Positions 1 to 64,000 of a stretch of DNA of 64,000 nucleotides are shown in pieces. Each line of letters starts with the position of its first letter. Position 1 is the first letter of the stretch. A program made the position numbers and the translations under genes. The notes under the pieces are model-generated. The model was given only the letters and a program-made list of their open reading frames with translations. It ran no database searches and was not told the DNA's origin. The DNA is from Octopus vulgaris (lineage: Eukaryota): contig OX597828.1 of NCBI GenBank assembly GCA_951406725.2, positions 69,874,001 to 69,938,000 of the forward strand, given 5' to 3'.

Positions 1-150
1 TGCATTGACCCAAGTACTTGATTGATGCTTATTTTATCGATCACGAAAAGAAGAAAAGCAAAGTGGATCTCAACAGAATTTAAATCCGGAGCGTAAAGAG
101 CCGGAAGGAATACTGCTAAGCATTTTGTCCGGCATGCTAACTTCTGCCTA
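1..150 (-). mobile_element. SINE family M (tRNA-like head + Meta/MESC-like domain), degenerate copy
   Basis: Reverse complement resembles the better copies at 38996-39150 (gttagcatgccggacaaaatgcttagc...gtacttggg). Confidence 0.6.
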
Positions 151-230
151 CTCAGAGCCTTTTTTGAGAATTAAAAACAAAAAGAAAAGACACACACCGA
201 ATGCATATTGTAGTTGTTGCTGATTTTGTC

Positions 231-262
<32 letters not shown>

Positions 263-379
263 AAGAGAGAGAGAAAGAGAGAGGGAGAGAGAGAAAGAAA
301 GAGTGAGAGAGAGAAAGAGAGAGCGAGAGAAAGAGAAAGAGAGAGTGAGAGAAAGAGGACTCGACTAGTACCTATTTAC

Positions 380-530
380 GGCTGAATAAACTGGCACAAC
401 ATCAAAATGAAGTTCCTCGTGTGCCTTGCCCAAGGACTTAATTCATTGCCTGAGTGACCCAGGAATCGAACACCCGTTCTTTTTCTTATGAGCTGAACAC
501 CTTAACCGCTAGGCCACGTCACTTAACGCC
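380..530 (-). mobile_element. tRNA-derived CORE-like SINE (family R), degenerate
   Basis: Minus strand reads gtggcctagcggttaaggtgttcagctc...gttcgattcctggg (A/B-box-like), then gtccttgggcaaggcac. Confidence 0.55.
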
Positions 531-1374
531 GAGATTAGAAATAATTAATATCCCTCGCCACACCTTACTCTGCTCGGTGTTTCCCTCTCCTCTGGAATCT
601 ACTTAACCTAGGTATCGAACTCCCAACTGCTCTACTGCTTGGTATAACATTAAATGACCCAAGGAATTGAACCTTAAACTCTAGTTGCGTATTTAGTTTG
701 ATGTTACAGTGTGTATGTGTATGCATGCAAAGATATCTGTGTGTGCGTGTGTATGTGTTAGTGTGTGTGTAAGTGTGAGTTCGTGTGTGCAAGCATGCAT
801 TTGTATGTGTATGTGCTTGTGTACGCGTGTCTATGTGCATATATGTGTGTGTGTGTGTGCATGTGTACGGGTGTGTATTTGTGTATGAGTGTAAGTGGTG
901 GAGATGGCGGTAGCGATAGTTGCAGTGCGGGATTGAACTGTTACAAGCAGAATTCAAATTTGATTTAGTTTTTAATTGTCTCTGTTAATTGGATAAAGTT
1001 CAGACGACGACGACGACGACGACGATGATGATGCTTGTAAGGATGATGATTATAATGAGGATGATGATATTGATGGTAATGAAAATGATGACGAAAACTA
1101 CGATGGTAGTGCTAAGAAAAATACTCGATGTAATTCATTTGCTTGCAACTGCAACCTCTATTTAAGATTTTCATATTGTTAACCCTTAACATCCCGTGAA
1201 AAATGTTCTCAGTCAAAATCCCTATTCCTGTGATGATTCCCTACTGAAGAGAAATGAATGACAAAAGAAGGAATTAAAGTTTTCTGTTTTACATTCGAGA
1301 GACCCTCACTTCCCTTTTGAAATGAATGTAAACAATGTTAGCACGATTGTTGCGATATCCTGCATTTCGGGACT

Positions 1375-1535
1375 AGCTAAACACAGAGAGGACAAACAAA
1401 GACAGACAAAGGGATCAAGTTGATTACATCGACCCCAGTGCGTAACTGGTACTTAATTTATCGACCCCGAAAGGATGAAAGGCAAAGTCGACCTCGGTGG
1501 AATTTGAACTCGGAACGTAACGACAGACGAAATAC
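1375..1535 (-). mobile_element. SINE family M, 3' part
   Basis: cgaccccagtgcgtaactggtacttaatttatcgaccccgaaaggatgaaaggcaaagtcgacctcgg matches the reverse complement of 39080-39150. Confidence 0.8.
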
Positions 1536-1609
1536 TATCTGAGTTATATAGTCCCGTGCGGTACTGTGTCTTAAGGCAGTTAAGCATCCATTAGATTGTC
1601 TTACCGAGT

Positions 1610-2045
1610 CAGTGATGTTGTGTTGCTATGTTAGGTGATTATGATAATGTAGTTATGTTAATATGATAGTAGTACTGGGTCTATATGTCAATATATCAAG
1701 GATATTGTGCCATTGTGCTTGTTATTGTGTTAATATGTTAATGCTAGTGAATCGTGTTATTAAGTTAGTAATATTGTGACAATACGTTAATAATAGCCTG
1801 CCAATGTATTTGTGATTTTATGTCAACGTAGTGTCAATACTGTGATTATATATCAGTGTTATTGTGTCAATATACTCAGTGATATTGTGTCGGTATATTA
1901 GTAACATTGTATCGGTATGTTGTTGATCTTGTGACAATGTCTTAGTGCTTATTGTGTTAATGTGATATCAATATTGTGTTTATAAATCGGAGTTATTGTG
2001 TCGATATGTTAGTAATATTATGTCAATGTGTTTGTGATATTATAC
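1610..2045. repeat. Degenerate ~20-22 bp AT-rich minisatellite
   Basis: Recurring tattgtgtcaatatgttag-like units. Confidence 0.6.
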
Positions 2046-2757
2046 AGCTGTCTAGGAAGGCTTGTTTACTGTGAAAGTGAAATCATTTACCAACTTTAAT
2101 TAATGGAATAAAAACAACTCGCTCTTCACCAAGATCACGATTGAAATTAAGTAAAAAAAATACGAAACCGTCAACTTTAATTTATCCATCTTTTAACATT
2201 CCTGGCATTCATTCTGAGATGGAATTAATGAAGCTCAAGTGTTTCTGAAGATCTTTTTTTATGGTCAGAAAATTAAACCCAATAAATCGTTTGTTTGTTT
2301 GTTTATTTCAGCTCTTGTTTTTGTAATTTTTTGCTGATTTTTTTTTAACCCGTGGCCAACCTGGCGCCATTTATTGTAACTTCACACTGACCCATTCTTG
2401 GATACCTTTAACGAAAGTTTCACTCGGTTTGCATATTTATTGTTATTTATATGTAACACAATAACTGGACAATGTAGAGTTATTGTTTCTGGTGGTGGTG
2501 AGATAATGGCCAGTTTGATTATGGACAGGTGGGGAGAGATTGACCATCATTTTGTGTTTAGTTTGACTCCGAGTATGATATGCCAGACTGACCAGCATGT
2601 GAGAGTCAACTCGATCCTGGGGAGGTCAAACCAGCTTGACCACAAGATGTTGGTCATTGTGGCTATGAAATAATCACGTCATTCACATGATGGTCAGAGT
2701 GTATCTGGGGGTGATTATACACACACACACACACACACAAAGAAAGAGAGAGGGGAC

Positions 2758-2947
<190 letters not shown>

Positions 2948-3727
2948 AAGCTTAGCCACAGTTACAAGCGAAAATGATTTGGCAGCTAAAGTTATCAATA
3001 TAATCGCGGGTAGACATAGGCATCCGGAAGGCCCTCTTACCATTAGTCCAGCGGAGCAACAAGGATATAGCAGTCGGGGAGAAAGAGAGTGAGACTGCAC
3101 TGGTACTAGTCTGGTATTTCTTTTTGACTGAGTAGAAGAGAGCAACGCGAAATAAAGTGAAGGACAAGAGACCTGTCCCAGCCCAGGAGTCGATCCCACG
3201 ACTTTTATGACCGAGAACCCACCTCCTTAACCACGAGGCCACGCACATTCAAATTACAATAAAATACCAGTTACATAAATGGATCGATTGAATAGATTGT
3301 TTTTCCACCTGTCTACATTGCATCAAAACAATATAATTAACAAAGATTTTAATTAACAAAATCATTCACACTTCTGTCAGTGTTAATGACATTAATCGCG
3401 CGAGAGTCGTTTGCAGTAAGAACACTCAGAAAATAAATTCACTCAACTGCTCCGAAGACCAAGTTGGCAGCTTCCGTTGCCTAGACGACCTAATTATCAG
3501 TGGAAGAGGAGCTCCGAAAGCATAATGGCCGGAGCAAAAATAGAATGGAAAAAAAAGTCTGAAAGCTATCACTTCTGCTGGTTATAAAGGGTTTCTCACG
3601 GAATGGGAAGAAGAGATTGTAAGAAGCTTGTACACGAATGTGGTTTCGTACTAAAGTGAAATACAGGCATTGAATGTGGAGGCTGAGTAAAGGCGAAATA
3701 TAACGAGCCGAGGGAGCTCTGTTGATG

Positions 3728-3900
3728 TGGCACTCCGTCGGTTGCGACGACGAGGGTTCCAGTTGATCCGATCAACGGAACAGCCTGCTTGTGAAATTAA
3801 CGGGCAAGTGGCTGAGCACTCCACAGACATGTGTACTCTTAACGTAGTTCTCGGGGAGATTCAGCGTGACACAGAGTGTGACAAGGCTGGCCCTTTGAAA
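3728..3900 (-). mobile_element. SINE family R, tail type 1
   Basis: Reverse complement of the 13045-13216 tail (ggatcaactggaaccctcgtcgtcgcaaccgacggagtgcca). Confidence 0.8.
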
Positions 3901-3948
3901 TACACACACACACATATATATATATATTTATATATATATATATCATAT

Positions 3949-4318
<370 letters not shown>

Positions 4319-4904
4319 GTATATATACATACATACTTATACACACGTGCACACATACACATATGAAATGCTGTTAGAATTTACAGTCGATTTAAAAACA
4401 TTCTAGGAGAAAATGACTTAGCAGCAATAATCTCAGTTGGCCAATATAACACTTGAGAATAGATATGTTGAATTTTAACGATAATACCGTTTGATCGTTG
4501 AAATGGTTTTCGCAGGATTACGTTCCAAACTTCAGACACATATCTGTTTTTGCAGCCGCAGCAATATTTATGGCTATAATTGGGCAGTAGCTTCTTCGAG
4601 AGGCAACGAAGAAAGAACGAGTAAAGTACCACCGTATTTATAGAGAATAAACCATATCGATGAGCTATCATCAACGAACGGCAGAATCTTGCGAACTGTG
4701 TTTCTGGCTAACTTCAAACAGAAAACGATTAACCTACCGTCAAAATTGAAATTAAAAATTAAAAATTAATTTTTGAGATAATTAAATTGTAAAAAAATGC
4801 AAGTACAATTTGGTTGTATGTCATGGGATTCATTATTTATTCTGTGTGCAGAAGTGCTTTGAGATGGACAGTAGTGTTGGAAGAATTTAGCGAAATTAAT
4901 GGTT

Positions 4905-5007
<103 letters not shown>

Positions 5008-5294
5008 ATACATACACACGCACATGCACGCCCGTTTACTGGTATATATCAGCAATCTGAAGGTTCTTGGCCGTTGAAGAGAATTGGTCACTGGGAAGTA
5101 TTGAATCTGCTCCAAATTCGGAGTCACTGGTACCCCTACTCAACAAACGTGTAAAATTATTACATTTTAAACGGTACAACAATGTGGTACATTAGAATTA
5201 TGCACGTACATACACACACACATACATTACACACACATATATACATATATATATAAACATATGTATACATACATACATATATATATATATATTA

Positions 5295-5410
5295 TGTGAT
5301 CACGGTGACCGACCAGGCTATCATATGTTGTTATACATCGCTGGTCACAATGCGCTTCGCATTGTTTTAGCCTTCAAATGGCGCCATCCCGTTGGCTAAG
5401 CGAGCAGGCC
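5295..5410 (-). mobile_element. SINE family R, tail type 2
   Basis: Reverse complement of 37210-37320 (gcgcattgtgaccagcg...ctggtcggtcac). Confidence 0.7.
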
Positions 5411-5829
5411 AATATATATATATATACATACACGCACATATATATATATATATACATGTGACGAATGTATATTCCTGTCTGTCGTGTCTGCCTACGCAGT
5501 CCAGTCATACACTGCCCACCACCATCACCACCACCACCACCACCACCACCACCACCACCACCATCATCACCACCACCACCACCAAAACCACTAGTAGACT
5601 GTCTTTGCAGCAACCCACAAAACCATTCAGTTTAACCAAACATTACACTTTAAAATTCCTGCCTCGTAACCAAATTATTTCTAAAGTTGTGACGTGAAAG
5701 AAGAGGAAGGAAAAAGGAGAGAGAAAGAAGAAGCAGAAGAGTTAGAACAACAGTAAGTAATAATAATGATAATAATGCTACCAACAACAACAACAACAAC
5801 AACAATAATAATAATAAATGATAATAATC

Positions 5830-6225
5830 TGATGCAGTACCAGGCAGTGGCTCTCATGGTTTTTGATCTTAACTGATCGGAAGTGTTATCATGTGCACTG
5901 TTTTATCTCGGTACTAAAAGATGGGCTACAGCAAATATTCTGCTCAATACCACAGATTTGCTTGTCAATTGTTTGACCATAACCAGTTGAGCATGTCCCT
6001 TAGTAGCTGACGATATGTGCATTTCTGACCACGAGCAGAATTAGTGGGGGAGCATCATATGCATGTGTTGAGAGGGATTCTTTGGGGTTTGAATAATTCA
6101 CCTCTGGAAACATGGGTGTTTCGTTCAACATCCTTAAACAAACCTTATTCAGGGACCTTTTGAGCAAGATAGGCTACTCGACCTGAAGAAAATTCTAACT
6201 GGGCCCCACCTGCAAGGTCATGAAG
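5830..6225. mobile_element. Interspersed repeat following (AAT)n; a second, shorter copy at 17914-18025
   Basis: tgatgcagtaccaggcagtggctctcatgg...aaaagatgggctacagcaaatattct is shared by both copies, and each is preceded by an AAT tract. Confidence 0.7.
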
Positions 6226-6380
6226 CCACTAAAATCATAAAGGATAAAAATGGAACTGGCAGAAGGCCACCACATAACCCAAAGAGAGAAGTTCATTAAA
6301 TCAACAGAGATATCTCCTTTGCTTCACGTTATCCAGAATATGCGCGCACACACACACACACTCACACACACACACGCACG

Positions 6381-6440
<60 letters not shown>

Positions 6441-7142
6441 AACAACACACGCATATTTCAGCGTGTGTTGAGTCGCTAAGTCGTTACTTGGAGTTTCACG
6501 TTTCCGCTCTTCCAACGACTATCTTGCCTATTTCTGAAGTGTTTTTATATGATCAGCAATTGCATCTAATCACGTGATTCTGAAAGCAAATTTGGGATTT
6601 TTAGAAACACATACAAGCAAAATACAATGTGAGGGATAAAAGTTACGAATACTTTTGGAATTTTCTTGGAATTTCTAGACGTTTCTGAGGAATGACAATT
6701 CTAGGCAGGATGGATTTTATCGAAATATTAGTTTCAAAACATTGTTGCACTTAAGAATAAAAGCTTTGTTATTGGAAAACCAGAATTTGAAGAATAGAAT
6801 TTGGGAATGGAATTTGGACTACGGCGTTTCTTTAATGGTGCTAAATATAGTTTACATTTTAAATTAGTTCTTGTGGCGGTTAATAGATATTTTTAAATGA
6901 GATATTTCGTTCATTAAGATCACGTGTTTGTGTGTGTGCGTGTGTGTTTGTTTGTGCATGTGCGTGTATGTGTGTGTATTTATATATTCTTTTATCCTTT
7001 TGTTTCAGTCATTTGATTGCGCCCATGCTGGAGCATCGACTTACACGCACACACGCGCGTGCACACACACACACATATATACAGACACGTGTATATACAT
7101 AGACATACATACGTATACATATATTCATATGTATATACGTCT

Positions 7143-7175
<33 letters not shown>

Positions 7176-7264
7176 TATATACACAGACACATATATATAC
7201 ACATACTTATATACGTAGTTCAAATCTACAGAAAACAAATGTATGTGTGTGTGTGTATGTATTG

Positions 7265-7326
7265 ATGTGAGTGGATTTGGTTGACGGAAACTGAAAGAAG
7301 TCCGTCGTAAATATAGATATGTACAT

Positions 7327-7421
<95 letters not shown>

Positions 7422-7622
7422 CCTGTGTGTCTGTGTTTGTTCCCCCACCATTGCTTGACAACTGGTGCTGGTGTGTTTGCATCCCTGTAACATAGCGATT
7501 TGGCAAAAGTACCCGATAGAATAAGTACTAAGCTTACAAAGAAGAAGTCCTGAAGTCGATTTGTTCGACTAAAGGCAGTGCTCCAGCATGATCGCAGTCA
7601 AATGGTTGAAACAAGTAAAAGA
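7265..7622 (+). mobile_element. SINE family K (internal microsatellite; 3' ...gctccagcatggccgcagtcaaatgactgaaacaag), partial
   Basis: Matches the full copies at 18445-18847 and 35942-36360. Confidence 0.8.
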
Positions 7623-8209
7623 ATCTGTCTGTCTATCTTCCTTGAAACGGGAAGGAAGGACCATTTTCATCGTACATGTGGCCATGGCGAAAGAATGTGT
7701 ATGGTGGACGCGTCTGAAAGGTCTAGAGACAAACACTTTCCTCTCTGGTCAATCACTCATCATCTTCTTCAAGTATCACTTGAAGAGGAAGGTGAGAGTT
7801 GAGAGGGAAGCTTTGTCTGGTGAATGTTTAAAAAAAAAGATGGGTGAATGTAGCAAAGAAGGCACGTGTGAATGACGGATCCATCTTGAGCATAATCCTA
7901 TGAACCAGAAAAAGAAAGGGAAAAAGAGAATCACTTACTGGAATGTGTTTTTTGCATAACATTATTGCCCGAGGTTACCGTGGTCTTTTCCGTAGGCTTT
8001 TCTTTCCACGGTTAAACCTAATCTGTTTCCCCTTTTGCATTATGACATTTCTGTGATACACGATCCCTATTGATCGGCTTTCTTTTTTCTTTTTTTTCTC
8101 ACGATCCCTTTTGACCGAATTCCTACCCCCACTTTTTTTCTCTTCCCAAAAGAAAAGCTCTACTTTGTATTTTGTCCCCTCTGTATTCAGCTCTGTGTGA
8201 CCATTAACA

Positions 8210-8362
<153 letters not shown>

Positions 8363-9149
8363 ATATATACATACATATACACGACGGGCTTCTTTTAATA
8401 TTCCATCTACCATATCCACTCCCAAGGCTTTGGTCGGTCCGAGGAAACAGCAGAAGACATATGAGAAATTATGATCTCTTTATTAATCTATCATTTCCTT
8501 CAGCAGACAATTGACCACTCCCACAAATGCCAATCAAGCAGCCTTAACCCAACCCACCTGAATACAAACATATATATATGTGAGTGTTCAGCGCGGTTAG
8601 TTCACTCACAGACGAAGCCTCAATGGTTGTAACGTAAACCGATCTGGTCTTCTTAAATTGAATATTCGAAAAGCGAGTTGAGCTTTGCCTTGTAGAGCGT
8701 CAAAGAGAACCGAAACTAATCAGACGCTCCTCGCATTTACCTCCTGAAATTCTTGTCATTCAATTGGAAGGTTATATCCTCACCGGAAGATTCGCTAAAT
8801 ACAGTTTACAGAAATTTCATCGTACTTCCGCCATATATACACGCATGCATGGATACATATGTATGTGTATGTGTGTGTATGTGTGTTTGTGTGCACATAT
8901 ATATATGAAAGAAATTTAATAGATGTCAAAGGAACAAGAAGTTGTGGAATGGACTTCATTCGCTTACAGCTGTTTCTGCCACAAGATTCAATTCATTCGA
9001 AAAGCCTATGGCTTTATCGGAGCTAGAAAAAAATTTTATTTGGGAAGGCATTTACATTTATGCTTATACAGAAAGCGTTCCCAACGAAAATAAAAGCATA
9101 AACATGCGTAGGAAAAAAAGTTTGAGGAACAGAAGATTGAAGCATTGAG

Positions 9150-9287
9150 TTCTAACCTAATTTATCGACCTCGAAAGAATGAAAGGCAAAGTCGACCTCG
9201 GCGGAATTCGGACTCAGAATGTAGTGACGTGAGAATTCCGCTAAGCATTTCGTCCAGCGTGCTAACGATTCTTCCAGCTCGCCGCCT
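9150..9287 (-). mobile_element. SINE family M, head and body
   Basis: Reverse complement of 38996-39125. Confidence 0.75.
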
Positions 9288-9300
9288 AATAATAATAATG

Positions 9301-9340
<40 letters not shown>

Positions 9341-9369
9341 TAATAATATATATACATTTATATATACAT

Positions 9370-9432
<63 letters not shown>

Positions 9433-9433
<1 letters not shown>

Positions 9434-10308
9434 GGTGCGATGGGTAAATTGTCGGAATTTTATAAGTTTTTTTTATTTCGCGCATGCGCTTTGTTTGTAT
9501 TTGATTTTGTGGACTACACAGTATAGTAGGGTCAGTTGGGCAGCGTCTATGAGAAAAGCACCACCATCACGCAATTCACTCTGCTAGAAATTTGGAAAGG
9601 ACATGCTGTACTACTTGGTATTCACACCGGCAACTCCAATACGAACATTTCGGAGTGTTCGATGTCAATCTGAGGAAATGCAATCTGAGGACATGTACCG
9701 AGAATGATAAAAATCAAACATACTGTCAATATCATGGTGTTTCGAGTAATCACTAGTAATGGCGACTTTATGCGTCCATTCATCTTCCCACATGGCCTCA
9801 TACTCAACATGGAGGCCTACATCCAGGGCTTGGAGGAGATAGTGCTGCCTTGTGTCAGAAGGTAGCTGTTGGAAGGCCCTATGTCTGGCCACAGGATTCT
9901 GCACCATGCCACACAAGCAGGAGAACACAGTCATAGCTGTTAAACAATCTCTGCGACCACATCGCCCCTAACATCTGGTCACCTAACTCTCCAGACTGCA
10001 ACCCCCTTGATTATTATGTGTGGGGCACAGTTGAGCGAGGGACCAGCAAAACTACTTCTAATACCAAAGATGAACTGAAGGCAAGGATTATGGCAGCATT
10101 CCCCAGCTTAAACAAGGAGACCGTCCAGAAGAGTTGCAGGGGATTCCGAAGTCGTCTGGAGGCCATGGTTTAAGCCAATGGTGATTTTGTAGAATAAATT
10201 TACTCTTTAGTATTTCAAGATATCTTTATGTAATTTGGGTAAAATATATTTGTTAAAATGAGATGTAATTTAGTGTAATTTAGACGAAAATTTTTTCACC
10301 GCACCCTC
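9433..10308 (+). mobile_element. Degenerate, internally deleted Tc1/mariner transposon of maT (DD37D) type
   Basis: Translation from ~9877: PYVWPQDSAPCHTSRRTQS*LLNNLCDHIAPNIWSPNSPDCNPLDYYVWG, with 37 positions between the second and third catalytic D. Imperfect TIR-like ends (cggtgcgatgggtaaatt / ttttcaccgcaccc) and TA flanks. Confidence 0.8.
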
Positions 10309-10324
10309 TATATAGAGAGAATAG

Positions 10325-10378
10325 AATTGACAGTGACTTCGCAGTTTCGACCCGCTAAGCCATCATCGGCTGTCGATT
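10325..10378 (-). ncRNA. Near-canonical type I hammerhead ribozyme relic
   Basis: Minus strand: gacag-ccgatga-tggc ttagcgg gtc-gaaa-ct gcga ag-tc-actgtc. It is 1-2 changes from canonical, with a GUC site and a GNRA-capped stem III. Confidence 0.55.
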
Positions 10379-11107
10379 ATATTCTTATTAAATAATTATA
10401 AATTTGTACTCTACCAAATATATTGAGTAATCATTCAGTTTGAAGCAAAATTGTTTTGATTATCGCATAAATACAAGTGCTAATACACACACACACACAC
10501 AAATATATATATATATATATGTATATATATATGTATATGTGTGTGTGTGCGCGCGCGCATACAGAGCTGAAAGAATCATTAGATCGTCGAACGAAATGAT
10601 TCGTGATATTTCTCCCAGTTCTATAAGTACTGCGTTCAAATCCCACCAGGGATAACTTCTTTTATCCCACTGGACTCGATAAAATCAAGTGCCAGCCAAG
10701 CAATGGTGTCGGTGGTATCGACTGCACCTCTTTCTTGAAAACCGCTGGCCTTTTGCCAAAATTAAATCATTATTATATTTATAATTCTTCTGTGTGTTTA
10801 ACACAACAAAACTTTCAGCTCTCCGCAGCCAGTGGACTAAAATAAACCTCCTAATTTAGATTTCAAGAATTTTGCGCAGGATTCATGTGATTCCAAGCAA
10901 CACCGTTTTCTGTAGATGTTCTCTCTTCATATTTACACCGTGTCTTTTCATCCCAGTTTATTGAGCTTGGTACGTATAATCCTCAAGACTTCAACAAGTA
11001 CAAAACTCACCTTCTTCCTTCACCACTGTCTTTTCCCCTCTCACTTCAACACCATCGTATGTGGCCTGTTTTTCTTCTTCTCTTTGTGATCCGTTGTCAT
11101 CACCAGG

Positions 11108-11500
11108 TCTGGCAGAATCGCTTGCACGCCGAGCAAAATGCTTAGCGGTATTTCGTCTGCCGTTACGTTCTGAGTTCAAATTACGCCGAGGTCGACTTTA
11201 CCTTTCATCCTTTCGGGGTCGATAAATTAAGCACCAGTTACGCACTGGGGTGGATATAATCGACTTAATCCGTTTGTCTGTCCTTGTTCGTCCCCTCTGT
11301 GTTTAGCCCCTTGTGGGCAATAAAGAAATAAGAATCGCTTGCACGCCGGGCAAAATGCTTCGCGACACTGCGGTCGACTTTGACTTTCATCCTTGCTGTG
11401 TCGATAAAATATGTACCAGTTAAACACTGGGGTCGATGTAATTGACTTACCCCGCCCCCAACCGCCCAGAATTTCAGGTTTTGTCTCTATAGTAGACAGG
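11108..11500 (+). mobile_element. SINE family M, tandem dimer
   Basis: Two consecutive units starting gaatcgcttgcacgccg at ~11115 and ~11332. Confidence 0.8.
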
Positions 11501-11938
11501 ATTATTGCTACTAGGTCAACCGGAACCAGAGTTCATCCGAGCCGTTTAATTTATGCTTTGTTCATTCGACTTAAAAACTCTTTTTTAAGATATGGGTGAA
11601 TTCTGATTTTGGTTTGCCAAGGAAATTATACACTCCACCGTCCATAACTAAACAAACAAACACACACACACACACGCACACACACAAACACGTACACACA
11701 CACAAACATACACACGTACACACACACACATCGCACGTAATTTATTCGTGTTGACTGCGATTTTACAAAACATTTGACGCGACTCTCAATTTTTGGTCGC
11801 CCATCTGTTGTCATGAAACATTTTTTTATAATATTAATTGCAATTTAACAATCACACGTACACGCACACTCTCTCTCACTCACACATACACATATACACA
11901 CACACTCATATATACATACATAAAAACATATGTATGTT

Positions 11939-11970
<32 letters not shown>

Positions 11971-12682
11971 AATATAATTTATATATCTGATGGACGTAGG
12001 GTCTGGTTAGGCAAGACAGGCAGTGCATACCGAAACTATAACAACTATAAATATAATTTGATACATAAAACTTTCCATTTCATGATGGAAATCGCTAATT
12101 TAATGCACGCATTTCTGCATAAATGGCTACCGTGTTCATGTTTTGACATGCGCAATTTCCGCTGCGTTTCAAACTCAGTCTATCCGTGAAGCTATTAAAA
12201 TCACATTGTGTGCGATGTGGTTTTTAATAAATTTGAAACGGTGAATGGTGTCAGCGGTCCGCGAACATTTCTGGCTTCGTTCAGTGTCATTACAGACTGT
12301 GTCTGTCCAAATGGCGTTGGAGATAATTTTTAGAGACATTTTATTTAATGTGAATCTACGATGAAGAGGTAATAACGAATACACACACACACATAACGCA
12401 CGCGCACACATAGATACATACATGCTTCCATACATGTCTAAACATTGATGCTTACAGGCACACACCACATACACGCGCACACGCTCATATAAATGTTTGT
12501 TTTTTAGGCGAAGTAAGACCACTCTACTGTTTTCGTGGAGGACATATTTATTAATACCTTCATGAAAAAGCTGGAATGTAACTTCGGGGTTTCGAATTAC
12601 AGTCTGTCAATAAACATACACATGCACACACACGCACAAACGCACAGACACACACATGCATATATTTATGTGTGTGAATATG

Positions 12683-13280
12683 TACGAAGGGTTGCTGAAA
12701 AGTTACTGGCTTTGAGGGTGTCGAGAAGGGCCTGGCTGGAGGCCCCAACGTCCGAGTTCTTTTACAGGGTTTATAAAAACTGAAGGACCGCTGCAATAAA
12801 GGGGTGAATGTGAGAGTAGAATATGTTGAATAAAGTCCTAATTAACTGATGGAGGCGCAATGGCCCAGTGGTTAGGGAAGCGGACTCGCGGTTTCGATTC
12901 CCAGACTGGGCGTTGTGAGTGTTTATTGAGCGAAAACACCTAAAAAGCTCCACGAGGCTCCGGCAAGGATGGTGGTGATCCCTGCTGTACTCTTTCACCA
13001 CAACTTTCTCTCACTCTTACTTCCTGTTTCTGTTGTACCTGTATTTCAAAGCGCCGGCCTTGTCACTCTCTGTGTCACGCTGAATATCCCCGAGAACTAC
13101 GTTAAGGGTACACGTGTCTGTGGAGTGGTTCAGCCACTTACACGTTAATTTCACGAGCAGGCTGTTCCGTTGATCGGATCAACCGGAACCCTCGTCGTTG
13201 TAACCGACGGAGTGCTTTAAGAATTAACTGATCCTCCTGCATTTTCTTTTACTCAAAGCCAGGAACTTTTCAACACCACC
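12683..13280 (+). mobile_element. Mariner-derived MITE split by a SINE insertion
   Basis: Left end tacgaagggttgctgaaaagt; right end actttt caacacc. The left end resembles 54459-54480. Confidence 0.55.
12851..13221 (+). mobile_element. tRNA-derived SINE (family R variant, tail type 1) with an 11-bp target-site duplication
   Basis: ggaggcgcaatggcccagtggttaggg...gtttcgattccc head; aattaactgat duplicated at 12840-12850 and 13222-13232. Confidence 0.85.
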
Positions 13281-13380
13281 ACCCCTCATGAGTGTTTGAA
13301 AGTTATGGAACTAAAAATGGAAACAATACATTTCTACAAAGTATGGATTTTTAAATGTCTTCATACACACACACACACAC

Positions 13381-13428
<48 letters not shown>

Positions 13429-13926
13429 GTATATTGATATTATACATTGGTTTCAAATTTTGGCAGATGGTCTGCAATTTCAGAGAAAGGTCTAAATCGA
13501 TAATCGATTTCATCGACCCCAATGATTGGCTGATATTCATCTCATCGACCCCGAAATGATGAAACGCAAAGTCGACCTCGGCGGAATTTGAACTCGGGAC
13601 GTAAAGACAGACGAATTGCGTTTTATCCCTTCGGGGTCAATAAAAAAAATACCAGTGAAATACTGGAGTCGATGTAATCGACTCACTCCTTCCTCCGAAA
13701 TTACTGGCCTTGTACCTAATTTAGAAGCAAATATATATCAATGTGTGTGTGTGTGTGTGTGTGTATGTGTGTGTGTGTGTGTGTGTGTGTCAAAGAGTAG
13801 CAGACTTCTTCTTTGAAAAGGAATAACATGAATCCATCAAAGGTTGAAGATATCGCTACCTCCGTTCAATTTGGCGATCTCACAGACAAATGGGGAACGG
13901 AGAAAATGGTAGAGAACTAATAGGAG

Positions 13927-14002
13927 AAGAAAGAAGAAGAAGAAGAAGAAGAAGAAGAAGAAGAAGAAGAAGAAGAAGAAGAAGAAGAAGAAGAAGAAGA
14001 AG

Positions 14003-14031
<29 letters not shown>
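13927..14031. repeat. (GAA)n trinucleotide tract
   Basis: Read directly. A (CTT)n tract lies at ~52983-53066. Confidence 0.95.
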
Positions 14032-14033
<2 letters not shown>

Positions 14034-15027
14034 GGGCATGTGGGGGTTACACCTGGTACCTATAACCAAATATTTACTCGTCCTGTAGATCGAGGAATAA
14101 GCTGTACAGTCATCAAAGAATCCACAAATGGAAGCAAAGCTGGACGTCTTTGGGTTGAATGTCCAACCATCATCAGAGTAATCATGGCTTTTGGCGGTGT
14201 CTGTCTTCACCGCGATACACTCATCGCCGCCACTCAAACCGCCCCTTCACATACCAAAGAACTGCATCAGCTTCTCACCTGTGTGACGTCACACACACGC
14301 GCATCGAGACGGTATGTGTGTGTAGGTGAGTGCTTGTGAAACTAGGTGTAAGGTTGAACAATAACAGGTGTTTCTGCAAAAATAATGCAAAATCACCAGA
14401 CAAACAGAGGAAGTAGACAACAGTAAGGGGTGGTGGGCATGGGAAGAGAAGAAGGAGATATATTATTGGCTGGCTGTTGTTGTTTTAGAATGTGTTGATG
14501 TTAATGATGCTGCTGATGTTGATGGAATTATTATTGTCCTTATTCTTCTTGAAGATATGACTGTTGTTGTTGTTGTTGCTGGTCCTCTTGTTGTTGTTGT
14601 TGTTGTTGTTTCTGGTTCTCTTGTTGTTGTTATTGTTAAAGTTGTTCTTGATAATAAATATTGTGTTGTCATCGTTATTGTCGGTCATCTTGTTTGAACT
14701 TCAGGCAAGCCTCGTTTTCGTATGGAAAACCCGTGGTTCAGCGCTTGAGTCATTCGGCTCGCGATTGTAAAGAGGTTGAGTTCGATTCCTGGCAGCGCGC
14801 TGTGTCCCTCGAACAAAACACATTGTTTTACGTTGCTCTCTCGTCCACTCAGCTGGCAAAACTGAGCATCAGTGCTCATAAGGTACCTGCCCGTATTTCA
14901 AATCCCTATACCTTTACCTTACAGGTGTGAGTGCGCATGTGAATGTGTGCGCATGTGTGTGTGCGTATTGTTATGTAACAATGTAAGCGTGATAATCCTG
15001 TTTGAATATCTATAAAAAGCATGGGTA

Positions 15028-15197
<170 letters not shown>

Positions 15198-15278
15198 TAG
15201 TTATTGGGTGTGTATGTTTTATGTTTATACACGCGTAAGTGGCAGGTAAACGCACTTGTAAGTGTTTATGTTGCTGTT

Positions 15279-15348
<70 letters not shown>

Positions 15349-15541
15349 TGTATATACATATATATATGTTTGTATACATATATATGCATACATATATCTA
15401 TATGTATGCATATATGTGTGTGTGTGTGTGTGTGTGTGCATGTGTTTGTGTGTATGTGTGTATATATGTATACCATTTTAAAGATCAAGTATTAGTCACT
15501 AAAGCAATTGGAAATTCCCCTTAATATTGGCCAATGTGTCC

Positions 15542-15599
<58 letters not shown>

Positions 15600-15803
15600 G
15601 TAACGTACGTTTATGTTTAAGAAGGAGGTGTTCGCTGAAGTAAATGCAAACACGACAGTTGATATTGTAATCCTACAACTAAAGTCACGCTGTGGTTTAA
15701 GCTAACAATACTTGTCCATCTGTCTATCTGTCTGTCTTTGTCTATCTGTTTGCTTGTGCGTGTGTGTGTGCATATATACGTGTGTATATATATATATGTA
15801 TAC

Positions 15804-15848
<45 letters not shown>

Positions 15849-16816
15849 CACATATACATACATACAAACATACATAGAAACATACATACATCAATTGTGA
15901 TTAAAGTATATATATGTATATGTATATATAAATATATATATGTGTGCGCGTGTGTGTGTATGTGTGTGTGCTTTGATCACAACTGTCCGACAAACGATAA
16001 CTTGAAATTCTGAGTAAGAGTTTATGAAGACTTTTTCCAGTTTTAATAAAAGCATATTACGCTACCTTCGGGATTCGAGTACATATACACGCGTAGACAC
16101 ACACAAACACACACACACATATACAACCACCTGTCAATTTCCTCTCACTCTCTAATGAACTATCTACCTCCCACCCAATCCCGATCCTCGGTTCTTATTT
16201 TGTCTTCATATGCTTTGAGGGTTCACTCTCATACCTCGTCACCAATGTCTTTACCTCATTTCCCTCTTCTCCCAGCCACTCTTATATAATGCGCAGTAGC
16301 GGTGTACCGCTTCTGAGATGCTGAAGTATGACACAGGGACAGATATACCTGTGCCTGTCACTCTAGCATACATTAACCTTTGAATAACTTGAAATGACAT
16401 CACCTTTGTTGATAACTCCGCTCAGCTAACTAAAGCCTTCAAGGCAGTGCTCCAGTATGGCCGCGATCCAACGATTGGAACAAATGAGATATCAAATCTC
16501 TCGTCTATTGTGAACTATAATAACTGCGTTAGCCATTACACTGAGGCAATTCTCCCGTTAAAGTTATCAAATTATAGAGGAACGACTGAATCCATTAAAT
16601 CATGGGCGATATATTAAATGTCGTCTGTTTTAGTAAAAGACATCTTTAGGAGAACAAGTGTGAAAAGATTTCATACATCATCTCAGATCTTTGAATCAAA
16701 TCTCTCTGAAATATGCATATACATACATACATATATGTACTTGTGAGTGATTGTCACTGAGCATATACATATGCATGTATATGTATATCTATCCATATAT
16801 TAACACATACATATAC

Positions 16817-16915
<99 letters not shown>

Positions 16916-17499
16916 ATGCATGTATGTAAACAAAACCCTTATAGTGTACTTTCCAAAGCTTCTCTTCGGGGATCAGCTATCAAATGCTATCATACCGATT
17001 TCTTCTGTCTCTGAACCTAAATCTGGAAATCGGTAAATATATGTAGATATTTATTAATGGTAGATAATTATTAAAATTTACAACAGTCGCATGTCATGTT
17101 ACACACACACACACACACATACATACACACGCACACACATACACAATCATATATATGTACGTATTTGTCCTCTCGCTGCGCGCGCACAGATGTGCGTGTT
17201 ATTTTTGCAATCCTTTATAAATTATCGGGTACGGGTGTGACACTGTCAGGTTCTCTTCAGATGAAAATAAGTTTTTGGTTTTTGAATTGAATTCAATGGT
17301 TTCAGTAGAAAAAACAGTTGTTTGTCAGGCGAAAATATTTAGTCATTGAATAGGGATAGTCTTCTTAAAAGCTTATAAGCAACATCATTAAACAGCAGCA
17401 ACCAATAACAATAACAACAGCTACAACAACATTTCCATCAATTCATTCTGCTGTAGGCACATTGCCTGAAATTTTAATGAGGTCGAGTCAAATCTTTTC

Positions 17500-17878
17500 T
17501 GCTGTAAGCACAAGGCCTGGAATTTAGGGGTGCGGACTAATTGATTACATTGACCCCAGTATGTAACTGGTACTTAATTTATCGACCCGAAAGGATGAAA
17601 GCAAAGTCGACCTCGGCGGAATTTGAACTCAGAACGTAGCGACAGACAAAATACCTATTTCTTTACTACCCACAAGGGGATAAACACAGAGAGGATAAAT
17701 AAGGACGGACACACGGATTAAGTCGATTACATCGGCCCCAGTGCGTAACTGGTACTTAATTTATCGACCCTGAAAGGCTGAAAGGCAAAGTCAACCTCGG
17801 CGGAATTTGAACTCAGAACATAACGGCAGACGAAATACGGCTAAGCATTTCGCCCTGAGTGCTGCCAGCTCACCGCCT
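17500..17878 (-). mobile_element. SINE family M, tandem dimer
   Basis: Two units containing aaagtcgacctcggcggaatttgaactcagaac. Confidence 0.8.
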
Positions 17879-18029
17879 TAATAATAATAATGATAATAAT
17901 AAAAATAAATGCCCTGATGCAGTACCAAGCAGTGGCTTTAATGGCTTCTCATCTTAACTGATTGGAAGTGTTATCATGTACATTGTTTTGTCTTGGTATA
18001 AAAGATGGGCTACAGCAAATATTCTCGAA

Positions 18030-19650
18030 CGAGGAAACGGCCTTCAGAGACGAATTAAATTCGTAAATCATGGTTCCACTGTAATTGAACTGCTCAAGAA
18101 GATAAACCGGAAAATCCTAATTGCTTCTGTGGCACAGGTAGAGTGTGTACCGCCAGGGACAACCTTTGAATTTGCTGCTCCCGATCTCTGCAAGCAGTCA
18201 GCCTAGGTAGGCGTATACAGCAGACTCCAAAGTGATGTCTCAAAAAAACGTCGCCCAATGCGCGCCGGTGTCTTTTTTTTTTACTATCTACGCTTCTGAA
18301 CTGACAGACAATTGTTATGCTTAATACGTATAATACTCGTATAATCTGTGTTATTTAGATACGGTTCAGGTTCAAGGAATTTGTGTCATATTGCAATGCA
18401 GTTTCACAACCGTCAAATGTAGAATAATTCACACTGAAGAAAGCTCTTTTTACTCTTTTACTTGTTTCAGTCATTTGACTGCGGCCATGCTGGAGCACCG
18501 CCTTCAGTCGAGCAAATCGACCCCGGGACTTATTCTTTGTAAGCCTAGTACTTATTCTATCGGTCTCTTTTTGCCGAACCGCTAAGTGACGGTGACGTAA
18601 ACACACCAGCATCGGTTGTCAAGCAATGCTAGGGAGACAAACACAGACACACAAACACACACACGCATATATATATATATATATACATATATACGACAGG
18701 CTTCTTTCAGTTTCCGTCTACCAAATCCACTCACAAGGCATTGGTCGGCCCGGGGCTATAGCAGAAAACACTTGCCCAAGGTGCCACGCAGTGGGGCTGA
18801 ACCCGAAACCATGTGGTTGGTTAGCAAGCTACTAACCACACAGCCACGGATTATTTAAAAAAAGCTGTTGAAAAAGTTGCTTTTTAATCTAAAAAGTGGT
18901 GAAGAAGTTCCAACGGTTGATGTTGGACAAGCGATTAAGATAATAGCAGGAATATGGTGGGCAGCGTTACGTTTTGAGAAACGGATCGTACTGACGAGGA
19001 AATGAATTTTAAAGGAAAAAAATGTGAATGAAGAAATTCAATAGTTGTGGGATTTGTTTCAGCTATAAAATATTTCAACAGAGTTTAAGTCTTATGACGT
19101 TTGTTGCTGTGGATTATCGCTTGTTATTAGTATCGCATGGTTTAAATGACCGCGAGATAAGCGGAAATGTTAAGAAATCAGAAGATAATCAGATAGAGAA
19201 AGAAAAGACGAGACTGAAAAAATAATCGGCTCAGCAAAAACAAATTTTCAAAGAGGATTTGAACTTGGCGACTTTTGTTACTGTGGATGATAGCCTGTTA
19301 GTATCACATGACGTAAATGACTGCAAGATAAACCGGATGTGTTGAGAAACCGGAAGAGAATGTAGAAGAAACTAAAACAAGCGTTTCGGCTCGGCAAGAA
19401 GATGAAATTTGTCATTAGAATATTCTGGTATTGAAATAAACATGGCCGTTCTTTATCTGCTGCTCTGATGTATCAGAAGCCATGTTCCCCCATGTGACTG
19501 CAGCTGAAGACTTTCGGTTAAGTCAAAATGTCAAATAGCCTCAATCCAAACCTACCGAGTTTTTATTTATTCTCTTTATTTTTCGTATTTTTCCGAAATC
19601 GGACTTTTTTTTTACGTGTTCCATTAACAGGTTATTCTTATGTAATTCTG
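18030..19650 (+). mobile_element. Highly decayed pogo/Tigger-like transposase relic, interrupted by a SINE
   Basis: Peptide fragments NRKILI...VECVPPGTT, VPTVDVGQAIKIIAGIW and TFVTVDDSLLVSHDVND resemble the Tigger DDE and C-terminal regions. Recognised by eye only. Confidence 0.4.
18445..18847 (-). mobile_element. SINE family K, near full length
   Basis: Minus-strand head gtggctgtgtggttagtagcttgctaaccaaccacatggtttcgggttcag, internal (TA)/(TG) tract and conserved tail. Confidence 0.85.
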
Positions 19651-20559
19651 CGCGAATGCAAGTGTCTTTACAGAAATACAGATACACGCGCGCGCTAGAG
19701 AAGAGCTCTCTAAATCTATTGCTGTCTACCATATAAACATACACATTCGTGCATAAATACATACATTCACACACACACATACATACATACATACATACAT
19801 ACATACATACATACATACATACATACATACATACATACATACATACACACATACATACATACATACATACTTATATACATAAACTTATAACTTATAGACA
19901 GACACATGCAGAAATACACACATAGAAGAGGAGATCTCTATAAAACTGTAAGTCCTAGAGAATATAGGATCACACACACATACACACACGCACACTCATA
20001 AATACATAACATGTGGGTTCGATTCCTGCAGGTAGTCTTCGGCCATTTTTCAATGCGAGGTATTTTTTACCTAATATATCACGTTTATTTATAGCTGCAT
20101 TTACTTCGAGATTCGCCATTAGAATTATACATACATACGTACATCTAACTCTCTCTCTCTCTCTCTCTCTCTCTATTTATATATATATATATGTGTGTGT
20201 GCGTGTGTATAGGGAGAGAGAGAGAGAAAGAAAAAGAGAGAGACTCACACACATATACATACGCACGCACACACACACACATACTCACATATATGTCTAT
20301 ATATCTATATGTTTATGAAATATTAAAAACGTTCGCCCACACACACACTTCACATTATATACAGAAATAATAAAAACGCGCAAAACCTATTAAGTGCTTT
20401 TGCCAAATTTCGAAGTACAAAACACACTGAATGGTTTTATACAACAGCCAGAAATATTTCCCATGGATCTATTGTCGTCGTTATGGTCAACGTAAACACT
20501 TTAGTAATGAATGCCGTAATAAGTTATAAAATCATGTGAATTGATAGTAAAATAGAATT

Positions 20560-21330
20560 AAATTTCCACCAACTTTTGCATATAAATCTTATTTCTTTTG
20601 TTGACCCATTGTTATTCTGGAGTTGAGTAGCCACACAAGTAAATCCGACAAATATTATAATTCTTGCATAATTCCTCCCTCAAAATTATATGAATGCTAT
20701 GGAATTTTTTCTTGTGTACAGCTGTCTAATTTGTTGACGCTGTAATATCAATCTTTTGCCGGTGTTTTCCCTATTTGGCTGATAAGATATTTTCGGTAGC
20801 TTTCGCGTGTTAAAACAAAATCATGTTAAGTTTTGAAAATAGGTCCCTCTTTGAAATATAATTCATAACCTTATAATATTCCACGGATATGTTAGTCGTT
20901 AGCAGAAGGAAATTAAAACCAGAGAGGTACTTTAAAGCTACAGATTCGAGACAATATATCTTATTTACCTGTTGTCATCCTTCAACAAAGGATTATAAAC
21001 GAAAGGAAATGAAGGAAGTACTTAACCAATAATGAAACTCGTAGAGAAAGGTAAATTGACATTCAGAAATTTCGATCGAGAAAATCAAACGAGAAACACG
21101 AAATGTTATGCATGCATTAATTCCTGCGAGACCAAACGATTAAAAAAAAACGCCAAGGGAAAGATCATCAAATTTACTAAAAGTAAACGGCAAACTGTTT
21201 TTAAAAAGACAACTTCCAGCACAAAACTAGAGGCAAAAACTATGGATATAAACAAAGTAGAATATTCAAACGACCAAACTGTAAAGCATAAAGCTATTTA
21301 TTAGAAGGTTATGAATTATATTTCAAAGAC
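20560..21330. pseudogene. Old Penelope-like element relic: inverted GIY-YIG fragment (minus, ~20560-20860) abutting an RT-thumb fragment (plus, ~20880-21330)
   Basis: Plus-strand DMLVVSRRKLKPERYFKATDSRQYILFTCCHP parallels DIMVIKKDTTITTDIYYKHTDTHQYLNFKSCHP of the 26 kb element. Minus-strand KYLISQIGKT and LQRQQIRQLYTRK parallel IYVGQTGN and HRQQIRDPEVRQ. Confidence 0.6.
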
Positions 21331-21384
21331 GGACTTTTTTTCAAAACTTAACGTAATTTTTCGCTGTTTTAATATCTATCATTT

Positions 21385-21675
21385 AACTACGACCATGCTG
21401 GAAATCGACCCCAGGACTTAATCTTTGTTGGCCTAGTACTTATTCTATCAGTGCCTTTTGCCGAACCGCTATGTTATGTGGGCATAAACACACCAGCATC
21501 AGCTGGCAAGCGGTAGCGGTGGGACAAACACAGACAGACACATAAATATATATATATATACTATGCGATGGGCTTCTTCCAGTTTCCGTCTATCAAATCC
21601 ACTCACAAGGCTTTGGTTGGCCCGAGGCTGTAGTAACCCGGAACTATGTGGTTGGGAAGCAAGGTTCTTACCACG

Positions 21676-21733
<58 letters not shown>

Positions 21734-22086
21734 CTTTTACTAGTTTCAGTCACGTGACTGTGGCCATGCTGGAGCACCGCCTTTAGTCGATCAAATATAC
21801 TCCAGGACTTATTCTTTGGAAGCCTAGTACTTATTCTATCGGTCTCTTTTGCCGAACTGCTAAGTTACGGGGACATAAACACACCACCATCGGTTGTCAA
21901 GCGATGTTAGGGGTAGGGACAAACACAACACACAAACATACACATATATACATATACATATATACGACGGGCTTCTTTCAGTTTCCGTCTACCAAATCCA
22001 CTCACAAAGCTTTGGTCGGCCCGAGGGTATAGTAGAAGACACTTGCCCAAGGTGCCACGCAGTGGGAATGAATCCAGAACCATGTG
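21385..22086 (-). mobile_element. Two adjacent SINE family K copies
   Basis: Units at ~21385-21677 and ~21733-22086 match 18445-18847. Confidence 0.8.
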
Positions 22087-22450
22087 ATATAAAAAGAGAA
22101 AGAGAGGGAGAGAGAGAGAGAGACAGAGGCAGCCAGACAGACAGATAGATATATAAATAGATAGAGTCATTGATAGAAGAAATAAAGAGAGAGGGAGAGA
22201 GAGATGTGGTGAAATATTTAATGGAATTAAAGTCGAACGGATACAAGGCGGGGTGGAGTTGACGGAGTTGGGTGGAGATGACCGGGAGGAGGGGTAGCAA
22301 GAGAAAGAGAGAGGTTGGGGGTGAGAGTATCAGAATTGGGGGTGGGGGAAATGGTGCCAGATCTTTTTCTTAATGCTCTGCCGATTGTACCAATGGAATT
22401 TTCTTGTGTGTACATGTGCCTGAATATGTGTTTGCATGTTGTGTGTGTGT

Positions 22451-22503
<53 letters not shown>

Positions 22504-22722
22504 CGTGCATGTTTCAACGTCTGTCTTTTCTAGGACGCCATTTGAAAAATGGGACACTGTATATCCCGTAACGTAGTGGTTCGACCGATAGATATTGATA
22601 AAATAAGTAGTTGGGTTAAAAATAAAAGCTGGGATCAGTTACGGTTCACCAAAATCTTTCAAGGCGGTGCTCCAGCATGGTCGCAATCCATTGACTGAAA
22701 CATATTAAAGAATATGTACAAA

Positions 22723-23353
22723 CAGGGTTTTGGGGTTAAATTTGACAGTTTGCATAAAATGCAATGAAAGCACAAAATCCCACCCAAAAATAAAATTATT
22801 TTTTTGAAAACAAACCCAAATATCAAAACTAGATTATGGCTGGAAGACAACAGATAATTCAAAGTAGTTGCCCTCAGCTTTCACTACAGCCTCAAGACGG
22901 CCGAATCTTGCTACAACGTATATGATGGCATCCCTCTCCAGCCAGGGCTTGACCACAGTCTCCAGCAGCCTCGCATAATTGTTTGAATTGAGCCTAAGAG
23001 CTCGCCCTGCCCAAGTCAGAATTCCTGCTATGTCTCCCACCTTGCTGGCCACCGCTTCGTAGCCCTCGTTGCAGCTGTCCACGTGACGTCTTAACGGCCT
23101 TTACAGTATTTGCTCTCAGACCAGTGAACAAGTCATGTTGTCGGAATTTTAATACTCGGCCTGATTCGTCATGGTGCAGGTAACTCTTCCCCAATGTTCA
23201 GATGGCGTCTATTCCTCCGTGTCAGCTAATTTTGTATAGACTACAACTTGAATCTTGATGATTGCCAACGCCATTGACTGTTCACCGATGCATCAAGATG
23301 TTCGAGGGAAAAGGAGACATAAAGAAATGGTCAAATTTAGCCTGAACATCCTG
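22723..23353 (-). mobile_element. Internally deleted maT/Tc1-like transposon relic
   Basis: Imperfect TIRs cagggttttggggttaaatttgac / (reverse complement) caggatgttcaggctaaatttgac. Minus-strand peptides YARLLETVVKPWL and RLEAVVKAEGNYFE are typical of the transposase C-terminal part. Confidence 0.65.
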
Positions 23354-23679
23354 TACATCCATCCATCCATCCATCCATACATACATACATACATACATAC
23401 ATACATACATACATACATACATACATACATACATACATACACACACACGCACACATGCATACATTCACACACACACAAACAAGTTTGTACGGAAGGAGAT
23501 TTGATGTCGAAATAAGCTTACGAAAGATTCTCATATTTTCAGTGAGACATTTGTGATGAATAACAGACATGTTTTGTAAACAGGGTTGATGGTTAGGTAT
23601 GTGGGTATGAAGGGAGTGGGGAAAAGGATAGACTGACAGATACAGACACAGCTAATAAAGGGATATGCCTCTGCGAGTA

Positions 23680-23796
<117 letters not shown>

Positions 23797-24195
23797 TTGT
23801 TGTTTATTTTGATTATAATACTCCATTTTGAATTATATGGATAATACCATACCAAATTTTGCCTTTAACTTAAGTACCATAATCTGAATCTAAATTTTAC
23901 TGAACTTATATATATATATATATATATATAATTAATTAATTGAGAGAATTAGATACTAATTTAATAGTATATTTATTCCACACCAAGTGGCCTATACGAG
24001 AAACTGGATTATTATAATATTTTATAACATATTATAATATTTTCACAAAATAAATATGGTGGCCTATTTATCACTTATCAAAGTTTAACACGAAAATAAT
24101 GTTCCCATGAAAGCCATACGACTAACAGTCGTACTGGCTTTCTGGGAATCTAAATTTTGATCAATATAGTGACCACTCTCTTATATTTATTTTAT

Positions 24196-24250
<55 letters not shown>

Positions 24251-24389
24251 CATACATGCACACTGTGTTTGAAGCAACACATATATATATATATATATAT
24301 ATGTTATATCACAATACAATGCAGATGTTATTGTTTCACTTTTTACACGTAATAGAGAACCAGTCTAAGAGTTGCTCCCGGTCCTCATC

Positions 24390-24530
24390 AGGCAAGAAGT
24401 CGAAAATTTTTTTAGCCCACGACACTCCCTTAACTTTAAGTAGTGCATGTATAAAATTTGAATGAAGTCGGTTGGGTAGTTCCCGAGTTTTAGGGCTTCA
24501 CACATACTGACAGGCAGACAAATGCACACA
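24390..24530 (+). mobile_element. Helentron/HINE-like fragment
   Basis: aaatttgaatgaagtcggttgggtagttcccgagttttag...acaggcagaca resembles DINE-1/HINE subterminal sequence. Confidence 0.35.
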
Positions 24531-24539
24531 CATACAGTG

Positions 24540-24790
24540 GCTGAGGACCCCACAGACACGCATATCCTTAACGTAATTCTCAGGGAGATTCAGCGAGAAC
24601 ACAGAATGTGACAAAGCTGGTTCTTTTTAAATTACAGGTATATCTCATTTTTATATTATTTACTTGTCAGTTGAGTGAACTGGAGCAACGTGAAATAAAG
24701 AGCTCAAGAAAAAGAACGCTCCGCCGGGAATTGAACTCATGACCTTACGATCGCGAGTCAAATGCTCCTAACCACAAAGCCACGAGCCTT
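24540..24790 (-). mobile_element. SINE family R (tail type 1)
   Basis: Reverse complement of the tRNA-like head plus the cacgttgctccagttcactcaactg core. Confidence 0.7.
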
Positions 24791-25367
24791 CATTCTTTTA
24801 TTAAACACATTTTAACCTCACCTTGAAAAAGCAGGAAAAAGAAAGAACTGTGGTCACACAACACGTTTTTCTCTCATATGTTGCTCTTTGTTTGCTTGTT
24901 TTCTTATTGAGACGATATGAAAGCTTGCCGGACGGGCTGTACCCGTAATACAAGCATACACCCTTGTCACTTCGTGTCACGCTGTTTCTGGGCGAGAATT
25001 CGGATTAATAATACACGTGTCTGTGATATAGTCGGTCTCTTTCACGTTTATTTAACAGTCTAGTATTAGATCAGGTGATCCAGTAACTGGTCACTCGTCG
25101 TCGAAGACGACCGAGGTCCTTTCTCTTGGCACACACGCACAGTGTCATACTTACATAGACTCATACACACACATATGCATATATACAAATACGCATAGCG
25201 ATACCCATACACAAACACACATATAGGCGCAGGCGTTGCCGTGTAACCACATGGTTCCGGGTTCAGTCCGAATGCGTGACACCCTGGGCAACTATTCTCT
25301 ATTATAGCCTCGAGCTGACCGAAGCCTTGTCAGTGGATTTGGAAGGCGGTAACTGAAAGAAGCCCGT

Positions 25368-25419
<52 letters not shown>

Positions 25420-25426
25420 CTTACAA

Positions 25427-25551
25427 GGGTTTAACTTTATGGCGTATCGGTAGACCCCAAAACATTTTGGCCTAAGACCTCTTCCATGTGTTGAAGAGGT
25501 CTTATGCCAACAGGTTTTGGGGTCTGATGATACGCCATAAAGTTAAATCCT
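25427..25551. repeat. ~125-nt near-perfect hairpin inside a short element between (TA)n tracts
   Basis: gggtttaactttatggcgtatc..agaccccaaaac..ttggc.taagacctcttc [catgtgtt] gaagaggtctta.gccaa..gttttggggtct..gatacgccataaagttaaatcc. Confidence 0.85.
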
Positions 25552-25597
25552 ATATGGAAGGGAAACACAGGGTAATCCCATAAACCTGGCTCCGCCA

Positions 25598-25633
<36 letters not shown>

Positions 25634-25698
25634 TTATATACAAAAAATACAAAAATGGGACAAGAACGCAAAACAGACACACACACACGCACACACAC

Positions 25699-25746
<48 letters not shown>

Positions 25747-25789
25747 AAATATATAAATCAAAATATGCAATAAGGATATCCAGAGGTAA

Positions 25790-25876
25790 TGCAGTACGAT
25801 CGTTTCATGCGACTCCATTTAATTGAACAATGCAATCATTATATCAATTTAAAATGTAGAGCAATCTTCAGCTGCA
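25790..25876 (-). ncRNA. Type I hammerhead ribozyme with canonical core and long stem II
   Basis: Minus strand: tgcag-CTGAAGA-ttgc...(~50 nt)...gcat-GAAA-cgatcg-TA-ctgca. 5-bp stem I and palindromic stem III. Confidence 0.75.
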
Positions 25877-25982
25877 GAAAAACATAGAATTTAATTAAAT
25901 TTGAAGGACACATTAGTTTGATTTTACCCAATATATATATATATATATATACAAAACGATCAAACGTATACAAAACGATCAA

Positions 25983-27413
25983 ACAATAATAATTAAACAA
26001 GCAGATAAAGGTGGTGCAATTGTTATTATGGATACCGAATACTATAAGGATTTGGTTGAAGACCAACTGAAGGATACAACCTTCTATTGTGAAATACCCG
26101 CAAATATAGACCACCACATCATGAAAAAGATCAACAACCTGATCTCAACACACCACAACTCACTTACGGATAATGAAAAAGACTACATCACCAATTTCGA
26201 ACCAAAACCCAGCAACTTCTACGGCTTACCAAAAATACACAAATCAAAAAATATTCAACAGGCAGTAAAAGAACAAGAAAGTGAGTACATAAAATTATTA
26301 CATCCAAAAGACCTAAAACTTAGACCTATTATAGCTGGTCCAGCATGCCCTACACACCGTCTAAGCAATTTTATTGACATTGTTTTGAAACCACTATGTA
26401 CTTACATACTAAGTTTCATCAGGGATGACATCGACTTCCTGTCCCATCTTCCCAAAACAACAGAAACAAATTCAGTTTTACTAAGTTTTGATGTGGTAAG
26501 CCTCTACACCAATATTCCACACGATTTAGGAATAAAGGCGATTAAATACTGGTTAGAAAAACATAGAGAAGTGATTCCCAGCAGATTCACAGTGCCATTT
26601 ATATTAGACACAGTCAAACTTATTCTAGAAAATAACACATTCTTCTTCAATGGAAAGAATTACATCCAAATTAGAGGCACGGCGATGGGAACGAGGTTTG
26701 CTCCCGTTTACGCCAACTCTGTAATGGGATACTTAGAACAACAACTCTACCAAGAGGTGGAGGTAAACTATGGCACTGGATTTAGAAAGTATATTGAAAA
26801 GGCATGGAAGAGATACCTAGACGACTGCTTCATAATCTGGACAGAATCTCTAAATACTCTGGAAGAGTTCAATATCCTCCTGAACAACCTACACCCATCT
26901 CTCCAATTTACAAAGGAGATGAGCAGTACCAAATTACCATTCCTAGATATAATGGTAATTAAAAAAGACACCACCATCACCACAGATATATACTATAAAC
27001 ACACAGACACACATCAATACCTAAATTTTAAGTCGTGCCATCCACCACATACAAAACGTAACATCCCATACTGCCTAGCCAGAAGAATTTGTACCATTGT
27101 AGAAGATGCAAATATCAGGAACAAACGCCTAATAGAACTAAGAGAATTTTTGCTCAAACAAAAATACCCATCTCTACTTATAGAAAATGGCATACAGCGG
27201 GCTATAAAAATACCCATACAACAACTTAGGACAACCCAAGGAAGAAGAAAACAAGAACAAGTCATACCATTCATAGTGACACACAACCCATGTCACCAGA
27301 ATATCTTCAACATTGCCAAAGCAAACCTACCAATCATTGCCCAAAGTAATGAATTAAAAGACATAATCACGGATCGAGCTATGTGCTTAGTAAAAGACAG
27401 CCTAAAAACTTGA
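25983..27413 (+). pseudogene. Penelope-like element reverse transcriptase (5'-truncated)
   Basis: Motifs IIIKQADKGGAIVIMD (in frame upstream of ATG 26028), FYGLPKIHK, LRPIIAG, SFDVVSLYTNIP, GTAMGTRFAP, RYLDDCF, YYKHTDTHQYLNFKSCHP. Frameshift near 27380. Confidence 0.95.
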
Positions 27414-27859
27414 AAACATTACTAACAAAGGCAAAATTTGACCTTAGCAACAAAGACCAAATATTCACGGTATCTAAATGCAATGATAGCCGATGTGGCA
27501 CATGCCAATTCATACATACCGGCCAATATATAAACACAAAAACCGGGAAAATATTCACAAACGCGAATATGAACTGCAAAAGCAGAAATTTAATTTACTG
27601 CATCAAATGCCCAAATTGTGAAGAAATATATGTAGGTCAGACGGGAAACGCACTATTAGAACGCTCACGTGTACACCGGCAACAGATTAGAGACCCAGAG
27701 GTCCGTCAGATACCTTTGAGTAACCACCTAGCGACATGTGGCCGGAAAATGTATATAATATTTCCGTTCTATAAATTACACAGCCCAAGTGAAATCGAGA
27801 GGAGAATCAGAGAAAATAATTTTATTGATAAATTCGAACCCAAGCTAAATAAGCAATAA
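27383..27859 (+). pseudogene. Penelope-like element GIY-YIG endonuclease with Cys-rich linker (Neptune-type); frameshifted continuation of the RT ORF
   Basis: KCNDSRCGTC linker, then NLIYCIKCPNCEEIYVGQTG, RSRVHRQQI, HLATC and E...I..F.P.LN terminus. Confidence 0.93.
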
Positions 27860-28160
27860 TAATAATACTTAGAGGTATTACTTCCACTGCTACGACCATG
27901 ACCACTAACAACAACAACAAGACTAAAGGTGATCAAGATGAAGATAGCAGGAAAATTATCTTATTTAGGGTTAAAAGTTCTATTGCCACCACCATCACCA
28001 CTAGGGTGCTGATAATGATGATGATGACAATTGAAATATAAAAATATAAAAATCTCTGACAAAGGATATTTACAACATTTCTAAAAATAACCCAACAATT
28101 GCTGCTTCGGCCAGGGTCAAGATACAGGACTCTTGACATGTCCAACAAAGCGTGATGCCT

Positions 28161-28305
28161 AAACCAATCAGCTCAACCAACCAATCAGCTTAAGTAATTG
28201 AGTGATACTACACACTGATTGGTCAGAATACAGTTTGCAAAACCTAGCACTCTGGAGCCTACCCAGCTGTATTTATAGCACAGAATCAATCATCTTGCTA
28301 CAGTC
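28161..28305 (+). promoter_or_regulatory. Putative Pol II promoter in the PLE 3' pseudo-LTR
   Basis: CCAAT boxes at ~28164, ~28181 and (reverse) ~28218; TATTTATA at 28270-28277; initiator-like cagtc at 28301; AATAAA at 28475-28480. Confidence 0.55.
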
Positions 28306-28340
28306 AAAAATTGTGAAGCATGACTGTCAACACTACTACA

Positions 28341-28385
28341 TGAACCCGAAGATTGCAGAATTCAATGCATGAAAGTACTAGTTCA
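28341..28385 (+). ncRNA. Minimal type I hammerhead ribozyme of the PLE pseudo-LTR (U4C variant)
   Basis: tgaac-CCGAAGA-t tgca gaattcaa tgca t-GAAA-gtac-TA-gttca. Its position downstream of GIY-YIG is the expected one for PLEs. Confidence 0.8.
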
Positions 28386-28547
28386 ATCAGAATGAACATT
28401 TAACATTCTACTATTTCATTTTATTTTATTCAATTATAATATATTATCTTATAATATATCATTATAAGATTGTAAATAAAACGTGAAAATCAGACAAGGT
28501 TGGAATTCCTTTTATTAATATATTCTTCTATACACAATCACACACAC

Positions 28548-28585
<38 letters not shown>

Positions 28586-28587
<2 letters not shown>

Positions 28588-29191
28588 TTTTTCTCTGTCT
28601 TTCTCACTTTGCACTCACAAGCCAATCCTTGGCACGCATTCTTTCTCCCCTCTTTAATTCCTTTTTTCTCTCTCTTCTCCTCCCTTTGTTGCCTTCGTCC
28701 TTCTTTCTCTCTCTCTCTTTGTTTCCTTTGCCCCCTTTCTTTTCTCTCTCTTCCCTCACGTGACCGCTGGTCAAACTCAGCTTTTTGGCCTCCGACCACT
28801 GCCGTGAGAACATCGTTGTCTTCGTCTGCCGATAAAGGCATTTTTTCCAAATACGCCAGCTAAACTAAGTTGTACTGTCTATTAGTCGTAAGACACCCGC
28901 TGTTTTTGTCCTGTTTTTACCATTATTGTTTTTTGTATTTTATATTCGTGTGGCATCGTCCGTTTATCTGTCCCTGTTTCGTATACATTCGATCCTTCTT
29001 CCAAGAAATCTAATGCTCGTAGCTTAGTTTTTCCTTTGGGCTGGGCGGATCGGAGCGATCTCAAGATTAATCAGCCGAAATTGCTACGATGATCCGGTTC
29101 TTGACTGAAGATTGAAGGCTTCGAATGTCCCGTCTGTGTTTTTGTATCGTCTTCTAAATGTTTTAAGTTCTTGTCCCAGTTTGTATTTTTC

Positions 29192-29193
<2 letters not shown>
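28586..29193 (+). mobile_element. Non-autonomous pLTR-like element between (TA)n tracts
   Basis: Shares ctgaagattg...gtcccgtctgtgttt with the reverse complement of 33500-33555, tcacgtgacc with that of ~34285, and ttcttgtccc..ttgtattttt with that of 25641-25670. Confidence 0.55.
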
Positions 29194-29264
<71 letters not shown>

Positions 29265-29438
29265 TTTTACTTTTTTAATTGTTTCAGTCATTTGACTGTG
29301 GCCATGCTGGAGCACCGCCTTTAGTCGAGCAAATCGACCCCAGGACTTATTCTTTGTAAGCCCACTACTTATTCTATCGGTCTCTATCTATCTATCTACC
29401 TATCTGTCTGTCTGTCTATCTGTCTTTCTATCTATCTA

Positions 29439-29480
<42 letters not shown>

Positions 29481-29481
29481 C

Positions 29482-29512
<31 letters not shown>

Positions 29513-29524
29513 TCTATCTGTCTG

Positions 29525-29556
<32 letters not shown>

Positions 29557-29557
29557 C

Positions 29558-29640
<83 letters not shown>

Positions 29641-29644
29641 CCTA

Positions 29645-29715
<71 letters not shown>

Positions 29716-29809
29716 GTCTATCTATCTACCTATCTGTCTGTCTGTCTATCTATCTATCTAAATATGTGGCTAGCTAGGTTTCTATCTTTGTTTCACTCTC
29801 TCTTTCTCC

Positions 29810-29851
<42 letters not shown>

Positions 29852-29981
29852 GTTTATCTATTTCTCTCTCTCTCTCTCTATCTGTCTATTTATCCATCTA
29901 TCTATCTAGCTTGCTAATTAGCTAGCTCTCTGTGTATATTCACAGATGTGCGTGTGTTTGTGCGTGTGTCTGTATGAACGA

Positions 29982-30021
<40 letters not shown>

Positions 30022-30616
30022 GAATGTGTGTGTGTGTGTGCCTAAATGAGTGTATATAAATGTATATGTATGTGTGTGTGTGTGTTGTGTGTGTATTGTA
30101 CTGCGACGACGACGACCACGACCACCACCACCGCCGCCATCGACGCCATCGTTGCATCTACCCGTTCGACTACTCGCCTATGTTTAAATATAACCTAGCT
30201 GTGGCTTTACTTTTTTTTCTAAAGTACACATTAGTCTTTGAACAGTCTGTAGCTGTTCACATATGCACTTGGTTGCACCAAGCTGCACTTGGCACACGAG
30301 TTGCTGCTGCAGCTGCCGTTCTTAGCTTCAGCACCCGCCGCCGCCTTCCGCTCCATTCCATCATCACCAGCGCCGATCGCCGCCGTTGCCACAGCCAACA
30401 CACCTGCGGCAGCATCACCACCAGTGATTACCGCACACGTACATACATAGATACATACATACACACACACACATTTGGAGAGAAGAGAGAAGGAAAAGAG
30501 ATACAGGTAAGATAGAAGATAAGGCTGTAGATTTCTTTACGAGGTACGAGATACGGCGAAGACGACGACGATAGTGGTGGTGGTGGTAGTGGTGGCAGAT
30601 AGAAAGACAGACAGAC

Positions 30617-30672
<56 letters not shown>

Positions 30673-30727
30673 TGATAGGTAGATAGATAGATTGATAGAT
30701 AGATTGATAGGTAGATAGATAGATAGG

Positions 30728-30787
<60 letters not shown>

Positions 30788-30852
30788 TAGATAGACAGAC
30801 AGACAGGCAGACAGACAGATAGATAGATAGATAGACAGACAGACAGGCAGAC

Positions 30853-30902
<50 letters not shown>

Positions 30903-31374
30903 GTAGACAGAATGAGAGAGAGGGAAAAAGAGAGAGAGAGAGAGAAAGAGAAAGAGAAAGATGAGATAGATTTCCGTCACTCACCAATCACTGACATATG
31001 AATGAGACACAATATATCCAGAGGCATTCAGAGAGAGAGAGAGAGAGAGACAGAGAGAGAGGGAGAGAGAGAGAGAGAGAGACAGAGAGAGAAAGAGCGA
31101 AAGAAAGAGAGAGTGAGAGAAAAAGAGAGAGAGAGAGAGACGGAGCCAAAGACACAGTGTCAGCTAAACACCAGACGCCCATATGTATGACAGCACCACG
31201 CATACACACACACACACATGCAAGCACGCACGCTTACACATACACACACACAAACACACATACATATACCCACCCATATAGTCAGACATAGTCACACACA
31301 CCCGCCTAGACAGCCAGACATACCTGTATTTGAAGGAGTTAGAAAACGTTGTGACGAATGTCAACTGGCTTTAC

Positions 31375-31552
31375 CTGTTGTATAACCCGACATAATGGAG
31401 CGCCAGTGGTGTGGTGGTGCGTCAGCATTGTGATTGTATGGGCAGTAGTAGTGGTGACGATCGTGGAGGGTGGGAAGTAGTACAAGTAACAGTAGTTGAA
31501 CCAGCAGAAGTGGTGGTGATGATAGTTGTAGTGGTGGAAGAAATGTAGTAGC

Positions 31553-31593
<41 letters not shown>

Positions 31594-31651
31594 AAGTAGT
31601 TGCTGTTGTTGTTGCTGTTATTGTTGTAACGCCCGGGCGCCAACCACGCAT
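31375..31651 (-). CDS. Candidate first coding exon of a host gene (poly-Thr, then a hydrophobic signal-like stretch, phase-1 donor)
   Basis: ATG at 31651; MRGWRPGV-T-rich-FLPPLQLSSPPLLLVQLLLLVLLPTLHD...IMSGYTT; ends at ACAG|GTAAAG. No homology support. Confidence 0.25.
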
Positions 31652-32344
31652 TCGTCTGCCCAACTGACCCCACGACACTTCCGCCCAGCACTTGTGACTC
31701 TTTATTGCACGGACCCTCCGAAGCTATTGGAGGGGTGGAGGGCAAGAGAGGGCAAAGGTGAGCAGAACTGATCGTTTGGCATCAGAGTGCAGCCCATCAA
31801 AAGACACCCATGAAAGCCTAATGGCCGTGTTGAACCAGGCGCAACGTTTCAAGTCTCCAAACCCAAGAATATAAAATGCAAAGCGACGCAAGGAACAGCA
31901 CGAGGCATCTTGAGCCGAACCTTTAACAATTCCGACATTCTGCCAAACTTAAAATATATTTAGTAAAAACATTTCAACCAAGAAATAATATAGTTTTTAG
32001 AATTTAATTACACCGATAGGCACATCCCAGCCTCGGGGCCGCAGCCGGACTGGATCCTTGCTCTCTATCTGTCTGTTTGGCTCTTTTTCTCTCTCTCTCT
32101 GTTCCTCCCCCTCTCTCTCTGTTCCCCCTCTCTCTCTGTTCCCCCCCTCTCTCTCTCTGTTTCTTTCTATAGCTGTCACAGTGGCCTCTGCTCATCAGAG
32201 GTAGCTGGTCATGTACATCACCTCACCTCAGGTCCTTACCACCGTCTTACTCGTCTCTTCACTTCTTATCACCTGTGTTGCGTTTATATATATACACACA
32301 CACACACACACATACATCTCTCTGTATATATATGTACATATATA

Positions 32345-32625
32345 TATAAAGTTAATCCAAACAAGAAAACAAAAAAGACAACAACACAAAGAGGTGGAAC
32401 AATTAAAGTATTATTAGGCGCCCAGGAAAAAATGGAAGGAGAGTATGACGTTTCGAGCGGAGCTCTTCGTCGGAAACATAAGAGAAAGAAAGATCCCGAG
32501 GTGGGAGGACAGAGGGGAAAAAAACGCGAGTGGTCTTCACGAGGTAAACATACTGAAAAGCAGGAAGTCGTAGACGAGAGGGGACAGGTTTTCAAAGACA
32601 GGAGAGCGGAAAAAGAAGGAAGGTA
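32345..32625 (-). mobile_element. Non-autonomous pLTR-like element with an HHR-like motif at 32441-32480
   Basis: Minus strand ccgacga-a-gagc tcc gctc-gaaa-cg-tc. Homologous to 48540-48800. Confidence 0.55.
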
Positions 32626-32665
32626 AATACATATATATATATGTACACCCCACATATATATATAT

Positions 32666-33138
32666 AATTCAAGGCGAATTAGGGGTTGTGAATCAACCCA
32701 ACTAAGGGATAGTATCTATCCAATATACTGCTGGTAATATACCCAATTATTACTACACAACTGTTGAGTATTGCGTGGCAATCACACTATTGAGCGTAGT
32801 AAATGAGCGAGGGTAAAAAGTGGTTTACCCTTAATTTATACGGCAAGAAGAAAATGGAGGGGATCCAGAGTTAGTATGCATCAACTGTTAGACATTACAT
32901 CATGTCTGTATATTGATTTTAAACAATTACGAGAATATATATATACATATGTAAAGATTGTGTTTTGCATACGTAAGTACCGGTAGTTTCTAGAATAGAG
33001 AAAGAAGAGCAGTTTCTTACAGCTGTTTCAGCCAAGAGGTCACGGTACCCCACATGTTATTTACATCTTTTCTGTGTACTGTAGTGATCGGTAGATAAAA
33101 TTAGGGTACTTTGGTGTGCCTCTACGCTTCATCAGGGT
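32666..33138 (-). mobile_element. Non-autonomous element between (TA)n tracts: HHR core with ~100-nt stem II (33017-33135) followed by a three-hairpin module
   Basis: CTGATGA-agc..agagg.cac..gtacc...ggtac.gtg.cctct..gct-GAAA-cagctg-TA; the 5' arm of stem I is absent. The downstream module is homologous to 49390-49580 and 55300-55490. Confidence 0.7.
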
Positions 33139-33165
33139 GTATATATATATATGTATACATAGATA

Positions 33166-33255
<90 letters not shown>

Positions 33256-33383
33256 GTATTTTATAATTACGAGTATAATTATAATTAGGGTTCAGCAAAT
33301 TTTACCCTTTATTATTATTGATTATATATATATATATATCAACACCCCCACATATATATATCCATATACATATATGTATATAA

Positions 33384-33420
<37 letters not shown>

Positions 33421-33783
33421 TATATATATATGTGTGTGTATGTATGTATGTATGTATGTATATGTACATACATTGAGAGAGGAGACTGAAACGTGCGACA
33501 GGTAAACACAGACGGGACGCGTCCTTGGTTTACACATTGCACTCCAATCTTCAGAGTGGTGCGACGCGGGGGATCGACCTCGCAATAGGCTAGCGTGCGA
33601 ATTACGAGAAACAATAAGACATAAAAAAATAAGAGAAAAAACAATGACACGCAGAAAACAGGTGTGGTGTGAAGCACTGAATACATTACCTGTTTTCTGT
33701 GTATGTATGTATGTAATCATGTATGTATGTATATGTGTGTATGTATGTATGTGTGTTTGTGTATGAATAGCTGCCTCATTTAA

Positions 33784-33829
<46 letters not shown>

Positions 33830-33869
33830 TTAAATACATACACAGAAAACAGGTAATGTATATATATAT

Positions 33870-34330
33870 ATAGACAAATGAGGAAATGTATACTGAATGT
33901 AAAAATAAACTGGAGACAAACAGAAGGTCCATAATTCTTCATCAGTTATCGACCAACGATACTTTTTCAGTTTCGCATCTTTAACGATAAGTTGAACGCT
34001 TCCCAATTGGCGGTGCCCGCAAGAAAGAGTTTTTTTGCGTAGAAATAGAGACAAGAGCAACCAAAACGAAAAAAAAAAAACAAGCAAAATGACACAGAGT
34101 GTGATTTAGGGCGGTGGACGAGGACAAACAGTCGAACAAAATACGGCCTTGGGGGCCAATAAGACGAGAATAGTGGGTAACGCTTATGAAATGTTTTGAG
34201 CGATGTAGAACGGAGAGAGAGAATTTGCGACAGGTCAGGTTAGGGACCAATCTAAGAAAGGAAGAAAAGGAGGAACTGGCCGCTGGTCACGTGACAGTAG
34301 CAGGCAGAAGAGAAGAACAGCAAGGAATAT
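33870..34330 (-). mobile_element. Non-autonomous pLTR-like element between (TA)n tracts
   Basis: Purine-skewed, contains tcatcag at ~33949 and shares a motif with 28586-29193. Confidence 0.45.
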
Positions 34331-34361
34331 ATATGTGCATATATGTATGTGTGTATATATT

Positions 34362-34708
34362 AGGGTAAACGGTAGAGACTCCTTTTCGTCATGAATGACC
34401 ATGGGATTGTATCTAAAAAGTTCACCTCCGAGGCACAAGTCTAGGCAATGATGCTTTTTATGGAAGGCCAGCAGTTGCCCATTGATACCAGCCTCCCCTC
34501 TCTACGCCACCGATGTTGCCCATGGGAAGGGCAAAGGTCGATACAGCTTGGCACCAGTGACGTCAAAACTCACCTCTACAGCTGAGGGAACTGGAGTAAC
34601 GAGGAATAAAGTGTCTTGTTCAAGAACACAACACACAACCCGGGCCGCGAATTGATCTCAATACCTCTTGATTATGAGCCCGATGTTCTAACCACTGAGC
34701 CGTGCGCC
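34362..34708 (-). mobile_element. SINE family R with tail type 3
   Basis: tRNA-like head at the right end; body matches 58775-59099. Confidence 0.8.
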
Positions 34709-34739
34709 TTCACACACACACACACACACATATATTCAC

Positions 34740-34966
34740 GTGATCGATATACATTGCTGGTTACAATGTGCTTTCGAATGATGACACCTCGCTGATTAGG
34801 CGAGGACAACATTTCTCTTGCCGTCGTAGGGGTCAGCCAGACAGGAGCAACGTGAAATGAAGTGTTTGGCTAAAGAACCCAACGAACCGCCTGGTCCTGG
34901 GCCGGGAATTGACCCAACAATGTAGCGATCGTGAGTGCAACGCATTAAGCACCTGGCCACGCGCCT
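34740..34966 (-). mobile_element. SINE family R with tail type 2, degenerate
   Basis: Minus-strand head ggcgcgtggccaggtgcttaatgcgttgcactcacgatc; tail similar to 5295-5410. Confidence 0.6.
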
Positions 34967-35703
34967 TCACACATACACACACACATAGCTGAAGCTAACA
35001 CAGAACTTTTGAATTTGAGGAATATTCAGCAACTTTGGCAGTCACAGCAAATTACGTGGATCTTGTTCTTCTGGGAATGATGTTCGTCTCGCCCCTATAT
35101 ACAATACATCGTGTTTTTAACACGCGTCCATGAAGAGGTTTTGTTTCAGTCAAAATCTACCGCATCATACCTTGCATATACGTTAAGTATGATACGCAGA
35201 AAGCTATTTTATTTTAATGCTGTTTGAATTGCGGACACCGAGTTTTATTCAGCGTGGCCGCTTTATGCAACATCAGTGAATATATTATTCACTCTTCCCT
35301 ATGTGTCAAGGGAGACATGTTTCGTAGCGACTACACGTTATTAATAAGGCTCAAGGAAGTCGACAAACGTCTGATGTTCTCGTGGCCTACTGTTGGCATG
35401 ATTTTTGCCTCGCTCTGTTGTTTATTGTGTTTGTAACACGACATGTCTACGAAAAGATTTCCTTTTTTTCCCGGGCAAAGACCACAGCATATATGTTGAT
35501 GCACTGTCGGCCATTCTGATTTCATACTGTTACAAGTGGGTGTACCGAGAATGAACTGGTTGTTTATAAACGTCTTCATTTAAAAACAGACACGGAGTCT
35601 GTTAACATAGCAACTTGAGTGACATATTAAGAAACCTTACAATGTTATATCATTACTAAAAATAGACAAGCATTTACATCAAGTTGCATTATTAACTAGA
35701 CGG

Positions 35704-35915
35704 AAGGCAGCGAGATGGCAGAATCATTACAACGCTGGGGAAAAGGCTTAGCAGCATTTTGTCGGTCTTTACGTTCTGAGTTCAAATTCCGCCGACGTCG
35801 ACTTTGCCTTTCATCCTTTCAGGATCGATAAGTTAAGTACCAGTGAAACACTAGTCACTCCCCCCAAAAAAAAAAAAAATTTCAGGCCTTGTGCCTATTG
35901 TAGAAAGGTTTATTA
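35704..35915 (+). mobile_element. SINE family M
   Basis: aaggcagcgagatggcagaatc...gtcgactttgcctttcatcc...aagtaccag. Confidence 0.75.
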
Positions 35916-35941
35916 AATAAACGGATATTAGTTTTCCTTGA

Positions 35942-36360
35942 GCGCAGGCGTGGCTGTGTGGTAAGAAGTTTGCTTCCCAACGACGTAGTTTGGGTTCAGA
36001 CCCACTGTGTGGTACCTTGGGCAAGGGTCTTCTATAGTTTCGGGCCGACCAAAGCCTTGTGAACGGATTTGGTCGAAAGAAGCCCGTCGTGTTTGTGTAC
36101 ACACACGCACACGCGCGCGCACGCACATACACACACTCACACACACAAACAAATGTACATGTATGTGTGGGTGTTCTCCACTACCGCTTGAAAACCGGTG
36201 TTGGGATGTGTCCCCGAAACTTAGCAGGTCGGCAAACTCGACCGATAGAATAAATACCAGGCTTTAAAAAAAGTATTGGGGTCGATAAGTTTCGACTAAA
36301 TTTCTTCAAGGCGGTGCCCCAGCATGGCCACAGTCTCATGACAAAAACAAGTAAAAGAAT
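35942..36360 (+). mobile_element. SINE family K, full length
   Basis: gcgcaggcgtggctgtgtggtaagaagtttgcttcccaac head through the aaacaagtaaaaga tail. Confidence 0.8.
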
Positions 36361-36685
36361 AATTAGCTTTTCTGATCAGAGTTTAATTTTAGGCTGTAAT
36401 ATTTTGTGTCTTGCAGAAGAATGATAACAAGAAGCAGAACGTTGGTCTTGGAGATGTCTCGAAATTCCGGAAATAGTCAGTTGGGCGTGGCTGTTTGGAC
36501 GCTGGCGATATGGCATGGCTCACTGGACACTGAATCTGTTTTGGTGAAAGTACTTTGTGCCGCGGGAGGCAAACTCACACACACACACACGAAACCTCCT
36601 CCACACACACAGATGCAGACACACAAACATACTCATGCGAAAGAATATACACATACAAATAGAAAAAGAGAGAAAGGTGAGAGAA

Positions 36686-36745
<60 letters not shown>

Positions 36746-37012
36746 CAATTTAGTTATTGAACACAATTGACATAAACCCTTTCCTTATCCTCACGCGCAC
36801 AAACACGTGGACAGGTAGGGTCAGAACGAGAGAAACATTAAAACGTATAATATCAGATAAGTCAGCGCCAAACTGACAACGACAAACCGGCAGCGCCACC
36901 ACGACTGTGCCAAAATGTCTCAAACCTTCTATACTCCGTGTACTATTCAAACTAGCAAGGAGAAAGAATAGACAAAATAGACCACTAATTAACAACACTA
37001 TATGTAGATGTG

Positions 37013-37320
37013 TGAAAGCTCGTGGTCTAGTGGTTAGGGTGTTGCACTCACGATCGTTAGATAGTCGGTTCGATTCCCGGGTCGGGCCGGGCTGGGCCGC
37101 GTGTTGTGTTCTTGAGCAAAACACTTAATTTCACGTTACCCCAGTCCACTCAGATGTAAATGGGCCATCCTACGACAGACTATCCTTCCGATCGGGGGTA
37201 GGAATGTTGGTCTGCTCGCCTAGTCAACCGGGTGGCATTAATCGAACGATAAAGCAATGCAAAGCGCATTGTGACCAGCGTTGTATAACAACAGCTAATA
37301 GTCTGGTCGATCACGTGGTC
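37013..37320 (+). mobile_element. SINE family R with tail type 2
   Basis: gtggtctagtggttagggtgttgcactcacgatc...gttcgattcc head; tgtgttcttgagcaaaacactt CORE-like block. Confidence 0.75.
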
Positions 37321-38351
37321 CCGTGGTATGTAGATGCAGGCGTAAATTTTTTTCAAGGTGAGCAATGAAGTTACTAAAAGTTTGCGCAGAGGAACACTTC
37401 GAGGAAGAAACCACGGCTAAAATTTCAGCTAAAATATTAACGAAATATCGCATGTCAGAAATACAACCTAAAGATTTACCACAATAATCATGTACCAAGG
37501 TTTTCCATCGTCTTGTAAGCCTATGGTGGTACTTTAAAGTAAGACAGTAGAAAAAGAAGGAATACAGCTAACATATTTTGTTTATAACTAATGAAGGAAA
37601 AAGTGAGAAAACACGACAGCTACAGGACACTAAAATGGCTTCACTGTTGGGTTTTATGATAAAATGAGAAGCCAACACACCAGGCAGTAAAATATGTGAT
37701 CGCAATTAATAATAACGGTGAATCAATGACACCAGAATGAGTTAGAGAAGACTAGAACAGTAACTTGGCAAAGATGGCAGCAGGAAGGGTGGTGTCAGCG
37801 ATGGTGTTGGCGTTAAATGACGCATTTTAATGAAGGTAATGTTTTATACTGGTTGGACAATTGGAAAAGAAAAGAAAAAGACTGGTTTTATTGCAGTTGG
37901 TCTTTATGGGAAACGATGGAACGTAGAAAGACGGAAGGGAAACATATCTATATGGTATCAAGCATTGGCGTATTCTTAAGAAATTCGCTTTGCAACGATA
38001 GGGTGACACCTTGCGTTGTATCTTCTATTACAACTCTCAGCCGACCAAAGCCTTGAGTAAATCTCTGAGACGGAAACTACGTGGAAGCCCACCGTATGTG
38101 TATGAATGTATCTGCGCGTGTGTGTGTGTGTGTGAGTCGTATCTGTGTTAGTCACCCACCACTGCTTGACAATTTGGTGTTCGTGTATTTATGGTCTCGT
38201 AACTTAGCGGACCGACAAAAGAGAACCGATAGAATAAGTACCAGGCTATGAAACAAATAGGTACTGGGACCGATTTATTTGACTAAAAATTCCTCAAGGT
38301 GGTGCCGCCCCAGTATGGCCGCAGACTAATGACTGAAACAAGTAAACGGCA

Positions 38352-38388
<37 letters not shown>

Positions 38389-38995
38389 CACGTATTTATA
38401 TTTATGTATGTGTGTGCGAGCGCGTGTTTGTTTCTATGTCGCTTGACTACCGGTGTTGGCTTGTTTACGTCCTCATAATATGAGCGGTTCGGCAGAAAGG
38501 GTCCGATAGACTTACAATAAATGCTCCGTGACGGGTTGATTTGTTCGACTAACCCTACAACGCTTTCCTCCAGCATGGCCGCGATCTGTTGATTGAAACG
38601 AACAACACAGTTGCAAAGCGAAGAAGCAACTTTTAGTCCCAAAGAAATCTCCCATGCACGGTTCGCATCAGCCGATTTCAGGTTAACCAGACTAATAGAG
38701 AACCCACGAGCGACAAATTAGTGAGGAACGCCACGGAAGGAAATTCATCAAGACAAACCAAAAAAGCGTGATTTCTGCTAAAGTAAAAAACCACGAACAG
38801 GGTATGTACGGGGTGTTGTGATTTAAAAATTAAATTCTGCTAATCTTGTATATGACTTCTGGGAGCTGATGCAATACGCGGCCTTGGCTAGGCGCGATTC
38901 AACCATGGAGTTTATAGAAACATGTGATATTGGTTATTGCTGTTTGTTGCTGTTGTTGTTGTTGTTGTTGTTGCTGGTTTTTAATATATCCTTGA

Positions 38996-39423
38996 AGGCG
39001 GCGAGCTGACAGAAGTGTTAGCACGCCGGGCGAAATGCGTAGCCGTATTTTGTCTGCCGTTACGTTCTGAGTTCAAATTCCGCCGAGGTCGACTTTGCCT
39101 TTCATCCTTTCGGGGTCGATAAATTAAGTACCAGTTACGCACTGGGGTCGATGTAATCGACTTAATCCCTTTGTCTGTCCTTGTTTGTCCCCTCTATGTT
39201 AAGCCCCTTGTGGGCAATAAAGAAATAAGAATTGTTAGCATGCCGGGTGAAATACTTAGCGGCATTTCGCTCGTCTCTACGTTCTGAGTTCAAATTCCGT
39301 TGGGGTCGACTTTGCTTTTCATCCTTTTGGGGTCGATAAACTAAGTACCAGTCAAATACTGGGGTCAGTGTGATCGACTTTCCCATTCCACCAAACTTCG
39401 GGCCTTGTATTTTTAGTAGAAAA

Positions 39424-39479
<56 letters not shown>

Positions 39480-39620
39480 TTATTATTATTATTGGTGAGC
39501 TGGCAGAATCGTTAGCACGCCGAGCGAAATGCTTACCGGCATTTCGTTTCTCTCTACGTTCTGAGTTCAAATTCCGCATAGGCCGGCTTTGCCTTTTATC
39601 GTTTCGGGTTCGATACAATA
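38996..39620 (+). mobile_element. SINE family M, three tandem units
   Basis: Units start at ~38996, ~39228 and ~39494. Confidence 0.85.
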
Positions 39621-40359
39621 AGTTCGAAACAATAATTTTTTTTAGGAAATTCGGACATCGTTCTTACTGCTAAGCATTCAACTTCAAATTACATTTGTTA
39701 ATTGTTGGAAGTCAAGTAGACTCTGATGTACATATAGTGTTATCGTTTTGAGTGGAGGTTCAATACGAAGTTTTGAACTCATTATCTTGTGGTTAGTAAT
39801 CCATTACTTTAAATTTGAAGCCATTAAGTCTTCAAACATTTTTACTGGGTTTAGTCTTTCGACTGTCGCCACGATGAAGTATCACCTTCAAAAAGTTAAT
39901 TGATCATACTGACCTCAGCACATATTTCAATCTGGCATTTATTTTATAGATCTCTGCTTGATGAACTGCTAACTTTGAGACAGTGGGACACAATACACGA
40001 GTTAACAATAAATGTAAGCACACACTCATACACACGCGCGCGCGAGGGCGCACACACATATTAGGTGTAAGAATGAGTGTGTGGGTAGGAAGTTTGCTTT
40101 CCAACCACATGGTTCTACGTTCAGTCCGTCTGCATGGTACGTTGGGCAAGTGTTTTCTACTATAGCCCTCGGCTAACCACAGACTTGTGGCTGAATTTGA
40201 TAGACGGAAAATGACCGGAAGACATGTTTATAAAGAGGAGCTGTTTGCTTCATATTCCTCGTCTGCCGATTCTGCACATAACATAGGAACAAATAATACA
40301 ATGTAGCTGTAGGTCATAACACCCGGGCAACGCCGGGATGCATTGCCATTATTTTTCTT

Positions 40360-40543
40360 TCATTTCTTTTGCTTGTTTCGGTCATTTGACTGCGGCCATG
40401 CTGGAGCACCACCTTTAGTCGTGCAAATCGACACCAGGACTTATTCTTTGTAAGCCAAGTACTTATTTTATTGGTCTCTTTAAGCCAAACCGCTAAGTTA
40501 CAGGGACGTAAACACCTCAATGTCGGATGTCAAGCGATGGTGG

Positions 40544-40609
<66 letters not shown>

Positions 40610-40746
40610 CGACGAGCTTCTTTCAGTTTCCGTCTACCAAATCCACTCACAGGTCTTTAATTGGCCCGAGGTAATAGAAGAAGACACTTGCCCAAGGTGC
40701 CACGCGAAACCATGTAGTTGGGGGGAAAGCTTCTTACCACATAGCC
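40360..40746 (-). mobile_element. SINE family K
   Basis: Matches 18445-18847. Confidence 0.8.
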
Positions 40747-40751
40747 TCTCT

Positions 40752-40791
<40 letters not shown>

Positions 40792-40857
40792 AATTGGGAA
40801 TGGAGTAAAGACTCCCTTCGGTCTCGAATGACCAAAGATATATATATATATAGAATG

Positions 40858-40902
<45 letters not shown>

Positions 40903-40945
40903 CACACACACATGTATGTATGTATGGATCCCTATGCATATATAA

Positions 40946-40981
<36 letters not shown>

Positions 40982-41293
40982 TTGTAAGTGAGCATGCGAT
41001 CGTGTGCATGTGTGTAGAAGTGCGTGTGTATGCAAGTGACAGTATGTTTGTGCGCATGTGTTAGTGTTTGTACCTTCGCCAATAAAAAAAAAGTACCATA
41101 CTTAAAATTCCGGGTATCATTTATTCGTTTTAACTCTAGAAGGTGGTGCTCCAGCATGGTCTCAGTCCAATGACTGAAACAAGCAAAAGAATAAAAAAAA
41201 TGTACATATATGTGTTTGCTTCTGTTGCAAAATCAGCGACTGTACATCGCTTGAAATTGTAAATATTGCAAGCAGACGCGAGCTACTGCTATC

Positions 41294-41373
41294 TCTAGCA
41301 GACGAGGTGTCCAGTGCTGAAGAGAGGCAGAAATAGCTCGAAACCAGGCCGGTCTACTGGTCCCGTCGCTAGA
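41294..41373 (+). ncRNA. Canonical full-length type I hammerhead ribozyme
   Basis: tctagc-a-gacg-aggtgt-ccagtg-CTGAAGA-gag gcagaaatag ctc-GAAA-cc aggcc gg-TC-tactgg-tcc-cgtc-gctaga. All core nucleotides are present, with a GUC site and an extended stem I carrying an internal loop. Confidence 0.85.
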
Positions 41374-41577
41374 AGGTGGTAGGGGTTCCCTCCCCTGCTC
41401 GCAATACCTCGGATGCAGCTGTGCATCGTTAACCAGCTGGAGGGGATGTCCTCTTGGGGGTTAAAAAATCGCAGTAAAGTCCGTTGGGGTTGAAGAGGCT
41501 ACGAACATTACTTGTTAGTACAACTACTGCGTTGATCTCTTAGAGACATTTTAGAACTAGCATTTTGCTCGTTGCAT

Positions 41578-41720
<143 letters not shown>

Positions 41721-41788
41721 GACAGACAGACAGAGAAAGAAAAAGAGAGATGGACTGATATGTAAGAGTGTGTGGGTGGCTGGCTGTA

Positions 41789-41857
<69 letters not shown>

Positions 41858-42397
41858 AAACCAATCCCTAGCCCAAAGTATTTCTGTTGTTCCTTATCAG
41901 AGTAATAATGTGATTGATGATGTAGAAAAATGGCGACTGTTTTCACAAAGGTTGTTCCAATGTTTTCGTGTTTTATCCACCAATCCCTGCAAGATCCGGG
42001 TTGACGAATCTGAGAAACAGGAAGAAGAAAAAAATTGAAAATTCGTTTGGTTTAAAATGTTTGACACACACCATCTTCTGGTTTTTAGTTTTACAAACAA
42101 TGACATAGCAAGGGAGATGGTTGGGGGTGGGGGGCGGTTGACACTTTGTGCATATGTCGCATGAGATTGAGAGAGGGGGAGGGAGACGGATGATGACAAA
42201 CAAAGACTGTATGAGTGAGGGACAATGAAGAGGAAGGGACACATTCGAGAAGCGAGAAAGAATGAGATGGAGAGAAGAGAGAGAGAGAAGAGAGAGAGAG
42301 AGAGAAGGGAATAAAAAGAAGAAAGTGAAAAAGAAAGAATGAATGAAAGAGATTGTATGGAGAGACAGAGACAATGAAAGGAAGCGGTAAAGATTGT

Positions 42398-42453
<56 letters not shown>

Positions 42454-42724
42454 AAGTAAGAGACGCGTATTGGTTGTATGAGAGAGAGAAAGAGAGGGAG
42501 AGACATCATGAGAAAGATAGAAAGGGAGAGAGTCTAAAAGCGAGGAAAGAGAAAGAAAGAGAGAGAGAGAGGAAATAAGAAAGACAGAATGAATAAATGA
42601 ATGAAGGCGAGGGAGAAAAAGAGAGAGAATTAGAAAGAAAGACGGATACATAATCAGAGAGAGAAAAAGAAAAAAGTGAAAGAAGCAGAGACAGGCAGAG
42701 ATTGTATAAGAGAGACCGTCACAT

Positions 42725-42771
<47 letters not shown>

Positions 42772-43392
42772 CAGAAAGAGAGAGAGAGAGAGAAAGAGAG
42801 AGCTCGTTGTGCATTGGTAGTAATCTTAATGTATCGGTGCAATTTCCACACGAGTTTTTCAGTAAGGATTGTTTTAACTCAATTCTTTTATTTTTTGAGA
42901 AAAAAATGCCAATGATCAAAGTGAAGGCCTCCAGTGAATAAAAAACCTGAAATATCAAACAGCAGAAGACATTGCAAACAAAATGACTGAAGCAGAAGAC
43001 ACATACACGTTCACATACACACATGCACACATGCACGCACACACACGCCTACACCCACACCCAAAGAGGCGCGTTCACATTCACGCATTCGTACACGCAC
43101 GTACATACACAGAAGCCTGTTTACATACATACGTACACACATACAGCTTCGTTCACATACGCTTACACATGCGTACACACACGTACAAACATAGAGACAC
43201 GTCCACATATGTACGCACGTTCTCATACTCATATTCACACAGACACACGTACACACAATGACGCATACACAATGCATATGCCTACGCACACACACACACA
43301 CACACACCAGCATATTTACACGTACAAAATAGAGAGGGAAAGAGAGTGAACGAACGAGAGAGTAAGAGAGTCGTACAAATACACACGTATAC

Positions 43393-43433
<41 letters not shown>

Positions 43434-43899
43434 TAACACACATATCCACTCACTCACATATACACATATTTTGAAACACATAATCTTGTGAATATCAGCG
43501 GCTGTAAAATGGCGGAGCAATGCAAGCGAAGGCCATTAATGAATAGTTAAAAAATACTTGACAACATTACAATTTTCATTTGTTTAAGAGAGGGAAATAG
43601 CGAAGAGTTCACGCATGGATGTGTAGATGATGTTTTGGAACAGGTAAAAGGCATGTTCGAAGTGGTTTCGCTAACTCCAGGATATTTCATATCACGTTTT
43701 GATGAGAGCTGTTCCAGTTTCAAAGATCGTTAATAGAACAATCTTTTCTAAAAAAATTTCTTTATTTAAAGTATAAAAATATACTGAGAGATATTTTAAT
43801 AAGTTGTGAACAGAGGAAATATAAATGTAACAGTGAAAAGACTAGTGGTTGCCTGTCCATATTTTCCTTGACGTTTCTTACTGTTTTCTCCCCCGACAC

Positions 43900-44144
43900 A
43901 CAGACATAGAATATATAATACCAATCCGAATAAAGACTATCCTGGGATAAGTATAGAGACCAAATCCCTGTTATTGAATACAAACACAAACGCCAACGCA
44001 AGGAATATTAAAACTTGTACCAAGTGCAAACATAAAAGACCGAATATTGTTTGGAACAGACACGAAAAAGTATGTATGTGCCGTCATAGAAATCAGCTGC
44101 TCTATTGATGTATATAACTCTTCGAAAATCAAAGAGAGAGAGAG

Positions 44145-44222
<78 letters not shown>

Positions 44223-44450
44223 ATTACAAACAACTTCAAAACCGCCATCTTCTATACCCAGATTATAAATTCACATTTCTACCAATAATAATTGGTACAC
44301 TTGGTTTTTGTAAGTAAATATCAAAGGATAATCTGGGTAAGCTAGTATTATCAGAAAAAGAAGTAAACTTACAAACACTCACATTACAAAAACTCTGTAA
44401 GTGGAACAGTAAAGATATGCAAGACTTTCCTTAAGTTCAAATTGTGGCAT
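43900..44450 (+). pseudogene. 3' relic of an RLE-type (R4/Dong/NeSL-like) non-LTR retrotransposon, split by (GA)n
   Basis: IKTCTKCKHKRPNIVWNRHEKVC..VIEISCSID (PD-(D/E)xK-like), LLYPDYKFTFLPIIIGTLGF and SGTVKICKTFLKF. Confidence 0.65.
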
Positions 44451-44779
44451 TGTTGTTCGTTATCGACATTCCAATGATGGAACTTTGTATCTTTTGTTAG
44501 AAAGTAGCTCCTTCCTTAGAGGAAGAATTCAAATAATTGAAATCAAAAGAGGGCATGCATACATACATAGATAAATACATACATACATGCATACATACAC
44601 ATATACATACATACATACACATGTACGTACGTATCTATACTTACATATGACTATGTATACTAGAAGCGTAATATATCCGAATGGTTATGATGTTCGCTTT
44701 TCAACAACGAAGTTATTCAATCTTATTTTCGACATAGATTCAATCCCATTTTCGGCAAATATTTTTATAGTTTCGTGGA

Positions 44780-44835
<56 letters not shown>

Positions 44836-44884
44836 CACACACATAAACCGTCATCTCTCTTGTCCAATCCTTCCATCCTACCCT

Positions 44885-45095
44885 CGATGCAGCATGGAAT
44901 TTTGTCAGTGAACAGGTGGCGGCTTCAAAGCGACGAAAATATTTTGACAAATTGAATTTAAATATTGAAGTGAATCTAACAGATTTTGGGTGGTTTTTAA
45001 ATGGCTTATAAACACCTTCCACGCTGCAATTGTTTTTGTTTCAGCACAAGATCTCATATCAAGTGACTTGCTATGCAAGTACATCTTCGCAATGT
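44885..45095 (+). mobile_element. Short element carrying a G3-C8 variant hammerhead (44901-44951)
   Basis: tttgtca-GTGAACA-g gtggc ggcttcaaa gcgac-GAAA-atat-TT-tgacaaa. Homologous to 49640-49966. Confidence 0.75.
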
Positions 45096-45137
45096 ATATA
45101 TAAATATGTATGTTTGTATGTATATATACATACATAC

Positions 45138-45175
<38 letters not shown>

Positions 45176-45209
45176 ATTTATGTATATATACAGATACATA
45201 CATACATAT

Positions 45210-45242
<33 letters not shown>

Positions 45243-45369
45243 ATCTTTCTCCTTCCCTGCAGGCCCCTCGAAACGTCTCTTCACTCTTGATATCAAGAGT
45301 CTATATACGGTGATCTTTGTCTATGTATATATCCCTATGTCTCTATATATATTTGCTGTATTTCGCAGT

Positions 45370-45690
45370 ATCAACCAGTCCATCAGATGCTATGGTACAT
45401 GCTATGGTCACAATGCACTTCCTGTTCTGTCTTGACTGTTCCATTCTTTTCAATTTTGTTCCAAATTACTTAACTAAATACTCTTCCCATCATTGTGGAG
45501 GCCTTCCAAATGGCCTTCTCCGATGTCTTGGATGCCACTCAGCAACTCCAGCATGGCCACCTGTTGTCTGTGAACCTTCCGTTATGTCCAACACAGTGGA
45601 ACTTGTGCTTCCGCTACTCTGCGATCACATCGTTCGCTCCACTCCGTCCTCAAACGATCTCGTTTCGAATATGACCTCGTAATGATAACC
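45370..45690 (-). pseudogene. RTE-clade LINE 3' relic
   Basis: Minus-strand VGHNGRFTDNRW...WHPRHRRRPFGRPPQ*W resembles the RTE C-terminal GHxxR..RW..W.P...R..GRP..W motif. Confidence 0.6.
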
Positions 45691-45965
45691 CTACTGGAGT
45701 CTGTTTGTTCCAGCATGGCCACAGTTCGATGACGGAACCAAGTAAAAGAATATAAGGTAAAAGATGTGTATATTTGTGTGTGTGTATTAAACTATGTATG
45801 TATGTATGTATGTATGTATGTATGTATGTATGTATGTATGTATGTATGTATGTATGTACGTACGTACGTACGTATGTATGTATGTATGTATGTATGTATG
45901 TATGTATGTATGTATGTATTTACGTACGTACGTATGTATGTATGTGCGTACATATGTATGTATGT

Positions 45966-46003
<38 letters not shown>

Positions 46004-46837
46004 TAAACTATTCTCTGCTAGTGAGACTCCACCATTTTTAAAGGTCTGGGTTTGCATTTCAGTTGATTTCCAACTTTAATAAACTTTATTGAGGATGTTA
46101 TATCTGTGAGAGATTGATAGATTAGAACTAATTAATTTGACATTAATTACAAAATTAATGAACCCAAGTAACAGAAACTTCCGTTGGCAGAAACCTGAGT
46201 AAATAGAGATACAGGAAATCTAAGATGTTAAAACTGTTGTTGTTGTTGTTTTTTAGTCCTGGGTCAGCTTTGATTGGGTAGATCTATAATAATCGGTCTT
46301 CCAGCCGTGACCATGCCATCGTGTTTTCATTTTTAGAATATAATGATTTTAAATTAAATTGCAGAGGGTACCCCCGGACACTTTTCTAATGGGAAGAGCA
46401 GGGTATTAATGTATAATTTGAAAGAGTTATTTCTAGCAGATCGATGTACCAAGGAAATGATTTCCTGCATTGATTCGTTATTAATGTGGACGTGTACTTT
46501 ATATATAAGTACATATACGTACGTAAATACACATAGACATACATACATACATAGATACATATATATGTGTGTGTGTGAGTGTGTATTCAGAGTAATAAGG
46601 TAGTCACAATGTTGGGTGATTATATGTATATATTTTTATTTATTTATTTACATGTTATTTACATTTTTAGCACTTTCTTCCGTTATCGGATTTATCAAAA
46701 AATGGTTCAGATTTAAACTTCTTGGTCTTTTAATAAAGAATTTTCTGGGGTTTGCAAACCAATGTTCTGACTAACTTATTATTCTAAATATGCAATATCT
46801 GTACATCACTTCAAAAATCTCTCTCTCTCTCTCTCTC

Positions 46838-46898
<61 letters not shown>

Positions 46899-47097
46899 AA
46901 TTAGAGATAAAACCACTATTATGCAACTCAAACATTGATAGACATAAACCAATACATAAATAACAAATGATATATATTTTTATAAAACATATAACTTATA
47001 ACTAGAGCTCAAAAAATATAAAAAGGAATGATCAATGTATAATATATTAATTAAAAAAACTACGTACGTTTCATGGCTACAATTAAATTCGAATTAC

Positions 47098-47154
<57 letters not shown>

Positions 47155-47173
47155 AATGCCTCATTCTCTTTCT

Positions 47174-47306
<133 letters not shown>

Positions 47307-47352
47307 AGTTTTGGCGGCGTTTGAAATTGTACCAATGTCTCAAAACGTGTAA

Positions 47353-47651
47353 TCTTTATATATAAAAGTAAGGTTGTGTGTCTGTCTCCTACGATTTAGA
47401 TTCCTAACTACTCCCACATTTTGCGGTGCAGTTTAACCAAAAGCGGGTATCTTATAGTCGTGATTCATATCGAGCCCTTTTGGGTATTAGCGCGCGTCTA
47501 CGATGAGTCTACGATTTAAAAAAAAATTTACCATCATTTTTTTTCCCATTTTTAATGCATTTTTTTGGCTATTTTTTGGCTATAACTCTCTAAAAATGCT
47601 TATATAGTTATTTCCCTTACAAACCCGAGCAACGCCGGGCGATACTGCTAG
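47353..47651 (+). mobile_element. Non-autonomous Helitron
   Basis: A|TCtttatatataaaag 5' end, subterminal hairpin cccgagcaacgccggg, CTAG|T 3' end and no TSD. Confidence 0.85.
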
Positions 47652-47669
47652 TCATTTAATAATTTTGTA

Positions 47670-47851
47670 ACAGGTTTATTAAAAATGCCAAACCGGTTTC
47701 GACAAACTTTTGTTCATTAATGGTAAATTTTAAGAAATGAATAAAGGATGTAGAAAAGATTAAAGTTACCAGGAAAAGTTGGAAAAACATGCTTCAAAGA
47801 TTGATAAACAAAAAATTGTCCAAACTGGTTCGGTTATTTTAATAAATCTGT
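47670..47851. mobile_element. MITE with ~45-bp imperfect TIRs
   Basis: acaggtttattaaaaatgccaaaccggtttcgacaaacttttgtt versus the reverse complement of the right end, acagatttattaaaataaccgaaccagtttggacaattttttgtt. Confidence 0.65.
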
Positions 47852-47991
47852 CAAGGTAATGCTCCAGTATGGTCGCTGTCTAACGCCTGAAACAAGTGAA
47901 AGAGATATACATAAATACACAGTCACACACACACATGTTCAATATATGTAGGTACGTATGTGCTTGTGTGTATGAGTTAACATAGTTGAGT

Positions 47992-48037
<46 letters not shown>

Positions 48038-48169
48038 GTGTGTGTGTGTGCATTTGTCTGCAAATATGGAAAACATTTCAAAAGTTTAGCCAGATCAAGA
48101 TACAAACATTTGTGTACATAGAAATAAGTCAAAACATATGGATACACACATGCCATGACATTTGTGTGT

Positions 48170-48238
<69 letters not shown>

Positions 48239-48486
48239 CGGCTACCAGGAATGCCATATTTTAAAGTTGTACTCAACACAGATGCTGAGTAGAGGGAATA
48301 TATTTATTAACAAAAGCTTACGCTTTGGTTTGACGCGCTGAGACTGACTTTGTTCCCCGTAAAACTCTCCCTAAGACTGCACAGTTAACAAATATTTACA
48401 TGTATGCATGTATGTATGTATGTATGATGTATATATGTCGATATGTATATATATATGTAAATATATATATGTATATATATATATGT

Positions 48487-48539
<53 letters not shown>

Positions 48540-48540
<1 letters not shown>

Positions 48541-48800
48541 CGGGAAGCTTTATGAAAATAAACAAAAGACGAAGGCAGGTGGAAAACAAACGAACAATTG
48601 TATTAGTATGGCGCTCAGGAAATATAAATAAAACAAGTCTTTAACGTTTCGAGCCTACGCTCTTCAACAGAAAGATACACAGAGAGAGAAAAACACAGAA
48701 AGAAGGAGAGAAAAAAATGCGTGCAGTAGCTAACGAATCAACATGGCGATCTGATTTCGGCCAGAGGTCAAAGATCAAACATGAGACGCGAGAGCGAAAT
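48540..48800 (-). mobile_element. Non-autonomous pLTR-like element with a minimal HHR variant (48638-48675)
   Basis: Minus strand tcttt-CTGTTGA-a-gagc gtag gctc-GAAA-cg-TT-aaaga. Confidence 0.6.
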
Positions 48801-48847
48801 AAGGGGAGATAATAGGGTTGATAAAAGGGTTGGGGGACCAGCTAAAA

Positions 48848-49126
48848 GTGCGTGGGAGGGGTCTGGATGTGTGTATGTATAGGGTTGGTGTATGTATTAG
48901 TATGTATAAGGGGTGTGTGTGTGTGTGTGTGTGTATGAGAGAGTATTAGTGCGTAAGATTGGTCTGGACGTGCGTATGTATGGGGTTGGTGTATGTATTA
49001 GTATGTATTAGTATGTATTAGTATGTATTGGTATGTATAGTGTGTGTGTGTGTGTGTGAGAGAGAGTATAAGTGCGTATGCGGGGTCTGGACGTGTGTAT
49101 GTATAGGGTTGGTGTAAGTATTAGTA
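48848..49126. repeat. Three ~100-120 bp tandem units
   Basis: ggtctgga(c/t)gtg(c/t)gtatgtat(a/g)gggttggtgta recurs at ~48859, ~48961 and ~49084. Confidence 0.8.
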
Positions 49127-49209
49127 TATATATATATGTATATATATATATGTAAATATATATAAATATATAAATATATATATATATATATGTATATATG
49201 TATATATTA

Positions 49210-49261
<52 letters not shown>

Positions 49262-49290
49262 TATAAATATATATGTATATATGTATATAT

Positions 49291-49338
<48 letters not shown>

Positions 49339-49581
49339 AATTTTAAGTAAACAACAAATGTCTTACAGCAGTTATTTTTATTTTTCATTTCTCCATTTTT
49401 TTGTTTACTTTAAATTTGATTCCTGATAAACTCATGTTTATCTTTGTCATTACCTGTAATTTATGAGCATAATATGCTTGCGCATATGTATGTCCAGGAT
49501 TAACATAGGTAATTATACCGGTAGTATAATGGATACTTCTATCCCTAAGACGATTATTCCAACCTCTAACTCTACTAACCT

Positions 49582-49639
<58 letters not shown>

Positions 49640-49642
<3 letters not shown>

Positions 49643-49966
49643 TACGGAGATGTACTTGCATAGCAGTGACTTGATCTGAGATCGTGTGCTGGAACGAAAA
49701 CAATTGCAGCGTGTTAGGTGTTCATAAGCCATTTAAGAAACATACAAAAACCATTACATTCACTTCAACTTTTAAATTTAATTTGTCAAAATATTTTCGT
49801 CGCTTTGAGACCGCGACCTGTTCACTGACAAAACTTCGTGCTACAGTGAACAGGTCGCGGTCTCAAAGCGACGAAAATATTTTGACAAATTAAATTTAAA
49901 TGTTGAAGTGAATGTAATGGTTTTTGTATGTTTCTTAAATGGCTTATGAACACCTTCCACGCTGCA
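49640..49966. mobile_element. Fold-back element: ~123-bp arms (49705-49827 / 49844-49966), 16-nt loop, a G3-C8 hammerhead in each arm
   Basis: Arms are near-perfect reverse complements; same family as 44885-45095. Confidence 0.85.
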
Positions 49967-49974
49967 TATATATA

Positions 49975-50640
49975 TGAATCCTCTTCGCCATTTTGTTTTC
50001 CTCTGGTGGTGCCTATCTTTTTATTATCTTCTGGAAGCAAGACAATGTCATTAGCAAAGTCCAGGTCTTTCAGTCAAGTTTGTAGTTTTCATGATATTCC
50101 TCCATCGGGTATGTCTGCTATTTTCTTTGGGACGAAATCTACAGCTAGTAAAAACAATAGTGGCAACAGACTGCAGAGTTGTCTCACTCCTCTAATGATA
50201 TCGAAGAAGACTGTTTCCCCTGTTTCTGTTTGGACACAACATCGCGAATTTGAGTAAAATTCTTTAAAGATATTGACAAAGGGTTAAAGGATATGATAGT
50301 GCAAAGCGATTCTCCACAAGGACCCCCTGTGGACACTTTCAAGTGCCTTTGTAAAGTCAATAAAAGTTAGCTTCAGTAGTCTTTGATACTCAATACACTG
50401 TTCAATAATATTTCTGAGTAGAGATTTACTCAGTGCAAAATGGATTGCTGCGAAATTCAGCTTGGGGCCTCACGAAATGCAGCTTCTTTCAGCCTGCTTA
50501 GATGCACTTTGCAGAAAACTTTACCTGGCACTCATAGCAGTATGCTACCCGACCAGTTATTGCAGTTGGATAGGTCTCACTTCTTCGTCAGTTTCATAAT
50601 GATTCCTTCTTGCCAATTCTGTGGCACCACGATGTTCCCA
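49975..50640 (-). pseudogene. RTE-clade LINE reverse transcriptase relic
   Basis: Minus strand LRNIIEQCIEYQRLLKLTFIDFTKALESVHRGSLW, GVRQLCSLLPLLF and LKDLDFANDIVLL. Confidence 0.8.
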
Positions 50641-50659
50641 CCGCCTTCGAACTTTTCTA

Positions 50660-51150
50660 CTGTGACCTCAATATACAAATCAACAACAACAGGCAAAGCG
50701 CCGAGGCTGTTGTTGGACCATTTGCATCGGCAGAGGGAACAAATGACTATGACGATGGAAGCCTACTACTTTTTCTGTTGTATGAACGTCCTCAGCATCG
50801 GAAACACAACCATAAAAACGTTCAGAAGAAAACATGGAGATCGGTAAACGGAGTCTCCCAAAACGAGATTGACTCTATATGTATCAGTCAGCGCTGGAGA
50901 TCATCATTAAGTGATGCCAGGGCACACAGAGGTACAGACATACGATCAGACCATCAACTTCTGAATGCTAGAATAAGACCGAGATTTAAAAGACTATCAA
51001 AACAGGAGAAGAGACAGCCCTATACAATGGAGAAGTTGAATAACCCCGAAACGTCAGGGCAATATCAAATATGGAGGGACAGATTCCAACAAATCTAAGA
51101 AGCAGAACTCGATCTGGAGGAACATTGGAATACCTTCACAGAAACTGTGA
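50660..51150 (+). pseudogene. RTE-clade LINE APE-endonuclease C-terminal relic (inverted relative to the adjacent RT)
   Basis: KKTWRSVNGVSQNEIDSICISQRWRSSLSDARAHRGTDIRSDHQLL (TW..NEIDY..SDH motif). Confidence 0.8.
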
Positions 51151-51183
51151 CATACATCAGATGATATATGTGTGTGTATATAT

Positions 51184-51595
51184 AATTCATAAATGAGGGC
51201 AAAGGAAAAAAATTCTAATGCCAAATATGCCGAAAAATTGGACATATTGTCCATTAACCATATATCTCATTTATTTCTTTTGCCACATGTATTACTGACG
51301 AAGAGAGGGCTCTTAGTAGCTAACTCTGAAATCGGTCCAGTATGGTAATAATGGAATTTTTTAGAAATTTCTGTCAGCCTTTTTTCGAGTAGCGTGCGTA
51401 TTGTGAAAAAATTATGTGGTTAATGGACAATATGTCCAATTTTTCGGCATATTTGGCATTAGAATTTTTTCCGTTGCCCTCATTTATGAATTGTTTATAA
51501 ATTTAACCGTTAAAGGTATTTTTTAATATGCTGGCCATTGATAAAATTTTTTTCGAGAAAATATTTTTTTTCGAAAATAATTTTATCCTCACATT

Positions 51596-51600
<5 letters not shown>
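51184..51600 (+). mobile_element. Element with ~79-bp inverted arms (51184-51263 / 51414-51492) enclosing a hammerhead motif (51288-51344)
   Basis: Arms are near-perfect reverse complements. Spacer: CTGACGA-agag...ctct-GAAA-tcgg-TC-cagtatg. (TA)n flanks. Confidence 0.75.
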
Positions 51601-51646
<46 letters not shown>

Positions 51647-51844
51647 GGAAACCAGGTATACGGTTGCTTAATACGAGTGGAATGGTCTTTCAATTTCCCC
51701 TAAGCGATTCATAAGTCGACTAAGGGATCTGCAAGGGATGCCTAGGTCATTGGAAGCCCCCTTTTTTTTTTACATTAATGGAGAGTTTGAGCGAATATTT
51801 AAGCCACAAGCATTTCATTTCTGTATGCCTGATGTTACCCACCC

Positions 51845-51931
<87 letters not shown>

Positions 51932-53454
51932 CACATGTATGTATGTATGTATGTATGTATACACATATTTAAGATTAAGAATTGGAGTATTGCAATATAT
52001 AAATGTAATGTTAAAAGATATTTGAGCCATGCTGATGCGAAATGTCTTCGCTCCAGCATTGCACTACCACATAGCACCGCATTCAACCAAACATTGTGTG
52101 TCAGAATGTACAAGCTGCTGGTTGAGCAGACGACATATTCTGGTGACAGAATCTATCTGCTGACCTTAAACTATTAAACAGCAAATGTAAATATCACAAA
52201 GAGACCCTCTGCGTGGACATGCAGTGTGGTAGAAATAGTAATGAAATATCGTTCATACCTTACTATCTTTAATAAAAGTGAAAGAAAGACATCATGACTT
52301 TTATAATCTGTGTTTATGAATGTTTGAAAAGACAGGATAGTGAAAGGCAAGAATGCTTTTGATCATAGGTCTGCTCGACCTAAGCTGACCCGGGGTTAAA
52401 CTGTCACATCCACAACAACCAGTTATAGGGTTTACCCAAATAAATAAATGACTGAAACTGTTCGCCACCAACAACAAGACCAACAATAACGACTGAAATA
52501 TTGTAAACAACATTGAATATAACAGGAAAATAAACGAACAAAAGTTTTGGGATTTTTTAAAAGCAAACAGGGAAGAGAAAAAATACGAGATAGATAGATA
52601 GATACACATAGAGAGAGGAAGAAAGAGAGAGTGTATGCGTATTTGTGTCTGACAAAAGGAACGAAAAGGGAGAAAGAGAGTGGGGGAATAAGGCAGAGAA
52701 AATGGGAGCCAGTTCCATATTTTTTGGGTGTTTATTTATTTATTTTTTTCTGTGTTCTGCCAGAAATATTTGCATTGGTTGTTCTGATTAAATAGGCAAC
52801 AACAAATAAGGGGAAGTCGTGACATTTTTACGCCACCAGCTCGTTCTTTTAAACTTCAATACTCTTTGTTTGTCTATCGTGACGGGCTTAAATATGGCGG
52901 CCGTTACGTCATACCGATCAACATTTCACCTGCAGTCGCTTTCTTGTTCTTCTTGTTCTTGTTATTGTTGTTGTTGTTGTTGTTCTTCTTCTTCTTCTTT
53001 CTTCGTCTTCTTTCTTCTTCTTCTTCTTCTTCTTCTTCTTCTTCTTCTTCTTCTTCTTCTTCTTCTATTTTCTCGCTATTTATTTGCATTAATCTACCTG
53101 TTAGGTTTAGCCATAAGACCAATATTTACCAGTCCCTAATTCCTAACTTATATCTTAGACGCCATAATGTTTAACACGAAACAGGTCACTTGTCTTCCAG
53201 TATGGGATAAAAGTGTATCTGTCGTCCAGTGGTTCTGTGATAAACATAATACACACGTTTATAAAAGTATGCAACTCTCTCTAGCAGAGTTATATTTATC
53301 TCGCACGAAACCTTTTCTTCAAAACCCGTTTAGAATTCGGGTCCGCTTTTATTCCAGTCAGTGATTCTCAAATTACTATCATTATACTTACTAAGAAACC
53401 TTTGCTATATGCGGATAACTTTTATTTTTAAGTTAATGTCGTGATCAAATATTG

Positions 53455-53520
53455 TTTGATAACATTATGGGTTCCTATGATGGAGATGATATTTGCAAAT
53501 CAATCGGACTCTATATTCTA
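53455..53520 (+). pseudogene. Tiny RT relic of a second PLE clade (Naiad/Chlamys-like motif)
   Basis: FDNIMGSYDGDDICKSIGLYIL resembles the [22 protein letters not shown]-type motif recalled for these PLEs. Confidence 0.5.
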
Positions 53521-53671
53521 ATTTTATTTCTGTGTTTCAGCCCAGCAGAGGTCGACCGTAGCTGTGAATGCTTGCTACTGTTGATACTTTTTTACTTGTA
53601 GTTCATTCATTGTCCTGTGGCCTTTCCTGCTACTCCGTCGCACACCAGCAATAACTCTCCTAACTAAGACA

Positions 53672-54058
53672 CCTACGGCTGCTGCTGTGCTGTTGAGCGA
53701 ACGGTCTTCGTCCCAGAGCTCGCAAGATGGGAGAAGTCCGAAACGTGGTCCTTTGCTATTCGTAAGACCCGCAGAAGAGAAAGCAGATCAACCCCCGACA
53801 CCGAGAGCATCGACGGATGGATGAATGCGCATCCAGACTCAGGGGTTGCACAGGAAGTCAGGGACAAGAAACAGGAAGAAAGAGTGAGAGAAAGTTGGAG
53901 CGAAAGAGTACAAGAGAGGTCTCCCCCCCCCCGCCGGAGCCTCGTGGAGCTTTAGGTGTTTTCGCTCAATAAACACACACAACGCCCGGTCTGGGAATCG
54001 AAACTGCGATCCTTCGACCGCGAGTCCGCTGCCCTAACCACTGGGCTATTGCGCCTCC
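53672..54058 (-). mobile_element. tRNA-derived SINE with the same head/body as 12851-13030 but a different tail (type 4)
   Basis: The reverse complement of 53870-54058 matches 12851-13030; 53672-53865 is unrelated to 13035-13216. Confidence 0.8.
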
Positions 54059-54458
54059 TACTGCTGCTGCTTATGACGCACCACGTTCAACACCTGATGC
54101 TGTCTATCGTTACCACTCACAACAGTTGATGCAGGAATCCATCGATACTTTCCGCCACAACAATGGATTACTGCCAACGATACTTTTTCTCCGAATCTTT
54201 GGGTTATTTTCTATCCTATATTTGATAACGGGAAACTTACCTAAAATATCATAGAAGCATTGAACAACAATAGCTTGCTTTTTTCCTTATTTATTGGCAT
54301 CGCCTTACATATCTTATCCAACTTCTCACTCGAATTGCTTAAAGCTCTTAAAAATATTTATAGCAGTTTCTTAATTTTATGTAATGCGATTCATCATAAA
54401 AGAGTTACTGTTCAAAGAAGTCCCGTCAATATATTGAAATAATTAGAATTAAAGAATA

Positions 54459-54715
54459 TACGAAGGTGGGCTGAAAAGTTTAGTGGCCGATTATGAAGGA
54501 GGGACGTTGGAGCTGTAAAATCTTGCATGCATTAATTTCAATGCTTCTTATTAATCACTGCATTGTTTCTTTCCAGATAAACTGATTTCTGACCGTTCGA
54601 AGAAGCCTTCAAAAGTAACGCTTCTTTTGAAAATGAACAAAATTTGTCATCGTGCTTCTATCAAATACCTGCATAAAAATGCTTTCGTCCCCAACAATAT
54701 TCATATCGACATGAA
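54459..54715 (+). mobile_element. Mariner 5' fragment
   Basis: tacgaaggtgggctgaaaagt end; MNKICHRASIKYLHKNAFVPNNIHIDM resembles a transposase N-terminus. Confidence 0.55.
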
Positions 54716-54956
54716 CTTTCCTGTCTACCCTCATAGTAGATACTCCTTGGTCAAATTCTTCGATACCAATTTAGATTTAACTACTGGTAAATAGTTCTTT
54801 TATTGGTAGACCTAACGGGAAACTCACAGTGAGGTAACCAACAAGTATTGGTAAGGTACCGTAAATATGCGAGTACGAAATCCAATTTAAACCACAGATT
54901 CGACTCTGGGGTTGGTCCTTGCTGTGACGTAGGTATAAAATGTAAACACAAATGGC

Positions 54957-55055
54957 ATTTAAAATTTTCAACAGCTGTTTTGGTAGAATTTTATTCATGC
55001 ATTCATAGAAAATTGCGTCATTACATAACATCTACCATCAGGTAAAATTTTAAAA
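54957..55055 (-). ncRNA. Degenerate hammerhead with long stems I and II
   Basis: Minus strand tttaaaattttac-ctgatg-gtaga...tctacc-aaaa-cagctg-tt-gaaaattttaaa. The core is damaged (short CUGAUGA box, G12 lost). Confidence 0.45.
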
Positions 55056-55094
55056 CGGTAAAAGATTTTAAACAGGTGAGATATTTTAAAATCG

Positions 55095-55150
<56 letters not shown>

Positions 55151-55514
55151 TATAGATACATACACACACACACACACGTGTGTGTGTGTGTATCTGTTTA
55201 TGCAGTTATTGACTTATTTCATTCATTAATTTGTATCACTCACACATATGTTTGTAATCATTTAATAAATAGAGACAATCGAATGTTTACTGGCTGATGT
55301 TTGTCCTCTCCATTTTCTTATTTGCTGTATAAATCCCGGGTAAATTTCTAATTTACCCCCACCTATACCTAATACTCAATTGCAATATTACCATGCAATA
55401 GTAAGCACTTGGCTATAAACACTTATGTACACATCCAGTAGTATATTGGATATTTAATATCCCTTAGACGGTTTCTTAACCTCTAACTCATACAGAAATA
55501 TAAATACATATATA

Positions 55515-56200
55515 CACGAGGGAGTACCCAGAAGTAACCGGAAACGTTCTCTGTGGGACAAGTCCGTTGTAATTCAGGCTCCTGCCGCTAGAAACCACTT
55601 GATGCGGCCTTCAGGCATCAGTCTGCCGATCGACGTCATCCGGTGGAGTCGTACTGCAACGTGGGGCGTCTTTGTTTTGCAGCACTTTTCCCCAGTTCTT
55701 CGATTTTTGCAATGGCTGAAACGAAGGATCAGGGTGCTTCCGTGAAACTGCGTTTTCTGCTGGGGAAAACTGCGGGCGAAACAGTTGTCCTACTTCAAAC
55801 AGCTTATAATGACTCTGCCATGAGCAAAACACAAGTTTACGGGTGATTTTCACGCTTTCAGGAATGGTTAGTTGTCGCTTGAAGACCAACCTTGTTCAGG
55901 AACGCCGTCGACTTGCCGAACGAACGAAAAAACCATGAATAGTCATCGTGGAGGATCACCGCCGAACAACTGACGAGCTTGTTGGTATGACTGGTGTGTC
56001 CTGGGGCTCCTGCCAACGAATTTTGAGCGAGGAATTGCGAATGAAAGGATTACAGCAAAATTTGTACCTCGCTTGCTCACAGAAGACCAAAAGCAGTCAC
56101 GACTGAATGCGGGTCGTGAAGTTGATGCGGACCTTTTTTTGAAGGTCATCACTGATAACGAAAGCTGGTGCTACGGAATTTGAAGATGTGGAAGAGGTGG
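55515..56200 (+). mobile_element. Mariner transposon relic (deleted, frameshifted)
   Basis: TA-cacgagggagtacccagaagtaaccggaa end; GKTAGETVVLLQTAYNDSAMSKTQVY, KFVPRLLTEDQKQSR and KVITDNESWCYG. Confidence 0.75.
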
Positions 56201-56931
56201 ACTGAAGTCGAAAAGACGAGGCTGCGAAGCGAACTTCTAAACAAAACACTCATGACACTGCGCACCATATACACGTGTGTGCGTGCGTTTCTGGGTGCGC
56301 GTGTGTGTGTGCCTTGGTGCGTGTGTGTGTGTGTGTAACTATGGATAGATAGAGAGAGAAGGAGAGAAAGAGACTGAAAGAGAGAGGGAGAAGGAGAGAA
56401 AGAGAGAAAGAAACTGAAAGAGAGAGAGAGAGAAAAGAGAGTGAAGTCTAAAGGCAGATGGCTAGATACATAGAGATGATGAGAGGGATCGAGAGAGAAA
56501 CGTAGAGACAGAGAGAGAAAGACAGACAGACAGAAGGCAGACAGATAAACAGACAGACAGATAGTAAGAATCGTCAAAGATTGCAGCCGACCCCGTTCTT
56601 ACATTGATGTATACAAACACCCCAAGCATCTACTACAATGACTCACCTTCAGAATCTGTGTGCAATATATATACACACCCTGATGCCTGTATATATTTCA
56701 CACCCTGATGTTTACACACAATTCTAGCTGAATCTACAACTTTCGCTGCTCCACCCTTTCTCCTCCACTCCGTCTGTCTGCTGGTCCACCCAGTTGTCAA
56801 GCTACCCTACATCTATCTGTCACATAGTCTCTCTCTTCTCTCTCCCCCTCGCTCACTCTTCCCTACCTCTCTATCTATCTATCTGTCTGTCTGTCTATCT
56901 ATCTACATCTGTCTCCTTTTATCCTTTCTTC

Positions 56932-56990
<59 letters not shown>

Positions 56991-57124
56991 GTTTGTCTAC
57001 ATCTATCTACCTATCTATTTTTCTTTCCTTTTCTCTAGCTCAGTTTTCATGTCTCTCTATCTTTCTCTATACTCTACCCTTCATTTATTACATTTTCTCT
57101 GTTTTTTCGTTAACTACCTCCTCT

Positions 57125-57173
<49 letters not shown>

Positions 57174-57439
57174 ACCAAAACATCATGGCTATAACTCGTT
57201 GGTGTAACCCGATGTTCTGGTGATCTGATGAACCAACTTTCTTTATCTGCACTGGTTTGTGAATATACATTTGCATTCCATAAGGCATTTCTCTGAAATT
57301 ATTGCTTCACGAAGAAGGCTACGAAACGCCTGTAACCCTAAAGATATCAAATGGTTAAATAAATATAATCACGTCTCACACCTCCTCACTTTTTATGAGT
57401 AACACACACACATACATACACACATACATACATACACAC

Positions 57440-57950
57440 ATGGTGGCTGCCCCCTCGTTATCGAGTATGGCCATTGCACGAAGCTTAATCAATGTTGTTA
57501 TCATGCAATGCCTGTGCAAGAAGATTTTTTTTAAGTGAGGAAAAGCTGTGCACAGAGTCAATTCCACTCACTAAGCAACAGCAGCCATAATCCGAAAAGA
57601 AGAACAAGTCAACATCATCGGTAACCACTGAGCCTCAGGTTACCTTCTCCTAGAAGGATGCCCTAACAAAGGCTAGGAGTCCTTCACTCCCAATGGTTTA
57701 ACCGCGCGATCGGGTATTCAGTCCGATTATTTCTATGCCCCCACGCATGATACAGCCTTAAGAAATTTATTGGATGGCCGTTGACTCTCAAGAGTTCCTC
57801 CGCCCTTTGTTTTTCATTCCGCAGAGTGTCCAATAAACACCCTCCTCACCAAGCAAGCTTGGTAGGGTTGCCAGTTTAGTCGCCGACGACCCGACCTTGC
57901 AACAGGTTGTACTGGGTTACATGTTACCGTTAGCACTCGAAAGTGACCTA
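57440..57950 (-). mobile_element. Probable RTE-type LINE 5'-region / non-autonomous derivative
   Basis: GC-richer block between microsatellites with ccttctcctagaagg and tttagtcgccg motifs reminiscent of RTE 5' UTRs. Confidence 0.3.
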
Positions 57951-58653
57951 ACATACATACATACATACATACATACATACATACATACATACATACATAC
58001 ATACATACATACATGCATACATACATACATACATACATACATACATACATACATGCATGTATACATACATACATACGTACATACATACATACATACATAC
58101 ATACATGCATACATACATACATACATACATACATACATACATACATACATACATACATGCATGTATACATACATACATACGTACATACATACGTATGTAT
58201 GAGAAGACACATTGCGGAACTGTTATTTTAACGAGCTATACTATTTATCACCCGAAGAGACACTCCTGAGCCAGTTGTTAAGTATCCTGCCCGCGAGGGA
58301 TCGATACTAGATGTGTCGAAACATACATACATACATAGTTTGTTGGGTCTGGAGTAAGGTGTAGTTCCAAACGCTGTCGCAAGACCCCAAGACCAGTGAA
58401 ATTGGTGCCATCAACATTGAAATCCTTGCACAAAAGACATGAACATAGAAGGAACACTACAAGACCGATTTTCAGATTCTAAACCAGGAGCATAGCGATC
58501 GGTGCTTAGCCAATGGAATTGGCGCTACTCGTCTTCCTCTTTCTTGTCGCAACAAGGGTGACGAGAGAAGAAAGGTGTAGCGGACTAAGAATGAATAAAT
58601 GAATATACTACGTGTTAAACGAACACAAGAAGCTCTAAGAACTCACTCTAAAG

Positions 58654-59340
58654 CAGTGGTTTCCAACGATCTTTTTAGCTACGAAACCCTTTTGGTTCCT
58701 AATCTAATCGGTTGGACCCTCATAGACATTCGATGTTTTAAAAAATCACATATTTTTATGATTAAATATTAATAAAAAGACACCCTTCGGACATAAATGA
58801 CCATGGGATTGCACCAAGTAAGTTCCTCTCAGGGCAAGGTTGTTTGTGGAAGACCAGCAATCACCCATGCATACCAGCCTCACCTCTCCACGCCACCGAT
58901 GTTATCCGAGGGAAAGGCAAAGGCCGATACAGCTTGAGACCAGTGACGTTGCAACTCGTATCTACAGCTGAGTGAACTGAAGCAACATGAAATAAAGTGT
59001 CTTGCTCAAGAGCACAATACACAGCTCGGTCCGGGAATCAAACTCATTACTTCATGATTGTGAGCTCGACGCTTTAACCACTGAGCCATGTACCCTCACA
59101 AATATTAATAGGAATTGTATTAAAAAATTGTTAAATATTTTGTGTATTGTAAAAGTATAAACAATTTATTGAAGGTAAATTTTAAGAAAATCTTATATGA
59201 ATCCCTAAGGACCATATCGATTGTCATGACCCATGTAGACCCACAAGGGCCATATGGATCCCCAAAGGCCATATCGACTGTCAAGGGCCATATGGACTGT
59301 CAAGGACCATATTGACTGTCAAGGTCCGTGTAGACCCACA
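58654..59340 (+). mobile_element. hAT/Charlie-like MITE with a nested SINE and a ~19-bp minisatellite (59205-59340)
   Basis: cagtggtttccaac end preceded by ctctaaag (NTCTAGAN-like target); repeats of aagggccatatggactgtc. Confidence 0.5.
58775..59099 (-). mobile_element. SINE family R (tail type 3) with an 11-bp TSD
   Basis: aaatattaata at 58764-58774 and 59100-59110; body matches 34362-34708. Confidence 0.85.
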
Positions 59341-59492
59341 AGCGGGAACAGGGGATGCAAGGGTCACAGGTGCATCCCCTAAAATTTTTGGTAGACAACG
59401 AAAACATTTTGAAGGTCCTAGGTTGGACTTAGGTTTGTACCCCTAAGTAAATTTCGTTCCCCCGCTTATGACCATTTAGCAAAGTAAATGTT

Positions 59493-59596
<104 letters not shown>

Positions 59597-59887
59597 CGTG
59601 CGTGATTGTATGCGAATAACAACTATAAAAGTAGCCGATATCTTCATTCAAACTTACTGTAGTTAATTGAAGAAGAAGCAGATGTATACAGGGCTTTCAA
59701 TGTTGTCGTATATATACATTCATCACTATACACCCGTCTCTCTACACCCTCCTGCTTCTTCTCTATCTTGACCTTGTCTATTGTTTAAAAATAACACAAA
59801 ACTAAAACAGTTGGAGGAAATGTGTAAACATTAACATTCCACAGAGAAAAATAAATGGATGGAATATGAGTGCGTGCATATATATAC

Positions 59888-59957
<70 letters not shown>

Positions 59958-60223
59958 GTATACACATATATTCATACTTACATAAATAAATACATACATA
60001 CATACATACATATATACATATATATACAAACACACACACATATATACATATATATATACATATATCTATACAAACACACAATTATTTATGTGTATGTATT
60101 TAATGTAGGTATAAATGTATGTATGTATGTATGTATGTATGTATGTATGTATGTATGTATGTATGTATGTATGTGTATATATATTTCCGTGAATCTATGA
60201 TAAAGGGTATGTATTCATGTATC

Positions 60224-60267
<44 letters not shown>

Positions 60268-60279
60268 TATATGTATGTA

Positions 60280-60487
60280 TTCTTTTATTCTTTTACTTGT
60301 TTCAGTCATCTGACTGCGGCCATGCTGGAGCACCGCCTTTTGTAGAACGAATCAACCCCAGGACTTATTCTTTGTAACCCTAGTACTTATTCTATCGGTC
60401 TCCTTCGCCGAACCGCTAGGTTACGGGAAGGTAAACACACCAACACTGGTTGCCAGGCGATGGTGGGGGGACAACCAAAGATACACA

Positions 60488-60490
<3 letters not shown>
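60280..60490 (-). mobile_element. SINE family K, 3' half
   Basis: Matches 18445-18655. Confidence 0.8.
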
Positions 60491-60555
<65 letters not shown>

Positions 60556-60564
60556 GAGAGGGGG

Positions 60565-60609
<45 letters not shown>

Positions 60610-60671
60610 TTGGCACTTATGTAAAATTGAAGGCCCGTGTCTTAGTGGTTAGGGTATTTTAGGCTAACGTA

Positions 60672-61736
60672 CGAGGGGCGTTCAATAAGTAATGCCCCTG
60701 ACCCACTTGCAGTTGTTTGATCTAGCTAAAATTTTGCATGTGCACTTATTTATACCTCTATAGATTAAGTGGCGAATTACAGCTCCCAGATCTGGTCGCC
60801 CCCTTCTGTCGTTGATGAGACGTCTGTCCGTCAAGTTGAGGCTGCCATTTTGGAAGGTCAACGCATAACTATTCGCCAAATAGCCCATAAGGTCAAGATT
60901 AGTACCGGGTCTGTGGAAACTATCATTCATGACCATTTGCATATGCAAAAGGTGTCTGCCAGATGGATTTCCAGGTTGCTCACACCTTTCCAGAAGCAAG
61001 AACGCGTTGAGTGCTCGAGGATGAATTTGGAGATGTGCCAAGAAGATGAGTCAAAATTTTTCAAAAGACTGATCACACAGGATAAAACCTGGGTCCATCA
61101 CTATGATCCATAGACCAAAGCCCAGTCAATGCAGTGAAAGCACCGTGACTCACCTCCTCCAAAGAAGGCAAGAGTGCAGTCCTCCGCTGACAAGGTTATG
61201 CTCACAGTCTTCTGGGACCAGGACGGAGTAGTGATGACAGATTTCCTGGCAAAGGGTACCACAATTACAGGAGCCTATTATGCTTCACTTTTGAGGAAAT
61301 TAAGAGTAGCTATCAAAATCAAGAGGCGGGGCAAGATCAGCAAAGGCATCCTCCTCCAGCAGGACAACGCTCCGGTCCACAACTCGCGTGTCGCCAGATC
61401 AGAAGCACAGGCGTGCGGCTATGAACTCATCCCCCCATCCCCCCTACTCTCCTGACCTTGCACCCTCTGATTTTCACCTCTTCCCAGCCATGAAGTTGAT
61501 TTTGAAAGGAAAGCGTTTCCCAGATGATGCAGCCTTGATTTCTGAAGTCACGTCGTGGTTGGAGGACCAAGCTGGGGTCTTCTACAAAAACGGTCTCCAG
61601 AGCTGTATCAAACGATAGGAGAAATGCATAACTCTGAGTAGTTCCTATGTAAGAAAAGACTAATAACTGTGCCAAGTGTCGTTGCTCTACTGCTATGGGA
61701 AGTGGGTCAGGGGCATTACTTATTGAACGCCCCTCG
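60672..61736 (+). mobile_element. Mariner (DD34D, irritans-like) element with both TIRs, internal 5' deletion and pseudogenised transposase
   Basis: Perfect TIR cgaggggcgttcaataagtaatgcccctgacccactt with TA duplication; ARWISRLL, TQDKTWVHHYDP, QDNAPVH and HPPYSPDLAPSDFHLF; stops and frameshifts. Confidence 0.95.
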
Positions 61737-61998
61737 TAAGGTCGTGAGTTCAATTCTCGGCGGTACCTTGTGTCCTTGAGCAAGACACTTTACTTCACGT
61801 TGCTCCAGTCCACCCAGTTGGCAAAAATAAGTAGTATCTGTATTTCAAAGGGTCAGCCTTATGCCTTGCCACATTCTGTGTCATGCTGAATCAACTTGAG
61901 ACCTACGTTAAGTGTACGTGTGTCTGCGGAGCACTCAGCCACTTGTATGTTAATTTCATGAACAGTTTGTTCCGTCGATCGGATCAACTGGAACCCTC

Positions 61999-62251
61999 GG
62001 TACTTTTTTGGTTATCTCGCCCCCATAAAAAATTTGGGTTTATGTTTCGACAAGGGATTGGATTAAAAGGGTTAGATCCATTTAGTTGAATACTTCAACA
62101 CATTATTGACTTTTGGCCTCCTCGGTAGCCATGCTATGATTTGTTATAAAAATATTATCAGGTTCAATAAGATGTCTCATCTTTTCAGCTTTCCTGTTTA
62201 TTAAATTTTTCTTTTTTGTTTTTAATGGGGGTCAGATAACCAAAAAGGACT
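61999..62251. mobile_element. MITE with ~30-bp TIRs and an approximate 8-bp TSD
   Basis: gtacttttttggttatctcgcccccataaa versus the reverse complement of the right end, gtcctttttggttatctgacccccattaaa; flanks gaaccctc / taaccttc. Confidence 0.65.
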
Positions 62252-62754
62252 TAACCTTCGTCGTCGTGACCGACGGAATGCCAGTTTTGTGTGTATATAA
62301 AGTATGTACGGATGCATGCCTGTAGTTGTGTGTGTGTGTGAGAGTGAGAGAGTGTGAGAGAGAGAGAGAGTGTGTGTGTGAGAGAGAGAGTGAGAGAGAG
62401 TGTGTGTGTGAGAGAGAGAGGGTGAGAGAGAGTGTGTGTGTGTGTGTGTGTAACAATGTAGCAATAGGTTGCGTAGGTTCCCATCCATCAAATGACCTCC
62501 ATGTTTAGAACTGCTGACACATGTTAACACTAAACAACTCGGGTCACCTGACATGATCTGATGTGTTTTGGTTTTCGCTGTTCGCCAGGAATTTAACGGT
62601 TTATGGCACCAGCTTGGTTGTTGGTCTCAACTTGTCAGTGTACACTGGCTGATAGCAACAACAACAACTACAAGAACATCAACGATGACAGCCAACAACA
62701 ATAACAACAGCAACTGCAACGGCAATAACAGTAGAAGAAACAACAACGACGATA

Positions 62755-64000
62755 TTAGGTTGTCAAGAAAGTTCTTGTGGAATTTTAAATTTTCGTTTTA
62801 AATTATGTATTTTCAACTTAATTTTCGTTAAATTACTTTGACTTTATATATCATTTTAAAGCCCGTTTTTCGCTCTATTTAATCGTGCTACTCTTTTTCT
62901 TTTTGAATATTTAGGCCATTTTTTCCGGAACATTGAATACAACATGGACAAAAAACAAATTTGCGCAATTCTCTTATTCCAGTTCAAGCTAGCCCGAAAA
63001 GCTGTTGAAAGAGCTCGCGATATCAACGATGTGTTTGGCCCAAGAACCACTAATGAACGTACAGCACAATGGTGGTTCAAAAAATTTCGTAGCGGTGATG
63101 AGAGTCTTGAAGATGATAAGCGTAGTGGTCGGCCATCGGATGTTGACAACGATCAACTGAGAGCCTTAGTGGAAGCCAATCCACGCACAACTGTTCGAGA
63201 GCTTGCTTCTGAATTAGACGTAACGTACACAACAATTTCCAAGCACTTGAAAGGGATTGGAAAAACAAAAATACTTGAGAAATGGGTGCCGCACAAATTG
63301 AAGGACAACCAAAAAAATAAAAATAAAAATAAAAAAGCGCCGTTTTGAAGTGTCGTCTTCCCTTCTTTTAAGCAACAGGAACGACCCGTTTCTCAACCGG
63401 ATTGTGACTTGCGATGAAAAGTGGATTTTTTACGACAACCGGCTCAGTGGTTGGACGCCGACGAAGCTCCCTCCACGGCACTCCCCGAAGACAAAGTTGC
63501 ACCAAAAGAAAGTCATGGTGATTGTTTGGTCGTCTGCGGCCGGTCTCATCCATCACAGCTTTTTGGATCCAGGTGAAACCATTACGGCGGAGAAGTACAG
63601 TCAGTAAATGGATGAAATGCATAAAAAACTCCGACAACAACAGCCAGCATTGGTCAATAGAAAAGGTCCAATTCTTCTCTACGACAACACTCGGCCACAC
63701 GTTGCACAACTGACCCTGCAGAAGTTGAACGAATTGGGCTACGAAACTCTGCCTCATCCACCATATTCACCAGACCTCTCGCCTACCGATTACCACTTTT
63801 CCAGCATCTCGACAACTTCTTGCGTGAGAAATGCTTCAAAAAACCAAGATGATGCCATACACGCCTTCAATAACTTCATCGCCACCAAAACGCAGGATTT
63901 TTATGCTACTGGCATAAATAAACTTGTTTCGAGTTGGCAAAAGTATGTTGATTCTGATAGTGTTTATTTCGATTAATAAAGTTTTTTGTTTGAGCCGAGA
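62755..64000 (+). mobile_element. Mariner (cecropia/Hsmar1-like) element; transposase pseudogene 62944-63976; right end beyond the window
   Basis: TA-ttaggttgtcaagaaagt end; MDKKQI..., WFKKFRSGDESLED, WVPHKL, IVTCDEKWIFYDN, DNTRPH and HPPYSPDLSPTDYH; frameshifts and stops. Confidence 0.93.

Follow-up and report, generated by a model that had tools for sequence, protein, structure and literature searches.

Introduction

Metazoan non-LTR retrozymes are non-coding repeats with units of 150–450 bp, a GC content below 50% and a type I hammerhead ribozyme, which occur as monomers or short tandems; in mussels the unit is 350–390 bp (PMC7229834). Their expression as circular RNA and their cleavage have been shown (PMC7229834). 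Penelope-like elements (PLEs) have been proposed as the mobilising partner, and a circular template was proposed in the Discussion of the same paper (Cervera and de la Pena, 2020; PMC7229834). A recent study of PLE-derived retrozymes describes monomer derivatives scattered over chromosomes and derives the link to PLEs from their joint occurrence and from pLTR homology across 35 species, among which the invertebrates are three insects and one anthozoan (Li, Clavereau and Pollet, bioRxiv 10.64898/2026.07.22.740005). According to that study an active retrozyme has two consecutive complete hammerheads, and in Xenopus one of nine predicted retrozyme dimers was cleaved.

PLE insertions are recognised by 5′ truncation, partial tandems, inverted pieces that are themselves 5′-truncated, a tail confined to one end and targets of the (TA)n type (PMC8557442). 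PLE hammerheads have a palindromic helix III, and a core covariation between U3-A8 and C3-G8 has been described in them (PMC4209133). Newt satellite 2 is a hammerhead repeat with an internal snRNA-type RNA polymerase II promoter (Coats, Zhang and Epstein, 1994, cited in PMC2220036). Among LINEs, the Tx1 clade has target-specific members, including Tx1 in Tx1D, Keno in U2, and Tx1-Mar (PMC4494074).

Here we describe a hammerhead-bearing repeat in a 64,000-nucleotide stretch of Octopus vulgaris DNA, the whole of which is called the window. The locus is a mutated copy from a ~357-nt non-coding hammerhead family, probably one of non-LTR retrozymes with their own snRNA-type promoter, which Penelope-like enzymes are likely to have copied. 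The family bears on two open points about animal retrozymes. On the enzyme that moves them, its insertion ends suggest Penelope-like elements; on their transcription, there is a U1/U2-like motif inside the unit. The literature search found nothing on hammerhead repeats in octopus-like genomes, although the family may be present in supplements or repeat databases.

The repeat unit and its dispersal

The family alignment gives a unit of 357 model columns, the end of which joins the start at a fixed junction in oriented copies. For this reason the window copy is placed at 41215–41576 on the forward strand, which comprises one unit with a terminal redundancy of 13–15 nt. Its 5′ end, 41215–41229, corresponds to the last bases of a previous unit plus the head-to-tail junction, as seen by comparison with tandem junctions in two other loci (L013 and L008), and this sequence recurs imperfectly at 41564–41576. 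The preliminary description had placed the hammerhead in a GC-rich island of about 290 bp at 41220–41510. That interval is indeed 51% GC, but the ends were drawn too short, as the element continues beyond 41510; over its full length it has 48.8% GC compared to 38.4% for the window. The absence of an ORF was borne out, the longest ATG-started frame in the element being at most 43 amino acids. The copy differs by 6.2% from the family majority and has a 12-nt deletion near 41488. It is flanked by a (TACA)n/(CA)n/(TA)n microsatellite at 41577–41716, the likely insertion target. There is only one copy of the unit in the window, where a repeat finder reported microsatellites only.

A search of the 2.8-Gb assembly showed a dispersed family, with at least 73 matches in the 40 scored of 1419 candidates, 66–93% identical with the query itself excluded. 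A 26-mer of the unit occurs exactly 22 times in the genome and an 18-mer 131 times, compared to none for the controls, and an exact 50-mer was found once genome-wide, at the query's own locus. The 18-mer was held by 2 of the 22 26-mer loci, and the 26-mer by none of 29 18-mer loci. From this small overlap the family can be put, very roughly, at the order of a thousand (10^3) pieces. Among 53 long pieces the median divergence from the majority was 10.1% and the best identity between separate loci was 89.9%; judged by its divergence, the family is old. It differs from the metazoan retrozymes in being old and mostly dispersed and in having inverted pieces (PMC7229834).

Insertion marks were scored in 51 loci picked by exact words. 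A head-to-tail junction is present in 18, an inverted piece in 18 and a single piece in 20, and these classes overlap. The longest tandem has about 2.5 units, and no longer array of this family was seen among the 51 loci. The search for tandem copies suggested in the preliminary description thus gave a positive answer, and its view of the locus as a monomer of a retrozyme-like repeat agrees with a dispersed family that has a ~357-nt unit and head-to-tail junctions. The unit is non-coding, within 150–450 bp, below 50% GC and provided with one type I hammerhead, and its family is multicopy with head-to-tail tandem units; these are the sequence-level features of retrozymes, and the length is close to that of the mussel unit. 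With one hammerhead at the locus, the window copy appears to be a monomer derivative and, by the two-hammerhead definition of Li et al., not an active retrozyme (bioRxiv 10.64898/2026.07.22.740005).

Pieces of other family copies were present in contigs of 4 of 24 sequencing runs, which were guessed to be RNA. In contigs of run X1 all of the depth at 41316 and 41350 reads the family letter, not that of the window. Four other runs (organisms A, C, D and E) contain both the family and the head-to-tail junction, and near-identical pieces of the window locus were found in runs X12, X13 and X14. For the metazoan retrozymes expression and cleavage are experimental findings (PMC7229834); for the present family both are predictions.

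The hammerhead in the window copy

The hammerhead as a whole lies at 41311–41360 on the forward strand, as seen in the sequence, a descriptor search, folds and the family alignment. The perfect core reported in the preliminary description was found as CUGAAGA at 41317–41323, GAAA at 41340–41343 and GUC at 41352–41354, with cleavage predicted after C41354. Proximal stem I pairs 41311–41316 with 41355–41360 in 6 bp, of which the first is G.U. The two hairpin stems are also in place: stem II at 41324–41339, with the loop AGAAAUA, and stem III at 41343–41345/41351–41353, which has 3 bp counting A15.1-U16.1 and the loop AGGCC. The conserved core, the three helices, an open-ended helix I and an NUH triplet at the cut site together define a type I hammerhead.

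The long, interrupted stem I of the earlier account was found, together with its internal loop, but it runs beyond the 16 bp then given. Its distal extension has a 5′ arm at 41286–41307 that pairs with 41362–41382, with 88% of cells paired and covariation no higher than in shuffles. The internal loop, read earlier as aggtgt/tcc, refolds better as UGU (41308–41310) opposite U with two extra G-C pairs. A tertiary contact of this loop 1 with loop 2 is predicted and has some indirect support in the sequence conservation described below. Two further hairpins follow at 41381–41396 and 41412–41427 in the sequence and the predicted fold, and their arms are those noted before, agggg/cccct (41381–85/41392–96) and gatgca/tgcatc (41412–17/41422–27).

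The type I descriptor has one match in the 64-kb window, and in its strict form it matched none of 200 shuffled windows (local first-order Markov shuffles). Rfam gave no match at the gathering score; Hammerhead_HH9, aligned at 41300–41377, reached 20.8 bits (E 0.018) where its gathering score is 52. The predicted fold of a 111-nt region, at −44 kcal/mol (z −2.3), contains the long stem I and lacks the three-way junction. Relative to the minimum-energy fold, the hammerhead fold is higher by 3.4–3.5 kcal/mol in three short constructs and by 7.3–8.4 kcal/mol in two longer ones, and the hammerhead helices are not favoured in predicted ensembles. This folding gap is weak evidence, because L002, a natural copy whose stems are intact, likewise has no hammerhead fold in its predicted ensemble.

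Compared to the family majority, the window copy is changed at 41316, 41338, 41350 and 41356. Three of these changes preserve pairing; the one at 41350 costs the fourth pair of stem III, which on the alignment is weakened in this copy. The words "canonical, probably active" in the preliminary description are therefore too strong for the window copy. As a ribozyme the window's hammerhead is unremarkable, a decayed representative of a class already known.

Conservation of the ribozyme and sister families

Divergence was counted in 121 pieces from loci chosen without the hammerhead word, with the window copy excluded. In non-CpG core columns 37 of 661 cells differ (5.6%) compared to 2188 of 19546 (11.2%) elsewhere. 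In the loop 1 UGU the figure is 10 of 192 and in loop 2 it is 22 of 465, together 32 of 657 (4.9%), compared to 10.4% in base-matched columns. When base-matched columns were resampled, the core had P 0.0016 and the loops had P 0.00075, values that treat columns as independent and copies, which are related, as if they were not. Of the 61 pieces that span the motif, 29 keep the hammerhead core and 24 keep core and stems. The preliminary description held that homologs lacking core and stem conservation would speak against it; here the core diverges half as fast as the rest. We read the pattern as that of source elements in which the ribozyme was kept while the rest of the unit varied, and not as selection by the host. 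Within the family 89% of stem cells are paired, and covariation does not exceed that of shuffles, with five pairs of two-sided change where 5.8 were expected. Stem III is a near-palindrome of 4 bp.

Three sister families share their downstream part with the family of the window; their paired stems are different and their stem III is palindromic. In family B (loci L250–L269) the core reads CUGAUGA, stem II has an A.G opposition at its base, stem III is palindromic and the cut triplet is AUA. Its units are 350-bp tandems, with a trimer in L266 (L266:650–1750). Family C was seen as one copy (L080). Family D (L230–L249, e.g. L245:500–1800) is young, with 2734 candidates and top copies 95–98% identical. 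In all 24 motifs found in family D, U3-A8 replaces C3-G8, the same variant that is known from PLE hammerheads, with which the present hammerheads also share the palindromic helix III (PMC4209133). Unlike the minimal hammerheads of PLEs, those of the window's family are of the full canonical type in helix I and in the nucleotides of loop 1 and loop 2.

A candidate snRNA-type promoter

A 14-nt motif was learned de novo from four distinct U1/U2 upstream types, and its matrix rests on those four. The sample consisted of 15 of 48 U2, 15 of 42 U1 and 12 of 48 U6 matches in the genome. The motif stands at −57 to −61 in U1/U2 genes, and the matrix picks U6 upstream regions poorly (best score 9.5). When whole units of the repeat were scanned on both strands, the top site fell at −57 to −62 from a LINE target, described in the next section, in 17 of 29 copies. 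It was at −49 in two copies that both have a 10-nt deletion, it was the same motif of the next unit in another two, and in eight the motif scored best elsewhere.

In the window copy this PSE-like motif is at 41232–41245 on the forward strand, 59 nt before 41291, with a score of 15.3; of 127,972 window positions two score as high, itself included. An AT-rich element at 41257–41267 on the same strand, recognised by eye about 25–35 nt before 41291, may be a second promoter element. It is a TA run in the family and has two substitutions in the window copy. The spacing of the motif, about 57–61 nt upstream of a +1 that is itself taken from the LINE insertion site, is that of the U1/U2 genes. Spacing and LINE target together lead to a predicted +1 at A41291 and a 5′ cleavage product of 64 nt, and a U1/U2-type promoter inside the unit is likely on these grounds. 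The PSE-like columns are no better conserved than average, as 51 of 519 cells differ (9.8%). Family B also has the motif at −59, where it is the best within the upstream 100 nt at four of seven sites; over the whole unit the −59 site is not the top match in the sister families. Compared to newt satellite 2, the promoter is predicted from motif and position only and the repeat is dispersed rather than a satellite (PMC2220036). The parts of the metazoan retrozyme report cited here mention neither an internal snRNA promoter nor targeting by a LINE (PMC7229834).

A LINE specific for the predicted start site

In other copies a Tx1-like LINE is inserted at the position of 41289–41305 on the forward strand, as seen in LINE-bearing loci; the site is empty in the window. 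The 3′ end of the LINE abuts model position 64–65 in 5 of the 51 loci, of which L035, L037, L040 and L043 are among the 22 26-mer loci and L227 belongs to the 18-mer set. Most family copies are without the LINE. It has two ORFs, a zinc-knuckle ORF1 and an ORF2 with endonuclease, RT and zf-RVT domains, and it is called Tx1-like from this architecture, the clade being placed without a tree. It sits inside the unit between two copies of the target, the duplication being about 14 nt long in L054 and 20 nt long in L087. The preliminary description had offered, as a second possibility, that the hammerhead is the self-cleaving 5′ end of a LINE, upstream of its ORFs. This reading is rejected, because the LINE is inserted at a fixed site of the unit, which it splits, and duplicates its target.

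A search with the 3′ UTR of the LINE gave 42 matches, from which 30 loci, representing 29 places, were taken. Four of these places (L128, L137, L138 and L153) were already known from unit-side or earlier searches. The LINE runs into the target site of family A or B at 27 of the 29, at one of them by way of a second LINE piece; of the other two places one does not continue into the site and one has no LINE end. Related LINE 3′ ends stand directly at +1 of 2 of 15 U2 genes (L163 and L170).

The LINE resembles the described Tx1-clade elements in having two ORFs, one site in a multicopy target and long duplications, and differs from those in Tx1D or U2 in that its target is a hammerhead repeat at the predicted +1, with related ends at the +1 of U2 (PMC4494074). 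Nothing was found in the literature on Tx1 targeting of hammerhead repeats, on which supplements may bear. The LINE marks the predicted start site independently and offers a testable model of how LINEs are directed to snRNA-type promoters.

Another repeat, one without a hammerhead, contains a young Tx1-like relative in 5277-bp arrays arranged head to tail (L088–L094, at G000:C5:29.18–29.21 Mb, C9:59.22–59.25 Mb and C20). Copies of this LINE are up to 99.9% identical, the ORF2 frame in L090 has 1148 amino acids, and the array units are separated by a duplicated target of ~16 nt. The host repeat has a 3′ end with a hairpin followed by CTAG, and this end looks Helitron-like.

Insertion anatomy and a proposed link to Penelope-like elements

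The outward 3′ ends of family copies are not spread evenly, as 51 of 69 fall in two clusters about 50 nt apart. The outer cluster, with 30 ends, is at model 340–357, and the inner, with 21, at model 290–312. On the forward strand of the window copy the inner zone corresponds to 41503–41525, and 41526–41570 is the tail, which in many insertions is present at one end only. By our reading of the end table, 11 of the 18 loci with inverted pieces combine an outer with an inner end. By eye, many 3′ ends abut repeats of the (TACA)n/(CA)n/(TA)n type. The 33 outward 5′ ends are scattered, with seven at model 60–69 and two near the cut site (model 129). Family D has two 3′ ends as well, about 60 nt apart.

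The family thus displays 5′ truncation, partial tandems, inverted 5′ pieces, a one-ended tail and (TA)n targets, all of which are among the marks of PLE insertions (PMC8557442). It is unlike PLEs in having no ORF and in a difference between tails of about 45–60 nt compared to their 30–40. Copies cross the promoter, the start and the cut site unbroken, and one locus (L210) passes the cleavage site three times. This, together with the few 5′ ends near the cut site, is as expected from a circular or read-through template; the unbroken passage fits a circular template, but also read-through RNA that is cut inefficiently.

PLEs are abundant in the genome, with 6136 GIY-YIG candidates, several of them with open frames of 781 amino acids. 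A search for an autonomous partner found no tail homology to the unit in 30 of the 148 listed GIY-YIG matches or in the window's own PLE. The one match among the 30 loci is a sister-family copy and a PLE placed tail to tail, with a (TA)n tract between them. The window, the family loci and the same 30 of 148 listed matches contained no ORF with RT and GIY-YIG domains joined to the repeat and no pLTR homology. Since the 30 GIY-YIG tails share no sequence with the unit, the Penelope-like partner is a proposed one. Compared to the elements of Li et al., in which a pLTR homolog supports the link to PLEs, the link here comes from insertion anatomy (bioRxiv 10.64898/2026.07.22.740005). The statement in the preliminary description that there is no link to PLE-type motifs holds for sequence homology, in the window PLE and the 30 GIY-YIG tails, but does not hold for the Penelope-like anatomy of the insertions and the near-palindromic stem III.

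The PLE of the window itself is at 25917–27856 on the forward strand. It has RT (RVT_1) and GIY-YIG frames with a frameshift and a cysteine-rich linker between them. Its 3′ region contains, near 28340–28390, a decayed minimal hammerhead-like motif with a palindromic stem III.

Origin of the locus

The unit could instead be the leftover terminal repeat, or pseudo-LTR, of an old autonomous PLE, scattered by 5′ truncation and never an independent circle. All of the insertion marks are PLE marks (PMC8557442), a PLE-derived origin of retrozymes has been argued (bioRxiv 10.64898/2026.07.22.740005), and Penelope-like fragments lie at most 1.5 kb from 3 of 46 loci, a raw count that is not used as support for the link to PLEs. 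However, these three loci have no common arrangement in which PLE pieces adjoin the 5′ end of the unit. No locus has an ORF upstream of the unit, the 30 GIY-YIG tails show no homology to it, and the fixed joining of unit end to unit start, repeated for up to 2.5 units, is foreign to this account, which we consider unlikely. An origin as one end of a LINE, or mobilisation by the adjoining Tx1-like LINE, would explain why the LINE 3′ end is directly upstream of the hammerhead arm in five loci. This reading is nonetheless scarcely credible, as the LINE splits the unit and duplicates its target, most copies have no LINE, and the unit has no A-rich tail and a tandem, inverted and two-ended structure unlike that of these LINE insertions.

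A further possibility is that the window copy is functional, an intronic or intergenic ribozyme that the host has kept in the manner of HH9 and HH10 of amniotes. At 6.2% this copy is tied closest to the family majority among the 53 pieces, its core is intact, three of the four changes within its hammerhead preserve pairing, and contigs identical over 41286–41378 are present in X12 and X14, runs with different organism codes. The closeness to the majority is, however, partly built in, because the window copy was the query. Twenty-four of 61 pieces are equally intact, stem III is weakened, and no host gene was identified around the copy. Host retention is accordingly very improbable. The best reading of the locus is a decayed, dead-end monomer of what appears, from the sequence-level features of the family, to be a non-LTR retrozyme.

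The retrozyme reading suggests the following course of events. Transcription would begin at a tandem source locus with a U1/U2-type promoter in each unit, so that the RNA starts about 64 nt upstream of the cut site. Read-through over two units would be cut at both hammerheads, releasing a monomer that includes the promoter of the next unit, and this would be circularised by a host ligase. To judge from the insertion marks, a Penelope-like enzyme may then prime at a fixed region of the RNA and a target of the (TA)n type, copying anything between a fraction of a turn and about 2.5 turns, and frequently a piece in inverted orientation. The copies decay, and in many of them a Tx1-like LINE is inserted at the predicted start nucleotide. 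The window copy could at most cut a local transcript and could not regenerate a circle, since it has a single hammerhead.

A broader and more tentative proposal, which we would not hold to be the probable one, joins two parts: hammerhead repeats as RNA circles that bring their own promoter and are pasted in by Penelope enzymes, and a lineage of Tx1 LINEs specialised on the +1 of snRNA-type promoters, its targets possibly being U2 genes together with three or more families of hammerhead repeats. If it were true, a promoter would be captured at the 5′ end of each LINE insertion, and where the target is a repeat, the hammerhead, about 64 nt behind the LINE 3′ end, would trim the LINE transcript.

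Other features of the window

Mariner-type transposase fragments (HTH_48, DDE_3) are present on the forward strand at 60769–61110, 62860–63345 and 63608–63973. Translated frames at 50422–51095 suggest, by eye, a decayed LINE endonuclease/RT fragment. Pieces of very abundant short repeats, presumably SINE-like, lie at 40380–40740 and 41100–41200, and contig depth at 41150–41197 is thousands-fold above that of the hammerhead unit.
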